Notes under the pieces: generated by a model
What the model saw: the letters and a program-made list of their open reading frames with translations, nothing else
Told to the model about the DNA's origin: nothing
Database searches by the model: none
Shown here: positions 1-16,193 of the stretch, in pieces
Layout: every line of letters starts with the position of its first letter
Position numbering within the stretch: position 1 is the stretch's first letter
Translations under genes and position numbers: made by a program
Virus genome (UHGV): UHGV-0197964
Origin: a virus
Length of the DNA stretch: 16,193 nucleotides
Direction: 5' to 3' (one strand)

Positions 1-56
1 CACCCGACCACCATTATCAAGCTTGCGCCGAAGAGCATCATTTTCAGCTTTCGCAT
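1..56 (-). CDS. Rz1: o-spanin Rz1, 5' part only (runs off window start), nested in +1 frame inside Rz
   Basis: ATG at 56-54 opens [18 protein letters not shown]..., a lipoprotein-type signal peptide reaching the window edge; sits ~220 nt into Rz as in lambda-type lysis cassettes. Confidence 0.55.
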
Positions 57-276
57 CAGCTAACTCCTTCGTGTATTTAGCATCAAGTGCATCAGCAGTA
101 CGCTGGCGCTGCTGCATGTCAGTAATGGTGGCAGTCGCCTGCTTCAGCTCACTGACTTTTTTATCGCGCTGCTCTTTGTAGGTCATGGCGTTATCACGGT
201 AATGATTAACAGCCCATGACAGGCAGACGATGATGCAGATAACCAGAGCGGAGATAATCGCGGTGACTCTGCTCAT
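1..276 (-). CDS. Rz: i-spanin Rz, N-terminal 92 codons (partial)
   Basis: ATG at 276-274 overlaps the R stop (ATGA); translation [29 protein letters not shown]... is an N-terminal TM helix then a charged coiled-coil region, closely matching lambda Rz. Confidence 0.85.
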
Positions 277-749
277 ACCTCAATCTCTCTGACCGTTCCG
301 CCTGCTTCTTTGAATTTTGCAATCAGGCTGTCAGCCTTATGCTCGAACTGACCATAACCAGCGCCAGGCAGTGAAGCCCAGATATTGCTGCAACGGTCGA
401 TAGCCTGACGAATATCACCGCGATCAATCATCGGTAAAGCGCCACGCTCTTTAATCTGTTGCAGTGCCACAGCGTCCTGGCTTTTCGGAGAGAAGTCTTT
501 CAGGCCAAGCTGCTTACGATAGGCATCCCACCAACGGGAAAGAAGCTGGTAACGTCCGGCGGCTGTTGATTTGAGTTTCGGATTTAGCGTGACAAGTTTG
601 CGGGGGTGATCGGAGTAATCAGTGAACAGCTCGCCACCGACAATAACATCATAACCGTGATTTCTGGTTTTCTGCCGTCCGTTATCTGTTCCTTCTGACC
701 ACGCCAGCATATCGAGGAACGCCTTACGTTGATTATTGATTTCCACCAT
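273..749 (-). CDS. R: endolysin, lambda R-type lytic transglycosylase
   Basis: 158 aa ORF, near-identical over its length to my recall of lambda R ([42 protein letters not shown]...). Confidence 0.95.
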
Positions 750-1056
750 CTTCTACTCCGGCTTTTTTAGCAGCGAAGCGTTTGATAAGCGAACCAATCG
801 AGTCAGTACCGATGTAGCCGATGAACACGCTTGTTATATAAGCGAGATTGCTACTTAGTCCGGCGAAGTCGAGAAGGTCACGAATGAACCAGGCGATAAT
901 GGCGCACATCGTTGCGTCGATTACTGTTTTTGTAAACGCACCGCCATTATATCTGCCGCGAAGGTACGCCATTGCAAACGCAAGGATTGCCCCGATGCCT
1001 TGTTCCTTTGCCGCGAGAATGGCGGCTAACAGGTCATGTTTTTCTGGCATCTTCAT
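733..1056 (-). CDS. S: holin S with dual start (Met1-Lys2-Met3, S107/S105 arrangement)
   Basis: 107 aa [35 protein letters not shown]... near-identical to lambda S; 17-nt overlap with R as in lambda. Confidence 0.95.
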
Positions 1057-1298
1057 GTCTTACCCCCAATAAGGGGATTTGCTCTATTTAATTAGGAATA
1101 AGGTCGATTACTGATAGAACAAATCCAGGCTACTGTGTTTAGTAATCAGATTTGTTCGTGACCGATATGCACGGGCAAAACGGCAGGAGGTTGTTAGCGC
1201 AACCTCTTGCCACCCGCTTTCACGAAGGTCATGTGTAGAAGGCCGCAGCGTAACTATCACTGATGAATCCAGGATAGCCAGTGGCTACGGCTCAGTTA

Positions 1299-1374
1299 TG
1301 GTGCTGGTTAACGGACTTGAACCGCTACCCATTCGCTTACAAGGCGACTGCTCTACCATTGGAGCTAAACCAGC
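1299..1374 (-). tRNA. tRNA-Thr (anticodon UGU)
   Basis: Manual cloverleaf: 76 nt, perfect 7-bp acceptor stem (GCUGGUU/AACCAGC), U8 A9, 4-bp D stem with GG in loop, anticodon loop CUUGUAA, T-loop UUCAAGU, discriminator A, encoded CCA. Confidence 0.8.
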
Positions 1375-1379
1375 ATATT

Positions 1380-1454
1380 TGGCGGGACAGCGTGGACTCG
1401 AACCACGATAAGAAGGTTAACAGCCTTCCGTAATGACCTTTATACGACTGACCC
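1380..1454 (-). tRNA. tRNA-Asn (anticodon GUU)-like, possibly degenerate
   Basis: 75 nt; 5-bp anticodon stem with loop CUGUUAA; perfect T arm CGUGG-UUCGAGU-CCACG; encoded CCA; but acceptor stem has one U-U mismatch and D arm is atypical. Confidence 0.5.
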
Positions 1455-1510
1455 AAATAAAAAAAGCCACCGTTGCAACTTAAGAGTCACTAACGGCAGC
1501 TTACCCTCTA

Positions 1511-1540
1511 ATTATGGCTAAATGGCTAATTGCATGTCAA
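1511..1540 (-). promoter_or_regulatory. candidate late promoter pR' (-35 TTGACA, 18-bp spacer, -10 CATAAT) overlapping the 3' end of Q
   Basis: Consensus -35 at 1540-1535 and -10 at 1516-1511 read on minus strand, just downstream of Q where the Q-modified late promoter is expected; a T7 run follows at 1457-1463. Confidence 0.5.
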
Positions 1541-2036
1541 GGCTTTTAACAGCAACATGCTTAACTTTCTCAACACGTTTACGCATTTTGAAAGCATTTT
1601 GCATTGGTTGGTACAAAACAAATAACGACGCTTTCAGGATGTCGTCAATTTCGTTTCTACAGGTTGCCAGTGAAGGCTTTCTCCATCCCTCGCCACCACG
1701 TCCACACATCTTGCGTGGCTTTGCAGTCGCGTGATAGTAGGATGCAATTGATCGCTTAGATGAACCATGAGCGTAGTAGCTGAGGAGGATTCCAAAGGCT
1801 TTCTTGTCAATGCACATGACGGAATCGACGACCTGAGAAATCAACATTCCATCATCATCATTACACATTGGCCTTGTCATAACTCTTCCCGGCTCTACGC
1901 TCTCCATGAACTTCGCTATTACGCTGCTCATGCGCTTTTCCAGACGACCTGAATAAACCCATGCGCCCCACAGTTCAAGCCAGCCATTCAGCCACTCGTG
2001 CTGCTCTTTGGTGAGGTTTAGTTCTCTTATGCTCAT
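1518..2036 (-). CDS. Q: late-gene antiterminator Q, phage-82/QuuD type
   Basis: 172 aa; WGAW motif and Cys/Asp-rich segment (RPMCNDDDGMLIS) aligning with recalled DLP12 QuuD; positioned between nin region and lysis genes; start overlaps ninH stop (ATGA). Confidence 0.8.
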   Translation of the reverse strand: MSIRELNLTKEQHEWLNGWLELWGAWVYSGRLEKRMSSVIAKFMESVEPGRVMTRPMCNDDDGMLISQVVDSVMCIDKKAFGILLSYYAHGSSKRSIASYYHATAKPRKMCGRGGEGWRKPSLATCRNEIDDILKASLFVLYQPMQNAFKMRKRVEKVKHVAVKSLDMQLAI

Positions 2037-2221
2037 CGTCTTCCCCTCTTGCCTTGTTTGACCATCAGGACGCCGTTAACTATTACGTGACGCTCACCTT
2101 TGCTGTCTCGGTTGTACTTGAGCACTGTTCCTCTTGCGCAGGAAAGCATCCTCGCCACTTCGGTCTGATTGTCTCGTGTCTGGATAAGAAGCTCTGGTAT
2201 CGTTTGAATTGTGGCGTTCAT
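2033..2221 (-). CDS. ninH: NinH-like small DNA-binding protein
   Basis: Internal Met of the 81-aa ORF gives 62 aa (MNATIQTIPELLIQTRDNQTEVARMLSCARGTVLKYNRDSKGERHVIVNGVLMV...) matching recalled lambda NinH; GGAG 6 nt upstream. Confidence 0.8.
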   Translation of the reverse strand: MNATIQTIPELLIQTRDNQTEVARMLSCARGTVLKYNRDSKGERHVIVNGVLMVKQGKRGRR

Positions 2222-2243
2222 GCGTTCTCCAGTTCGGTGATTT

Positions 2244-2579
2244 TTATTCCAAGCCGTCCGCCTGGTACTTTCCACCACGAATTACGCGAATGTCATCGAA
2301 TTGCTCGTCGTCTTCCGCAAATCCGGCGTGGATAAGGGAATCGAGTAAACCTTTCAGGATGTTGTCGAGGTCGCGGCGGCGGGAGTCTGGAACGTCTGCG
2401 ATGACTTTGATGCGGAGTCGTGATTTGGTGAAAATGTCTAACTTAAGTTGGCGGATGATTTGCTGAACGTCTTTTCGGTATTTCTGGCCTTTATCGCTTA
2501 TGTAATATTGGCTTCCCCGTCTTCGCCAGTAGGTATTCACCGACGGCGGGTATGGAAGCACAAACTGATATTCGTTCAT
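2244..2579 (-). CDS. rusA: RusA-family Holliday junction resolvase
   Basis: 111 aa with the RusA catalytic-region motif PDSRRRDLDN; start overlaps YbcO-like stop (ATGA). Confidence 0.8.
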   Translation of the reverse strand: MNEYQFVLPYPPSVNTYWRRRGSQYYISDKGQKYRKDVQQIIRQLKLDIFTKSRLRIKVIADVPDSRRRDLDNILKGLLDSLIHAGFAEDDEQFDDIRVIRGGKYQADGLE

Positions 2580-2866
2580 GACTTAATCTTCCCCTCCCTC
2601 AGCAGTATCGCCTGCGTCCTGATCACGCCTTCGAGGTGGTAAAGTCTGGCGTCTTTGTTGTCGATATTATGGGTGCGTCGGTCGATCTCCGCGTGGCAGT
2701 CACTACAAGCCCATGCACCGATCAGGTCGTCAGGCTTCATTCCCGTTCCGCAAATTCCAGCCATCCGGTAATGTGCCAGAACTGTAGTTTCAGGATTGCC
2801 ATTGCATACGCCGTAAATACGTACCTGGCATTCTCTGTTGCGCGCTTCTTTGCGTAGGTTAGCCAT
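2576..2866 (-). CDS. ybcO: YbcO-like (DUF1364-type) Cys-rich putative nuclease
   Basis: 96 aa closely matching recalled DLP12 YbcO (ECQVRIYGVCNGNPET...CSDCHAEIDRRTH). Confidence 0.75.
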   Translation of the reverse strand: MANLRKEARNRECQVRIYGVCNGNPETTVLAHYRMAGICGTGMKPDDLIGAWACSDCHAEIDRRTHNIDNKDARLYHLEGVIRTQAILLREGKIKS

Positions 2867-3591
2867 TAAGCAGCCTCTCCTGTTACTTTCAGCATTCCGT
2901 TATCGAGCAGCTTTCTGGTCAGCCACTGTTGGCCACGTCCGGTGATTTTTGTAGTGAACGATATCTGTATTCCGTGATTTGTGTTGACCGCTGTTTCTTT
3001 CACTGTGAAATAGCCGCGATCCATATATTCCTGCATTGGCACATTGCGCCGGGAACCTGAAGCAATAAGGATTTTGTGATCGCGCATCCACGCAAACAGT
3101 TTGTTTGGACCAATTCCAACAACCTTTGCAAAGTTTCCAATCAAAATTCCACTGGCCTCGCCAACGCGATCGGCAAACTCAACTTTAGGTGCGGCAATTG
3201 CGAGCTGGTTTTCCAGTTGCATTTTCTGCTCAGCAAGGTTAGCAGCAAGGCGCAACGCTTCTGGTAGCGTTTTGGGGATATTAACCGCAGCTTCTTCAAG
3301 CTCTCGCCAACGGTCAACAAGGCGAGCGGTGAACTCTGGCGACAACTGGGCGACGACAATAATGCTGTCTCGCTTTCCTTGTTCGCCCTCGAAGACGTAG
3401 AAATCACGCTTCCCGGTAATAACACCTAAATCATTGATTATGTTAGTGTGCTGCAATGCAGGAGGCTTGATAACGCCACGTTTCACCAATCTATCTATGG
3501 ATACTTTTACATTGCTATGGCGGCTTTCTACCAACTCAGCGATTTCAATGCTTGTCATTTTGATGGCATTGCCATTTATTAACTCATTCAT
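2866..3591 (-). CDS. phage antirepressor, Rha N-terminal domain plus KilAC/ANT C-terminal domain
   Basis: 241 aa; N-terminal TSIEIAEL...RHSNV resembles Rha family; C-terminal region resembles KilA-C/ANT; stop overlaps ybcO start. Confidence 0.7.
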   Translation of the reverse strand: MNELINGNAIKMTSIEIAELVESRHSNVKVSIDRLVKRGVIKPPALQHTNIINDLGVITGKRDFYVFEGEQGKRDSIIVVAQLSPEFTARLVDRWRELEEAAVNIPKTLPEALRLAANLAEQKMQLENQLAIAAPKVEFADRVGEASGILIGNFAKVVGIGPNKLFAWMRDHKILIASGSRRNVPMQEYMDRGYFTVKETAVNTNHGIQISFTTKITGRGQQWLTRKLLDNGMLKVTGEAA

Positions 3592-3754
3592 CGTCTTCTT
3601 CCTCGAACATTGAGCTATTCGGATCGCTCATCAGTTCTGCGCAGCAGTGCTCACATACGTGAACTTCCAGCACATGCAGCTTCTGACCGCAATTAGCGCA
3701 CGTTAAAGCCCGCTCGACGCTTTCTTGTTCGTAACTTCGATTTGGGTCAATCAC
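3584..3754 (-). CDS. ninF: NinF-like zinc-finger protein (GTG start preferred; ORF-track TTG/ATG start at 3796 is the alternative)
   Basis: [39 protein letters not shown] matches recalled lambda NinF; GTG at 3754 has GAGGA 9 nt upstream and overlaps the ninE stop (GTGA). Confidence 0.75.
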
Positions 3755-3933
3755 CTTGTATTCCTCGCACGATTTCTTAGCCACCGGATATCCCACAAGT
3801 GAGCCGTGTAGTTGAAGGTTTTTACGTCAGATTCTTTTGGAATTGGCTTGCGTTTATTTCTGGAGCGTTTCGTTGGAAGGTATTTGCAGTTTTCGCAGAT
3901 GATGTCGGTGAAACTTCGTCGCTGTCGTCTCAT
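3751..3933 (-). CDS. ninE: NinE
   Basis: Internal Met gives 60 aa [52 protein letters not shown]..., near-identical to recalled lambda NinE; ATG overlaps methyltransferase stop (ATGA). Confidence 0.85.
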
Positions 3934-4457
3934 GTCGCCCTCCTGACGCCCTGCCCGATCGCCATCAATGCCGCTTTGGATACGGTAGTAAACATCCGTC
4001 GAGGACTGATGAACGGTCGCCAAATCAGCAGCATGGAGCCTTTGCTGTTTCCCTTCTTCTCCAGCCCCGTCGATGGTTCGATAAAATTAATCCGTCCATC
4101 AGTGATGATGCGAACTTCGTCAACGCTCTCCAGAGCCTTGCTGAACCATCCGACTGACATATCCTCTGGCACAAGCATCACTACCGTCTGTCGCTGTTGT
4201 ATGCACTGCTCAGCAGCTTTTTCCACCCACGGCCTGATATTGCTGTACGGTGGGTTATTCCAGATTGCACCGTGGCTTACCCACTCAGAATTGAGCGCGT
4301 CGTCGGCCTCAGTTAGCCAGTGAGCGCACAGAGCATTTTTGTCGCTCGCTGCCGAATCCAGCCAGAATCCAAACTCAATATCCAGTGCATCAAAAAGCCA
4401 AAGCGGCGTTTGCCAGCAGTCCTTGTCGTGTGCCGGCGTATTTGATTTGATAGTCAC
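3930..4457 (-). CDS. phage Dam-type DNA N6-adenine methyltransferase (orphan, no adjacent nuclease)
   Basis: Contains NPPY motif ([10 protein letters not shown]) and CWQTP...LF N-terminal motif typical of phage Dam family; GTG start at 4457 with AGGAG upstream overlaps ninB stop (GTGA); ORF-track start 4493 is a TTG. Confidence 0.8.
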
Positions 4458-4879
4458 TCTACTTGCCTCTCCTTTAGATCCAGGTACTCGCAATTATCAG
4501 GAATGGTTAGTCGTAATCCCTTCTGATGCGCCCACTGGTCAATATCGGTCAGATATTTGTGCATATCTCCAATATCAAGCTGACGTGTTGATTTAACGCA
4601 TCGTGTAATATTAAAAATCGTCACCCTTTTAGCCGGACAAAACATATCTTTCAGCCACTCATGAACCTCTTCAGGCGTGAAGTTTTCAGCAGAAGCAGCA
4701 GATAACTGTGCGGCTATTTCTGCATTCCACACCCACATCAGATTGTTTTGTGACAATGTACGCTTCTCACGGTACTCAGATATTTTGATTCGCCAGCGTT
4801 TGCCGGTAGAGAGGATTTGTTTCAGAACTAACCAGAATTGTGATTTATTGGTTTCGTGCAGAATGAAATCATTCATCAT
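4454..4879 (-). CDS. ninB: NinB/Orf-family recombination mediator (family-level call)
   Basis: 141 aa; position immediately upstream of the nin genes and a conserved segment (RTLSQNNLMWVWNAEIA vs lambda RSLDQNRKLWACLGDVS) support NinB. Confidence 0.55.
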   Translation of the reverse strand: MMNDFILHETNKSQFWLVLKQILSTGKRWRIKISEYREKRTLSQNNLMWVWNAEIAAQLSAASAENFTPEEVHEWLKDMFCPAKRVTIFNITRCVKSTRQLDIGDMHKYLTDIDQWAHQKGLRLTIPDNCEYLDLKERQVE

Positions 4880-5096
4880 CAGTCATCAAATCTAATTGCT
4901 GGATAATTCTGTCACACTGAAAATCATTATCGATTTTAACCAACCGGCGAAGAACGCGGTCACGCGGATAGATACGTGGCTTAGGGGCGTTTTTCTGTCT
5001 CTCGCCAGTCGGAAGTCTGGAAGCAGACCAGTACCGATTTGCACGACCAATGTTCTCCTGAAAGTCGGCGCGGACAAGCTCAGTCATCGAACTCAT
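4869..5096 (-). CDS. hypothetical protein (75 aa) between tR2 and ninB
   Basis: ATG at 5096 with GGAGG 9 nt upstream; no recognisable motif. Confidence 0.5.
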   Translation of the reverse strand: MSSMTELVRADFQENIGRANRYWSASRLPTGERQKNAPKPRIYPRDRVLRRLVKIDNDFQCDRIIQQLDLMTDDE

Positions 5097-5122
5097 TTCT
5101 TAAAGCCTCCAATTACTCTCCC

Positions 5123-5156
5123 CCAAATAAAAAGGCCTGCGATTACCAGCAGGCCT
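5123..5156 (-). terminator. intrinsic terminator, lambda tR2 equivalent
   Basis: Perfect 8-bp stem AGGCCUGC/GCAGGCCU with 8-nt loop then UUUUAUUU on the minus strand, directly after the helicase gene; matches my recall of lambda tR2. Confidence 0.8.
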
Positions 5157-5181
5157 GTTATTAGCTCAGTGATGTAGATGG

Positions 5182-6558
5182 TCATACGTCAGCCCCTTGT
5201 GCATATCGTCTGCCACGCGCAGCAGGTGCATTTGATGCTGTGCAAATCTGTCTGGCTTCATCCTGGTCACACGCAACAAAGTGTCCGTTGCAGAACCGCT
5301 GGTAAACCGTACCAAGTGAGCCAAAACGGTTTTTCGTCACGATGATTTCAGCAAATGGCGCGGCGCTACTGTTCTCGTCATATACAGCTTCCCGATAGAG
5401 CATGATGATTGAGTCTGCGTCCTGTTCAATGCTTCCTGAATCACGCAAATCTGCGTTTGTCGGGCGCTTGTTTGGTCGCTTCTCAACATCGCGTGAAAGC
5501 TGACTCAGGGAAATAACCGGTGTTTTCAGGTCTTTCGCCATCGCCTTCATGCTTCCGGAGATGTGAGCAATTGCGAGGTCGTTGCGGTCTGCTTTCGGCT
5601 TCTCAATCAGGCCAAGATAATCCGCCATGATGAGTGACAGGTTTGGATTTTCCTGTTTGTGCCTTTCTGCGATTGAGCGAATTTCTTCGACCGATAACCG
5701 CGAGGCATCGACTACCCATACATCCAAATCTGCAAGCTGACTCATGCCGTTAGCAACACGCGCCCAGCCTTCGTCATCCATCGATGCAGGATTTCGCAGT
5801 ACGCTAACCGACATTCTCCCGGCGTTGGCAATGCTTCGCTCTGCAATCTGCAATGCGCTCATTTCCATTGAGAAAATCAATACTCCGCGCCGGACGTCAG
5901 AACCAGGAATAACGCGGCTTGCAACGCCTTCGGCAATCTTCAGCGCCAGTTCGGTTTTCCCCATACCAGGACGAGCAGCGATTATCACCAGGTCTTCTGC
6001 GTTCATCCCTCCGGTGATAGCGTCAAGCTCTTCGATTCCGGTCTTCAGGGTATCGGACTCTTCTCCGTTCCTCAGACGCCTGTCAAGCGTGTCAGTGTAG
6101 TCGGTGATGATTTCCCCTAACCGTACAGGTTTAACCTCGTCACGGGGCTTTCTGATAGCTGAAAGACGCTTTACGAGCTCGTCCATCGCCTGACTCGATG
6201 TATCGATGGTTCCGCTCTGAATTGGTTCACGCATTTCATCCATGATTTCCAGCACCAGACGGCGGTGATAGTTATCCGCGACCATTCCGGCATATCCCTT
6301 CAGGTTTGCGGCACTCGGGCAGTTTTTGCTGGTCATCAGGATTGACGTGAAATGCTCCTCTCCGCACGCCTCGGCAACCATCAGCGCGTCGATTAGGTTT
6401 CTGTTTCGCGCCTGCTTGCGGATAACCTCGAAGGCTTTCCGGTAGAGCGGAATTGAAAACGCTTCCGGCTCCAGCGTTGCCAGAACGTCGCTGGCGGTTG
6501 GTGTTAATCCACCAATCAGCAGGCCACCGATAACGCTCGCTTCGATATCCTGTTTCAT
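5182..6558 (-). CDS. DnaB-type replicative DNA helicase (P22 gene 12-like)
   Basis: 458 aa; Walker [12 protein letters not shown] and DnaB C-terminal domain organisation; ATGA overlap with upstream initiator. Confidence 0.9.
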
Positions 6559-7502
6559 GCAATCCCCCTGTCTGCAAACTTCCCTTCCCGAACTCCCGTT
6601 AACGAGTCTTCTCTCAGCAGGTAATCAAAATCAGCCGTCCAGCCCGTGTCGTTGTCTCCGAAGTAAAACGGCTTGGCCTGATGCACAAACGCCCTGACAT
6701 ACGCCCTGAAACCGTCCACGTTTGGCGTTTTCAGTTGCGGGATGATTTTCTTCAGGCGGCGTTTGCGTTTCTCGTTGACCGCAACAGCGTGTGGCAGTCT
6801 GTCACCGACTTCGGTGTTGTAGGCGTTCAGGAAGGATTCGTAGTCGATTCGTTCTGCCTTGCGACGTTCAGGTTTAACCTGCCCATCGCCTCCCCCATTG
6901 GGGGGTAGGGGGGTATTATTTATATTCTTGTTAATACCTTCTTGTTCATGATGTGCGGTTGTTTGTGCGGCTTCATGTGCGCTTTCATGTGCGGCATGTA
7001 CGCTGAAAGCCGCGCCATTGCTGGCTTCATCATGTGCGGAATCATGTGCGGTTGTTTGTGCGGCTTCATGTGCGGGTAAATCGTCCATTTTTTGAGCATA
7101 TTCATGGTAATTTGTGATGGTTATCACACGACCTTTTTGCTTCTCTCCATCAATGGAGATCATCCCCTCTTTCACAAAAACCTGAAGCATCCGCTCAACC
7201 TGATCACGGCTTGCTGGCTTGCCATGTCTGTCGCATAACTGAAGACCTAAATCAGCTGCTGTCACAACCAGTTGACCGGGTTGCAGATGCCATTCATTAC
7301 CTTTGAAATTCGCTTTGTATGGCTTTCTGGCGGCATTCAGGAGAAGGTTTTCCCACAGGGTGCGAAGATAAACATCTTTCGCCCATGACTGTTTCAGAAT
7401 GCTCCGGTACAACGGAATGTAACCAGTTTTCTGGTTCTCCATCCTGTTGCTCCTGCGCTCGTGTGCGGCGCTGAAATCGTAGATTTTTGCTGTATTGCTC
7501 AT
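6555..7502 (-). CDS. replication initiator (O-like / replisome organizer) with His/Ala-rich repeat linker
   Basis: 315 aa; N-terminus [10 protein letters not shown] resembles lambda O start; sits immediately upstream of and coupled to the helicase; internal repeats coincide with the DNA iterons. Confidence 0.75.
6949..7074. repeat. iteron array inside the initiator gene: 31-bp perfect direct repeat (6951-6981, 7044-7074) built from ~9-bp CATGTGCGG-type units
   Basis: Counted directly: about 8-9 copies of (C/T)(A/T)TGTGCGG at ~11-12 bp spacing; flanked at 6915-6940 by a ~85% AT stretch. Confidence 0.7.
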
Positions 7503-7504
7503 AA

Positions 7505-7777
7505 CTACCTGCCTTGACGAAAGACCTTAAGAACATCGTTAAACTGACTTACGGATATGTCTTCTTTGAGAAGCTTTTCCAGAAATGCGTTTGGAATGAA
7601 CGTATATCCCTCCTCTTTTGGTAGAGACGGGAGCAACGCCCTCGCCTCAGCCTTCAGAAGCTCAGTTCTGGCAACTTTCACAAAAGAGATTTGAGTTCTT
7701 TCATCAATGGAACGAAGGAAGCGCAAACGCTTAGCTTCTTTGTGTGTATCAGGTGGATTAAAGCCTTTGTTTCGCAT
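7505..7777 (-). CDS. hypothetical protein (90 aa) immediately upstream of the initiator
   Basis: ATG at 7777 with GAGG ~10 nt upstream; no recognisable motif. Confidence 0.5.
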   Translation of the reverse strand: MRNKGFNPPDTHKEAKRLRFLRSIDERTQISFVKVARTELLKAEARALLPSLPKEEGYTFIPNAFLEKLLKEDISVSQFNDVLKVFRQGR

Positions 7778-7788
7778 ATAATTACCTC

Positions 7789-7866
7789 GTTGGATGTTGT
7801 TAAAATTCCATTTGTATTTGATCAGAACGCTCGGTCTTGCACACCGGGCGTTTTATTTTTTTATGT
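7789..7866 (+). ncRNA. oop: oop-like antisense RNA (~78 nt) with its own -10 and intrinsic terminator
   Basis: Perfect TATAAT at 7777-7782; transcript would start GUUGGAU...; terminator hairpin GCUCGGU/ACCGGGC (7 bp, one G-U) at 7829-7850 followed by a U-rich run to ~7867; resembles recalled lambda oop in length, start and 3' end. Confidence 0.5.
7802..7852 (-). repeat. unused second copy of the cII 3' end, downstream of the HNH gene
   Basis: Minus-strand frame reads RPVCKTERSDQIQMEF-stop, homologous to lambda cII C-terminus (RPAATERSEQIQMEF); shares CCGGGCGTTTT with the active cII 3' end at 8333-8345. Confidence 0.65.
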
Positions 7867-8281
7867 GCTTCCATTTTTCACCTCTGCAAATGGCAGCTAT
7901 ATAATTTGGCGTTACTCCATATTTTTTTGATAATGCCCTTGTGTTGAATAAGGGGTGTCTTGGTATATATTCACTAATGATGTTTCTTACATCATCTTCA
8001 GTTAATTTTGCCCTACCATTCCTGCTTCCAAATGCCTGCCTTTTTCTCTCCACCATGTCATTTGCGTTTTGCTGACTTGTCCCAGCACATAAATGAGAAG
8101 GTAAAATACAAGAAGGATTGTCACATGCGTGACGAATTACTAAGCCATCTATATCTTCAAGCTGGATCCCTTTTGCCACACAATAAGCAAATCTATGAGC
8201 AAATACTTTTTTCCCATTAATCCAAACCCTTCCATAACCCTTGCTGTCCTTTAAACCGCCAAATTCCAAACACGGAGTCAT
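7853..8281 (-). CDS. HNH homing-type endonuclease (HNH_3-like)
   Basis: 142 aa; GYGRVWINGKKVFAHRFAY and HACDNPSCILPSHL motifs typical of phage HNH endonucleases; visibly AT-richer than flanks; own RBS 10 nt after the cII stop. Confidence 0.85.
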   Translation of the reverse strand: MTPCLEFGGLKDSKGYGRVWINGKKVFAHRFAYCVAKGIQLEDIDGLVIRHACDNPSCILPSHLCAGTSQQNANDMVERKRQAFGSRNGRAKLTEDDVRNIISEYIPRHPLFNTRALSKKYGVTPNYIAAICRGEKWKHIKK

Positions 8282-8291
8282 AAGACCATCC

Positions 8292-8585
8292 TTAAAAATT
8301 CATGGTTAACTGATTCTCAGCGAAAATATCCGCCGGGCGTTTTTTATTGGTGAGAATCGAAGCAACTTGTCGTGCCAATCGAGCCATGTCGTCGTCAACG
8401 ACGCCCCATTCAAGAACAGCAAGCAGCATTGAGAACTTTGGAATCCAGTCCCTCTTCCACCTGCTGATCTGCGACTTATCAACTCCCACAGCTTCCGCTG
8501 TCTTCTCAGTTCCAAGCATTGCGATTTTGTTAAGCAACGCACTCTCGATTCTTAGAGCCTCGTTGCGTTTGTTTGCACGAACCAT
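8292..8585 (-). CDS. cII: transcriptional activator CII
   Basis: Internal Met of the ORF gives 97 aa, identical to recalled lambda CII through residue ~84, then a divergent 13-aa tail (ADIFAENQLTMNF). Confidence 0.95.
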   Translation of the reverse strand: MVRANKRNEALRIESALLNKIAMLGTEKTAEAVGVDKSQISRWKRDWIPKFSMLLAVLEWGVVDDDMARLARQVASILTNKKRPADIFAENQLTMNF

Positions 8586-8600
8586 ATGTAAGTATTTCCT
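8560..8600 (+). promoter_or_regulatory. pRE-like promoter with CII site TTGC-N6-TTGC
   Basis: TTGCgtttgtTTGC at 8563-8576 on plus strand overlapping the cII start, oriented toward cro/cI as in lambda. Confidence 0.6.
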
Positions 8601-8664
8601 TAGATAACAATTGATTGAATGCATGCAAATAAATGCATACACCATAGGTGTGGTTTAATTTGAT

Positions 8665-8696
8665 GCCCTTTTTCAGGGCTGGGATGTGTAAGAGCT
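8665..8696 (-). promoter_or_regulatory. nutR (boxA-like AGCTCTTA; boxB GCCCTGAAAAAGGGC)
   Basis: BoxB hairpin at 8665-8679 identical to lambda nutR boxB; boxA-like 8689-8696 with one mismatch. Confidence 0.75.
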
Positions 8697-8704
8697 GGAA
8701 TGTC

Positions 8705-8920
8705 TTAAGCGGCTTTGTGTTCCGGCGGGAACACGTCATCAAGACTGACTTTTGCGCCTAACTTGTTTAGGCACTCAACAAGAGCACGGCATGTTTTAAG
8801 GTCTGGGAAGCGACGACCAGATTCCCAATGTCCGATAGCTCCCTGTGTGCATCCAACCGCCTTAGCAAGTGTTGTTTGAGAGATATTCAGTGACTCTCGA
8901 TATTTACGTAGGTTGCTCAT
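8705..8920 (-). CDS. cro: Cro-type repressor (HTH, non-lambda specificity)
   Basis: Internal Met of the 151-aa ORF gives 71 aa with HTH ISQTTLAKAVGCTQGAIGHWESG; GGAGG 4-5 nt upstream; divergent from cI across the operator region. Confidence 0.8.
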   Translation of the reverse strand: MSNLRKYRESLNISQTTLAKAVGCTQGAIGHWESGRRFPDLKTCRALVECLNKLGAKVSLDDVFPPEHKAA

Positions 8921-9037
8921 ATGCCCTCCATAGTAACCATGAGGCAATAATACGATATGTACTTTTGGAATGCAAACAAAAAATACATCTTGTGCATGGA
9001 TGGTTTTAGTACAGAGCGTAATAATAAGGATATGAAA
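8921..9037. promoter_or_regulatory. right operator region (OR / pR / pRM) with candidate operators
   Basis: Divergent cro and cI starts ~115 bp apart; pR candidate -35 TTGCAT and -10 TATTAT (17-bp spacer) on minus strand; site at 8949-8963 matches the OL palindrome 13/15; weaker sites at 8982-8996 and 9008-9022. Confidence 0.6.
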
Positions 9038-9691
9038 ATGAAATGGTATGAACTGGCTAGATCCAGAATGAAAGAGCTCGGCATAACTCAAGAGAAGTTG
9101 GCTGAAGAGCTTGGTATGACGCAGGGTGGAATTGGTCACTGGTTGCGCGGATCTCGTCATCCATCTCTTGACGAGATTGGTGTGGTGTTTAAATACCTTG
9201 GTATTGATAACGTCTCATTCAACCACGACGGTACATTTTCACCTGTTGGCGAATACTCATCTTCCCCCGTTAAAAAACAATATGAGTACCCTGTTTTTTC
9301 TCATGTTCAGGCCGGGATGTTCTCGCCTGAGCTTAGAACCTTTACCAAAGGTGATGCGGAGAGATGGGTCAGCACAACCAAAAAAGCCAGTGATTGTGCG
9401 TTTTGGCTTGAAGTTGAAGGTAATTCCATGACCGCACCAACAGGATCCAAGCCAAGCTTTCCTGACGGGATGTTAATTCTCGTTGACCCTGAGCAGGCTG
9501 TTGAGCCAGGTGATTTCTGCATAGCCAGACTTGGTGGTGACGAGTTTACCTTCAAGAAACTGATCAGGGATAGCGGTCAGGTGTTCCTACAGCCACTAAA
9601 CCCGCAATATCCAATGATTCCATGCAATGATAGCTGTTCCGTAGTAGGGAAAGTTATCGCCAGCCAGTGGCCTGAAGAGACATTTAGTTAA
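9038..9691 (+). CDS. cI: CI repressor, chimeric: heterologous N-terminal HTH domain fused to lambda-type C-terminal cleavage/dimerisation domain
   Basis: From about [21 protein letters not shown] to the end it is near-identical to recalled lambda CI; N-terminal ~90 aa differ; start ATG 9038 chosen over 9032 on SD spacing. Confidence 0.9.
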
Positions 9692-9722
9692 CAGCCTCAC
9701 CACTCTAAAACACACAACAATA

Positions 9723-9751
9723 ACCCGACCTTAGCGTCGGGTTTTCTTTTT
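9723..9751 (+). terminator. intrinsic terminator directly downstream of cI
   Basis: 7-bp perfect stem ACCCGAC/GUCGGGU, 6-nt loop, then UUUUCUUUUU. Confidence 0.65.
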
Positions 9752-9770
9752 CCAAAATATAAACCAATTA

Positions 9771-9852
9771 AATACAAAGCGTTATAAAAAACTAATTATA
9801 TTTAGAACATTTTGTATTGACTCGATAAAGTACAAATCGTACTATTTAGCCA
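9771..9852 (+). promoter_or_regulatory. left operator and pL region
   Basis: Palindrome AGTACaaatcGTACT at 9829-9843 overlapping candidate -10 TACTAT; -35 TTGACT at 9816-9821 (17-bp spacer); downstream ATCAGCAGG matches the lambda pL transcript start; second weaker site 9771-9785. Confidence 0.55.
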
Positions 9853-9884
9853 TCAGCAGGACGCACTGACCACCATGAAGGTGA

Positions 9885-9915
9885 GGCTCTTAAAAATTAA
9901 GCCCTGAAGAAGGGC
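9885..9915 (+). promoter_or_regulatory. nutL (boxA-like GGCTCTTA; boxB GCCCTGAAGAAGGGC)
   Basis: BoxB hairpin at 9901-9915 identical to recalled lambda nutL; boxA-like at 9885-9892. Confidence 0.75.
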
Positions 9916-10113
9916 AGCATTCAAAGCAGAAGGCTTTGGGATTGGATGAATGAGCAGGCTGATGCTCGACCAATGTATAAACAGCGCTCATGGCAAGCAG
10001 TAACCAATCTGCGCCTCAAGACAGCGTCACTGGTAGTGCGGGCGCTCTAACCAGTAAGCCGGGGTTCAGCGCCGGCCATCCAATCACCAAAGCTAACTGA
10101 CAGGAGAATCCAG

Positions 10114-10440
10114 ATGGATGCACAAACACGCCGCCGCGAACGTCGCGCAGAGAAACAGGCTCAATGGAAAGCAGCAAATCCCCTGTTGGTTGGGGTAAGC
10201 GCAAAACCAGTTAACCGCCCTATTCTCTCGCTGAATCGCAAACCGAAATCACGAGTAGAAAGCGCACTGAATCCGATAGACCTTACGGTGCTGGCTGAAT
10301 ACCACGAACAGATTGAAAGCAACCTGCAACGTATTGAGCGCAAGAATCAGCGCACATGGTACAGCAAGCCACGCAGTGAAATGGGTGTGACTTGTGTTGG
10401 TCGCCAGAAAATGAAATTAGGCAGCAAACCACTTATTTGA
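10114..10440 (+). CDS. N: antiterminator N
   Basis: 108 aa near-identical to recalled lambda N over the first ~85 aa, including the arginine-rich motif. Confidence 0.95.
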   Translation: MDAQTRRRERRAEKQAQWKAANPLLVGVSAKPVNRPILSLNRKPKSRVESALNPIDLTVLAEYHEQIESNLQRIERKNQRTWYSKPRSEMGVTCVGRQKMKLGSKPLI

Positions 10441-10448
10441 GGTGAGAT

Positions 10449-10700
10449 ATGGAATTTCATGAAAGTGCGATTTGTGATTTTCGCGCTAACGCAAATTCAG
10501 TAAAACCACAGCCAATTGCAGTTCTTTTTAAAACAATGGGTGCGTGGGCTGTTTTATGCTTCGCCTCTGATGACACTGACGCAAGAATGGCAATAGGCCA
10601 AGAGATGGAGATGGATCCGACAAACGATGAATTCATAATTTATGGCGCTCCATCTAATTACTTACTTGATACCTGCAACATTTACAACAAGGCTGCCTGA
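10449..10700 (+). CDS. hypothetical protein (83 aa)
   Basis: ATG with GAGGTGA upstream, 9 nt after the N stop; no motif recognised. Confidence 0.5.
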   Translation: MEFHESAICDFRANANSVKPQPIAVLFKTMGAWAVLCFASDDTDARMAIGQEMEMDPTNDEFIIYGAPSNYLLDTCNIYNKAA

Positions 10701-10739
10701 TGGTGGCCTTTATTTTTGGCATAAACAACAGAGGCTAAC

Positions 10740-11036
10740 ATGGAATTTAAAGGTACTGAAGGTAAGTGGGAAATAATGATGGATGGCGATGAGATTAAAA
10801 TCATCCAGGCAGACTCACTTGAAAATGGCGCAGGCTGGCGTTCGTATATTGCAATCTGTGAGGAAGTTCAATGCATTGAAGATGCCAATCTAATAGCGGC
10901 AGCACCTGACCTTCTCGAAGCACTTCAGTTATTACTTAAGCAAACCAAAAATAGAACAACGACAACATATCCAGAATGGTATGGAGCTGTTAATAAAGGT
11001 CTTGCAGCAATCAGAAAAGCTCTTGGGGAAGAATGA
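10740..11036 (+). CDS. hypothetical protein (98 aa), contains LIAAAPDLLEAL motif
   Basis: ATG with AGAGG upstream; motif loosely resembles one in Ea22-like phage proteins (uncertain). Confidence 0.5.
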   Translation: MEFKGTEGKWEIMMDGDEIKIIQADSLENGAGWRSYIAICEEVQCIEDANLIAAAPDLLEALQLLLKQTKNRTTTTYPEWYGAVNKGLAAIRKALGEE

Positions 11037-11194
11037 TGAATAAGAAATACATTGTTGAAGTTATAGAGCGAGAAACGAAAGAAGTAATCAAACATTTCGA
11101 ATTTGATAATTATAGAAAAGCTGACCGCGTAGAAGAAGGATTGTTGCGACAAAGTAATCTCGAAAAATTTGATGTTGTCATGCGATGCGAATAA
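11036..11194 (+). CDS. small hypothetical protein (52 aa)
   Basis: ATG overlaps the upstream stop (TGATG); below the ORF-track size cutoff; found by manual translation. Confidence 0.35.
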   Translation: MNKKYIVEVIERETKEVIKHFEFDNYRKADRVEEGLLRQSNLEKFDVVMRCE

Positions 11195-11287
11195 GCGCCT
11201 ATAGCAGATTTACGAGTCTGCTATGTGAGCAATGTCGCTCGTAACTAAACAGGAGCCGACTTGTTCTGATTATTGGAAATCTTCTTT

Positions 11288-11314
11288 GCCCTCCAATGTG
11301 AGGGCGATTTTTTA
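11288..11314 (+). terminator. intrinsic terminator within the early-left operon
   Basis: Stem GCCCUC/GAGGGC with 6-nt loop then GAUUUUUUA, 20 nt before the next gene. Confidence 0.6.
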
Positions 11315-11333
11315 TCTGTGAGGATATGAACAG

Positions 11334-11702
11334 ATGTCAAACATCAAAAAATACATCATTGATTACGACTGGAAAGCATCAATAGAAATTGAAATCGACC
11401 ATGACGTAATGACAGAGGAAAAACTTCACCAGATTAATAATTTCTGGTCAGACTCTGAATACCGACTCAATAAACACGGCGCTGTATTAAATGCTGTATT
11501 AATCATGCTGGCGCAACATGCTCTGCTTATAGCAATTTCGAAAGACTTAAATGCATATGGTGTTGTTTGTGAGTTCGACTGGGATGATGGAAATGGTCAG
11601 GAAGGATGGCCTCCAATGGATGGTAGCGAAGGAATAAGAATTACCGATATCGACACATCAGGAATATTTGATTCAGATGATATGACTATCAAAGCCGCCT
11701 GA
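11334..11702 (+). CDS. strongly acidic hypothetical protein (122 aa)
   Basis: GAGGA 9 nt upstream; by my count ~23 Asp/Glu versus ~9 Lys/Arg, with an acidic C-terminal third. Confidence 0.6.
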   Translation: MSNIKKYIIDYDWKASIEIEIDHDVMTEEKLHQINNFWSDSEYRLNKHGAVLNAVLIMLAQHALLIAISKDLNAYGVVCEFDWDDGNGQEGWPPMDGSEGIRITDIDTSGIFDSDDMTIKAA

Positions 11703-11736
11703 GAGCGTTTTTAAAGAATACAACGAAGGAGGATAT

Positions 11737-12705
11737 ATGAGTGAAGTAACAGATTTAGTTGTTATTGAAAAAGCAAATGCAATGACTGTATTTCAGTCTT
11801 CCGACCAGATTGAAGAAATCCTTCAAAAGGTTGAACGTGAAGTTATGTCCTTTGTGCCTGATATCACAACGGCAAAGGGCAGAAAGGAGATCGCTTCTCT
11901 GGCGTATAAAGTTGCGCAGACGAAAACATATCTCGATGGTCTTGGCAAAGACCTTGTTGCTGAACTGAAGGAAATTCCAAAGCTAATTGATGCCAACCGC
12001 AAGACAGTGCGTGATCGCCTTGATGAGCTGAAAGCCAAGGCACGCCAGCCTCTTACTGATTATGAGGAAGAACAGGCGCGGATTAAAGCCGAAGAAGAAG
12101 CTAAGGCAGCAGCTGAAGCTCTCGCAAAGCAAATTGAGTCTGACCATGAAATAGCGATTTTGATGGATCGCGAATTTGACCGCCAAAGAGAAGAGGCAAG
12201 ACTCAAAGCGGAGCAGGAAAAGCGAGAGCATGAAGAACGATTAAAAAGAGAAGCTGAAGAGAAAGCCAGAGCAGAAGCCGAAGCAAAGGCAAAAGCCGAA
12301 ATTGAAGCAGCAGCAAGGCGAGAAGCAGAAGCTAAGGCCGCAGCAGAACGTGCAGAGCGTGAACGCATTGAAGCCGAGCAACGAGCACAGCGCGAAGCAA
12401 AAGAGGCAGCAGAACGAGCTGAAAGAGAAAAGCAGGCAGCAATTGAAGCAGAACGCAGAAAAGCACAGGAGGAGGCTGAACAAATCCGTCGCGATGCTGA
12501 AGCAAAAGAGCAAGCCAGAATAGCAGAAGAAAAAAGAATCAAGGACGAAGAAGAGCGTAGAGCAAAGGATAAAGATCACCGGAAAGAAGTAAATAACAAA
12601 ATACTTGCTGACCTTATCAAGGTTGGCGCATCAGAAGATGTTGCTAAAAATATCATAACAGCCATCGTAAAAGGCGAAGTATTCGCAACAAAAATAACCT
12701 ACTAA
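11737..12705 (+). CDS. hypothetical protein (322 aa) with a ~150-aa Glu/Ala/Lys/Arg-rich predicted coiled coil
   Basis: AAGGAGG 11 nt upstream; central EAEAKAKAE / AERAERE low-complexity repeats between globular-looking N- and C-terminal segments. Confidence 0.7.
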   Translation: MSEVTDLVVIEKANAMTVFQSSDQIEEILQKVEREVMSFVPDITTAKGRKEIASLAYKVAQTKTYLDGLGKDLVAELKEIPKLIDANRKTVRDRLDELKAKARQPLTDYEEEQARIKAEEEAKAAAEALAKQIESDHEIAILMDREFDRQREEARLKAEQEKREHEERLKREAEEKARAEAEAKAKAEIEAAARREAEAKAAAERAERERIEAEQRAQREAKEAAERAEREKQAAIEAERRKAQEEAEQIRRDAEAKEQARIAEEKRIKDEEERRAKDKDHRKEVNNKILADLIKVGASEDVAKNIITAIVKGEVFATKITY

Positions 12706-12729
12706 TAAAACCAACATAAGGAACCACCC

Positions 12730-12861
12730 ATGATTTACGCAATCGCGGGAGGCGCTCGCATGGGTGCCTTCCAACTAAATGAATCTTTACTTGAACGAAT
12801 CACCCGTAAATTACGTGACGGATGGAAAAGAGTTGAGGTCTTATTATGCGCAATGAAATAG
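12730..12861 (+). CDS. cIII: CIII-like protein
   Basis: 43 aa found by manual translation; MIYAIAGG...ESLLERITRKLRDGWKR matches the recalled lambda CIII core; AAGGA 8 nt upstream. Confidence 0.75.
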   Translation: MIYAIAGGARMGAFQLNESLLERITRKLRDGWKRVEVLLCAMK

Positions 12862-12998
12862 CCATCAATCACCAGATGCTTCGTGCTGCACAGAACAAAG
12901 CAGTAATAGCCAGATTTATTGGTGATTCAAAAATGTGGCTTGAAGCAAATAAAGCGATGAAATCAGCTATCAACCTTCCGTGGTATCGCAGGAAATGA
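12846..12998 (+). CDS. kil: Kil-like small protein
   Basis: 50 aa by manual translation; IARFIGDSKMWLEA resembles recalled lambda Kil (IATFIGDEKMFREA); overlaps cIII end. Confidence 0.55.
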   Translation: MRNEIAINHQMLRAAQNKAVIARFIGDSKMWLEANKAMKSAINLPWYRRK

Positions 12999-13073
12999 GT
13001 TTTACAGATAACTGGTCAGACGAAGAATTCATTCGTCAGATGAAAGAATTAATCGGTAACGAAGGAGATATTC

Positions 13074-13247
13074 ATGTCACTTGCAACCACAGTGAAGGAG
13101 AGCAAGTTACAGAGACGCATGTACACGCAGAAAGCTCTCTGGTATCGCCATAATGGTGACCGCGAAGGAATGCGGGTATGCCTTAATTTGTCCCGAGTCG
13201 AAGTATTAAATCAGCGTTATTTCCTTGGGCCGTGTCCATTCTGAGGT
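13074..13247 (+). CDS. small basic hypothetical protein (57 aa), positionally equivalent to P22 arf
   Basis: ATG with AAGGAG 8 nt upstream; ends 6 nt before the annealing-protein gene; competes with overlapping 12995-13153 ORF. Confidence 0.4.
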
Positions 13248-13252
13248 GAATT

Positions 13253-13960
13253 ATGGATTTGAACAAATTCGATGAGCCATTCAGCCCTGAAGATATCGAA
13301 TGGCGAATACAGCAAAGCGGTAAAACACGCGATGGCAAGGTGTGGGCTATGGTGCTGGCTTATGTCACGAACCGGGCAATCATGAAACGCCTGGACGATG
13401 TTTGCGGCAAAGCAGGATGGCGCAATGAATACCGCGATATTCCCAACAACGGCGGAGTTGAATGCGGCATATCAATCAAGATTGATTCCGAATGGGTAAC
13501 CAAATGGGATGCTGCTGAAAACACGCAGGTAGAAGCCGTCAAAGGTGGTCGTTCCGGTGCAATGAAGCGTGCTGCCGTTCAGTGGGGAATCGGTCGGTAT
13601 CTGTATAACCTTGAGGAAGGTTTCGCACAAACATCTCTCGATAAAAAGCAGGGGTGGCACAGGGCAAAACTGAAGGATGGAACAGGATTTTACTGGTCCC
13701 CTCCATCGCTGCCGGGATGGGCAATCCCAGCATCAGATAACAAACCATCACCAGAAAATACCAACCAGAAATCTCCATCGGTTGACTGCGAACAAATCCT
13801 GAAAGACTTCAGCGATTATGCGTCAACAGAAACTGACAAGAAAAAACTCATCGAGCGTTATCAGCGTGACTGGCAATTAATGGCTGGCAACGAGGAGGCG
13901 CAGGCTAAATGCGTTCAGGTAATGAACATCAGAGTTAACGAACTAAAACAGGCGGCATAG
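13253..13960 (+). CDS. single-strand annealing protein: Rad52-like N-terminal domain with P22 Erf-like C-terminal domain
   Basis: AMKRAAVQWGIGRYLYN resembles the Rad52-family annealing motif; C-terminal ~55 aa closely match the recalled P22 Erf C-terminus (ETDKKKLIERYQ.DWQL...KCVQVMNIR.NELKQ). Confidence 0.7.
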   Translation: MDLNKFDEPFSPEDIEWRIQQSGKTRDGKVWAMVLAYVTNRAIMKRLDDVCGKAGWRNEYRDIPNNGGVECGISIKIDSEWVTKWDAAENTQVEAVKGGRSGAMKRAAVQWGIGRYLYNLEEGFAQTSLDKKQGWHRAKLKDGTGFYWSPPSLPGWAIPASDNKPSPENTNQKSPSVDCEQILKDFSDYASTETDKKKLIERYQRDWQLMAGNEEAQAKCVQVMNIRVNELKQAA

Positions 13961-14467
13961 ATGGCAAGCAGAGGCGTAAATAAGGTGATTATCCTTGGTC
14001 GGGTAGGACAAGACCCGGAAGTTCGATACTCACCATCAGGAACAGCGTTCGCTAACCTGACAATAGCCACGTCAGAACAATGGCGAGATAAAAATACTGG
14101 CGAGCAAAAGGAATTGACTGAATGGCATCGTGTTGCTGTATCCGGGAAACTGGCTGAGGTCGTGGGGCAGTATGTGAAAAAAGGTGATCAGATTTATTTC
14201 GAGGGAATGCTGAGAACCAGAAAGTGGAAAGACCAGTCAGGGCAAGACCGTTACACAACCGAGGTTCATGTCGGAATTAATGGCGTGATGCAAATGCTTG
14301 GCAGCATTGGCGACAGCAAACAACAAGCAGCCAGCAGGCAATCACAGAAGCCACAGCAGCAATCATCACCAGCACAACACAACGAACCTCCGATGGATTT
14401 TGACGACGATATACCCTTTGCACCAGTAACTCTCCCCTTCCCTCGTCACGCTATTCACGCAATTTAA
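13961..14467 (+). CDS. ssb: single-stranded DNA-binding protein
   Basis: OB-fold N-terminal region ([23 protein letters not shown]), Gln-rich linker and acidic C-terminal tail DFDDDIPF. Confidence 0.9.
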
Positions 14468-14480
14468 TCAGGAGAAAATC

Positions 14481-14777
14481 ATGCCAGCGCCTCAGTATGG
14501 TGCGGATGACCCGCGCCGCTGTTCCGGCAATTCCGTATCGGAGGTGCTGGATAAATTCAGGAAAAACTACGACCGGATAATGTCGCTACCGCAGGAAACG
14601 AAAGAGGAAAAGGAATTTCGCCATTGTATATGGCTTGCAGAGAAAGAAGAACGCGAGCGAATTTACCAGACATCAATCCGACCATTCCGCAAAGCCACAT
14701 ATACCAACTTCCCTGAATATATCGACCCGCGCCTGCGTAATTACCGCTCACGCTATGGCGCTATCAGTAATGACTGA
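14481..14777 (+). CDS. hypothetical protein (98 aa)
   Basis: ATG 13 nt after ssb stop; no motif recognised. Confidence 0.5.
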
Positions 14778-14787
14778 GGAATTTACC

Positions 14788-14955
14788 ATGAGAGGACTTG
14801 CATACAATCCCGGCATTCTTCCGGCAGAAATGATTATTCGCCAACGCGTAAAGCCAATGCCATCGAGAGAGGAATTGCTTAAGAGAAAGAGTTTCGGTTC
14901 TGTTAACGACAACAGATATCTGAATGCGACGTGGCGCAAAGGAGGCAACCAGTGA
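14788..14955 (+). CDS. small hypothetical protein (55 aa)
   Basis: Internal ATG of the track ORF with GAGGA 7 nt upstream. Confidence 0.4.
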
Positions 14956-15206
14956 GTAATTCAGCACGACTACAGCTTGGTTTTTCACCGCTATCAAAAA
15001 CTATCATGCTGGCAAAAATGCGCGATGTTGAAGGTGGACGTATGCGCGTTGGCAATGATCCAGGTCGTGATGTTACCAATGAGGCTGCTCAATTGGTGTG
15101 GCGACTGGTCATGGCTGAAGGTGGTGAGATCGCGTGGGAGCTGGATGATGGTTCTCGCATGGTGTTGAAGGCAGAAAAGCAGGAGGCAACCAGTGAGCAA
15201 GATTGA
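14952..15206 (+). CDS. hypothetical protein (84 aa, GTG start)
   Basis: GTG preceded by AAGGAGG at 8-nt spacing; overlaps the upstream stop (GTGA); ORF-track start 14931 is an alternative GTG. Confidence 0.45.
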
Positions 15207-16011
15207 CTATCAGGCACTGCGTGCCAAGGCAGAAAAAGCAACGTGTGGTGTATGGTCGCTCGAATATGGAGAGAGCCGATTTGATTGTGATGATGCGCTA
15301 ATTCATCGTGACGTTGTTGGATATCTTCCCATTTGCAGAATTGAAGGAGCGCATCCTGAAAGCGGTTTCGATGAAGATTTCCAAATGGAACAGCAGGCCA
15401 ATGCTGAATTCATCGCCGCAGCTAATCCGGCTACCGTCTTGGCATTACTGGATGAACGGGAAAGAAACCAGCAATACATCAAACGCCGCGACCAGGAGAA
15501 CGAGGATATTGCGCTAACGGTAGGGAAGCTGCGCGTTGAGCTGGAAGGCAAAGACAGCAAAATAGCCAATCTTACCGCCGAACGCGATGCTCTTCGTGAA
15601 GGTGAGATGGGCGACGCTAGGCATAGCAACACACGGGCCGCAGCTGATATCTACTTCCAACTGGTCGAGGAGTGCGAAATTCCTGCTGGCGGTTCTCTGG
15701 TCGAGTACGTTGACGATATGCGAGAGAAGCTGGAAGCCTCAGAGAAGCGCATTGCAGAACTGAAAAGCAACGAAGTCCGTGAAGTCGGAAATCAGTTTCT
15801 TGTTGTTCGCCATCCTGGGAAAACTCCTGTCATCAAGCACTGCACTGGTGACCTGGAAGAGTTTCTGCGGAAGTTAATCGAACAAGACCCGTTAGTAACT
15901 ATCGACATCATTACGCATCGCTATTACGGGATTGGCGGTCAATGGGTTCAGGATGCAGTTGAGTATCTGCATATGATGTCTGACGCTGGCATTCGCATCA
16001 AAGGAGAGTGA
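15193..16011 (+). CDS. Ea22-like early-left accessory protein (tentative family)
   Basis: 272 aa, GTG start in the same SD-GTG context as the previous gene; N-terminal ...YQALRAKAEKATCG... and ANAEFIAAANPATVLALLDE recalled from Ea22-like prophage proteins. Confidence 0.5.
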   Translation: MSKIDYQALRAKAEKATCGVWSLEYGESRFDCDDALIHRDVVGYLPICRIEGAHPESGFDEDFQMEQQANAEFIAAANPATVLALLDERERNQQYIKRRDQENEDIALTVGKLRVELEGKDSKIANLTAERDALREGEMGDARHSNTRAAADIYFQLVEECEIPAGGSLVEYVDDMREKLEASEKRIAELKSNEVREVGNQFLVVRHPGKTPVIKHCTGDLEEFLRKLIEQDPLVTIDIITHRYYGIGGQWVQDAVEYLHMMSDAGIRIKGE

Positions 16012-16012
16012 C

Positions 16013-16193
16013 ATGACCACTTTTACCGACAAAGAACTGATTAAAGAAATCAAAGAGCGAATCGGCAGCCTGGACGTGCGAGACAATATTGAGCGCCGTG
16101 CTTATGAAATTGCTCTGGCATCGCTGGAAGCAGAGCCGGTGGCGTGGATGCGTGATGACGCAGATGGTCGTGAGTATAACGCTCGCAATGAAT
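16013..16193 (+). CDS. hypothetical protein, 5' part (runs off window end)
   Basis: ATG with AAGGAGAG upstream, overlapping the preceding stop; 60 codons open to the window edge. Confidence 0.4.
   Translation, partial: MTTFTDKELIKEIKERIGSLDVRDNIERRAYEIALASLEAEPVAWMRDDADGREYNARNE

Follow-up and report, generated by a model that had tools for sequence, protein, structure and literature searches.

The window, by which we mean the whole 16,193-nt stretch of viral DNA analysed here and from which all coordinates are taken, carries two tRNA genes in the late leader of a prophage, one for tRNA-Asn(GUU) and one for tRNA-Thr(UGU), and these correspond to the already known and long-annotated Asn/Thr cassette of phages 21, Sf6, HK446 and BTP1. 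The pair has been annotated since the Sf6 genome and is now called routinely by PGAP, and the function of its Thr member was published in 2025-2026. We consider it probable that the two genes form a functional cassette in which the Thr tRNA serves as a substitute that resists the P2 Old nuclease, an activity demonstrated in trans by others, and in which the Asn tRNA probably acts in a similar manner or supplies extra decoding capacity. Neither the existing annotation nor the published counter-defence activity of an identical Thr tRNA had been recognized in the original prediction for this locus, which was made from the sequence alone.

Organization of the late leader and its tRNA genes

The genes neighbouring the pair point to a P22-like (Lederbergvirus-type) prophage. 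The tRNAs and the late-operon features are all read on the minus strand, and they are given here in the order of transcription, each with the evidence by which it was assigned:

1518-2036, minus strand: late antiterminator Q, 172 aa, of the phage 21/82 type (open reading frame; Pfam PF06530 Phage_antitermQ, E 1.4e-25)
1511-1540, minus strand: late promoter pR' (promoter scan, 11/12 consensus positions matched)
1455-1502, minus strand: tR', the intrinsic terminator of the late leader (RNA folding; identity to the annotated phage 21 and Sf6 terminators)
1380-1454, minus strand: tRNA-Asn(GUU), 75 nt, with encoded CCA and G73 (ARAGORN; Rfam 55.3 bits)
1375-1379, minus strand: spacer AAUAU, 5 nt, between the tRNAs (sequence reading)
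1299-1374, minus strand: tRNA-Thr(UGU), 76 nt, with encoded CCA and A73 (ARAGORN; Rfam 61.5 bits)
1057-1298, minus strand: structured leader from tRNA-Thr to the start of S, 242 nt (RNA fold -90 kcal/mol, z -6.6)
733-1056, minus strand: holin S, 107 aa, lambda family (PF05106, E 2.4e-30; PGAP annotation)
273-749, minus strand: R (open reading frame)

The original prediction had described a Thr(UGU) and an Asn(GUU) gene lying 5 nt apart on the lysis-gene strand, in the late leader between Q and S and downstream of a consensus-like promoter that overlaps the Q stop, and all of these assignments held. ARAGORN, which had been named as a check, was run over the entire window and returned exactly two tRNAs with the anticodons stated, Thr(tgt) at 1299-1374 and Asn(gtt) at 1380-1454. 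The Rfam tRNA model RF00005 agrees, with 61.5 bits (E 1.8e-11) for tRNA-Thr and 55.3 bits (E 8.5e-10) for tRNA-Asn against a gathering score of 29 and with alignments spanning model positions 1-71 of 71 for both; both scores are far above chance, and the two genes are genuine tRNA genes. Across positions 700-2100, an Rfam scan at E<1 returned only the two tRNAs and one chance match to a snoRNA. The genes lie on the minus strand, as do Q, S and R, and the 5-nt spacer occupies 1379-1375, where the junction reads ...CUGUCCC-G-CCA-AAUAU-GCUGGUU... on that strand. The pair is flanked on one side by an antiterminator of the Q21 family (PF06530), whose counterpart in an identical prophage is labelled 'antiterminator Q family protein' by PGAP and whose Sf6 homologue is annotated as 'similar to phage 21 Q', and on the other by the lambda-family holin S, which is the first protein-coding gene of the late operon.

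The promoter combines a -35 element TTGACA (1540-1535), an 18-nt spacer and a -10 element CATAAT (1516-1511), and the Q stop codon TAG (1520-1518) falls inside it. Also within the promoter is a QBE-like direct repeat, ATTAGCCA/TTTAGCCA, at 1530-1515; the QBE of phage 21, the repeat ATTGAGCA/AATGAGCA, occupies the equivalent position, and the homologous site in Sf6 is annotated P R'. The terminator tR' consists of a hairpin at 1502-1464 followed by a U7AUUU tail, UUUUUUUAUUU, and ends one base before the 5' end of tRNA-Asn. It folds at -21.1 kcal/mol (z -4.48), with none of 200 shuffles being equally stable, and it was recovered by RNA folding, the hairpin lying outside the rules of a rule-based terminator scan that did not flag it. 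This hairpin between the promoter and tRNA-Asn had gone unmentioned in the original prediction. On the far side of the pair, the structured leader at 1057-1298 contains a further hairpin at 1211-1182, followed by GUUUUGCC, and matches no Rfam family even at E<1.

Given this anatomy and the annotations of phages 21 and Sf6, transcription would start at pR' approximately 7 nt past the -10 element, near position 1504. Without Q, transcripts would be expected to end at tR', and with Q acting at the QBE-like repeat, or with leakage through tR', readthrough would extend transcription past the tRNA pair to S-R-Rz and on to the virion genes. Release of the tRNAs would then fall to RNase P and 3' processing enzymes of the host, with no need for CCA addition, as CCA is encoded. 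A pointer to expression comes from phage BTP1, whose tRNAs are 99.4% identical to the window pair: the BTP1 transcriptome paper explicitly excluded the two tRNA genes from its list of five BTP1 genes with TPM>100 in lysogen RNA-seq, an exclusion that hints at a high tRNA signal or accumulation.

Both tRNAs possess the features expected of functional molecules. Their anticodon loops, CUGUUAA in tRNA-Asn and CUUGUAA in tRNA-Thr, are canonical in having 7 nt, U33 and a purine at position 37, both D loops contain GG, and the T loops UUCGAGU and UUCAAGU are of the UUCRANY form. The sole exception among these loop checks is C14 of tRNA-Thr, which replaces a near-universal A. In E. coli, AsnRS recognizes the identity elements G34, U35, U36 and G73, and ThrRS recognizes G1-C72, C2-G71, G35 and U36. 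All of these elements are present in the window Asn and Thr sequences, respectively, tRNA-Thr carrying both G1-C72 and C2-G71, and as judged from sequence both tRNAs should be chargeable in E. coli.

Departures from the consensus are found in both genes. The acceptor-stem mismatch and odd D arm previously ascribed to tRNA-Asn are indeed there: the acceptor stem contains U4·U69, the D stem (GUAU/UUAC) contains U13·U22, and C9 is a further oddity; the anticodon stem of this tRNA includes an A28-U42 pair. The accompanying contrast between a well-formed Thr and an odd Asn gene is misleading, however, since tRNA-Thr bears oddities that have been functionally characterized, namely a G27·A43 mismatch, which leaves a 4-bp anticodon stem, and a U28-A42 pair, in addition to G39 and C14.

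Distribution and conservation of the pair

From the end of Q to the start of S, a distance of 521 nt, the window is 98.5% identical to Shigella phage Sf6 and 100% identical to prophages of E. coli strains EC11 and MS14385, and PGAP annotates both tRNAs in the identical E. coli prophages. A three-way alignment with phage 21 and Sf6 shows that both tRNAs are 100% identical in the three phages, that only one spacer base differs (AAUAU in the window vs AACAU in phage 21 and Sf6), and that the tR' hairpin is likewise identical. HK446, mEp506, Kapi1 and Bas106 share the complete 156-nt pair at 100% identity, and in SfI, as in BTP1, the identity is 99.4%; for Bas106, the text of the BASEL paper makes no statement on Old or on tRNAs. 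The pair is present in 369 of 5,426 complete E. coli genomes, and among 375 matching E. coli records 262 are at least 99% identical to it. About 7% of complete E. coli genomes harbour lambdoid or P22-like prophages with exactly this pair.

In this mosaic unit, the pair represents the conserved core. The promoter preceding it is of the Q21 type in the window and phage 21, whereas HK446 has a lambda-type Q/pR' there, and the similarity of HK446 to the window sets in at about position 1464, where the U-tract immediately before tRNA-Asn begins. The lysis cassettes that follow the pair vary too, phage 21 having the S21 pinholin where the window, Sf6 and HK446 all have lambda S. That other lambdoid phages use this slot for tRNAs, as had been proposed, is borne out for lambdoid and P22-like phages by the Sf6 and phage 21 annotations and by a published account in which some P22-like phages have tRNAs at the late-leader position, with Sf6 Asn and Thr cited as the example (PMC8022706).

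In IMG/VR, at least 120 loci were found to carry Asn(GUU) and Thr(UGU) genes in tandem, and among the matches listed at least 51 were of the window type, each with just two called tRNAs. In the same listed matches, 43 of 53 family copies of tRNA-Asn were identical to one another, and the 11 distinct variants displayed a consistent pattern: pairs 6:67, 7:66 and 28:42 changed on both sides, positions 4:69 and 13:22 remained unpaired in all 11, and the T arm, anticodon loop and CCA were invariant, with G73 altered in one. A relative that is only 69% identical in its Asn sequence and has a canonical D arm nevertheless retains the GGGUCAG/CUGUCCC acceptor stem. The Thr family mismatch is equally stable, G27·A43 being found in 15/15 family variants, whereas three more distant relatives have a normal C27-G43 pair. 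The sample is small and its members closely related, which makes the covariation supportive rather than strong: no shuffle among 500 reached the score of tRNA-Asn, with its three compensatory pairs, and the same was true (0/500) for 18 variants of tRNA-Thr, in which 95.5% of cells were paired and six pairs showed compensatory change.

These patterns bear on the earlier suggestion that the Asn copy may be decaying, and on a fuller version of it in which the gene is a pseudo-tRNA hitch-hiking beside a functional Thr gene. The acceptor U·U, U13·U22 and C9 could be read in this way, as could the lower Rfam score of tRNA-Asn relative to tRNA-Thr, and the slot evidently permits decay, as exemplified by phages L and ST64T, whose second tRNA has degenerated to a 72-nt 'Leu(UAA)' with C33. 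Yet the Asn sequence is identical across phages of Escherichia, Shigella and Salmonella, including phage 21, Sf6 and HK446, and most of the listed copies do not vary at all. The fixation of both mismatches in every listed variant, the compensatory pairs elsewhere in the molecule and the retention of the mismatched acceptor stem in the 69%-identical relative together identify the mismatches as fixed features and not as erosion. The suggestion of decay was not upheld, and we regard it as very improbable.

The Thr tRNA and the P2 Old nuclease

During P2-lambda interference, host tRNA-Thr(UGU) is cut by P2 Old, an ABC-ATPase/Toprim tRNase, and this cleavage is what kills (Govande et al. 2025, PMC12445682). 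The cuts fall 3' to the C in paired CNG motifs (positions 28-30 and 40-42) and result in loss of the anticodon arm, and phage-encoded Thr(UGU) tRNAs rescue; among these, tRNA-Thr21 of phage 21 protects by virtue of a shorter anticodon stem and the substitutions C28U/G42A, both kinds of change being required for resistance (PMC12445682). The nuclease HepS of Gifsy-1 also targets Thr(UGU), as a secondary target that is cut in the anticodon loop.

The window Thr tRNA was equated with the tested tRNA-Thr21 through the phage 21 genome record and the substitutions described for it. Its anticodon arm is GUCGC/GCGAA vs ACUGA/UCAGU in the host, and positions 28-30/40-42 are UCG/CGA vs CUG/CAG, with no CNG on either strand. 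The sequence features of an Old-resistant Thr tRNA are accordingly all found in this gene: the UGU anticodon, the altered CNG motifs and a stem shortened by the 27:43 mismatch. In the mechanism we propose, the window Thr tRNA would act as a nuclease-resistant stand-in for host tRNA-ThrU; with an arm that is devoid of paired CNG motifs and shortened by G27·A43, it would be spared by P2 Old and would allow ACA to be read despite loss of the host copy.

Experiments reported by others speak directly to this mechanism. The HK446 Thr(UGU) tRNA, supplied in trans, restored plaquing of the Old-sensitive phages HK97, HK542 and Bas34 to near wild-type levels (Derzhaev et al. 2026 preprint), and the phage Thr tRNA decodes ACA in vivo in published rescue experiments (PMC12445682). 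Overexpression of host tRNA-ThrU failed to rescue where the phage tRNA did so (PMC12445682; Derzhaev et al. 2026 preprint). Other results in the same preprint argue against a counter-defence role: viral Thr(UGU) alone rescued neither lambda nor Old toxicity in recB cells, and the escape of HK446 from Old is credited to the Oad2 protein and not to the tRNA. Additionally, the tRNAs lie downstream of tR' and are expected late, whereas Old is triggered early, by RecBCD inhibitors or origin hairpins.

The gene content of the window prophage is of interest in this regard. A 57-aa protein encoded at 12980-13153 is 88% identical to HK446 Gp33, which is reported to be a trigger of Old (Derzhaev et al. 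2026 preprint), and Abc2, at 14481-14777, is 95% identical to its HK446 counterpart. Searches of the window and of approximately 43 kb of the identical MS14385 prophage revealed no homologue of Oad2 (HK446 gp27), the inhibitor of Old. Judging from these genes, the window phage would provoke Old without supplying a protein inhibitor, and the presence of the Gp33 homologue together with the absence of Oad2 would give a resistant tRNA greater relevance here than in HK446.

A competing explanation is that the pair functions in codon supplementation only, supplying tRNAs for the ACA and AAC/AAU codons so frequent in the late genes and thereby accelerating the production of virion proteins, with no link to defence. 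The comparison of late-gene codons that the original prediction had recommended gave a divided answer. The identical prophage uses ACA 14.1 times per 1000 codons in its late genes vs 5.2 times in a 50-kb K-12 sample, a 2.7-fold enrichment, and Asn codons are enriched as well, at 5.2% of late-gene codons vs 3.5% in the K-12 sample; however, AGA (7.1-fold), AGG (6.4-fold) and TCA (2.9-fold) all outrank ACA, yet the phage carries no matching tRNAs. Background on the host is similarly double-edged: E. coli thrU is a single-copy gene whose tRNA is of low abundance, but E. coli has four asn tRNA genes, and Asn supply is not obviously limiting. In phage L, AAC accounts for 24/25 of the Asn codons of the capsid gene, and supplementation of the tRNA pool has been proposed (PMC8022706). 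What codon supply leaves unexplained is the fixed, shortened and CNG-free anticodon arm of the Thr family, and it is also at odds with the failure of overexpressed host tRNA-ThrU to rescue where the phage tRNA succeeded. As the only function of the pair we judge it somewhat unlikely; as a secondary role it is compatible with, and not exclusive of, counter-defence.

Many temperate phages integrate in tRNA genes, and phage-borne tRNAs might compensate for a host tRNA gene disrupted by prophage integration. Such compensation was suggested for HK446 Thr (Derzhaev et al. 2026 preprint), but the HK446 attP resembles thrW, which encodes Thr(CGU) and not UGU, and a P22-type attP restores thrW upon integration (PMC8022706). 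In MS14385, moreover, the integrase of the identical prophage adjoins sbcB, with no tRNA gene annotated at the junction. A late leader behind a terminator is the wrong site for constitutive expression in a lysogen, and the Asn partner would be left without explanation, all of which makes this account hardly credible to us. Alternatively, the main role of the tRNAs might be to punctuate RNA processing: cuts by RNase P and RNase E would detach the pR' leader and leave the late mRNA with a defined, stable 5' end, and decoding would be incidental. The position of the tRNAs, exactly between tR' and the highly structured 242-nt leader (z -6.6), would suit such a role, and excision of the tRNAs from the late mRNA is stated to be not known (PMC8022706). 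Against it, lambda and P22 express a similar late operon without tRNAs (PMC8022706), punctuation would not keep anticodons, identity elements and CCA intact across the family, and the Thr tRNA does decode in vivo in the published rescue. We therefore consider punctuation improbable and favour a functional cassette with an Old-resistant Thr tRNA.

The Asn partner and comparison with known systems

The Asn partner has so far been overlooked in the published literature; the preprint describes the HK446 tRNA as 'a single' resistant one, although an identical Asn gene lies 5 nt upstream of it in HK446. A possible role for this gene is suggested by the PARIS system, whose nuclease AriB has three main targets, Lys(UUU), Thr(UGU) and, secondarily, Asn(GUU) (Belukhina et al. 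2025, PMC12409363). AriB cuts U36AAUC/A41, between C40 and A41, with U39 being critical, and the Lys, Thr and Asn variants of phage T5 jointly neutralize PARIS (PMC12409363). At the AriB site, tRNA-Thr reads UAAGCG in the window, UAAUCA in the host and UAAGCA in T5, and tRNA-Asn reads UAACCU, UAAUCC and UAAGUU, respectively. U39 is absent from both window tRNAs, replaced by G39 in Thr and C39 in Asn, and position 41 differs as well. With respect to Old, the host tRNA-Asn carries CNG on both strands (CGG/CCG) where the window Asn has AAG/CUU, and host tRNA-Asn was included in an in vitro comparison of P2-OLD kinetics in which tRNA-ThrU was cut fastest (PMC12445682).

How much weight these differences can bear depends on how common they are. 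Among 361 distinct phage tRNAs from the matches listed, 72% share the absence of U39 and 62% are without CNG on both strands, which makes the sequence argument for the Asn tRNA weak; a 27:43 mismatch such as that of tRNA-Thr is uncommon, at 14% of the same set. Three close relatives of the Asn tRNA (d95a, d95b and d89) have C28-G42 and hence a CNG motif. Finally, no Lys(UUU) tRNA was found in the window or in the at least 51 IMG/VR loci with the same Asn sequence, and since Lys(UUU) is the primary AriB target, the pair alone cannot neutralize B185 PARIS: of the full set of Lys, Thr and Asn, only Asn and Thr are represented.

Most likely, the Asn tRNA does for a second target of OLD-type nucleases what the Thr tRNA does for the first; alternatively, it may just add decoding capacity for late proteins rich in Asn and in ACA-encoded residues. 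A more specific proposal, which we advance tentatively and hold to be less than an even chance, is that the pair is a dedicated two-gene cassette directed against OLD-family Toprim tRNases, including P2 Old, PARIS AriB and their relatives. Genes for these tRNases are found in P2-like prophages and in P4-like satellites, which are competitors of lambdoid and P22-like phages in the same hosts, and under this proposal U4·U69, U13·U22, A28-U42 and C39 of the Asn tRNA would be adaptations for nuclease evasion, in the same way as G27·A43 and U28-A42 of the Thr tRNA. The pair covers two of the three tRNAs depleted by OLD-family Toprim nucleases, and if the proposal is correct it would constitute the main route of escape in prophages that have Gp33 but no Oad2.

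The system most similar to that of the window is phage 21 (OL657228, 39591-39746), which has both tRNAs, the tR' hairpin and the same position between terminator and holin, and whose tRNA-Thr21 has the anticodon-arm features, a shorter stem and C28U/G42A, that are present in the window Thr. The two phages differ in the Q protein and in the QBE between the -35 and -10 elements, and in their lysis cassettes, the window having lambda S/R where phage 21 has the S21 pinholin and a SAR endolysin. Sf6 (AF547987) presents the same order of P R', qut, t R', tRNA-Asn and tRNA-Thr, all annotated and described as 'similar to phage 21'; it is a free Shigella phage with a few point differences, whereas the window matches E. 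coli prophages. HK446 belongs to the HK97-like siphoviruses, its Q and pR' are of the lambda type, and it encodes the Old inhibitor Oad2, which the window prophage does not; its GenBank record is without tRNA annotation, the preprint mentioning a single tRNA. T5 is a virulent phage with some 24 tRNAs, including the key Lys(UUU); its Thr and Asn tRNAs have the same anticodons as those of the window and both lose U39 beside the AriB cut site, but the sequences are unrelated beyond the tRNA fold. A further parallel is found in Stx phages, e.g. 933W, in which ileZ-argN-argO lie upstream of stx in the slot after Q/pR'/tR' and before the lysis genes. Expression of these tRNAs is Q-dependent, their anticodons serve rare Ile and Arg codons, and they have classically been read as codon supplementation for stx and the late genes; the slot is thus equivalent to that of the window pair, and the anticodons are different.

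The Asn-Thr tandem and altered Thr genes in relatives

The tandem arrangement of the Asn(GUU) and Thr(UGU) tRNAs turns up in several viral-contig families with unrelated sequences among the IMG/VR loci retrieved (L006-L125). Outside the family of the window's own pair, at least 28 of these loci carry these two tRNAs only and at least 11 more carry three, the third usually being tRNA-Met(CAU), frequencies that are biased by a search pattern that itself selected for tandem Asn-Thr. Phage HK446 also carries the pair, at 35097-35252 of its GenBank record (NC_019714; 21098-21253 of the fetched locus), where it is left without annotation.

In some relatives the Thr gene is altered. Two IMG/VR contigs, L017 (about 1215-1290) and L063, carry a chimeric Thr gene that is of the window type in its 5' half and resembles the E. 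coli host gene thrU from position 26 onward; the thrU-like part includes the UAAUCA arm that is sensitive to the tRNases Old and AriB. ARAGORN made no call for this chimeric gene, which is followed by tRNA-Gly(UCC) and looks like the product of recombination within the tRNA gene. In phage L (881-952 of its locus), and likewise in ST64T, the pair's second member is a "tRNA-Leu(UAA)" of 72 nt. Its acceptor stem is still of the Thr type, position 33 is C, and the long variable arm that real Leu tRNAs possess is missing; this is a Thr gene that has either degenerated or undergone a shift of its anticodon.

Position 14 of tRNA-Thr and the nuclease context

In nearly all tRNAs, position 14 is an A that partners with U8. 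The window's tRNA-Thr has C at this position (1361, - strand), which varies among C, U and G inside the family, and more distant relatives have a canonical AGUUGG D loop. Because contacts with D-loop positions 16-17 have been proposed for AriB, the PARIS nuclease, the region around position 14 may be relevant to nuclease evasion.

Two further window genes have close counterparts in HK446:

12980-13153, + strand: Gp33-like ORF of 57 aa, 88% identical to HK446 Gp33
14481-14777, + strand: Abc2 anti-RecBCD protein, 95% identical to HK446 gp30

HK446 Gp33 is a trigger of the P2 Old tRNase according to a 2026 preprint. A search of the window and of ~43 kb of the identical prophage of E. coli MS14385 turned up nothing homologous to Oad2 (HK446 gp27), the inhibitor of Old. 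In that prophage, PGAP flags a frameshift in the RusA-family Holliday junction resolvase (L002 13982-14343, corresponding to the window 2244-2579 region), which suggests that at least one nin-region gene is inactivated.

Leader RNA and the late promoter

Two further elements lie on either side of the pair:

1057-1298, - strand: 242-nt leader from tRNA-Thr to the S start codon, analyzed by RNA folding
1515-1530, - strand: direct repeat ATTAGCCA/TTTAGCCA between the -35 and -10 of pR'

The leader adopts a predicted fold of unusual strength (-90 kcal/mol, z -6.6) and had no Rfam family matches; within it, a 12-bp hairpin (1211-1182, - strand) followed by GUUUUGCC resembles a weak terminator. The pR' repeat occupies the same position as the Q-binding element of phage 21, ATTGAGCA/AATGAGCA, but differs from it in sequence, which suggests that the window's Q is a member of the phage 21 family whose DNA specificity is unlike that of phage 21 Q.

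Follow-up and report, generated by a model that had tools for sequence, protein, structure and literature searches.

M.EcoVT2Dam, the REBASE entry for the Dam protein of Stx2 phage VT2-Sakai, was reportedly cloned and characterised as GATC-specific by Radlinska and Bujnicki in 2001. A passage of a later study lists it as "known to target 5'-GATC-3'" (PMC6602927, citing Radlinska & Bujnicki, Acta Microbiol Pol 2001). Besides VT2-Sakai, it occurs in 933W, Phi24B, HK97, Sf101 and other phages, with HK97 and others carrying proteins that are 98-100% identical (PMC3342100). Lactococcal M.Phi93DAM is another small "NPPY-only" enzyme of PF05869/TIGR01712, for which GATC methylation and DpnII protection were shown by SMRT sequencing and DpnI/DpnII digests. 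HP1 Dam and T1 Dam, two names that appear in the VT2-Sakai annotation, would be further small NPPY-only GATC methyltransferases of this kind.

E. coli Dam and T4 Dam (PF02086 MethyltransfD12, alpha-class) share with the protein described below the reported target, the N6 of adenine in GATC (an expectation in our case), and the chemistry of class-I methyltransferases in general, including a (D/N)PPY loop. In Gammaproteobacteria, the GATC specificity that host Dam has in common with most of the Dam-like enzymes of phages has been ascribed to convergence (PMC5537653), and the role of phage Dam has been called "not well understood" (PMC7556043). The literature asks why a phage with a Dam+ host would retain a GATC methyltransferase unrelated to that of the host and at the same time deplete GATC from its own genome; for this question, the stretch of DNA analysed here is a typical locus and not a special one.

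The locus and its neighbours

We analysed a window of 16,193 bases that is 100% identical over its whole length to a lambdoid prophage in the chromosome of E. coli MS14385, which was isolated from human blood. It takes in the prophage's regions for immunity and replication and its nin region, with the rightward early operon on the minus strand (cro, cII, an HNH gene, an O-like gene, a DnaB-type helicase gene, the nin genes, Q, two tRNAs and the lysis genes) and the leftward operon on the plus strand (N, kil, cIII and a recombination module). The methyltransferase gene and its immediate surroundings comprise:

3930..4457, minus strand: phage N6-adenine DNA methyltransferase CDS, 175 aa, GTG start, TGA stop; RefSeq WP_078207911.1, "phage N-6-adenine-methyltransferase"
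4454..4474, minus strand: methyltransferase start junction, with a Shine-Dalgarno-like run AAGGAGAGG (4466..4474) and a GTG start that overlaps the upstream TGA (GTGA, 4454..4457)
3930..3933, minus strand: overlap of the methyltransferase stop and the ninE start (ATGA), read from the sequence
3751..3933, minus strand: ninE (PF05322 NinE, E 6.9e-42)
4454..4879 (RefSeq start 4876), minus strand: YbcN-like gene in the ninB slot (NCBIfam PRK09741, 182 bits)

An N6-adenine methyltransferase reading frame with an NPPY motif had been predicted at 3930-4457 and is real: RefSeq CDS WP_078207911.1 has exactly these bounds on the minus strand, and the product matches PF05869 and TIGR01712. The uninterrupted mechanical ORF extends further, from 3930 to a TTG at 4493 (3930..4493), and RefSeq places the start at the GTG at 4457. 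The gene overlaps each of its two neighbours by 4 nt, and the ATG of ninE is preceded by a Shine-Dalgarno-like AGGAGG. Overlaps of 1-8 nt are present at each of the 9 gene junctions between the DUF7301 gene and Q, so this stop-to-start packing is the normal style of the nin region and nothing peculiar to the methyltransferase gene. A promoter scan of 3400..5300 returned 0 sigma-70-like sites. With a stop/start overlap on both sides and no promoter of its own, the gene is organised for nin-operon coupling, translational coupling itself being a prediction.

The gene had also been described as translationally coupled between ninB and ninE. Both overlaps (GTGA and ATGA) and the identity of ninE stand, but the upstream partner is YbcN-like and not a canonical ninB. 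This upstream gene, annotated as hypothetical in RefSeq, matches phrog_72 (NinB/Orf, 1e-34) and reaches 18.8 bits with the Pfam NinB model, below the cut-off. Its protein is 30% identical (E 1e-21) to YbcN of K-12, the DLP12 "DNA base-flipping protein", and aligns with VT2-Sakai NinB (E 0.021) only over an RxxxQNxxMW motif. The gene in the ninB slot is YbcN-like, a distant NinB/Orf relative and not a canonical ninB.

When the window was compared with the VT2-Sakai locus by BLASTN, a 711-bp block (3746..4456) comprising exactly dam and ninE was 97.9% identical; the homology broke off at the start codon of dam and, in the other direction, shortly after the stop codon of ninE. Dam and ninE are a classic mosaic module with joints at gene boundaries and travel as one unit. 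The joint between the ninB-slot gene and this pair coincides precisely with the first codon of dam, which is GTG here and ATG in VT2-Sakai. As here, dam of VT2-Sakai follows the ninB-slot gene and shares an ATGA overlap with ninE. In contrast, the upstream gene is a canonical NinB in VT2-Sakai and YbcN-like here, and downstream of ninE we found ninF and a KilAC antirepressor where VT2-Sakai has H0107 and Roi.

The gene is widespread. At 95% nucleotide identity or more, 1566/5426 complete E. coli genomes (about 29%) carry it, some in as many as 5 copies, and it is found in 244 phage records, among them VT2-Sakai, Min27 and Sf101. Its usual flanks in other genomes and phages are NinB and NinE, and protein-level relatives occur in 1908 phage records. 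It is already in RefSeq and has dedicated Pfam and NCBIfam models, and its discovery value is little.

Several other features of the window can be recorded here. Tandem 12-bp units (consensus about TTCATGTGCGGN, 6945..7087) inside the O-like replication gene are presumably origin iterons, and an HNH_3 / zf-His_Me homing-type endonuclease gene (7853..8281, minus strand) is inserted between cII and this O-like gene. The rusA gene (2218..2579, minus strand) is frameshifted according to RefSeq, which calls it a pseudogene; an open frame at 2244..2579 matches PF05866 over most of its length. Genes for tRNA-Thr (UGU) and tRNA-Asn (GUU) lie between Q and the holin gene (1299..1454, minus strand), a position from which a toxin gene is absent; in Stx phages, tRNAs and stx genes are found between Q and the holin position. 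The two tRNAs were the only matches in an Rfam scan, which found none near the methyltransferase gene. On the plus strand, a segment encoding a Rad52/Rad22-family annealing protein, SSB and the anti-RecBCD protein Abc2, the last as in phage P22, replaces lambda exo/bet/gam (13253..14777), and a gene at 11737..12705 encodes a 322-aa "cell envelope biogenesis protein TolA" with no Pfam or PADLOC match.

Family, fold and target of the enzyme

The protein matches PF05869 "Dam" over profile positions 1-167 of 169 (Pfam; E 6.4e-65, 218.4 bits against a cut-off of 28.1) and the TIGR01712 equivalog over positions 1-165 of 165 (NCBIfam; 265.9 bits against a cut-off of 97.05). A search against phage Dam profiles, which the original prediction had named as its own check, has turned out in its favour, both models being matched end to end and above their cut-offs. 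Further matches were to phrog_111 (PHROG) and to the PADLOC "orphan methyltransferase" models. With family matches so far above chance, the protein is identified as a phage N6-adenine DNA methyltransferase. Two conserved motifs can be placed in its sequence:

4245..4256, minus strand: catalytic motif IV, N68-P69-P70-Y71 (AAC CCA CCG TAC), read from the sequence and invariant in an alignment of 37 homologues
4344..4361, minus strand: motif-I-like segment L33-D-S-A-A-S38, where the first beta strand ends (E31-36 in the AlphaFold model)

In this alignment of 37 homologues of 60-86% identity, no change occurs at NPPY, T17, P18, L33, D34 or A36, and there is almost none at W15 and Q16 (conserved in 90% or more). 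The catalytic motif, whose loss on careful alignment would have counted against a methyltransferase, is retained in 37/37 sequences. The L33-D-S-A-A-S38 segment lines up with LDPCS of a lactococcal GATC methyltransferase homologue and is the candidate AdoMet-binding segment. The protein has the family layout, with WQTP and LDxAA segments in a small single domain without a separate target-recognition domain.

A confident AlphaFold2 model made from the homologue alignment (pLDDT 89.7, pTM 0.87) is one compact domain of alternating strands and helices, in which NPPY directly follows strand E64-68. The protein is a compact single-domain class-I AdoMet-dependent methyltransferase with a motif-I-like LDSAAS segment and a catalytic NPPY loop. 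A sequence search of the PDB gave no relative of the methyltransferase (best E 0.24), and PF05869, a family of 16,105 clusters at 50% identity (E <= 0.001), appears to be without any solved member structure. In a Foldseek search, the best PDB neighbours of the model were the N6-adenine methyltransferase domains of PCIF1/CAPAM (6irv-6is0, E 2e-4 to 9e-4, TMq 0.52-0.62), followed by farther matches to CamA, BrxX/PglX, EcoDam and METTL3/14, all with E > 0.03. The nearest solved folds to the model (3933..4457, minus strand) are thus eukaryotic mRNA cap m6Am domains and no bacterial DNA methyltransferase. Sequence identity to PCIF1/CAPAM, in which the domain is part of a eukaryotic RNA-cap enzyme of ~480 residues, is 13-15%, and the likeness is at the level of the fold only and uninformative on substrate.

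Is the enzyme a member of the E. coli Dam family? We rejected this assignment: BLASTP against K-12 Dam gave an E of 7.5, and there was no PF02086 match at E <= 0.001. The structural match to EcoDam is weak (4rtl/2g1p, E 0.09-0.34, TMq about 0.34-0.35; Foldseek), and the protein has 175 aa and no separate DNA-recognition domain, against 278 aa for E. coli Dam. The term "Dam-family" in the original prediction is correct as Pfam naming only and fails as a statement of homology to E. coli Dam. As far as sequence comparison can tell, "Dam" is a functional name for a PF05869 gene, with no detectable sequence similarity to E. coli Dam.

The relationship to VT2-Sakai Dam (BAA94133.1) is close: the two proteins are of equal length and identical at 174/175 aa. 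Their genes are 98.5% identical in DNA and differ at 9 nt: (i) 7 differences are synonymous third-position changes; and (ii) the remaining 2 affect the start codon (GTG here, ATG there) and the last residue (T175 here, A there). This pattern indicates purifying selection. The same 98.5% DNA identity links the gene to 243 other phage records. It is the orthologue of M.EcoVT2Dam, the nin-region orphan methyltransferase of lambdoid/Stx phages, and as such is already known and annotated.

A more distant homologue, from lactococcal phage PhiM1127 (135 aa, 33% identical, E 1e-22), occupies the same TerS-MTase-HNH-MTase-TerL slot as described for M.Phi93DAM. It has the WxTP ... LDxxx ... NPPY layout in common with the protein here, lacks residues 126-135 of the latter and lies between terminase genes, not in a nin region. 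Because the protein is 174/175 identical to M.EcoVT2Dam, which is reported to be GATC-specific, and with the lactococcal homologue in addition, we hold the adenine of GATC as a strong expectation for its target. Contrary to the original view that target specificity cannot be read from the sequence, GATC can be inferred from this near identity.

A specificity other or broader than GATC, which would create a new methylation motif in the host, is very improbable. The wider PF05869 family is very diverse (the 16105 clusters mentioned above), some other phage adenine methyltransferases are relaxed (PMC7556043), and one residue is unlike that of M.EcoVT2Dam. However, this sole amino-acid change is at the C-terminal residue, and strains with 99%-identical copies show m6A at GATC, CTGCAG and CRARCAG only, each of which has been assigned to another enzyme (PMC6602927).

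Restriction partners and expression

Consistent with its original description as an orphan with no restriction endonuclease nearby, Pfam, the RefSeq annotation and PADLOC, the last run on 9 neighbouring proteins, revealed no restriction endonuclease in the whole window, and the PADLOC "oMTase" and type II MTase models match the methyltransferase alone. A type II restriction-modification system pairs a methyltransferase with an endonuclease, and there was no candidate for such a partner. The nuclease-like genes of the window are the HNH_3 homing-type gene 3.4 kb away, YbcO and the frameshifted RusA. That the methyltransferase is the modification half of a restriction-modification system, with the HNH protein (7853..8281) or YbcO (2576..2866) as its nuclease, is effectively refuted. 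An HNH_3-domain protein and a "putative nuclease YbcO" do occur in the window, but neither gene is adjacent to the methyltransferase gene, and no PADLOC restriction or defence match was found for either of them or for the 9 scanned neighbours. HNH_3 and zf-His_Me are moreover homing-endonuclease signatures, hundreds of genomes have the NinB/NinE flanks without HNH or YbcO genes, and VT2-Sakai keeps the dam-ninE block amid different flanking genes.

Upstream of the nin genes, we found one structure that may bear on expression:

5123..5156 (hairpin 5133..5156), minus strand: intrinsic-terminator-like hairpin and T tract from a terminator scan; fold -17.3 kcal/mol, z -2.06

The hairpin closely follows the helicase gene and belongs to 70 bp (5116..5185) that VT2-Sakai shares at 100% identity. 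We take its position (5133..5156) to be that of lambda tR2, upstream of the nin genes, and it is a putative functional terminator. An unannotated 30-codon hydrophobic ORF (5093..5185) overlaps it. Since the methyltransferase gene has no promoter-like site of its own in 3400..5300 and lies in the pR operon behind this hairpin, its expression is expected to need repressor loss and N antitermination. Located past a tR2-like terminator, the gene would encode an N-dependent delayed-early product of lytic growth or induction. In keeping with this expectation, the dam gene of Phi24B, whose product is 100% identical to VT2-Sakai Dam, shows a significant change in transcript levels upon induction; it had, however, originally come out of a screen for genes that lysogen cultures express (PMC3342100). 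By analogy with this lysogen screen, expression of the methyltransferase may not be strictly lytic.

The role of a phage GATC methyltransferase

What would a phage gain from its own GATC methyltransferase? The host already has Dam, which makes the benefit of extra GATC methylation questionable. Self-protection and epigenetic control, the roles originally proposed, are standard hypotheses for a phage dam gene and unproven. On a wild-type host, lambda DNA reaches 46% GATC methylation, and overproduction of Dam raises this value to 77% (bioRxiv 10.1101/2025.08.29.673000); in virions of P22 and L, the DNA is undermethylated too (PMC8022706). Host Dam is limiting for phage DNA that replicates fast. 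The phage GATC methyltransferase, produced together with the replication genes, may supplement it and bring this DNA to full methylation. Full GATC methylation would in turn make progeny DNA resistant to DpnII/MboI-type restriction enzymes, and to MutH at unmethylated sites. The identity, family, motifs, fold, gene context and prevalence of the enzyme are shown here, and its GATC specificity is taken from the literature on M.EcoVT2Dam. We infer both this role and the timing of expression, and consider such a top-up of GATC methylation the most likely job of the enzyme. Taken as a whole, the explanation of the gene as an orthologue of M.EcoVT2Dam that methylates GATC, is expressed as a delayed-early gene and has a top-up role is highly probable.

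Evasion of mismatch repair could be a sub-mechanism and is compatible with the top-up explanation. Here, full GATC methylation would block nicking or cutting by MutH of unmethylated sites in heteroduplex recombination intermediates. The gene is surrounded by recombination genes (the NinB/Orf-like gene, RusA and the Rad52-like/SSB/Abc2 module), both strands are MutH-susceptible at unmethylated GATC, and lambda DNA is about half-methylated (bioRxiv 10.1101/2025.08.29.673000). We nevertheless regard this contribution as unlikely: raising GATC methylation of lambda from 46% to 77% left its mutant frequency unchanged, and undermethylation does not impair mismatch repair on lambda (bioRxiv 10.1101/2025.08.29.673000).

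Alternatively, the enzyme could be an epigenetic regulator that is made in the lysogen or early in infection and sets GATC methylation at prophage or host regulatory sites (e.g., SeqA, OxyR-type). Instead of protecting DNA, it would then make lysogeny more stable or modulate host genes. The authors who recovered Phi24B dam from lysogen cultures suggest that it may help host Dam to maintain the lysogenic state (PMC3342100), phase variation by Dam/OxyR is established for P22-like prophages (PMC8022706), and stable 933W lysogeny is reported, in a citing source, to require host Dam (Murphy et al. 2008, as cited). The last observation also cuts the other way, because a prophage copy active in lysogens would be expected to make host dam unnecessary for 933W stability. 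Furthermore, a Dam+ host methylates about 99.9% of chromosomal GATC (PMC6602927), so a prophage copy adds little in a lysogen, and the gene belongs to the CI-repressed pR operon, where it follows the terminator-like hairpin and has no promoter-like site to itself. A regulatory role of this kind seems to us distinctly unlikely.

Beyond a top-up of host methylation, the phage copy could be non-redundant. Hypermethylation of GATC or near-cognate sites in the replication burst after induction might flip a regulatory circuit of the phage or its host, or overcome an unrecognised defence that reads un- or hemimethylated GATC. We hold this to be a doubtful conjecture with little likelihood; if true, it would account for the retention, under purifying selection, of a seemingly redundant enzyme in 29% of complete E. 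coli genomes despite GATC avoidance by the phage genome.

Does the window itself avoid GATC? GATC is strongly under-represented: base composition predicts 63 sites and a Markov estimate 77, but the window contains 29, an observed/expected ratio of 0.38 relative to the Markov estimate. Among 4-bp palindromes, only CTAG is lower (0.15), and GGCC stands at 0.49. A GATC-free stretch of 2.7 kb (4478 to 7157) was rejected as a signal; we estimate that chance would produce a gap of about this size at the low GATC density of the window. There are few GATC sites to protect, and GATC avoidance is also operating in the window, an oddity in a phage with its own GATC methyltransferase. Earlier work has described prophage regions poor in GATC and a shortage of GATC in coliphages (PMC6602927; bioRxiv 10.1101/2025.08.29.673000).

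Follow-up and report, generated by a model that had tools for sequence, protein, structure and literature searches.

The window analysed here, the whole 16,193-nt stretch of the virus genome UHGV-0197964, is lambdoid prophage DNA from the immunity and early-right region and is read on the minus strand. An O-family replication initiator and a DnaB-type helicase are placed in its cI-cro-cII early-right operon. The genes of this neighbourhood are as follows.

8957-9691, plus strand: cI-like repressor gene
Early region of the window: cro-like HTH gene
8292-8645, early-right region: cII
7853-8281: HNH endonuclease gene
7505-7777: 90-aa open reading frame upstream of the initiator gene
6555-7502, minus strand: O-family replication initiator gene, 315 aa, assigned by Pfam, PHROG and identity to CUS-3
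5182-6558, minus strand: DnaB-type replicative helicase gene, 458 aa, putative partner of the initiator C-domain

The initiator and its gene

The initiator belongs to Pfam PF04492 (Phage_rep_O; E = 3e-15, aa 20-132) and to PHROG 345, 'replication initiation O-like'. At the DNA level it shares 99.3% identity with gene O of CUS-3, a P22-like phage, and it is 98% identical to the counterpart gene in some 50 Stx2a-converting phages. The allele is found in many Stx2a-converting phages and in the P22-like phages CUS-3 and Kapi1, and 272 of 5,426 complete E. coli genomes carry at least 80% of 6800-7200, the stretch spanning the repeat array described below. The protein is made up of a lambda-O-like N-terminal peptide, a predicted winged-helix DNA-binding domain, a repeat linker (aa 142-185) and, from about aa 197, a C-domain for the helicase partner. 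The start of the helicase gene overlaps the initiator stop at 6555-6558 (ATGA); its product carries the Pfam domains DnaB_C (E = 2e-77) and DnaB N-domain (E = 4e-13), and is annotated as replicative DNA helicase in the CUS-3 and Kapi1 records. None of the inspected records, CUS-3, Kapi1 and HK446 among them, has an annotated origin, and no sigma-70 promoter-like sites were found in 6400-7900.

The 90-aa open reading frame was considered as a paralogue of the initiator's DNA-binding domain and rejected, there being no similarity (E = 0.56) and no Pfam match; its sole family assignment is PHROG 2519, of unknown function. One phage record attaches a Phage_rep_O note to the counterpart of this reading frame.

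Anatomy of the repeat array and its surroundings

The features within the initiator gene that bear on a possible origin are listed in the direction of the gene.

7089-7442, minus strand: predicted winged-helix DNA-binding domain, aa 21-138, with the recognition helix at aa 99-111
7203-7205, minus strand: codon of D100, a specificity-linked residue
7029-7076, minus strand: iteron cluster 1, four direct 12-bp units [NCC][GCA][CAW][NNN]
6996-7028, minus strand: spacer, 33 bp, gene strand GAAGCCAGCAATGGCGCGGCTTTCAGCGTACAT
6948-6995, minus strand: iteron cluster 2, four direct 12-bp units
6914-6948, minus strand: A+T-rich tract, 85% A+T, putative DNA-unwinding element
6892-6913, minus strand: two C6 tracts (gene strand TACCCCCCTACCCCCC) overlapping the palindrome CCCCCC-AAT-GGGGG

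The original prediction rested on a 31-bp perfect direct repeat at 6951-6981 and 7044-7074, and this repeat is exact, extending by 0 bases on either side. It had counted about eight to nine units at roughly helical-turn spacing; the count agrees with eight units and a degenerate ninth, whereas the period is 12 bp and not the approximately 10.5 bp of a helical turn. The array thus consists of eight units of exactly 12 bp, or four codons, arranged as two clusters of four on the minus (gene) strand. In plus-strand numbering the units of cluster 1 occupy 7076-7065, 7064-7053, 7052-7041 and 7040-7029, with the cores CCGCACAT, CCGCACAA, CCGCACAT and CCGCACAT in that order, and those of cluster 2 occupy 6995-6984, 6983-6972, 6971-6960 and 6959-6948, with the cores CCGCACAT, GCGCACAT, CCGCACAA and CCGCACAT. 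The clusters lie 45 bp apart, core to core, and the last 9 nt of the spacer (AGCGTACAT) form the degenerate ninth unit, which is a perfect AGCGCACAT in some close alleles.

All units point the same way and show no dyad symmetry, and the gene strand contains no reverse-complement copy of the core. The motif CCGCRCAW has 8 matches in the 16-kb window, 7 of them within 125 bp at the array; these 7 share the minus strand and keep a 12-bp register inside each four-unit cluster. No second cluster of the core exists elsewhere in the window. Single-strand folding of the array region resembles that of shuffled sequence (z = -1.1). No DnaA box (TTWTNCACA) was found within 7 kb of the array, and no IHF consensus near it.

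In the direction of the gene the repeats are followed by CATCATGAACAAGAA, the A+T tract and the two C6 tracts with their overlapping palindrome. The A+T stretch originally noticed at 6915-6940 is confirmed: its 15% G+C puts it in the bottom 0.2% of all 26-bp segments of the window. Its order relative to the G tracts is reversed, since in gene direction it precedes these tracts, which read as C on the gene strand. In 51 of 51 relatives the last unit is followed by such a tract (0-23% G+C in 26 bp), and lambda has one too. The A+T tract is also simply the outcome of Asn, Lys and Ile codons. The C6 region contains the tandem repeat GGGGGGTA in two copies at 6900-6915 (TRF), and a hairpin is predicted for CCCCCC-AAT-GGGGG. 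A C5-N(2-4)-G5 palindrome stands right behind the A+T tract and precedes three or four unrelated types of C-domain (HK446, ENT1, L047), and by analogy the palindrome of the window may be a right-hand boundary element of the origin, in the position of that of lambda.

Two modules joined within the A+T tract

A junction between an N-domain/iteron module and a C-domain/helicase module was located inside the A+T tract, near 6930. On the C-domain side, 429 further E. coli genomes match only 6800-6931, and in this region HK446 matches the window only at 6880-6929. The window carries a C-domain of the HK97/HK446 type together with a DnaB-type helicase; the C-domain of HK446 gp44 is identical to that of the window, and its partner helicase has the same length. 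Many relatives of the N-domain instead carry a lambda-type C-domain (SSSENSGESSD...) and a P- or DnaC-like partner, among them Klebsiella phages, Yersinia phages and Superficieibacter. The position of the junction implies two modules that travel separately, one comprising the N-domain, the iterons and half of the A+T tract, and one comprising the remaining half, the palindrome, the C-domain and the helicase. That the junction falls where it does in the A+T tract may owe something to recombination history.

Conservation of the units at the DNA level

A scan of one genome per species yielded 47 relatives, all in Enterobacterales, with N-domains 67-88% identical. The set analysed likewise comprised 47 elements, namely 43 readable loci of the scan, the window and three phage relatives. 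An arrangement of n x 12 nt, 33 nt and n x 12 nt was found in all 47 elements, where n is 3 or 4 and always equal in both clusters. When the 324 units were stacked, positions 2-9 were conserved, giving the consensus N-C-C-G-(C/A)-(A/G)-C-A-T-n-n-n. The best conserved position is position 3, a third-codon position, which is C in 323 of 324 units although its codon encodes nine amino acids (P, A, T, S, G, V, R, Y or N). Where this codon is four-fold degenerate, it ends in C in 306 of 307 cases, compared with 24.6% in the N-domains of the same proteins. The His codon of the unit is CAT in nearly all units and CAC in very few, and the Ala codon is uniform within each element, all GCA or all GCG, with a single exception in only three elements, whereas the N-domains use all four Ala codons.

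The same constraint is evident at the population level among 79 near-identical IMG/VR alleles comprising at least 42 linker haplotypes. Nucleotide diversity was 0.008 in the cores (0.006 at their third-codon positions), against 0.053 in the flanks, 0.052 in the spacer and 0.026 at third positions of the N-domain, so that third positions of the cores are four times less diverse than those of the N-domain. The conservation of synonymous sites, the uniformity of codons and the low diversity of the cores together argue that selection acts on the nucleotide sequence of the units and not on the peptide.

Concerted evolution or gene conversion was considered as the cause of the uniform cores and rejected, since the clusters are not generally homogenised. 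At their variable positions, clusters 1 and 2 of the same element resemble each other no more than clusters taken from different elements do (0.58 versus 0.56 for n = 3; 0.50 versus 0.42 for n = 4). Because the two clusters are not generally alike, the 31-bp perfect repeat of the window is a recent, lineage-specific duplication and not the functional unit.

The spacer, which measures 33 bp in 47 of 47 elements, contains a further conserved element. In all five specificity classes described below, DNA-level conservation covers its first ~22 nt (consensus GAAgCCAGTAATGGCGCGGCTT), where third-codon positions 6, 15 and 18 stay the same although the encoded amino acids change. The element is also present in sister families with different cores and does not co-vary with the initiator. 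It could be a site for a host factor, a contact point for a part of the initiator surface that does not vary, or a short peptide motif (PSNGAAL) combined with codon constraint.

Repeat number in the initiator alleles

The original prediction also held that the iterons encode the linker, and that a change in repeat number would alter protein and array alike. This is seen in the allele of E. coli ETEC1749, where two extra 93-bp repeats give four clusters and 62 additional residues; protein and array lengthen together. Similarly, extra iterons lengthen the O protein of Stx phages (PMC7466680). Elsewhere the length is stable: the linker is constant in 79 of 79 IMG/VR alleles, and every full-coverage match listed among the 272 E. 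coli genomes spans the same 401 bp. The comparison of copy number across relatives that had been proposed was thus carried out, with n of 3 or 4 in the 47 elements and one expanded allele as its outcome. Among the alleles read, none was devoid of the repeats.

Co-variation of the recognition helix and the core

The sixth base of the core, a synonymous position, is A throughout an element or G throughout, and on this basis 45 sequences were classed as A (22) or G (23). Exactly three of 123 alignment columns in the N-domain separate the two classes without overlap: residue 82 (A/P in the A-class, S/T in the G-class), residue 100 (D with CCGCACAT, H with CCGCGCAT) and residue 118. An AlphaFold2 model of aa 21-141 (mean pLDDT 83) is a winged helix of H-b-b-b-H-H-b-b topology, in which residue 82 stands at the start of helix 2, residue 100 comes second in the recognition helix and residue 118 is in the wing. 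Foldseek gave weak matches to this model (E at least 0.017), mostly winged-helix DNA-binding proteins and also ribosomal proteins, some enzymes and unrelated folds; a sequence search retrieved no solved structure of a homologue. An Asp opposite an A:T pair and a His opposite a G:C pair are chemically sensible.

In a tree built without the three class columns, the G-class element L037 falls inside an A-class clade. This placement implies that the switch between A and G occurred at least twice, or was moved by recombination along with the repeats. The co-variation between D/H and A/G rests on about two evolutionary events and is thus partly confounded by phylogeny.

Sister families with N-domains 46-66% identical have the same scaffold of 3 x 12, 33 and 3 x 12 nt with an A+T tract. 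Together with the two classes above they provide the following combinations of recognition helix and core.

Helix SRDxVxRML: core CCGCACAT
Helix SRHxV(D/E)RML: core CCG(C/A)GCAT
Helix SPQAVTRM (sister family): core CCGAT(G/A)AAC
Helix SxKAVERM (sister family): core GTCGAA / GACGA
Helix xKQVRDM (sister family): core AGGTAACAAA

Five helix/core pairs on one scaffold are the pattern expected of iterons and their initiator. The family provides a natural specificity table for a winged-helix initiator, with five helices, five cores and a fixed scaffold. It also leads to a prediction at a single residue, namely that D100H would switch the preference from CCGCACAT to CCGCGCAT.

Discussion

The array and the A+T tract very probably serve a CUS-3-like lambdoid prophage as its origin of vegetative replication, located inside the prophage's own initiator gene. 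The reading as a candidate origin, which the original prediction had put forward, gains support from sequence comparison in the constraint on the units, their co-variation with the initiator, their position and the adjoining A+T tract. In the searchable literature, outside of which lies older subscription-only work, no iterons or origin have been described for initiators of the CUS-3 type, and papers on the 'Eru' typing of Stx phages contain no origin analysis.

Binding, unwinding, helicase loading and origin activity of the element in the window are inferred by analogy, and a sequence of events may be proposed. By analogy with lambda O and P22 gp18/gp12, the winged-helix N-domain would bind the eight direct 12-bp units with the core CCGCACAT, and D100 at the start of the recognition helix would read the sixth base of the core. 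Two arrays of four units, held apart by the conserved spacer, would build an O-some-like nucleoprotein complex, and this complex would destabilise the adjoining tract of 85% A+T at 6914-6948. The C-domain of the initiator would then bring in the phage DnaB-type helicase, after which host primase and polymerase would take over.

The repeats could instead be nothing but a low-complexity, slippage-prone His/Ala-rich protein linker of no function as DNA, the origin lying elsewhere. They are indeed in frame with a period of four codons, the linker they encode is expected to be flexible and lies between two domains, and between the A-H dipeptides the residues vary greatly. The best conserved positions are, however, synonymous or kept under changing amino acids, as with the C at position 3 (323/324) and the CAT codon for His; Ala is always GCA or always GCG per element where the N-domains use all four codons; and diversity at third positions of the cores is four times below that of the N-domain. 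A mere linker is thus a highly improbable explanation. Selection on synonymous sites is compatible in principle with a role in RNA, such as mRNA structure, pausing on repeated codons or a small RNA, or with sites for host proteins, and the spacer element, showing no co-variation with the initiator, might well be a site for some other factor. Yet no Rfam match was obtained at E up to 1, folding was no better than that of shuffled sequence (z = -1.1), no DnaA-box or IHF consensus is nearby, and the core changes with the recognition helix, as neither an RNA signal nor a host factor would. It would be very surprising if the conserved bases of the units acted in either of these ways.

Co-variation with the recognition helix shows recognition by the initiator and not the purpose of that recognition, and the units might be initiator-binding sites for control, by titration, handcuffing, autoregulation or exclusion of related phages, with unwinding taking place elsewhere. 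Stx phages provide examples of additional iterons with a modulatory role (PMC7466680), and cloned lambda iterons inhibit related phages (PMC3349717). Against this stand the A+T tract that adjoins the last unit in 51 of 51 relatives, a position equal to that of the experimentally defined ori-lambda, and a 16-kb window with no second cluster of the core. We consider units that serve control alone to be unlikely. Roles of the units in control and in initiation are not mutually exclusive.

Given that the array and tract are read as an origin, one may speculate on its geometry. The units have none of the dyad symmetry of lambda, P22-type and HK97-type iterons, and the binding mode of the initiator can therefore not simply be copied from lambda. 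A rather doubtful but possible arrangement is an origin complex unlike that of lambda, in which winged helices would sit head to tail on direct 12-bp units in two equal arrays of three or four, flanking a ~22-bp element read by a non-co-varying host factor or by an invariant surface of the initiator. Defence systems of the OLD type have been proposed to sense iteron hairpins (bioRxiv 10.64898/2026.07.10.737580). As the iterons here are not palindromic, the melted origin would be free of iteron hairpins, and the same tentative model includes that such an origin might escape this hairpin-sensing surveillance.

Neither the non-palindromic layout in two clusters nor the universal spacer element fits the lambda paradigm, and both would need a mechanistic explanation of their own. 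In practical terms, the origin and its specificity determinants would be useful for building mini-replicons and for predicting replication incompatibility or exclusion between co-resident prophages. Knowing them would also aid the reading of typing schemes based on the replication modules of Stx phages.

Comparison with known origins

Iteron plasmids such as RK2, pPS10, F and R6K have in common with the window direct repeats in one orientation, a winged-helix initiator and an adjoining A+T unwinding element. Their iterons differ in being 17-22 bp long with ~22-bp spacing and in lying outside the rep gene, their initiators belong to another family, and DnaA boxes are usual, with none at the array of the window. 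The 12-bp period, the array inside the gene and the missing DnaA box set the window apart from a plasmid iteron origin.

An origin inside the initiator gene is established for lambda and P22 and predicted for Salmonella phage L (PMC8022706). The resemblance to ori-lambda that had been proposed applies to the position inside the initiator gene and to iterons followed by A+T-rich DNA, and does not extend to the type of iteron, which here is a direct, non-palindromic unit. Both lie inside a Phage_rep_O initiator gene, in the linker that joins the DNA-binding N-domain to the partner-binding C-domain, and in both, repeats are followed in the direction of transcription by an A+T tract of ~35-40 bp and a short palindrome. 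In lambda, the annotated iterons correspond to O codons 117-145 and are followed by a 41-bp tract of 22% G+C and the C-domain YSSENSGESSD, and the right-hand palindrome is GTCAGAGAATTC/GAATCCTCTGAC. Relatives with a lambda-type C-domain have CCGCACAT units and an A+T tract exactly at the iteron and A+T positions of lambda, with the C-domain joined directly behind the tract. In both systems the repeats encode protein, so that a change in copy number alters DNA and protein together; the iteron sequence is matched to the N-domain, and the sites total eight if lambda half-sites are set against units of the window. The differences are equally clear, as lambda has four palindromic iterons of ~18 bp spaced 20-24 bp where the window has eight direct units of 12 bp, and the hairpin potential is far higher in lambda (z = -5.3 versus -1.1). 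Lambda has no counterpart of the spacer element or of the two equal clusters, and employs a P-type loader of host DnaB where the window has a phage DnaB-type helicase. Head-to-tail units imply an oligomer geometry other than that of lambda.

The Stx phages 933W and P27 have lambda-type origins with six iterons, the O protein being longer by 13 residues and the behaviour of the origin altered (PMC7466680). Theirs are true lambda iterons with lambda-type O and P, in contrast to the other specificity family represented by the window.

P22 (gene 18/gene 12) and HK97 (gp54/gp55; likewise HK446) resemble the window in that the gene for an O-like initiator precedes that for a phage DnaB-type helicase. 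P22 is described as having four repeats of about 20 bp, and the predicted origin of phage L, proposed by analogy only, consists of six imprecise 11-bp repeats TGTCCAACGGA in gene 18 (PMC8022706). Phage L, a P22-like phage, thus shares with the window short repeats inside an O-like initiator gene, but the repeat sequence differs and its initiator is only distantly related. HK446 and HK97 have the C-domain, the G-tracts and the type of helicase in common with the window, whereas the N-domain of HK446 is unrelated in sequence to that of the window and its four palindromic ATTAGCYGNNTTGGCTAAT iterons, of ~18-20 bp and spaced 23, 24 and 20 bp, are lambda-like.

Compared with these systems, the window has the in-gene position, the N-domain-specific repeats and the A+T tract behind the last iteron that characterise a lambda-type origin, without its approximately four dyad iterons of 18-19 bp. 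It also has the DnaB-family helicase downstream, and a C-domain shared with initiators of the same helicase, as in the P22/HK97 module. Read as an origin inside a lambdoid initiator gene, the element is of a known kind and has a variant arrangement of iterons.

Conserved DNA elements in the repeat linker

Two elements in or beside the iteron array of the O-family initiator gene recur among the initiator relatives compared with the window:

6996-7028, minus strand, 33-bp spacer between the iteron clusters, of which the first ~22 nt (GAAgCCAGTAATGGCGCGGCTT) form a conserved element also present in L008-L053 and L138-L217
6892-6913, palindrome of C5-6, 2-4 nt and G5, with a second C-tract before it; also present in L005, L006, L007 and L047

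The element at the start of the spacer is conserved at the DNA level across all five iteron-specificity classes, and even third-codon positions are kept although the amino acids change. None of the candidate explanations tested accounted for this conservation. The palindrome immediately follows the A+T tract and recurs ahead of initiator C-domains that are otherwise unrelated, whereas lambda-type C-domains are preceded at the equivalent place by a GTCAGAGAATTC/GAATCCTCTGAC palindrome instead.

Repeat number and assembly of the array

An expanded allele of this initiator is found in Escherichia coli ETEC1749 (L056; NZ_CP122712.1, 1654235-1655308), where a 93-bp super-repeat is present in two additional copies, giving four iteron clusters versus two and 62 more residues. 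The source is a complete genome; it is possible that the extra super-repeats are an assembly artefact. Among the database proteins sharing the initiator N-domain (P0001-P0072), the majority are labelled 'partial' and terminate at 146-211 aa, and since these ends fall inside the repeat linker or shortly past it, short-read assemblies seem frequently to break at the iteron array.

Genes surrounding the initiator

The following features flank the initiator and helicase genes:

2866-3591, minus strand, KilAC/Rha-type antirepressor gene, nin region, downstream of the helicase gene
3930-4493, minus strand, Dam-family N6-adenine methyltransferase gene, nin region, downstream of the helicase gene
7505-7777, minus strand, conserved 90-aa ORF of unknown function (PHROG 2519)
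7824-7864, plus strand, strong terminator-like hairpin of 12 pairs followed by a T-run
7853-8281, minus strand, HNH endonuclease ORF of 142 aa (Pfam HNH_3)

Immediately upstream of the initiator is the 90-aa ORF, its constant companion in CUS-3-like phages. One phage record carries a Phage_rep_O note for this ORF, but kinship was rejected, the two being unrelated. The hairpin, for which Rfam returned no match, is located just beyond the end of the HNH ORF on the strand opposite the early-right genes, and might terminate an antisense (oop-like) transcript or work bidirectionally. The HNH ORF itself, placed between cII and the 90-aa ORF, looks like a free-standing homing-endonuclease insertion into the early-right operon. 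Kapi1 lacks a gene here, and only ~300 bp are without annotation at the same place in the CUS-3 record.

Follow-up and report, generated by a model that had tools for sequence, protein, structure and literature searches.

What happens to an antisense RNA when the gene that it overlaps is separated from it by an insertion? This question is raised by the window analysed here, i.e., the whole 16,193-nucleotide stretch of UHGV virus genome UHGV-0197964, which derives from an E. coli lambdoid (P22-like) prophage. Among cis-antisense RNAs, oop is a textbook example; in phage lambda its role is modest and disputed, being ascribed either to cII silencing or to pO-driven control of replication. Overall, the best explanation of the locus, which we consider probable, is that an oop homologue has been kept, that a self-repairing HNH cassette sits in its terminator tO, and that pairing has been moved off the cII copy in use. 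The oop RNA would now face the end of an endonuclease gene instead of the lysogeny gene cII, in a layout that recurs across several enterobacterial genera.

Organization of the locus

The genes on the minus strand are arranged in the order cro, cII, HNH, ORF90, O-like and DnaB-like, while the oop-like unit is found on the plus strand, in the interval that separates cII from the first replication-module gene and opposite to the pR transcript, as in a lambda-type oop (Table 1). ORF90, which replaces O as the gene whose start overlaps pO, has no match in a Pfam search and corresponds to phrog_2519, a PHROG family of unknown function. The cII gene in use is no longer overlapped by oop; only 10 nt separate its stop codon from the HNH ATG, and the terminator scan finds no terminator between the two contiguous genes.

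Table 1. Positions of the features of the oop-HNH-cII region in the window.
Feature	Position	Strand	Remarks
ORF90	7505-7777	-	90 aa; immediately follows oop in the pR transcript
Candidate -35 of the pO-like promoter, TGGATT	7754-7759	+	3/6 matches, 17-bp spacer
-10 hexamer of the pO-like promoter, TATAAT	7777-7782	+	read from the sequence
Predicted oop-like RNA	7789-7858	+	about 70 nt; both ends predicted
Relic, unused cII C-terminal segment, KRPVCKTERSDQIQMEF-stop	7800-7853	-	same sequence as the authentic cII 3′ end in phage JEP4
tO-like intrinsic terminator, stem-loop and T-run	7824-7862	+	terminator scan, fold
11-bp direct repeat CCGGGCGTTTT, left copy	7844-7854		terminator 3′ arm plus four T
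HNH_3 endonuclease gene	7853-8281	-	142 aa
Inserted cassette	7855-8343		489 bp; register arbitrary within the 11-bp repeat
Shine-Dalgarno AAGGATGG for HNH	8286-8293	-	overlaps the cII stop (8292-8294)
Surrogate cII C-terminus from the cassette (...A DIFAENQLTMNF-stop)	8292-8332	-	terminator 5′ arm absent
cII gene in use	8292-8585	-	97 aa; Pfam Phage_CII 2.7e-45; RefSeq annotation of the identical locus
11-bp direct repeat, right copy	8333-8343		followed by TTATTGGTGAG, the normal cII continuation

The oop-like unit is a homologue of lambda pO-oop-tO

The perfect TATAAT reported by the first-pass annotation is indeed present, and it shares one base with the ATG of ORF90 (7775-7777, minus strand), so that the claimed overlap with the start codon of the 90-aa ORF also holds. 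The lambda counterpart is CATAAT, which likewise overlaps the start codon of O (sequence comparison; PMC3985674). The pO-like site is not called by our promoter scan because its -35 matches at only three of six positions, below the scan threshold. However, every "A-type" oop unit in Stx2a and P22-like phages has the TGGATT hexamer, and CATAAT, TATAAT or TAGAAT occupies the place of the -10 in related HNH loci. This predicted promoter is backed by homology and conservation, not by its consensus score. The scan of the region returned 5 sites as compared to 4.2 expected. A second plus-strand promoter-like site, TTCACC-17-TATAAT (7877-7905, 10/12 matches), is located within HNH, from where antisense transcripts would run towards cII; its TATAAT is not conserved in L163, an HNH relative of 83% identity, and we rejected it as probably due to chance.

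[quoted passage not shown] The intrinsic terminator, first proposed at 7829-7867, was located slightly upstream (Table 1): the terminator scan identifies a stem-loop at 7824-7854 with 12 pairs, 6 of them G-C, and the 7-nt loop CTTGCAC. The core arms are AACGCTCGGT and ACCGGGCGTT, and the T-run is TTTTATTTTTTT, the scan reading ATTTTTTTAT after the stem. Folding of 7789-7867, as suggested by the first-pass annotation, yields the terminator hairpin at -20.6 kcal/mol (z = -3.0), a value reached by 0 of 200 shuffled sequences. The proposed oop-like RNA of about 78 nt stands as a homologous unit, with its predicted length reduced to about 70 nt.

The arms of the tO-like stem are those of lambda tO except for the loop and its closing pair. 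Among the HNH lineages described below, compensatory changes occur at 6 of 10 stem positions. These stems were tabulated by hand from the fold of each sequence, since a MAFFT alignment of six terminators placed L169 one column out of register, and pairing is therefore partly true by construction; the informative point of the table is that a hairpin of at least 10 bp followed by a T-run is found at the same place in every lineage. No Rfam family matches the unit at the gathering threshold or at E ≤ 1, a result that says nothing either way because Rfam has no oop model.

Oop units with 99-100% identity over their whole length occur in dozens of Stx2a-converting and P22-like phages, i.e., at empty sites. 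Given this conservation and the homology of the terminator to lambda tO, the oop-like signal is not a chance feature of the sequence. Position, overlap of promoter and start codon, and terminator sequence all match lambda pO-oop-tO, of which sequence comparison shows the unit to be a true homologue. Furthermore, OOP RNA was seen by RNA-seq in the P22-like Salmonella prophage BTP1 (PMC7067206).

An HNH cassette is inserted in the terminator and repairs both interrupted ends

The insertion was delimited using the empty site of phage JEP4. Positions 7400-8602 of the window (1203 bp) align with 714 bp of JEP4 at 99.9% identity and in two pieces, the empty-site sequence being GAACGCTCGG..CCGGGCGTTTTTTATTGGTGAG; this confirms the earlier proposal that an HNH insertion separates oop from the cII in use. 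The insertion point falls in the T-run of tO, which is also within the last codons of cII. Read on the minus strand, the cassette consists of a surrogate cII tail, a stop codon, a ribosome-binding site and the HNH ORF. It provides cII with a new 13-codon C-terminus and stop codon, while AGGAG or GGAGG equivalents of the Shine-Dalgarno are found at the cII stop in HNH relatives. At the other end, the HNH stop codon (7853-7855) lies inside the terminator T-run; the last codons of HNH, AAA AAA TAA, are the distal T-run read on the opposite strand, so that the Lys-Lys-stop codons (AAAAAATAA) rebuild the U-tract of tO. The cassette in this way repairs both of the functions that it interrupts, the end of cII and the U-tract, and since the latter is restored, oop keeps its promoter, body and terminator.

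The terminator overlaps, as first described, both the HNH stop codon and the unused cII tail. This relic tail is now an untranslated spacer 3′ of HNH and the main pairing partner of oop. Indeed, the untranslated spacer between HNH and ORF90 measures 75 nt, and most of the oop-like RNA is antisense to it. The claim that oop has become antisense to the HNH 3′ end therefore applies to the stop codon plus about one codon (about 6 nt), the remainder being mostly spacer. Similarly, the description of the cII in use as having the T-run without the stem is correct: of the terminator, the second copy (8333-8345) retains the 3′ arm CCGGGCG with the T-run and nothing more, there is no hairpin ahead of it, and the local fold is no better than that of shuffles (z = -0.65). 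The surrogate tail resembles a diverged duplicate of the cII tail, and its DNA is found in IMG/VR only on contigs carrying the HNH gene.

The HNH product scores 28.9 bits against Pfam HNH_3 (cut-off 24.8) and matches PHROG HNH families at 3e-28, while a PDB sequence search gave no meaningful match. Residues I49-P56 (except residue 52), H63 and N72 are invariant in five lineages, and the HNH (His-Me finger) domain is predicted to be intact. The length of 142 aa is constant, and pN of 0.10-0.26 versus saturated pS of 0.78-0.92 indicates purifying selection. Taken at the level of the sequence, these data show a predicted free-standing HNH homing-endonuclease cassette inserted in the tO T-run and the last codons of cII. 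The cassette is flanked by an 11-bp direct repeat, a trace that classical homing does not leave; analogous direct repeats are found in L167 and L168.

The cassette is sporadic and its lineage always occupies the cII-tO site

The cassette is found in 6 of 5426 complete E. coli genomes, with 99.6-100% identity, whereas one or both of its flanks are matched by 1318 of the complete E. coli genomes. The flanks of empty sites are 99-99.9% identical to those of the window, as expected of a sporadically present, free-standing homing endonuclease gene. An identical or nearly identical cassette occurs in at least four mosaic combinations of flanks with identical junctions, and the breakpoints of these mosaics fall at the edges of the conserved terminator. 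None of 120 sampled tO sites in IMG/VR contains the cassette; no record with at least 60% identity to HNH was found among 50,697 phage genomes, nor any close relative in GTDB representative genomes (≤41% identity).

Each of the ten HNH relatives that we checked (47-100% identity) is immediately preceded by a Phage_CII gene. They come from Escherichia, Serratia, Cronobacter, Citrobacter, Pantoea and Enterobacter, the other relatives having 83, 71, 63, 57, 53, 52, 50, 49 and 47% identity. In a rough NJ tree, the cII-adjacent relatives form one clade, while outgroups (≤44% identity) sit elsewhere; outside this clade, the closest relatives are free-standing endonuclease genes found in T7-like phages. 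Because the lineage is always found at the cII/tO site, the oop terminator is its probable homing target. No description of an HNH gene at cII/oop in lambdoid phages was found in the literature searched; the distribution of the cassette, its mosaic backgrounds and the cII/tO site specificity of the HNH lineage are new.

These data bear on whether HNH is instead a domesticated, vertically inherited gene of the early operon, not mobile, whose appearance as an insertion is secondary. Strong purifying selection at constant length, a position conserved across genera and a direct repeat atypical for homing would all fit such a gene. Its near absence from E. coli genomes, from the sampled tO sites and from the phage collection would not, nor would an identical cassette in four mosaics with breakpoints at the terminator edges and out-of-clade relatives that are free-standing endonuclease genes. 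We regard domestication as quite improbable.

The antisense unit is maintained in the HNH lineages

A strong antisense terminator is present at or within the HNH 3′ end in 10 of 10 lineages. A good -10 lies over the start of the next ORF in all of them except Citrobacter L178 (GATATT, 4/6). Among the more remote relatives, the HNH ORF extends 35-50 nt into the oop terminator. In L169, in which HNH carries a premature stop, the terminator is still kept. Searches of IMG/VR for empty-site counterparts of L163 and L167 gave no matches or only unrelated terminators.

The oop region itself is mosaic at the scale of tens of bases, and its flanks recombine with those of HNH-free phages. All cassette carriers have a T(C/T)TTGCACA loop, which we considered as a test of whether the loop travels with the cassette. 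Among empty sites, loop types TCTTGCACA and TTGCCG combine freely with both types of oop body, and the linkage of loop and cassette is therefore expected under any model. Since the flanks recombine with HNH-free phages, retention of oop could reflect continual re-import and not selection. In the extreme case, oop would be a functionless passenger of a recent insertion, of a flank re-imported from HNH-free phages, or of both, in agreement with flanks that are 99-100% identical to such phages, with the fine-scale mosaicism and with a relic that still reads as an intact cII tail. However, the clade is old, its synonymous sites being saturated, and all of its ten lineages have kept a strong terminator with compensated stems; the -10 hexamer is good in all but one, and both elements persist even next to the interrupted HNH of L169. 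That oop is a mere passenger thus appears very unlikely.

Possible consequences for regulation

In the reading that we favour, namely a retained oop with its pairing moved off the cII in use, oop is complementary to the stop codon of HNH, roughly one further codon of that gene and the 75-nt relic spacer, but not to the in-use cII. Indeed, complementarity to the latter is limited to about 11-13 nt, and the predicted duplex (-36.8 kcal/mol) is no better than with shuffled targets (-33.5 ± 4.4 kcal/mol); the lambda-type pairing of the 3′ 50 nt or so of oop with the 3′ end of a functional cII is not found in the window. cII, HNH, ORF90 and the replication genes most likely form one pR transcript, so that oop would still pair with this mRNA, about 440 nt downstream of the cII stop, where a perfect duplex of about 70 bp can form. 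As in lambda, RNase III would be expected to cut the duplex and leave a cro-cII-HNH fragment with an exposed 3′ end; the HNH message would be degraded first and cII only secondarily.

It is conceivable that oop still regulates mainly cII from this greater distance, cleavage of the duplex destabilizing cro-cII-HNH with the role in the lysis-lysogeny decision preserved. cII and HNH are indeed contiguous on one predicted transcript, and lambda oop is described in reviews as promoting RNase III-dependent decay of cII mRNA (PMC5869508, PMC12197685). Nevertheless, degradation would have to pass through some 440 nt of HNH message to get to cII, the in-use cII has no extended complementarity to oop, and the control of cII is altered anyway by the surrogate tail: the C-terminal 16 residues of CII direct FtsH proteolysis (PMC5869508), and the replaced tail falls within them. 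We consider this distant action on cII unlikely. Given the position of the replaced tail, HNH carriers may differ in lysogenization frequency.

The effects of the unit in cis would be unchanged by the insertion: pO would still fire against pR transcription into the replication genes, and tO would still keep leftward transcripts from crossing HNH, cII and cro in antisense and reaching cI. Possibly, only these functions matter, with pO damping pR, tO blocking transcripts that would otherwise be antisense to HNH, cII and cro and sense in cI, and RNA pairing being inconsequential. In lambda, pO itself reduces pR-driven transcription, and normal replication requires pO activity (PMC3985674). Furthermore, with the insertion placed towards cII relative to the terminator, the distance from pO to ORF90/O/ori is unchanged, and the rebuilding of the U-tract by the Lys-Lys-stop codons in the tier-1 lineages points to selection for termination itself. 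Effects at the RNA level could still arise from the perfect duplex with pR mRNA, and an overlap of 35-50 nt between the HNH ORF and oop, like that of cII in lambda, exists in the distant lineages. Purely cis action is accordingly a possibility that we hold below an even chance.

Control by oop that has been rewired onto the endonuclease is plausible, the more so because the geometry is kept in all ten lineages, the distant ones having the longer overlap; however, the cis roles of pO and tO would explain the retention equally well (PMC3985674). A direct effect of oop on translation of HNH in the window is doubtful, as only about 6 nt of its ORF are overlapped. Tentatively, and as a possibility that we would not yet bet on, all these elements can be joined in one scenario, in which the tO/cII tail is the dedicated homing site of an old, self-repairing HNH lineage of enterobacterial lambdoid phages that has captured oop as its antisense governor. 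If so, these phages would amount to a natural experiment, with oop maintained although it has been uncoupled from cII, and oop/pO would be selected for something besides pairing with the cII coding sequence. HNH-bearing prophages may serve as natural separation-of-function alleles, oop being split from cII with promoter and terminator intact, and setting them beside the near-identical phages with an empty site would reveal the effects of oop that depend on the cII overlap.

Comparison with known systems

The unit resembles lambda pO-oop-tO in its location, with cII on one side and the first replication-module gene on the other, and its transcription against pR; in a -10 that lies over the ATG of the next gene, with a start G 6-7 nt downstream; in the tO arms (AACGCTCGG / CCGGGCGTT) followed by a T-run; and in its length of about 70-77 nt. 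In lambda, 52 nt of the cII coding sequence are covered by oop, which acts via RNase III, promoting degradation of cII mRNA (PMC5869508; for the latter also PMC12197685); the activity of lambda pO by itself lowers pR transcription, and normal replication depends on it, regardless of any action of oop in trans (PMC3985674). In the window, by contrast, oop overlaps the relic tail and about 6 nt of HNH, its 5′ body is of another sequence type, with only the 3′ 50 nt or so aligning (84-92%), and the loop has 7-9 nt as compared to 4-6 in lambda. The closest units are those of coliphages JEP4, CUS-3, HF4s and Gally and of Stx2a phages, in which promoter, body and terminator stem (7740-7853 of the window) are 95-100% identical; in Stx2a and P22-like phages, however, oop overlaps the functional cII 3′ end and there is no HNH gene. 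Transcription of a unit of this kind in a P22-like prophage is demonstrated by OOP-BTP1 of Salmonella prophage BTP1 (PMC7067206).

As for the cassette, it shares with free-standing homing endonuclease genes of phages, such as the HNH_3 genes of T7-like phages, a small HNH_3 ORF with its own ribosome-binding site and neither intron nor intein, a sporadic occurrence among close relatives and a highly conserved insertion sequence. The seg and mob genes of T4 are known for "intronless homing". Unlike these genes, HNH lies here within a coding sequence that doubles as an antisense-RNA terminator, its cassette carries replacement parts for both cII and the terminator, an 11-bp direct repeat flanks it, and members of the lineage occur only at a single site, in temperate lambdoid phages. 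It would be an unusually tidy case of a mobile element, a free-standing homing gene at an overlap of opposite-strand genes that brings spare parts for both.

A related arrangement is provided by CfrI of cyanophage S-PM2, which was described in Millard et al. 2010 and, in the summary given by PMC12197685, is an antisense RNA that links psbA to the F-CphI homing endonuclease gene. As far as that summary goes, both are cis-antisense RNAs over a homing endonuclease gene and the end of a neighbouring host-type gene; CfrI differs in being about 225 nt long, in belonging to a lytic cyanophage and in having no oop homology, whereas a pre-existing regulatory RNA would have been captured here. Finally, Escherichia phage Dewey (PQ850600) also has an HNH gene in the cII-replication junction of a lambdoid phage. 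Its unrelated 266-aa HNH is placed after pO, with an ATG overlapping the -10, and leaves the oop-cII overlap and tO intact. The Dewey sequence shows that splitting oop from cII by an HNH gene is not the sole way to occupy the junction.

The oop unit and its prophage setting

The window covers the immunity/replication region of a lambdoid prophage of E. coli, and strains EC11, CH10508 and MS14385 have segment 7400-8700 at 100% identity in their chromosomes. The pR operon occupies the minus strand in the order cro, cII, HNH_3, a 90-aa ORF (ORF90), O-like and DnaB-like. ORF90, which overlaps the pO promoter in place of O, is without a Pfam match, falls in phrog_2519 (function unknown) and is common in Stx2a and P22-like phages. 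The prophage also carries tRNA-Thr(TGT) and tRNA-Asn(GTT) side by side (1299-1374 and 1380-1454, minus strand). Iteron-like direct repeats inside the O-like gene (6945-7087; units ending in CATGTGCGG, about 12 nt apart), which encode the His/Ala-rich linker of the protein, are probably the replication origin.

Genes of the pR operon and cI in the window
Feature	Position	Strand	Setting
cII	8292-8585	-	pR operon
HNH_3 endonuclease gene, 142 aa	7853-8281	-	pR operon
ORF90	7505-7777	-	pR operon
O-like initiator	6555-7502	-	pR operon
DnaB-like helicase	5182-6558	-	pR operon
cI	8957-9691	+	opposite strand to pR operon

The first-pass annotation had placed an oop-like antisense RNA on the plus strand, and its elements were all recovered. 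The proposed TATAAT is present at 7777-7782, its first base doubling as the final base of the opposite-strand ORF90 start codon, and the predicted start G of the RNA is 7789, 6 nt past the -10, placed by analogy with lambda. The sole weak element is the -35 (TGGATT, 17-bp spacer), which matches at only 3/6 positions, and for this reason the promoter is absent from the promoter-scan list. The terminator scan returned a 12-pair stem at 7824-7854 (6 G-C, 7-nt loop) followed by ATTTTTTTAT, and the 7789-7867 region folds at -20.6 kcal/mol, 3 SD better than dinucleotide shuffles, none of which (0/200) was as good. The HNH stop codon (7853-7855) and two HNH Lys codons lie within the T-run. A further promoter-like site, TTCACC-17-TATAAT (10/12; 7877-7905, plus strand), antisense within the HNH 3′ region and facing cII, was rejected as probably a chance hit, given that such sites are about as frequent in the region as by chance and that its -10 is not conserved in the closest HNH relative (83%, L163).

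Comparison with lambda oop in the same orientation, as suggested earlier, reveals the same design. In lambda, CATAAT lies over the O start codon, with the oop start G 7 nt further, and the terminator reads AACGCTCGG-TTGCCG-CCGGGCGTTTTTTATTGGTGAG, continuing into cII codons; the window terminator has both arms as in lambda but a longer loop. The promoter, body and terminator stem (7740-7853) share 99-100% identity with dozens of Stx2a-converting phages, 95-100% with the P22-like coliphages JEP4, HF4s, CUS-3 and Gally, and about 80% with Salmonella P22-like phages. A lambda oop homologue is explicitly annotated in one record, HK629, and in the P22-like prophage BTP1 an OOP RNA was located at this position by RNA-seq (PMC7067206). 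Rfam returned no match to the unit, an uninformative result as Rfam holds no oop model. On these grounds, the unit is a genuine oop homologue rather than a chance promoter/terminator pair.

Around the tO terminator, IMG/VR loci (L006-L125) are mosaic on a very fine scale, changing type within tens of bases: nearly every combination of two oop body types, two loop types (TTGCCG and TCTTGCACA) and several cII alleles is represented. The conserved oop terminator seems to be a recombination junction among lambdoid phages.

Replacement of the cII tail

Phage JEP4, which carries the empty site ...GAACGCTCGGTCTTGCACACCGGGCGTTTTTTATTGGTGAGAATCG..., matches the flanks at 99.9% identity minus 489 bp (1203 vs 714 bp aligned). 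In the window, the left junction reads ...CCGGGCGTTTT (7844-7854) and is followed by the inserted cassette, which closes with a second CCGGGCGTTTT (8333-8343), then TTATTGGTGAG. With these junctions, 7800-7853 still encodes the original cII tail KRPVCKTERSDQIQMEF*, the unused tail postulated before; it now sits past the HNH stop codon, untranslated. The cII in use ends instead in a cassette-supplied 13-residue tail, A-DIFAENQLTMNF*. An AAGGA ribosome-binding site for HNH overlaps its stop, with the HNH ATG 10 nt on. At the other end, the HNH codons AAA AAA TAA, read as TTATTTTTT on the plus strand, rebuild the distal T-run of the terminator.

It had also been claimed that the cII in use has a T-run and no stem. 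Indeed, its T-run (8340-8345) is preceded by the 3′ arm CCGGGCG alone, no hairpin forms, and the local fold is no better than shuffles. The surrogate and relic tails align weakly (TTAAAA-TTCAT...TCAG...CCGGGCGTTTT), and the former looks like a diverged duplicate of the cII tail that has lost the 5′ arm of the hairpin. Complementarity of oop to the cII in use is limited to about 11-13 nt within oop's own terminator arm; their best predicted duplex (-36.8 kcal/mol) is within 1 SD of shuffled targets (-33.5 ± 4.4), compared with -129 kcal/mol for oop and its cognate site. Separately, ATTCTCA(G) in the surrogate tail (8313-8320) is complementary to TGAGAAT just past the T-run (8351-8358), giving in the fold an 8-9-bp stem around it. 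On the mRNA this would form a hairpin at the extreme cII end, with no obvious conservation in the relatives.

The cassette is found in 6/5426 complete E. coli genomes (99.6-100% identity), while one or both flanks are matched in 1318. Among IMG/VR contigs, it is absent from a sample of 120 with the tO sequence and present in four outside this sample; surrogate-tail DNA in IMG/VR is confined to three contigs with the complete cassette. No HNH relative of at least 60% identity is encoded among 50,697 phage genomes, the best matches there (≤47%) being free-standing endonuclease genes of T7-like phages. Four flank combinations host the same cassette with identical junctions: the window type, one with a different cII allele (M160133/L127), one with a lambda-type oop body and a different replication module (W46/L128), and one with a different gene upstream of pO (L141). 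Their breakpoints are the edges of short blocks common to all lambdoid types (~30 bp left, ~22 bp right). Since empty sites are likewise mosaic at the scale of tens of bases, flank recombination and true homing look alike in sequence.

An HNH lineage facing an antisense terminator

A database search yielded relatives at 83, 71, 63 and 57% identity (tier 1), and a profile search a second tier at 47-54%, hosted by Citrobacter, Serratia, Enterobacter, Pantoea, Cronobacter and Lelliottia. In each of nine relatives whose context was checked, the HNH gene begins 0-10 nt past a Phage_CII stop codon and precedes a replication module, whose type differs. A rough neighbour-joining tree, which carries no support values, groups the cII-linked proteins in a single clade. 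The sister group of this clade maps to the early-left operon near cIII/RecT (P0039, 43% identity), and relatives further out are found in T7-like or other settings. All four genes of tier 1 are exactly 142 codons long; their synonymous sites are saturated (pS 0.78-0.92) and pN is low (0.10-0.26), therefore the protein is old and under purifying selection.

Every HNH lineage has a strong opposite-strand terminator at the HNH 3′ end (11-15 pairs plus T-run). A good -10 (CATAAT, TATAAT or TAGAAT) lies over the start of the next ORF in all but Citrobacter (L178; GATATT, 4/6), and the scan calls a full promoter-like site there in six loci (L167, L168, L169, L176, L177, L181). Stem sequences vary between lineages (AACGCTCGG, AATCCCTGAG, AACCCTTGG, AGGCCTTTGA...), with compensated double changes at 6/10 stem positions. 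The tier-1 genes share with the window, to the nucleotide, the position of the HNH stop codon in the T-run. The tier-2 ORF spans the whole hairpin, in a frame that differs between lineages, and 35-50 nt of its coding sequence are overlapped by oop, much like cII in lambda. The conserved arrangement of cII, HNH gene and antisense terminator across lineages is the main new result.

The in-use cII tails of the relatives have 3′-arm-like sequence and a T-run with no comparable hairpin, save in Serratia. There, in a prophage of S. liquefaciens ATCC 27592 (L176, 2467-2483), the tail keeps a small 7-pair hairpin and T-run, possibly another antisense terminator, located upstream of HNH. The 57% relative (L169, 1080-1540; metagenome contig ERZ23879646 NODE_1236) has a premature stop, and its remaining frame (..ISKIIRGKNWKRRNEK..) runs on to the antisense terminator; this endonuclease copy seems to be decaying, with its oop terminator and -10 so far preserved. 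Two lineages carry an ORF with a T5orf172/MUG113 domain, putatively nuclease-type, directly after the HNH/oop unit (L167, 3516-4121; L181, 3035-3673), and the cII-replication junction may therefore gather several mobile genes.

Discussion

The oop unit is structurally intact, and the sequence complementary to it is now a different one. In lambda, 52 nt of cII are overlapped by oop (PMC5869508), and the RNA is described as a promoter of RNase III-dependent decay of the cII message (PMC5869508, PMC12197685). HNH comes next after cII in the same operon and has a good ribosome-binding site, and the scan finds no promoter-like site on its strand between the two genes. One explanation for the retention of oop is a function at the RNA level: oop would form a duplex with pR mRNA just past the 3′ end of HNH, and cleavage there would leave a cro-cII-HNH fragment with an exposed HNH end, affecting HNH first and cII only indirectly. 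Alternatively, retention may reflect the cis functions of pO and tO. In lambda, activity of pO in itself lowers the transcription from pR that enters the replication region, and normal replication depends on this activity (PMC3985674). As the insertion lies on the cII side of the terminator, such interference should be untouched, as should the insulation by tO of HNH, cII, cro and cI from leftward read-through. FtsH proteolysis of CII is directed by its 16 C-terminal residues (PMC5869508), and the new tail may alter CII stability. The finding would gain interest if oop governs the endonuclease, or if oop is selected without the cII overlap.

Already known are the oop unit, free-standing HNH_3 endonuclease genes and one antisense RNA over a homing endonuclease gene. 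The searchable literature yielded no endonuclease lineage specialised on the oop terminator/cII-tail overlap which duplicates and replaces the cII tail, restores the terminator U-tract by means of its own last codons and leaves oop facing the endonuclease. The known case of antisense RNA over a homing endonuclease gene is CfrI/F-CphI of cyanophage S-PM2 (PMC12197685). Escherichia phage Dewey (L175, PQ850600) carries an unrelated 266-aa HNH between pO and the replication initiator gene (2233-3118); the start of this HNH is overlapped by the -10, CATAAT, and the overlap of oop with cII is preserved. By this layout, Dewey is an alternative occupation of the cII-replication junction.

Follow-up and report, generated by a model that had tools for sequence, protein, structure and literature searches.

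A probable HNH homing-endonuclease cassette that brings a substitute cII tail to the cII/oop overlap of lambdoid phages

Results

A 489-bp insert that carries an HNH endonuclease gene separates the body of cII from its native 3' end in the 16,193-nt stretch of viral DNA analysed here (UHGV-0197964; the window). The insert is probably a free-standing HNH homing-endonuclease cassette located at the overlap of cII and the antisense oop gene of lambdoid phages, for which DNA cleavage and homing would be the expected activities. The cassette behaves as a site-specific mobile unit: prophages that are unrelated in other respects carry it at one and the same site, and empty copies of that site are common.

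Boundaries of the insert and the empty site

When the window was aligned with the insert-free phages JEP4 and CUS-3 and with Stx2a phages, the insert (7844-8332, minus strand) appeared as one clean gap between identical flanks. Because an 11-nt direct repeat, AAAACGCCCGG, bounds the insert on both sides, this placement is one of 12 equivalent registers. The first-pass annotation of this DNA had reported an 11-mer shared by 7844-7854 and 8333-8343; CCGGGCGTTTT is indeed present at both positions with a spacing of 489 nt, and it is the sole direct-repeat family in 7700-8450. The left copy of AAAACGCCCGG (8333-8343, minus strand) is an orphan half-stem of the oop terminator with an A-run and forms no hairpin (plus strand 8305-8352, -6.4 kcal/mol, z +0.5), and the right copy (7844-7854, minus strand), which shares 2 nt with the HNH stop codon, provides the 3' half-stem of this terminator. 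That the insertion is more than chance is confirmed by the alignment to insert-free relatives rather than by the 11-mer; the boundary in JEP4 and the Stx2a phages falls at exactly the positions that had been predicted.

In the alignment, the empty site of JEP4 and the Stx2a phages reads CTCACCAATAAAAAACGCCCGG/TGTGCAAGACCGAGCG. The exact 102-nt empty site is also present in other E. coli genomes, including S51 and APEC O2-211, and a search of the 16-kb window with up to 3 mismatches allowed found no contiguous 36-nt empty site there. Presence and absence of the insert are thus polymorphic at one precise site, both between the window and JEP4/CUS-3 and between M160133 and a Stx2a phage. The conserved left arm, CTCACCAATAAAAAACGCCCGG (22 nt; 8333-8354, minus strand), is common to two cII alleles that are otherwise about 50% divergent: in alignments of the lambda-type and Stx2a-type cII contexts, identity starts exactly at CTCACC.

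A repeat search of the cassette found no terminal inverted repeats. The reading of the cassette as a transposon was rejected, as it has neither such repeats nor a transposase. An imperfect inverted repeat lies at the left junction (8312-8334 / 8336-8358), with a fold no better than those of shuffled sequences (z about -1.4). No obvious counterpart was seen by eye at the left junctions of L008 and L013, two diverged relatives of the cassette, and the repeat is probably due to chance.

The cII tail in use and the displaced native tail

The cII gene of the window (8292-8585, minus strand; 97 aa; Pfam Phage_CII, E=2.7e-45) has a hybrid 3' end. Its body is about 99% identical to the cII of JEP4 and CUS-3 as far as ...KKRP, where the divergent tail already described in the first pass begins, with ADIFAENQLTMNF and a stop codon (8292-8333, minus strand). 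Among 5426 genomes the DNA of this tail was found only in the 6 that bear the cassette, and never without the HNH gene. After the HNH stop, at 7800-7850 (minus strand), the native cII tail RPVCKTERSDQIQMEF is still present but unjoined from cII; it reads (K)RPVCKTERSDQIQMEF directly after the HNH stop and ends with its own stop codon at 7800-7802. This second tail had been noticed before at 7802-7852, a placement wrong by 2 nt only, and its sequence matches exactly the one that JEP4 and the Stx2a phages use as their cII tail. Two copies of the cII tail had been proposed to flank the cassette. The 11-mer is the only part truly duplicated: the tail in use is a substitute rather than a duplicate of the native tail, with which it shares 25 of 46 nucleotides in an optimised DNA alignment.

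The substitute tail keeps Q(-6), L(-5), M(-3) and F(-1), like all native tails, and a C-terminal Q-[I/L]-x-[M/I]-x-F was found in 4/4 substitute tails and 7/7 native tails. Mutant phenotypes are known for Gln(-6) and Met(-3) of lambda CII (PMC5869508). Since the cassette brings its own substitute C-terminus, cII stays open and the terminal Q-[I/L]-x-[M/I]-x-F is kept.

The oop terminator and the antisense RNA

A terminator scan called an intact oop-type (tO) intrinsic terminator on the plus strand at 7824-7862, with a 12-pair stem at 7824-7854 and a U-tract at 7851-7862. Its fold has an energy of -16.7 kcal/mol (z -4.56), and none of 200 shuffled sequences was as stable. The terminator is intact at the downstream repeat copy only, where it encloses the surviving native tail, and its U-tract comes from the HNH codons ...IKK-stop. 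The half-stem and A-run at the far end of the cassette pair with the native half, and the oop terminator is therefore rebuilt.

An oop-like antisense RNA would extend over 7789-7862 (plus strand). Its 5' end, which in lambda is GUUGAUAG, was placed by similarity, and the RNA can be aligned with the oop ncRNA annotated in phage 434. Rfam at the gathering threshold returned only two tRNAs and no oop match. A TATAAT at 7777-7782 (plus strand), read from the sequence, is a putative -10 element of pO. It overlaps the start codon of the next gene and matches the position of a CATAAT upstream of the annotated 434 oop; its -35 element is too weak for it to have been called by a consensus promoter scan. 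The next gene, orf90 (7505-7777, minus strand; PHROG 2519, unknown function, E=1.9e-57), is the first replication-module gene downstream of the cassette and also occurs in JEP4, as an annotated hypothetical gene.

In lambda, about 52 nt of oop are complementary to the coding 3' end of cII (PMC5869508). In the window, the complementarity of oop is to the displaced remnant at 7800-7850, and the cII tail in use (8292-8333), about 490 nt away, offers the orphan half-stem only. As a side effect of the insertion, the oop RNA would pair with the region after the HNH gene and no longer with the cII tail in use. The first pass had missed that the oop terminator is rebuilt and that the cII tail in use would no longer be the antisense target of oop.

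The HNH nuclease

The nuclease gene (7853-8281, minus strand) starts 10 nt after cII. The spacer (8282-8291, minus strand) contains TAAGGATGG, with a Shine-Dalgarno-like AAGGA, read from the sequence, that overlaps the cII stop (TAAGGATGGTCTTATG). As had been noted in the first pass, the gene is AT-rich: the GC content is 0.36-0.41 here, against 0.44-0.50 in the flanks. A scan of the minus strand over 7400-8800 found no sigma-70-like promoter, and promoter-like sites antisense to the HNH gene (3) were about as frequent as expected from shuffles (2.4).

The product is a 142-aa HNH_3 (His-Me finger) endonuclease with a C-terminal helical DNA-binding-like domain. It scored 28.9 bits against the HNH_3 profile (cut-off 24.8; residues 27-73) and matched PHROG 59 'HNH endonuclease' with E=3e-28. 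Residues H51, C53, D54, N55, C58, H63 and N72 are invariant in 19 homologues, down to 36% identity. A sequence search of PDB chains gave nothing meaningful for this protein, and a fold search was needed. The AF2 model (pLDDT 90.8) has I-HmuI (1u3e) as its best PDB match, with a probability of 0.99 and a Foldseek E of 7e-3, followed by I-PpoI with E 0.14; these E-values are modest, and the rmsd to I-HmuI is large because the protein is elongated. The profile score, the invariant motif residues and the I-HmuI match together bear out the HNH fold that had been assigned from the open reading frame. PADLOC returned no defence matches, and a comparison with NCBIfam produced no hits of any kind. The nearest homologues in isolated phages are free-standing HNH genes of T7-like phages, some of which are annotated as homing endonucleases. 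The protein is a candidate site-specific nuclease whose natural target is defined.

Distribution and relatives of the cassette

Twelve E. coli contexts contain the cassette with at least 99% identity. It was found in 6 of 5426 complete E. coli genomes, and the 102-nt probe for the JEP4-type empty site in 378, proportions that fit a sporadic selfish element; among 50,697 records, no isolated phage contained it. In the ten contexts with an identical protein, the gene always follows a Phage_CII gene, in combination with at least five different repressor regions and at least five different replication modules. In two of the contexts (L015 and L019), a 551-bp island of 99.1% identity is the sole similarity to the window within ±3 kb. 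The alignments among cassette contexts break on the left exactly at CTCACC and at variable positions on the right. Many carriers are 100% identical over 6.4 kb, and part of the abundance of the cassette is therefore clonal.

Four diverged relatives, at 83, 71, 63 and 57% identity, are also located after cII. In the three intact ones (L008, L013 and L025), each cassette comes with a substitute tail, a displaced native tail and a terminator of its own, and L014 has an in-frame stop. Between cassette lineages, synonymous sites are saturated (pS 0.78-0.92), with pN of 0.10-0.26. Near-identical cassettes in unrelated prophages, together with diverged relatives at the same site, support the proposal made in the first pass that this is the footprint of a homing endonuclease that preserved a cII reading frame. 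None of the 77 homologues in IMG/VR with up to 49% identity has a cII neighbour; species-representative genomes yielded relatives of up to 49% identity only and are uninformative on the clade at the cII site. The lambda-type loop (CGGCAA) was not observed at any occupied site, which could reflect target specificity or linkage only.

We also considered a -1 frameshift, at A-AAA-AAA-TAA, by which the native cII tail would become fused to the nuclease. The reading frame fits in the window, L008 and L013 but not in L025, where the remnant lies in the nuclease's own frame; the frame relation is thus not conserved, and the idea was dropped.

Discussion

How the cassette may spread

If the cassette is a homing element, as we consider probable, the nuclease would be co-transcribed with cII from pR upon infection or induction and would be silent in the lysogen. 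The nuclease may then nick or cut a second lambdoid genome, co-infecting or co-resident, at its uninterrupted cII/oop site; a fragment with CTCACCAATAAAAAACGCCCGGTGTGCAAGACCGAGCG, or the lambda-type variant of it, is the candidate target of the 142-aa protein. Recombinational repair off the cassette-bearing genome would copy the cassette into the broken site, with short conserved arms of 22 nt on the left and about 33-49 nt on the right possibly sufficing for the exchange. The carrier itself is expected to be immune, because the contiguous target is gone from it. Flanking polymorphism among the cassette contexts is compatible with co-conversion, though not diagnostic of it.

The arms form a conserved mosaic boundary of lambdoid phages, and ordinary or Red/Erf-type recombination could therefore move the cassette without any nuclease action. 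An HNH module might have been inserted once and then shuffled by general or phage recombination at the boundary of the cII tail and oop, with the nuclease serving another purpose, such as harm to competing phages or host DNA, and no copying of itself. Phages that lack the insert and have unrelated cII bodies also possess these arms in conserved form, as expected of a natural mosaic joint, the prophage encodes a Rad52-type recombinase (EC11 annotation), and occupancy is low. We nevertheless regard such passive carriage as unlikely. A left arm of 22 nt is very short for unstimulated recombination, and, under purifying selection, an entire clade has not left this one site even as its synonymous sites became saturated. 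More distant homologues never adjoin cII. PADLOC also gave no defence matches, and the nearest relatives are free-standing nuclease genes of lytic phages.

It is less probable still that the arrangement of cII, substitute tail and HNH gene is ancestral and is now being lost without current invasion, the JEP4-type empty alleles being deletions between the 11-nt repeats. Recombination between the two AAAACGCCCGG copies would indeed regenerate the exact JEP4-type empty site, the nuclease family is old, and L014 looks degenerate because of its in-frame stop. However, identity of at least 99% across backgrounds without other common DNA points to recent spread rather than to relict retention, and the lambda-type empty sites, which have a different loop that is 3 nt shorter, cannot be products of such a deletion. 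Since both loss and gain are expected in the life cycle of a homing endonuclease, this reading is more a complement of homing than a rival to it. A packaging-associated HNH protein that works with terminase in cos phages, like gp74 of HK97, is effectively ruled out: the likeness goes no further than a small phage HNH protein, and the gene belongs to the early-right operon, with cII and the replication genes rather than terminase as neighbours, has the two-domain HNH_3/I-HmuI-type architecture, and is absent from the near-identical JEP4 and CUS-3, which are complete isolated phages and viable.

Comparison with known mobile elements

The closest known architecture is that of the fungal mitochondrial mobile endonuclease ORFs (mORFs) that replace the C-terminus of a gene. 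Such mORFs have been described for atp6 of Allomyces macrogynus, for atp6, atp9, cox2 and nad3 of Glomus, and also for atp9 of Rhizopus and cox2 of Mortierella (PMC3630166). As in those cases, the body of the host gene is fused in frame to a C-terminus brought by the element and is followed by the endonuclease ORF and then by the displaced native end, and the displaced end is nearer to the sequences of relatives than the end in use. Unlike the fungal mORFs, which encode LAGLIDADG or GIY-YIG enzymes in the mitochondrion, the cassette encodes an HNH nuclease in a temperate bacteriophage, as a separate ORF with its own ribosome-binding site, and its target, the tail of a regulatory gene, also forms the terminator of an antisense RNA, a terminator that the element rebuilds. 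With an HNH nuclease in a lambdoid prophage, the cassette thus has the design of a fungal mORF but does not belong to the fungal mORF family.

In T-even phages, the free-standing homing endonucleases Seg and Mob (e.g. T4 mobE) are independent of introns and inteins, have a patchy distribution and spread by break repair with co-conversion of the flanks. The cassette resembles them in that a nuclease gene is inserted among conserved phage genes, at their ends or in the gaps between them. To our knowledge, seg and mob genes are intergenic and supply no substitute gene end. They belong to lytic phages, and several have proved active in biochemical and genetic work, whereas the cII cassette is found in temperate prophages and its activity is predicted. 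I-HmuI is an intron-encoded HNH nicking endonuclease of the Bacillus phage SPO1 (PDB 1u3e). The 142-aa protein resembles it over the full model (149 aligned columns), including the N-terminal sheet, the His-Me finger and the C-terminal helical DNA-binding region, but with only 17% sequence identity and without the intron. The closest sequence relatives among isolated phages, the HNH genes of T7-like phages such as 7.7C of Citrobacter phage CR44b (a predicted homing endonuclease), share 42-47% identity over the full length as well as size and domain layout. They differ in belonging to lytic phages, in having sites near genes for internal virion protein, DNA polymerase or helicase, and in replacing no gene end.

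Some integrase-type elements reconstitute the 3' end of the gene into which they insert; phage 21 and e14 do so in icd, and other prophages do so in tRNA or tmRNA genes. The cassette likewise carries in a replacement 3' end, leaves the target gene functional and displaces the original end. Those elements use site-specific recombinases and att sites, however, and the cassette has no integrase, att structure or terminal inverted repeats. In the literature covered, which leaves out most subscription journals, we found no description of an HNH gene at the cII/oop site of lambda-like phages.

Implications

Most work on homing endonucleases has dealt with lytic phages and organelles, and the cassette described here is located in the decision core of lambda-like temperate phages. 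One 489-bp cassette mends both of the overlapping genes that it splits, by supplying a protein tail and an antisense-RNA terminator, and it illustrates in compact natural form how a selfish element can be near-neutral at a dense, doubly coded site. The cassette also provides a testable handle on two classical questions, namely which features the CII C-terminal tail requires for its function and whether oop must pair with the coding end of cII. If the nuclease is active, related prophages would have in it a weapon against one another, and it would promote mosaicism at the boundary of immunity and replication, including in Stx-phage backgrounds.

A further proposal, which we put forward tentatively and consider rather doubtful, is that an HNH homing clade has long resided at the lambdoid cII/oop overlap and does more than hitch-hike there. 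If so, the lysis-lysogeny set-point of carrier phages would be shifted, and recurrent attack on the site could help to explain why so many versions of the tO stem and the cII tail exist while the structure and the terminal motif remain constant.

Gene order around cII

The window spans the early-region genes of a P22-like lambdoid prophage in reverse orientation, with genes called from profile matches and from the annotation of an identical E. coli EC11 prophage. The repressor (8957-9691, plus strand) is followed by a cro-like gene and then, on the minus strand, by cII (8292-8585; Phage_CII, E=2.7e-45), a 142-aa ORF with a Pfam HNH_3 match (7853-8281), orf90 (7505-7777), an O-type initiator (6555-7502) and a DnaB-type helicase (5182-6558). 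Across 6.4 kb, the window is matched at 100% identity by prophages of three E. coli assemblies, MS14385 among them. The O-type gene contains 12-nt tandem repeats (6964-7075) encoding a repetitive His/Ala-rich stretch; the lambda ori sits inside O, and by analogy these repeats may be origin iterons. Adjacent tRNA genes for Thr (TGT) and Asn (GTT) lie at 1299-1454 (minus strand), and the same pair in the EC11 prophage comes shortly after the Q antiterminator gene.

A 489-bp insertion in the 3' end of cII

The first-pass annotation described an HNH gene placed in the cII 3' end between two copies of the cII tail. Indeed, cII has a divergent end (C-terminus ...LTNKKRP-ADIFAENQLTMNF-stop), and 10 nt later, past TAAGGATGGTCTT, follows the compact, AT-rich HNH gene (HNH_3, 28.9 bits versus a cut-off of 24.8), with a GC content of 36-41% across the ORF versus 44-50% in the flanks. 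The second cII tail after the HNH stop is present on the minus strand as K-RPVCKTERSDQIQMEF-stop, at 7800-7850 (stop 7800-7802), 2 bases from the positions first assigned to it. The repeat CCGGGCGTTTT, found at 7844-7854 and 8333-8343 with a spacing of 489 nt, is the sole direct-repeat family in the region. Relatives without the HNH gene place the insert boundary here as predicted, since the alignment has one clean gap with 489 extra bases in the window: the empty site reads CTCACCAATAAAAAACGCCCGG followed directly by TGTGCAAGACCGAGCGTTCTGATC..., and the extra bases lie between two copies of AAAACGCCCGG. Thus, the cassette is an insertion relative to insert-free relatives.

None of the 50,697 phage records searched contained the whole arrangement. 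JEP4, CUS-3, HF4s and Gally gave two-piece matches covering both flanks, and many Stx2a phages matched the right flank as far as position 7854. The displaced tail of the window is exactly the tail in use in JEP4 and the Stx2a phages, and that of CUS-3 is a lambda-type variant, 3 nt shorter, with the loop CGGCAA. The substitute-tail DNA occurred in 6 of 5426 complete E. coli genomes, each time with the HNH gene. A 102-nt probe of the JEP4-type empty site matched 378 genomes at 80% coverage or more, including cassette-bearing genomes matched in two pieces, and strains S51 and APEC O2-211 had exact matches. The left junction lies at the centre of an imperfect inverted repeat (8312-8358; two 23-nt arms with 74% complementarity and a 1-nt gap), so the substitute tail is in part the complement of the cII sequence immediately upstream; the folding of this repeat did not exceed that of shuffles (z about -1.4). 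The left junctions inspected in two diverged relatives (loci L008 and L013) had no obvious counterpart.

The oop terminator and the CII tail

In lambda, the final 52 nt of oop overlap the cII end, and oop terminates at the tO hairpin (PMC5869508). The window plus strand at 7765-7870 aligns to the annotated oop RNA of phage 434, and a -10-like TATAAT (7777-7782) within this alignment overlaps the start codon of the next gene. The insertion point is inside the tO hairpin. The left half-stem and A-run (AAAACGCCCGG) are still joined to the cII body, where reading continues into the substitute tail (8292-8333). At the insert's other end is a second copy of both, which shares bases with the HNH stop codon and forms a stem with the native right half. 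This gives an intact 12-pair terminator at 7824-7854 with UUUUAUUUUUUU after it (-16.7 kcal/mol, z -4.56; 0 of 200 shuffles as stable), and the repeat copy at 8333-8343 formed no hairpin (fold z +0.5). Because the insert brings a substitute tail and a second half-stem, cII stays open and the oop terminator is kept. The oop complementarity is now predicted to fall after the HNH gene, away from the tail that cII uses.

The terminal motif Q-[I/L]-x-[M/I]-x-F was present in 4 of 4 substitute tails and 7 of 7 native or displaced tails, with little else conserved. In lambda CII, mutations at Gln(-6) and Met(-3) give phenotypes (PMC5869508), and pE is still activated by a CII that lacks the final 10 residues (PMC5869508, citing Kobiler 2002). 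The cassette thus swaps most of the CII degradation region and retains the residues with known effects; the substitute tails do not appear to be arbitrary. The tail/tO segment was seen in many versions (strain 2014C-3061 and five other loci, L008, L013, L025, L036 and L037), with stems CGCCCGG/CCGAGCG, CGCTCGGT/ACCGAGCG, ATCCCCGAG/CTCAGGGAT, AACCCTTGG/CCAAGGGTT and TCCCCGG/CCGGGGA, and every version listed retains the hairpin and the terminal motif.

The HNH protein and its expression

The motif residues H51, C53, D54, N55, C58, H63 and N72 did not vary in 19 homologues. The AlphaFold model of the protein was of high confidence (pLDDT 90.8). Among solved structures it aligned best, over its full length, to I-HmuI, an HNH homing endonuclease (probability 0.99, E 7e-3), and next best to I-PpoI. 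Within isolated phages, the closest relatives come from T7-like phages: free-standing HNH genes with 42-47% identity, some of which carry a homing-endonuclease annotation. The protein already has the RefSeq label 'HNH endonuclease', and no defence-system model matched it.

Since no promoter-like site was found on the HNH strand within 7400-8800 and the HNH Shine-Dalgarno sequence overlaps the cII stop codon, HNH is likely co-expressed with cII from pR. Antisense to the HNH 3' end is a good sigma-70-like match, TTCACC-17-TATAAT (10/12; 7877-7905, plus strand); such antisense sites were regionally no more numerous than in shuffles, and the match may reflect mere AT-richness. A 24-codon mini-ORF, MEAHKKIKRPVCKTERSDQIQMEF (7800-7874, minus strand), overlaps the HNH 3' end in a different frame, with its ATG from the conserved ...GEKW... 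codons and a preceding GAGGTG. It would encode the native C-terminal 16-17 residues of CII as a free peptide; equivalents are present in L008 (ATG) and L013 (GTG) and absent from L025, and it is probably a by-product of the nuclease coding sequence.

The same cassette in different backgrounds

The exact HNH protein was found in 949 blocks of the assembly collection, and a Phage_CII gene precedes it in 10 of the 10 distinct contexts listed. These contexts have at least 5 different repressor/cro regions and at least 5 different replication modules (lambda O-P; orf90-O-DnaB; a 53-aa ORF with a DnaB-like helicase; an HTH_36/primase set; one other). Twelve cassette copies differ by at most 1-2 bases; their left flanks change between two cII alleles (about 50% identity) precisely at CTCACC, and on the right divergence begins at variable points. 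At two loci (L015 and L019), nothing within ±3 kb was detectably similar to the window except a 551-bp island of 99.1% identity, which begins 73 nt ahead of the HNH start and extends 49 nt past its stop. These comparisons provide evidence for a site-specific mobile unit. Strain 2014C-3061 has a near-identical background without the cassette and with a different tail/terminator module, so this segment of about 75 nt itself seems to behave as a small mosaic module. Passive shuffling of the cassette at such a natural mosaic joint would be the main competing explanation; we consider it unlikely.

Diverged relatives at the cII site

HNH relatives with 83% (L008, L009), 71% (L013), 63% (L025, whose short contig includes no more of the upstream gene than its final 52 codons) and 57% (L014) identity lie directly 3' of a cII gene. 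The intact lineages have their own substitute tails (GNAKAHGDQISMNF, ADNDSSHQINIEF, LDVKNTINQISMDF), and each has a native-like tail and an oop-type terminator immediately past the nuclease stop, with stem sequences that vary and pairing that is retained. In a Salmonella P22-like phage that is related to the L013 lineage and lacks the insert, the native tail is AATERSEQLTIDF; identity between this phage and L013 stops after CCCGGCGG, the same point where lambda-type sequence and the left junction of the window part. Between lineages, pS was 0.78-0.92 (synonymous sites saturated) and pN 0.10-0.26, which argues that the nuclease is under purifying selection and that its association with the cII site is old. 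In L014 (1080-1481 and downstream), the coding sequence is broken by an in-frame TAG, and the conserved C-terminal motif resumes beyond it (...GVY-stop-ATISKIIRGKNWKRR); this copy at the same cII site is probably in decay. In IMG/VR, only the three 100%-identical copies had a cII neighbour, and none of 77 homologues at 49% identity or less did.

Other nuclease-type genes were seen nearby: a T5orf172/MUG113 (GIY-YIG-like) ORF directly after the HNH gene and remnant tail in L013 (4516-5121), a NUMOD4+HNH_3 ORF between replication genes in another locus (L016, 4550-5044), and an additional HNH_3 ORF after ninB in L015 (from 6129). For nuclease-type genes, the cII-to-replication stretch seems to be a hotspot.

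Proposed mechanism and known systems

The clean insertion, the HNH protein and the recurrence of one site in unrelated backgrounds support the first-pass interpretation, and a free-standing homing endonuclease cassette is the best reading and the most likely mechanism on these sequence comparisons. Synthesis of the nuclease would come early after infection or induction, and the enzyme would cut the uninterrupted cII/oop sites of related genomes; repair templated by the carrier genome would copy the cassette into the cut site, and the carrier would be protected because its contiguous site is gone. That the cassette is instead an old resident, now being lost via deletion between the 11-nt repeats, seems very improbable; such a deletion would regenerate the JEP4-type site exactly, and loss of this kind would also fit a homing life cycle. 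The gene position and the viable relatives without the gene exclude a packaging HNH.

To our knowledge, the Seg/Mob endonucleases of T-even phages do not replace gene ends. The proposed working of the cII cassette resembles that of these free-standing enzymes (PMC2790892, PMC2988022). A literature search, with most subscription journals outside its reach, found no paper on an HNH gene at cII/oop. The same design of host gene body, substitute C-terminus, endonuclease ORF and displaced native C-terminus is known from mobile endonuclease ORFs of fungal mitochondria, first in Allomyces atp6 and later in Glomus atp6, atp9, cox2 and nad3 (PMC3630166). The cII cassette differs from these in nuclease family, in host and in having a separate ORF and, unlike them, also restores the terminator of an overlapping antisense RNA.

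Follow-up and report, generated by a model that had tools for sequence, protein, structure and literature searches.

A VT2-Sakai-type immunity region with a chimeric CI repressor in a P22-like mosaic prophage of E. coli

Results

Genes and signals of the immunity region

The window analysed here, a 16,193-nucleotide (16.2-kb) stretch of virus genome UHGV-0197964, contains a cro–cI region flanked by cII and nutR on one side and by nutL and N on the other (Table 1); all four genes have intact open reading frames. Homology was mapped by blastn of the window against lambda (NC_001416). Positions 8330–8698, which hold nutR and cII, correspond to lambda 38248–38616 at 97.8% identity, positions 9851–9940, from PL +1 through nutL, to lambda 35494–35583 at 98.9%, and positions 10085–10415 match the lambda N gene at 94% at the nucleotide level. 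An earlier note on this DNA, made from the sequence alone, had called N, both nut sites, cII and pRE lambda-like, and these identities of 94–98.9% bear it out; the last ~12 codons of cII (8292–8329) are not lambda-like. The stretch at 8563–8595, which we take to be pRE through its homology to lambda pRE, is identical to lambda and points to cI through antisense cro. Both boxB sequences are identical to lambda boxB, and the boxA of nutL and that of nutR differ from lambda boxA (CGCTCTTA) at the first base. With an N protein that has an arginine-rich N-terminal peptide and boxB hairpins in both nutL and nutR, the window has the elements of lambda-type N antitermination; at its gathering threshold Rfam reported two tRNAs only in the window, and neither the oop nor the nut families.

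Table 1. Coordinates of the features of the immunity region in the window
Feature	Position	Strand	Details
cII, lambda-type transcriptional activator	8292–8585	−	Pfam Phage_CII E=2.7e-45
pRE	8563–8595	+	CII-binding TTGC-N6-TTGC (8563–8576), −10 AAGTAT (8590–8595)
nutR	8665–8696	−	boxB GCCCTGAAAAAGGGC (8665–8679), boxA AGCTCTTA (8689–8696); alignment to lambda
cro, 71 aa, all-helical HTH_3	8705–8920	−	Pfam HTH_3 E=1.5e-12
PR promoter	8947–8976	−	−35 TTTGCA (8976–8971), 18-nt spacer, −10 TATTAT (8952–8947); consensus scan
OR1	8948–8964		TAATACGATATGTACTT; contains 15-bp palindrome, overlaps PR −10; VT2-Sakai L004 2845–2861
OR2	8981–8997		AAATACATCTTGTGCAT; weakest consensus match; VT2-Sakai L004 2877–2893
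PRM promoter (putative)	8997–9025	+	weak −35 TGGATG (8997–9002), −10 AATAAT (9020–9025)
OR3	9007–9023		TAGTACAGAGCGTAATA; overlaps PRM −10; VT2-Sakai L004 2903–2919
cI, 217 aa (219 aa from 9032)	9038–9691	+	Pfam HTH_3 E=8e-11, Peptidase_S24 E=9e-29
Intrinsic terminator of cI (PRM/pRE) transcript	9722–9753	+	hairpin and T-run; terminator scan
OL3	9770–9786		AAATACAAAGCGTTATA; VT2-Sakai L004 5074–5090
OL2	9803–9819		TAGAACATTTTGTATTG; overlaps PL −35; VT2-Sakai L004 5107–5123
PL promoter	9817–9845	+	−35 TTGACT, 17-nt spacer, −10 TACTAT (9840–9845); consensus scan
OL1	9828–9844		AAGTACAAATCGTACTA; contains palindrome 9829–9843, overlaps PL −10; VT2-Sakai L004 5132–5148
nutL	9885–9915	+	boxA GGCTCTTA (9885–9892), boxB GCCCTGAAGAAGGGC (9901–9915); alignment to lambda
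N antiterminator, lambda-type, 108 aa	10114–10440	+	Pfam N36 E=1.5e-26

Between these flanks, blastn found no lambda match at 8699–9280 or at 9750–9850, and no lambda match to rexA or rexB appeared anywhere in the window. The cI stop at 9691 is followed directly by the terminator, which is 89% identical to lambda 35799–35834, just after rexB; both the absence of rexAB and this terminator had been noticed earlier. PR lies where the VT2-Sakai annotation has a 'putative major rightward promoter', and PRM was placed by alignment transfer from the VT2-Sakai 'putative maintenance promoter for cI'. Transcription from PRM probably starts at about the ATG at 9032, which would yield a leaderless cI mRNA, as in lambda. 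Downstream of PL, lambda homology begins at 9851, the equivalent of lambda PL +1 (blastn boundary).

The earlier note had placed all this in a lambda backbone, which holds for the local flanks but not for the window as a whole. The window is a P22-like, CUS-3-like mosaic that is lambda-like only locally: its best matches are the P22-like phages CUS-3, Sf6, HK544 and vB_EcoP-683R2, and it also carries genes for a DnaB-type helicase, a Rad52-type recombinase, Abc and ead/Ea22.

A non-lambda head on a lambda-type repressor body

CI has the domain organization of lambda CI/LexA-type repressors, an N-terminal HTH with a C-terminal S24 domain, and its gene falls into a non-lambda HTH_3 N-domain (9038–9280) and a lambda-type linker, Ala-Gly site and S24 C-terminal domain (9281–9688). 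At 9281–9685, blastn aligns the window with the 3′ two-thirds of the lambda cI gene (93.8% identity), and the C-terminal domain, previously called lambda-type, is identical to lambda at 133 of 136 residues. CI matches the lambda repressor structure PDB 3bdn (E=2e-96) with the C-terminal domain aligned end to end, and the VQAGMF, GNSM and FTFKK segments (Ala-Gly site, Ser/Lys dyad) align identically with it. Upstream of 9281, DNA homology to lambda is absent, with 18–57% nucleotide identity in sliding windows, and the N-domain protein has only a weak, HTH-level match to lambda (1lli, E=0.003). The alignment with lambda proposed in the earlier note as a check on the N-terminal domain thus finds the two non-identical; the non-lambda stretch covers cro and the first ~81–84 codons of cI, where ~90 residues had been suggested.

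With the ATG at 9038 as codon 1, the homology break is at codon 82 (lambda precursor residue 102), in the linker between the two domains and some 10 residues N-terminal to the Ala-Gly cleavage site. A recombination junction inside cI had been placed near 9300; a break exists, at 9281, but it is not an event of this genome. Its sharpness might suggest that the chimera is a recent product, in this lineage, of recombination of a lambda prophage with a heteroimmune phage, as might the informative sites of the C-terminal domain, 17 of which are shared with lambda versus 8 with VT2-Sakai. However, every member of the family, VT2-Sakai and the Stx1 phage included, has the junction at this codon, so the fusion is older than the family; the C-terminal domain of these members is 93% identical to lambda, and that of the window is itself 6.6% diverged from lambda. 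As all VT2-Sakai-type cI genes share a lambda-type C-terminal domain (see also PMC3430580), the junction is not specific to this genome, and we consider a recent origin very improbable. The lambda-like sites are clustered in the 5′ two-thirds of the C-terminal domain, which suggests that some later exchange may have occurred through the shared domain.

Cro, preceded by a GGAGGG Shine–Dalgarno sequence at 8924–8929, resembles the head of CI. The two are paralogous HTH_3 domains (35% identity, E=4e-13), and the Cro recognition-helix string, TQGAIGHWESGRR, had been quoted correctly, as had the nearly identical one of CI. A lambda-fold Cro was not found: Pfam hits were to HTH_3, HTH_31 and HTH_19 only, and lambda cro has no blastn match. 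The nearest solved structures are 28tn (E=2.4e-16) and the P22 C2 N-domain.

Six operators shared with VT2-Sakai

[quoted passage not shown] The earlier note had singled out two 15-bp palindromes, and both are present, AATACGATATGTACT at 8949–8963 and AGTACAAATCGTACT at 9829–9843, each over a predicted −10. With zero mismatches, ARTAC-N5-GTAYT has two matches only in 16.2 kb, in OR1 and OL1. In a leave-one-out test, a position weight matrix was built from five operators and the sixth ranked among 16,177 window positions; the left-out operator came first or second for five of the six sites, and OR2 about tenth. Between the window and VT2-Sakai, operators are identical at 93/102 positions (91%) versus 33/56 (59%) for the spacers (Fisher p=3e-6). 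Zero-mismatch uniqueness, leave-one-out ranks and conservation relative to spacers together rule out chance AT-rich matches.

The six operators map one-to-one, in the same order and with spacing within 1 bp, onto annotations in AP000422 and AP005153, where the VT2-Sakai operator features are labelled 'putative'. They had been described as two new operators; they are indeed non-lambda, but they number six and were already annotated in VT2-Sakai and the Stx1 and Stx2-II phages. Sakai-type phages have been reported to carry three OL and three OR sites (PMC4587872), and VT2-Sakai six 17-bp operators (PMC10742460). The lambda operator consensus (TATCACCGC..GGTA) has no match with three or fewer mismatches in 8924–9031 or 9750–9850, and its two matches in the window lie outside OR and OL, at chance level. 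The BAA2326 repressor (Chakraborty et al. 2018, PMC5977221) was considered as a member of this type and rejected, as its operators (ATAACTGTGCGTAATG and others) and genomic context are different.

OR2 adjoins the PRM −35, with its centre at about −43 from the predicted PRM start. OR1 and OR2 are spaced 33 bp apart, compared with 24 bp in lambda, which leaves the PR −35 uncovered by OR2. What OR2 does at PR is uncertain, as the site lies upstream of the PR −35, unlike lambda OR2, which covers that element.

The conservation of these sites bears on whether the region is merely a decayed immunity remnant of a cryptic prophage, its ORFs and palindromes being relics of a switch that no longer works. 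The sequence is that of a chromosomal prophage in E. coli genomes, and one VT2-Sakai record has a cI allele with a premature stop (PMC3430580), both of which fit decay. Yet all four regulatory genes here are intact, operators are conserved far better than spacers, and near-identical regions occur in phages isolated as viable particles. Moreover, the C-terminal domain of CI has diverged from lambda by 7% in DNA with only 3 of 136 amino acids changed, which argues for purifying selection. We regard decay as very improbable.

Two clades, probably of one immunity type

The cro–cI segment is 92.5–93.5% identical in VT2-Sakai, Stx1 phage, Stx2 II, Nil2, 1717, YYZ-2008, 2851 and PA phages, and 98.5–99% identical in the isolated phages vB_EcoP-720R6/683R2, Dewey, Louie and phi458; positions 8586–9960 are 100% identical in four E. 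coli chromosomes (Ecol_881, EC11, CH10508 and MS14385). Cro is identical to VT2-Sakai Cro at 70 of 71 residues, the single change lying outside the HTH. CI is identical to that of VT2-Sakai at 208 of 217 residues (77 of 81 in the N-domain, with an identical HTH) and to that of vB_EcoP-720R6 at 216 of 217.

The region is thus very probably the CI/Cro bistable immunity switch of a lambdoid E. coli prophage with VT2-Sakai specificity. That the specificity is the same as in VT2-Sakai is something we infer, given four substitutions in the N-domain and operators that each carry one or two changes. The same differences could mean that the 98.5–99% clade (the window, vB_EcoP-720R6, Dewey, Louie and phi458) has the same switch but has become heteroimmune to the Stx-phage clade through drift. 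The clades are about 7% apart in DNA; the CI substitutions are SD to DE after the HTH, I to V and A to S; five of the six operators carry one or two base changes, including a G at OR1 position 7; and the OR1–OR2 spacing is 33 bp versus 32 bp in VT2-Sakai, other operator spacings being identical. Against such a shift, helix 2 and helix 3 of the CI HTH are identical, Cro has its one difference outside the HTH, the sites of both clades retain TAC/GTA as the cores of their half-sites, and the operator changes lie mostly in central, probably uncontacted bases. We therefore judge a drifted specificity improbable, and retain a VT2-Sakai-type switch as the reading of choice.

Discussion

What is shown directly is the gene content, the boundaries of homology, the family and positions of the operators, and the match to annotated VT2-Sakai elements. 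From homology and site geometry, we infer the mechanism of a bistable CI/Cro switch, including binding order, activation, looping and cleavage. CI dimers would bind the six 17-bp operators through the non-lambda HTH_3 N-domain; at OR1 and OL1, over the −10 hexamers, and at OL2, over the PL −35, they would shut off PR and PL. OR2, beside the PRM −35 at about −43 in lambda geometry, probably serves to activate PRM, and OR3, over the PRM −10, would provide negative autoregulation. Activation of PRM is not guaranteed, however, because lambda CI activates through a surface of its N-domain, and the N-domain here differs. The C-terminal two-thirds of CI, a lambda module with 98% amino acid identity, would supply dimerization and pairwise cooperativity and would probably allow octamers to form a loop between OL and OR, which here are only about 0.88 kb apart. 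It would also carry out RecA-stimulated self-cleavage, with the Ser/Lys dyad cutting at Ala-Gly. The 71-aa Cro, paralogous to the head of CI, would bind the same sites and turn PRM off in lytic growth, and lysogeny would be established through lambda-type CII at pRE.

The sharing of the C-terminal domain raises a further, speculative question. Of complete E. coli genomes, 22% contain the DNA of this domain, in as many as three copies each. As lambda CI shares 98% identity with the part of this CI that forms dimers, tetramers and octamers, and as the domain is widespread, this CI could form mixed dimers or cooperative oligomers with heteroimmune repressors that share it in multi-prophage cells, although we think this unlikely. 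If true, mixed oligomers would couple or destabilize co-resident prophage switches. They would also offer a protein-level explanation of the 'cross immunity' between lambda and VT2-Sakai, replacing one based on the recognition helix; in PMC10742460, the cross immunity is credited to Fattah et al. 2000 and the recognition-helix explanation is proposed.

The switch type itself is already known, having been described and annotated in Shiga-toxin phages more than 20 years ago. The immunity type, the six operators and the lambda-type CI C-terminal domain have been in GenBank (AP000422 and AP005153) and in papers since about 2000. The region was named 'cI2c / cro4' by Smith et al. 2012 (PMC3430580), who describe cI2c variants with a carboxy terminus common with lambda CI and a different amino terminus, alongside cro4; C-terminal homology with N-terminal divergence is credited to Fattah et al. 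2000 in PMC10742460. The region is nonetheless a clean, textbook example of modules exchanged where two protein domains meet, in which a DNA-binding head has been swapped onto a shared oligomerization and cleavage domain. It also shows that the immunity type of Stx phages is in circulation among non-Stx, P22-like prophages of E. coli isolated from humans, a point of relevance to superinfection immunity involving Stx phages and the prophages already resident.

Among known systems, VT2-Sakai (Sp5) has the same Cro, CI HTH, six operators in order, PR, PRM and PL positions and lambda-type CI C-terminal domain, at about 7% DNA divergence; its immunity type is also found in the Stx1-converting phage and Stx2 phage II (Morioka V526), and the PA phages are PA4-type. 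The two differ in layout and flanks. VT2-Sakai has about 1.3 kb with two unknown ORFs (H0093 and H0092) between cI and OL, with OR1 and OL1 2287 bp apart, whereas in the window the terminator and OL follow cI directly and OR1 and OL1 are 880 bp apart; N, nut and cII are HK022/933W-type in VT2-Sakai and lambda-type in the window. The same compact arrangement without rexAB is found in the non-Stx, P22-like coliphages 720R6, 683R2, Dewey, Louie and phi458 and in the four prophages. In vB_EcoP-720R6 the whole of 8330–9940 (cII, nutR, cro, OR, cI, terminator, OL and nutL) is 99% identical, and only neighbouring modules differ: the HNH gene that follows cII in the window is absent from 720R6, and the inner N leader is not the same.

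Likeness to lambda extends to gene order, three plus three 17-bp operators, the CI linker and C-terminal domain, homologous pRE/CII, nutL, nutR and N, and a terminator after the cI operon, as well as to geometry, with OR2 at about −42/−43 of PRM and OR1/OL1 at about −16/−17 of PR/PL. The window differs from lambda in a CI N-domain unrelated in DNA, in Cro fold class and operator sequence, and in lacking rexA and rexB. In 434, too, the repressor N-domain has a paralogue in Cro, a small HTH_3 protein whose recognition helix is nearly identical. The 434 and P22 switches nevertheless have no close sequence identity to the window, and their operators and CI C-terminal domain are different.

Results

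The window is oriented opposite to the standard lambda map. In blastn against lambda 33000-41000, the modules flanking its cro-cI region proved lambda-like, as the earlier note had claimed for N, nutL, nutR, cII and pRE: 8330-8698 (rutA/nutR and most of cII, with the pRE element TTGC-N6-TTGC at 8563-8576) matches at 97.8%, 9851-9940 (the PL +1 position through nutL) matches at 98.9% and 10085-10415 matches N at 94%. Two further blocks are 9281-9685, 93.8% identical to lambda cI from precursor residue 102 to the end, and 9714-9749, 89% identical to sequence just past rexB and containing a terminator hairpin here. No match to lambda 33000-41000 was found for 8699-9280 or 9750-9850, nor for rexA or rexB anywhere in the window, which bears out a non-lambda cro and cI N-terminal part, and a cI followed by a terminator rather than by rex genes. 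The right homology boundary is no more than about 6 bp from the cro stop codon and the left coincides exactly with the PL transcription start; judged by alignment, the boundaries are those classically seen for an immunity substitution, inside which the cI C-terminal domain forms an island of lambda homology.

Genes and sites in and around the immunity region
Feature	Position	Strand	Remarks
cII	8292-8585	minus	Pfam Phage_CII
nutR	between cII and cro
cro	8705-8920	minus	71 aa; Pfam HTH_3 only
OR region	between cro and cI		111 bp
OR1	8948-8964		predicted
OR2	8981-8997		predicted
OR3	9007-9023		predicted
cI	9038-9691	plus	Pfam HTH_3 and Peptidase_S24; further in-frame ATG at 9032
Terminator, then OL/PL and nutL	between cI and N
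OL3	9770-9786		predicted
OL2	9803-9819		predicted
OL1	9828-9844		predicted
N	10114-10440	plus	Pfam N36 peptide family

By nucleotide identity, the cro-OR-cI segment is not novel but belongs to an already described immunity type, named cI2c with its partner cro4 by Smith et al. 2012 (PMC3430580). Megablast matches at 92.5-93.5% include the Stx2 phage VT2-Sakai, Nil2, 1717, YYZ-2008, 2851, PA4-series phages, the Stx1-converting phage and Stx2 phage II of strain Morioka V526, and many others. Even with the flanks counted, identity rises to 98.5-99% in P22-like phages that have been isolated, namely vB_EcoP-720R6, vB_EcoP-683R2, Dewey, Louie and phi458. Four chromosomes among the complete E. coli genomes carry 8586-9960 at 100% identity, and in 204 genomes at least 80% of it is covered. 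Cro matches that of VT2-Sakai at 70/71 residues and CI at 208/217. The same architecture could carry a specificity distinct from that of VT2-Sakai, since the N-domain has four substitutions and the operators differ slightly, but this is unlikely, as the helix-turn-helix helices are identical and the half-site cores unchanged.

Two 15-bp palindromes had been proposed as new operators, one in OR (8949-8963) and one in OL (9829-9843), each overlapping a candidate -10. Both are exact, and they are the sole perfect matches to ARTAC-N5-GTAYT in the window; allowing mismatches yields three sites per side, so that the palindromes represent only two of six operators (symmetrised consensus TAGTACAAATTGTACTA). 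When each site was left out of the matrix in turn, five of the six still came first or second of 16,177 positions, and OR2, a weak site, about tenth. A promoter scan places the PR -10 (8947-8952) in OR1, the PL -10 (9840-9845) in OL1 and the PL -35 (9817-9822) partly within OL2. Centre-to-centre spacings are 33 bp (OR1-OR2), 26 bp (OR2-OR3), 25 bp (OL1-OL2) and 33 bp (OL2-OL3); the arrangement is not mirror-symmetric, the promoter-proximal pair being 33 bp apart in OR versus 25 bp in OL.

These operators are indeed non-lambda, but not new: GenBank AP000422 (VT2-Sakai) and AP005153 (Stx1 phage), which also annotate PR, PRM and PL, give three putative operators in OR and three in OL that map one-to-one onto the six sites here. 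VT2-Sakai is likewise treated as having six 17-bp operators (PMC10742460), and OR1-3 and OL1-3 are listed for Sakai-type phages (Yin et al. 2015, PMC4587872). Between the window and VT2-Sakai, 93/102 operator positions are identical versus 33/56 in the intervening spacers (Fisher p=3e-6), which argues that the operator sites are under selection. That the region is a dead remnant is unlikely, as operator conservation is joined by intact genes, purifying selection on the CI C-terminal domain and the existence of near-identical viable phages.

Public records differ on the cI start. The ATG at 8996 (231 aa), chosen by PGAP and Sato et al., falls inside OR2 and the PRM -35; in Makino et al. and 720R6 the gene begins at the ATG at 9038 (217 aa). 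If the PRM -10 lies at 9020-9025, a position transferred from the VT2-Sakai annotation, transcription would begin close to the ATG at 9032 and the cI mRNA would be leaderless, as it is in lambda.

The recombination junction proposed inside cI near 9300 is present and can be placed at 9281, in the inter-domain linker about ten residues ahead of the Ala-Gly cleavage site. Beyond it the protein is lambda-type, as anticipated, with 133/136 residues identical, and aligns over the full C-terminal domain with the intact lambda repressor structure 3bdn, including VQAGMF, the GNSM serine and the FTFKK lysine. A three-way alignment shows the Stx1-phage cI joined to the same lambda-type domain at the identical codon. 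On this comparison the chimera is a property of the whole family, not specific to this genome, and the shared junction contradicts an origin by recent local recombination. The published account of cI2c (Smith et al. 2012) already notes a carboxy end in common with lambda CI and a differing amino end. Fattah et al. (2000), as cited in PMC10742460, found high C-terminal and low N-terminal homology of VT2-Sakai CI to lambda CI, and reported cross-immunity between the two phages. The recognition-helix strings given earlier for Cro and CI occur exactly in the window, and the CI head is paralogous to Cro (35% identity, E=4e-13). Among solved structures, the nearest to Cro is PDB 28tn (deposited as "lambda repressor-like protein", 82 aa; E=2.4e-16); the alignment spans residues 1-69 and takes in the C-terminal VS.DDVFPP motif.

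Informative sites in the C-terminal-domain DNA (9290-9685) comprise 17 common to the window and lambda, mostly in the 5' two-thirds, 8 common to the window and VT2-Sakai, and 15 unique. This suggests that lambda-like and VT2-Sakai-like tracts are combined within the domain of this window, and hints at continuing exchange through it.

The lambda backbone postulated in the earlier note holds for the modules directly flanking the cassette but not for the whole window, whose best matches over 16 kb are P22-like phages (CUS-3, with 55% coverage at 97%; also Sf6, HK544, mEp213 and 683R2). The equivalent prophage in strain Ecol_881 carries genes for a replicative DnaB-type helicase, Rad52-type recombinase and SSB, with anti-RecBCD and ead/Ea22-like genes; the window is an ordinary lambdoid mosaic. 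Two minus-strand tRNA genes (1302-1374 and 1383-1454) probably correspond to the tRNA-Thr/tRNA-Asn pair that lies upstream of the lysis genes in the 720R6 annotation.

Both boxB hairpins are identical to lambda; boxA (GGCTCTTA and AGCTCTTA) differs from lambda CGCTCTTA at its first base in nutL (9885-9892) and nutR (8689-8696, minus). In the N leader (9852-10114), homology to lambda is confined to the outer parts; the inner ~145 nt (9941-10084) are a different segment, found at 98% but unannotated in IME10, Gally, vB_EcoP-611R6 and two Stx2c phages. Compared with shuffled sequences the leader folds far better (z = -4.76), the fold being closed by a long stem, GGCUUUGGGAUUGGAUG...CAUCCAAUCACCAAAGCU. 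Lambda has its hairpin processed by RNase III at this place; the outer stem is kept and the inner part swapped.

The lambda homology of cII stops at ...ACGCCCGGCGG (~8330), the last ~12 codons being different, and an HNH endonuclease gene (Pfam HNH_3; 7853-8281, minus) follows directly. Beyond it, an orphan second cII 3' end with an oop-type terminator occupies 7780-7854 and matches Min27/phi24B-type phages at 100% identity. The arrangement resembles the insertion of a free-standing homing-endonuclease cassette, complete with a recoded cII terminus of its own, into the cII 3' end/oop region. Megablast gave no match to the HNH gene among 50,697 phage records; of 5,426 complete E. coli genomes just 6 carry it, in each case adjoining cII.

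Discussion

The earlier observation of a swapped immunity cassette, and its interpretation, were correct but incomplete. Repressors sharing the lambda C-terminal domain may interact in polylysogens. As DNA for this domain is present in 1207/5426 complete E. coli genomes (1428 places, up to three per genome), one cell may often harbour several repressors that differ in their DNA-binding heads yet have this oligomerisation and cleavage domain in common.

The anatomy fits closely to the lambda paradigm. The centres of OR1 and OL1 fall near -16 of PR and PL; relative to the predicted PRM start, those of OR2 and OR3 fall near -43 (-42 for OR2 in lambda) and -17, the latter over the PRM -10. From these positions, CI would repress PR and PL through OR1, OL1 and OL2, stimulate PRM from OR2 and turn it off at OR3, with Cro competing for the same sites; the lambda C-terminal domain would supply cooperativity, OL-OR looping and RecA-dependent cleavage. 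Two differences stand out. Because OR1 and OR2 are 33 bp apart rather than lambda's 24 bp, OR2 lies upstream of the PR -35, whereas in lambda it overlaps it. And because nothing lies between cI and OL, any CI octamer loop would be unusually short: OR1 and OL1 (8956 to 9836) are 880 bp apart, compared with ~2.4 kb in lambda and 2287 bp in VT2-Sakai, which has two unknown ORFs in the rexAB position.

Follow-up and report, generated by a model that had tools for sequence, protein, structure and literature searches.

A Rad52/Sak-type annealing protein with an Erf-type C-terminal domain in an HK75-type recombination module of a lambdoid prophage

What does a small Erf-type domain do at the end of an annealing protein whose core belongs to another family, and where does a module without an exonuclease gene obtain its nuclease? 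These questions are raised by a 16,193-nucleotide stretch of the virus genome UHGV-0197964 (the window), in which the genes and domains located below by coordinates lie on the plus strand. Two adjacent reading frames, 13253..13960 (235 aa) and 13961..14467 (168 aa), are exactly where an earlier sequence-only reading had placed them. That reading proposed a single-strand annealing protein (SSAP) with a Rad52-like motif, an Erf-type C-terminus, and a domain boundary near residue 170, followed by a phage SSB, and on these points it agrees with the searches reported here far beyond chance.

The annealing core of the SSAP has the Rad52_Rad22 fold and occupies aa 1 to 158 (13253..13726), as delimited by Pfam, identity to Sak, and an AF2 model. 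The Rad52_Rad22 profile (PF04098) scored 91.9 bits over aa 4 to 136 (cutoff, 20.3 bits; E = 5e-26), spanning profile positions 7 to 153 of 153. The motif WGIGRYLYN, earlier picked out as characteristic of the Rad52 family, lies inside this match at aa 111 to 119, and its residues W111 to Y118 (WGIGRYLY) are unchanged throughout 32 homologs. The ERF profile (PF04404) gave no match at E ≤ 1 to either the whole SSAP or aa 1 to 170. Across the best 120 of 5567 homologs, PF04098 was always present, and PGAP names the SSAP in E. coli genomes “Rad52/Rad22 family DNA repair protein.” Human RAD52 and yeast Mgm101 made up the top 15 PDB matches to the AF2 model of the full-length protein (pLDDT 82.6), with probabilities of 0.98 to 1.0, E values of 1.6e-4 to 3e-3, and TM scores that were modest (0.25 to 0.49) partly because the query was the full-length protein. 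The N-terminal 170 aa were 58.7% identical, over aa 6 to 159, to Sak of the lactococcal phages ul36/Q33, a protein regarded in published work as a true orthologue of Rad52. Given this identity to the characterized ul36 Sak, the core would be expected to form a ring oligomer that binds and anneals single-stranded DNA.

The core is joined by a flexible, hypervariable linker (aa ~159 to 178; 13727..13786) to the Erf-type C-terminal domain (aa 179 to 235; 13787..13957), a three-helix bundle of 57 residues. Residues 162 to 175 of the linker are disordered in the model (pLDDT < 50), and its length and sequence differ among the 32 homologs. Modeled alone, the C-terminal domain contains three helices with a pLDDT of 91.2, and its conserved residues are L183, F186, A190, Y203, W207, C220, R227, E230, and L231. 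P22 Erf residues 134 to 205 aligned solely to SSAP aa 157 to 235 (BLASTP, 63% identity, E = 2e-30), and the last 65 aa were 71% identical to P22 erf by tblastn (E = 1e-23), bearing out the earlier impression of an Erf-like C-terminus. By blastn, the P22 DNA match within the SSAP gene was confined to positions 13790 to 13959 (78% identity), and the core stretch had no DNA homology to P22 erf. This homology begins at codon 180 and helix 1 begins at aa 179, which puts the boundary anticipated near residue 170 within about 10 residues of its actual position. The left edge of P22-homologous DNA also falls at codon 180 in ST64T and epsilon34, and a comparison of epsilon34 with P22 revealed an isolated 171-bp DNA island over the C-terminal domain. 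In recombination terms, the C-terminal domain is a self-contained cassette of ~171 bp whose left edge coincides with the residue that opens helix 1.

The same C-terminal domain was found on both kinds of core. Pfam ERF cores bear it in P22, HK97, EhrS_49, GZ7, and a Morganella phage (ERF E values of 1.6e-18 to 4.6e-46), and Rad52_Rad22 cores bear it in the present SSAP, Sf6, ST64T, and epsilon34. For example, P22 Erf and a Rad52-type protein from Salmonella have C-terminal domains that are 96% identical, and the corresponding figure for EhrS_49 Erf and a Rad52-type protein from Erwinia is 75%. C-terminal-domain sequences cluster according to host genus and not according to core. Because one tail occurs on both cores and P22 DNA homology is confined to it, the earlier proposal of domain shuffling between SSAP families holds, and direct alignments confirm the SSAP as a genuine two-family mosaic. 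A recent fusion private to this genome was rejected, as the full-length architecture is kept down to 57% identity across Enterobacterales. Database searches with the 65-aa C-terminal domain returned little: a word-indexed protein search gave only 13 short fragments, and HMMER against 1.84 billion representatives, a library for which the query is too short, gave 15 matches that were mostly fragments and indicates no more than a narrow family. No Pfam model of the domain exists; its related loci were scanned with three single sequences.

A profile assigning the whole protein to one family would have spoken against this mosaic, and one PHROG family, phrog_1097 (“Erf-like”), does match it end to end (E = 6e-130). 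This family is a cluster of the same chimeric architecture and provides no evidence against a domain boundary; the Pfam match covers aa 4 to 136 only. The label “Erf-like,” used by both phrog_1097 and GenBank, derives from the C-terminal domain, which the Pfam ERF match (aa 5 to 146 of P22 Erf) largely leaves out, and it is misleading for a protein whose annealing core is of the Rad52/Sak type.

The answer to the nuclease question lies one gene downstream of ssb. Although the annealing protein and SSB named in the sequence-only reading are both present, its account of the module was incomplete, as it overlooked the anti-RecBCD protein Abc2, encoded at 14481..14777 and identified by BLAST, Pfam, and PHROG (phrog_656). 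It is 92% identical to P22 Abc2 (E = 4e-67), and PF11043 covers aa 1 to 98 (profile positions 1 to 97 of 97, 203.7 bits, E = 3.8e-61). Abc2 converts host RecBCD into a 5′-3′ resection nuclease (PMC5928155; its role as a RecBCD hijacker is also described in PMC12315714), which accounts for the absence of an exonuclease gene from the module: the nuclease is supplied by the host. By extension from what has been published for P22, HK620, and lambda, Abc2 would bind RecC and make host RecBCD the resecting nuclease, the exposed 3′ strand would be coated by SSB, and complementary strands would be annealed by the ring-forming core.

This gene set forms the Rec module of a lambdoid prophage resembling P22 and HK97 and is of the HK75 type, with SSAP, SSB, and Abc2 but no nuclease gene. 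A 2025 survey (PMC12315714) describes the HK75 Rec class as a PL-operon cluster that has an anti-RecBCD protein, an SSB, and an SAP and lacks a nuclease, and every one of these features is found here, in contiguous SSAP, SSB, and Abc2 genes with a 13-bp ssb-abc2 gap that leaves no room for a nuclease gene. Positions 12781 to 14936 are 97% identical to HK75 DNA and have the same gene order, and 363 of 5426 complete E. coli genomes carry the three-gene block with at least 80% of the query covered. Directly upstream of the SSAP gene, in the position of arf in P22, is a 56-aa ORF like HK97 gp42 and Sf6 gp29 (13074..13244; phrog_1723, E = 9e-36) that had no Pfam match and was upstream in 154 of 167 census loci; HK97 is 98.5% identical to the DNA at 12844 to 13245. 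It is overlapped by a 57-aa ORF like HK97 gp42.1 and Sf6 gp30 (12980..13153; phrog_2123, E = 9e-42), which is annotated in both of those phages. The nin region of the same stretch encodes NinB/Orf, RusA, and an HNH endonuclease.

The SSB assignment also stood. In the 168-aa protein (13961..14467; phrog_44), PF00436 matched aa 6 to 104 (125 bits, cutoff 26, E = 1.5e-36), and this OB fold is followed by a Gln-rich linker and an acidic DFDDDIPF motif at aa 146 to 153. The SSBs of HK75, mEp235, and mEpX2 are 99.4% identical to it. Partner binding by E. coli SSB needs the terminal Phe, yet this SSB has no free ...DDDIPF carboxy-terminus: 15 further residues (14420..14464) follow the Phe that is normally terminal. 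Comparison with Sf6 and the census revealed their origin. Sf6 SSB ends in ...DIPF, and the C-terminal end of Sf6 gp26, a phrog_2340 endonuclease, matches the extension; the present genome and Sf6 have identical DNA running from CCAGTAACT up to and including the abc2 ribosome binding site. When the HNH gene was present, SSBs ended in IPF (20 of 20), and when it was absent, they carried the extension (58 of 59). The extension represents the 3′ end of an HNH-type endonuclease gene that is missing here, fused to ssb, and either arose by deletion of that gene or, in reverse, reflects the state before its insertion. A sequencing error or private mutation was rejected as its source, as the 168- to 171-aa form occurs in HK75, mEp235, mEpX2, epsilon34, g341c, and 58 IMG/VR loci. 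With its IPF tip capped, this SSB may be incapable of the canonical contacts that depend on the tip.

The sequence-only reading suggested that the C-terminal module possibly mediates partner interactions, which is plausible. With moderate confidence, and by analogy, the bundle can be viewed as an adaptor that would tether the annealing ring to a partner, most likely the acidic ...DDDIPF tail of an SSB. The analogy is to lambda Redβ, whose C-terminal domain folds into three bundled helices and binds both lambda Exo and the C-tail of SSB, a contact for which Phe177 is needed. SSAP compatibility is set by SSB tails, stimulation of HK620 Sak4 needs the SSB tail (PMC5928155), and genes that come next after Erf-tail SSAPs often encode SSBs with an acidic IPF or VPF tip. 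The Erf-type domain is accompanied by abc1 and abc2, without SSB, in P22 and ST64T, and by an SSB, without an annotated Abc2, in the Morganella phage. EhrS_49 has no recognizable SSB or Abc2, and seven EhrS_49-type loci in the census (L090 to L096) lack all five of the markers SSB, HK97 gp40, Abc1, HNH, and Abc2. Klebsiella phage GZ7 likewise has no SSB or Abc2 by annotation; in both phages the next gene lacks a Pfam match, and in GZ7 its translation looks unrelated. Because the domain persists in phages encoding neither SSB nor Abc2, its partner would be mainly the host SSB. The grouping of C-terminal domains by host genus could reflect shared recombination pools instead of evolution alongside a host partner; the SSB tips of enterobacteria (E. 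coli, Salmonella, and Citrobacter) hardly vary and so would not drive divergence of the domain.

The strongest alternative, though an unlikely one, is that the bundle docks the SSAP on Abc2-modified RecBCD, or on Abc2 itself, so that annealing protein would be loaded directly onto the strand under resection. In comparison with P22, DNA conservation within the module is limited to two islands, the C-terminal-domain stretch and abc2, and Abc2 follows in 158 of 160 loci with a tail of the window type or HK97 type; in these E. coli and Salmonella phage loci, an Abc2/RecBCD partner is possible. The Redβ C-terminal domain offers a precedent in binding its own nuclease, lambda Exo, but the Erf-type bundle resembles it neither detectably in sequence nor specifically in structure. 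Moreover, the seven EhrS_49-type loci have the domain but no Abc2, as do, by annotation, GZ7 and the Morganella phage.

Somewhat less probable again is action in cis, for example on ring assembly or disassembly or on DNA release, with no external partner. The three-helix C-terminal region of Gp77, an Erf-like protein of SECphi27, is peripheral and flexibly placed above the ring, and RAZR recognition of the Gp77 ring does not need it; in other SSAPs of the Rad52 type, Mgm101 among them, the C-terminal tail influences DNA binding and ring stability (PMC3655812). A domain working in cis should co-evolve with its core, yet domains 75 to 96% identical have been swapped between cores that BLASTP does not align, and this swapping, together with the disordered, hypervariable tether, is typical of an independent adaptor.

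A partner encoded by the next downstream gene (SSB here, Abc1 in P22, and gp40 in HK97) is improbable: domain subtype does track the next gene in the census (SSB-1 after the window type, gp40 after the HK97 type), and HK620 Sak4 is stimulated by its cognate SSB (PMC5928155), but the ST64T domain, 84.6% identical over the last 65 aa, precedes Abc1 and not SSB, the epsilon34 domain, with 87% DNA identity to that of P22, precedes SSB where P22 has Abc1, Erwinia-type loci have no recognizable equivalent, and the SSB tip is capped in the present genome. Least credible, and offered as little more than speculation, is that the Erf-type bundle and the 14- to 15-residue extension peptide form a portable “socket and plug” pair that would tether the peptide carrier (the HNH nuclease in Sf6/ES18-type modules, SSB in HK75-type modules) to the annealing ring; the peptide is near-invariant in 82 copies, but all of them are within closely related DNA.

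The overall explanation, an HK75-type Rec module in which a two-domain SSAP would work with host RecBCD resection directed by Abc2 and use its C-terminal domain as an adaptor, is probable. The chimera, its neighbors, and the module type are already known from the literature and routine PGAP annotation, and as a discovery the chimeric SSAP matters little. In the literature examined, no statement was found of the helix-1 boundary, the ~171-bp cassette, its occurrence on both cores, or its clustering by host genus with or without phage SSB/Abc2, nor of the HNH-derived 15-residue SSB extension. The locus is a clean natural example of SSAP cores and C-terminal adaptor domains that are separable and exchanged at a precise boundary, which bears on portable recombineering proteins, where host-SSB compatibility limits cross-species transfer. 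The capped tail is a smaller oddity, a natural phage SSB whose partner-docking tip is blocked. If the bundle and the peptide did form a pair, fusion of the tail to ssb would represent functional rewiring rather than a deletion scar, and lambdoid phages would be building recombination machines out of interchangeable docking parts.

Among known systems, the closest are four that have the same chimera of Rad52-type core and Erf-type tail, namely, Sf6 gp28, which is 99% identical to the present SSAP, HK75 gp32 (HK75_32), epsilon34 gp36, and ST64T Orf-235, with differences in neighboring genes only: between ssb and abc2, Sf6 keeps the HNH endonuclease gene and epsilon34 has a DnaQ-like exonuclease (PF16473), both absent here, while ST64T has abc1 and lacks the ssb of the present module. 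The 2008 epsilon34 paper already described these Erf “domain swaps,” noting that the name “Erf” rests on the C-terminal 56 aa alone and that such swaps had been discussed earlier (PMC2629481). P22 Erf shares with the present protein the C-terminal domain, a position in the PL operon, abc2 further downstream, and, according to Poteete et al. (1983) as cited in later papers, a two-domain layout of ring-forming core and tethered C-terminal domain. Its core is Pfam ERF (aa 5 to 146, E = 5e-46) whereas the present one is Rad52_Rad22, the two cores have no BLASTP or DNA similarity, and P22 has arf and abc1 but no ssb. Lactococcus phage ul36 Sak has a core of the same Pfam family, its match stopping at aa 159, but comes from another host phylum and gene context, and lactococcal phages were absent among the C-terminal-domain matches listed.

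Lambda Redβ likewise combines an annealing core with a small three-helix C-terminal domain (PDB 6M9K), on which both the binding of its partners, lambda Exo and the SSB C-tail, and recombination in vivo depend. Fold and profile comparisons detected no sequence similarity or specific structural similarity between this domain and the Erf-type bundle, and the phage exonuclease that partners Redβ would be replaced here by Abc2-modified host RecBCD. HK620 has the same layout of annealing protein (Sak4), phage SSB, and Abc2 with no nuclease, but Sak4 is a RecA-core ATPase whereas the present SSAP has a Rad52 fold, and the HK620 SSB is of a distant DUF669 type with a free NDYPPF tip, in contrast to the capped tip of the SSB described here.

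The single-strand annealing protein (SSAP) encoded at positions 13253 to 13960 on the plus strand (235 amino acids [aa]) is a mosaic of two SSAP families, as the sequence-only reading had proposed. Pfam assigns residues 4 to 136 to Rad52_Rad22 (score 91.9 bits, cutoff 20.3; E = 5e-26), the ERF family has no match in the protein even at an E value of ≤1, and the last 65 aa match no Pfam family. In PHROGs, a single family ("Erf-like ssDNA annealing protein") spans the entire SSAP. In searches of 50,697 phage records with each part on its own, the last 65 aa matched P22 erf (71% identity; E = 1e-23) plus many "Erf" genes, while the first 170 aa matched Sak of the lactococcal phages ul36 and Q33 (58.7%) as well as other proteins of the Rad52 type, with P22 absent among the matches listed. 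BLASTP against authentic P22 Erf, in which residues 5 to 146 are Pfam ERF (E = 4.6e-46), aligned only SSAP residues 157 to 235 to Erf residues 134 to 205 (63% identity; E = 2e-30). The Rad52 motif, the Erf-type C terminus, and a domain boundary near residue 170 were therefore all correctly called, the coordinates of both open reading frames (ORFs) were exact, and the second (13961 to 14467, plus strand, 168 aa) encodes a canonical SSB (PF00436; E = 1.5e-36).

The Rad52/Erf-tail mosaic confirmed here was already known. Such swaps of Erf domains appear in the 2008 genome paper on epsilon34, according to which the name "Erf" is owed solely to the C-terminal 56 aa (PMC2629481). The SSAP is 99% identical to Sf6 gp28, and the three-gene block of SSAP, SSB, and Abc2 has 100% identical copies in several Escherichia coli chromosomes. 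At a query coverage of at least 80%, the block is present in 363 of 5426 complete E. coli genomes, where PGAP labels it "Rad52/Rad22 family DNA repair protein," "ssb," and "phage anti-RecBCD protein."

An alignment of 32 full-length SSAP homologs with identities as low as 58% divided the protein into a highly conserved core that terminates in the motif W148-x-x-P151-x-L153-P154-x-W156-A157-x-P159, a linker varying in sequence and length, and a conserved C-terminal block. The AlphaFold2 model built from this alignment (pLDDT 82.6) predicts a beta-rich core with helices, disorder at residues 162 to 175 (pLDDT <50), and three C-terminal helices (residues 179 to 192, 196 to 209, and 214 to 234). 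Human RAD52 and yeast Mgm101 were the top PDB matches to the full model (probability 1.0), confirming the Rad52-type core structurally. Modeled alone, the C-terminal domain (residues 179 to 235) was very confidently predicted as a three-helix bundle (pLDDT 91.2; pTM 0.77).

The same junction is visible in DNA. Homology of the module to P22 is confined to positions 13790 to 13959 (78%) and 14471 to 14929 (84.5%); nothing in P22 corresponds to the SSAP core or to ssb in this comparison. The left edge of the P22-homologous stretch falls at codon 180 in the window gene (erf codon 150), coincides with the first residue of helix 1, and is shared by ST64T and epsilon34. In epsilon34 the stretch is an isolated 171-bp island, whereas in ST64T it runs on through abc1 and abc2.

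The C-terminal domain sits repeatedly on both core types, with ERF cores carrying it in HK97, the Erwinia phage EhrS_49, the Klebsiella phage GZ7, and a Morganella phage. When copies from both were aligned together, those attached to ERF cores were interspersed with those on Rad52 cores. The P22 Erf domain is 96% identical to the copy in a Salmonella Rad52-type protein, and the EhrS_49 Erf domain is nearest to the copy on an Erwinia Rad52-type core (75%), ahead of all other ERF-attached copies; similarity thus follows host genus, not core. A partner encoded by the host could explain this grouping, but so could recombination within a common pool.

Domain types were linked to downstream genes in a census covering 167 IMG/VR loci. 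Window-type domains were on Rad52 cores followed by SSB and Abc2 (58 loci) or by SSB, HNH, and Abc2 (20 loci), and HK97-type domains were on ERF cores followed by gp40 and Abc2 (79 loci). EhrS_49-type domains (contigs L090 to L096, related to the Erwinia phage) had no recognizable SSB, HK97 gp40, Abc1, HNH, or Abc2 downstream; they form a single clade (70 to 100% identical) on ERF (n = 5) or Rad52 (n = 2) cores and represent a second, independent case of core swap. Downstream of Erf-tail SSAPs, the next gene often encodes an OB-fold SSB with an acidic IPF or VPF end. In the literature examined, we did not find the occurrence of the domain on both cores by host genus, the census linkage, or the IPF/VPF-tipped SSBs stated. 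In HK97-type modules, the OB-fold-like gene after erf ends in ...YDDSIPF in PhiR12_2_star (L008:3195-3578), an SSB-like tip that appears altered in HK97 gp40 (L003:3695-4084; ...YDDSNPILI).

Homology assigned no function to the C-terminal domain: hhalign against Redbeta gave a probability of 0.2%, a profile search of PDB sequences returned nothing significant, and the best Foldseek hit had an E value of 1.4. The best-supported reading is that the domain would be an adaptor to an external partner, to which we give even chances. The Redbeta C-terminal domain, also a three-helix bundle, binds lambda Exo as well as the nine C-terminal residues of SSB, with Phe177 required for the contact (PMC6393309); SSAP portability is set by SSB tails according to cited literature, and Sak4 stimulation in HK620 requires the SSB tail (PMC5928155). 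In the Erf-like SECphi27 Gp77, a three-helix C-terminal region is displayed flexibly above the ring (PMC13017515). Within the adaptor estimate, an SSB tail is our tentative candidate for the partner. Abc2/RecBCD is an unlikely one. P22 and ST64T carry the domain with no SSB and, together with the census, show that the domain does not require a phage SSB or Abc2 as its partner. A cis-acting role, listed within the same estimate, is somewhat more doubtful still, and a downstream phage protein seems improbable given the EhrS_49-type loci.

The window SSB has 15 extra residues (14420 to 14464) past the normally terminal ...DDDIPF, at which Sf6 SSB ends. In Sf6, an endonuclease gene, gp26 (phrog_2340; E = 3e-47), lies between ssb and abc2. 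Its 3' end recurs without a mismatch in the window DNA, starting at CCAGTAACT and extending over the stop codon to include the ribosome-binding site of abc2; this segment follows the SSB Phe codon in frame. To judge from this identity, the extension is the fused 3' end of the HNH-type endonuclease gene found at that place in Sf6/ES18-type modules. SSB ended in IPF in 20/20 census modules with the HNH gene and was extended in 58/59 without it, so the HK75-type module looks like an Sf6/ES18-type module after nuclease gene loss, with 15 codons left fused to ssb. The polarity could also be the reverse, with insertion of the HNH gene. The extension would cap the partner-docking tip, and because partners recognize the free terminal Phe of SSB (PMC6393309), the window SSB may be unable to form the canonical contacts that depend on this tip.

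The sequence-only reading described the module as an annealing protein plus SSB without an exonuclease gene. Both proteins are present, but Abc2, encoded directly after ssb at 14481 to 14777 (92% identical to P22 Abc2; PF11043, E = 3.8e-61), was overlooked and belongs to the recombination module. Abc2 turns RecBCD from a double-stranded DNA exonuclease into a 5'-3' exonuclease, readying ends for recombination (PMC5928155), and a 2025 survey states that it binds RecC and stops Chi activation (PMC12315714). The module thus comprises three genes with the nuclease supplied by the host; the lack of an exonuclease gene is literally true of the Rec module, but resection activity is not thereby missing. 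In P22 Abc1 (L001:4192-4476), whose molecular function that survey calls unknown, the C terminus matches sigma-70 region 4 (PF08281; E = 3.4e-6) at 27.0 bits, barely over the Pfam cutoff of 25.7, and may thus contain a helix-turn-helix for DNA binding.

The window is the early region of a P22/HK97-like lambdoid prophage. The minus strand encodes endolysin, holin, Q, RusA, HNH endonuclease, Ant, DNA methyltransferase, NinB/Orf, a DnaB-like helicase, and an O-like initiator; the leftward early operon, on the plus strand from ~10.1 kb, includes cIII and kil, a pair of small HK97 gp42.1/gp42-like ORFs, and, after these, the genes for SSAP, SSB, and Abc2. Further recombination accessory functions lie in the nin region: a NinB/Orf mediator (4454 to 4879), a RusA-like Holliday junction resolvase (2244 to 2579), and an HNH endonuclease (2576 to 2866; phrog_131), all on the minus strand. 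Lambda Orf is an SSB binder (PMC6393309). The overlapping gp42.1/gp42-like ORFs (12980 to 13153 and 13074 to 13244, plus strand; phrog_2123 and phrog_1723) have no Pfam match and carry the label "recombinase," the basis of which is not evident. A gp42-like ORF lies 5' of the SSAP in 154/167 census loci, among which both core types, ERF and Rad52, are represented. An Sf6 gp33-like protein of 322 aa (11737 to 12705; phrog_1376), with no Pfam match, has ~170 central residues that are nearly all E/A/K/R repeats of charged single-helix or coiled-coil character; "TolA" is one of the feature names under the related-phage matches, which were made to the window as a whole and not to this ORF in particular. 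The 272-aa ORF at 15193 to 16011 is matched by 17 different PHROG families over different subranges, suggesting that it is an Ea22-like accessory gene of the early-left region with a highly mosaic makeup.

Among known systems, P22 has arf in the position of the gp42.1/gp42-like ORFs, and HK97 has erf and gp40 in place of the whole SSAP-plus-ssb block (13246 to 14477), with flanks 95 to 98% identical. The 2025 survey of 325 lambdoid phages remarks, without analysis there, that promiscuous module combinations probably result from shuffled partner-interaction domains, and defines an HK75-type Rec module (27 phages) as having anti-RecBCD, SSB, and SAP functions and lacking nuclease (PMC12315714). 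HK75 itself has the module of the window, 97% identical throughout and in the same gene order.
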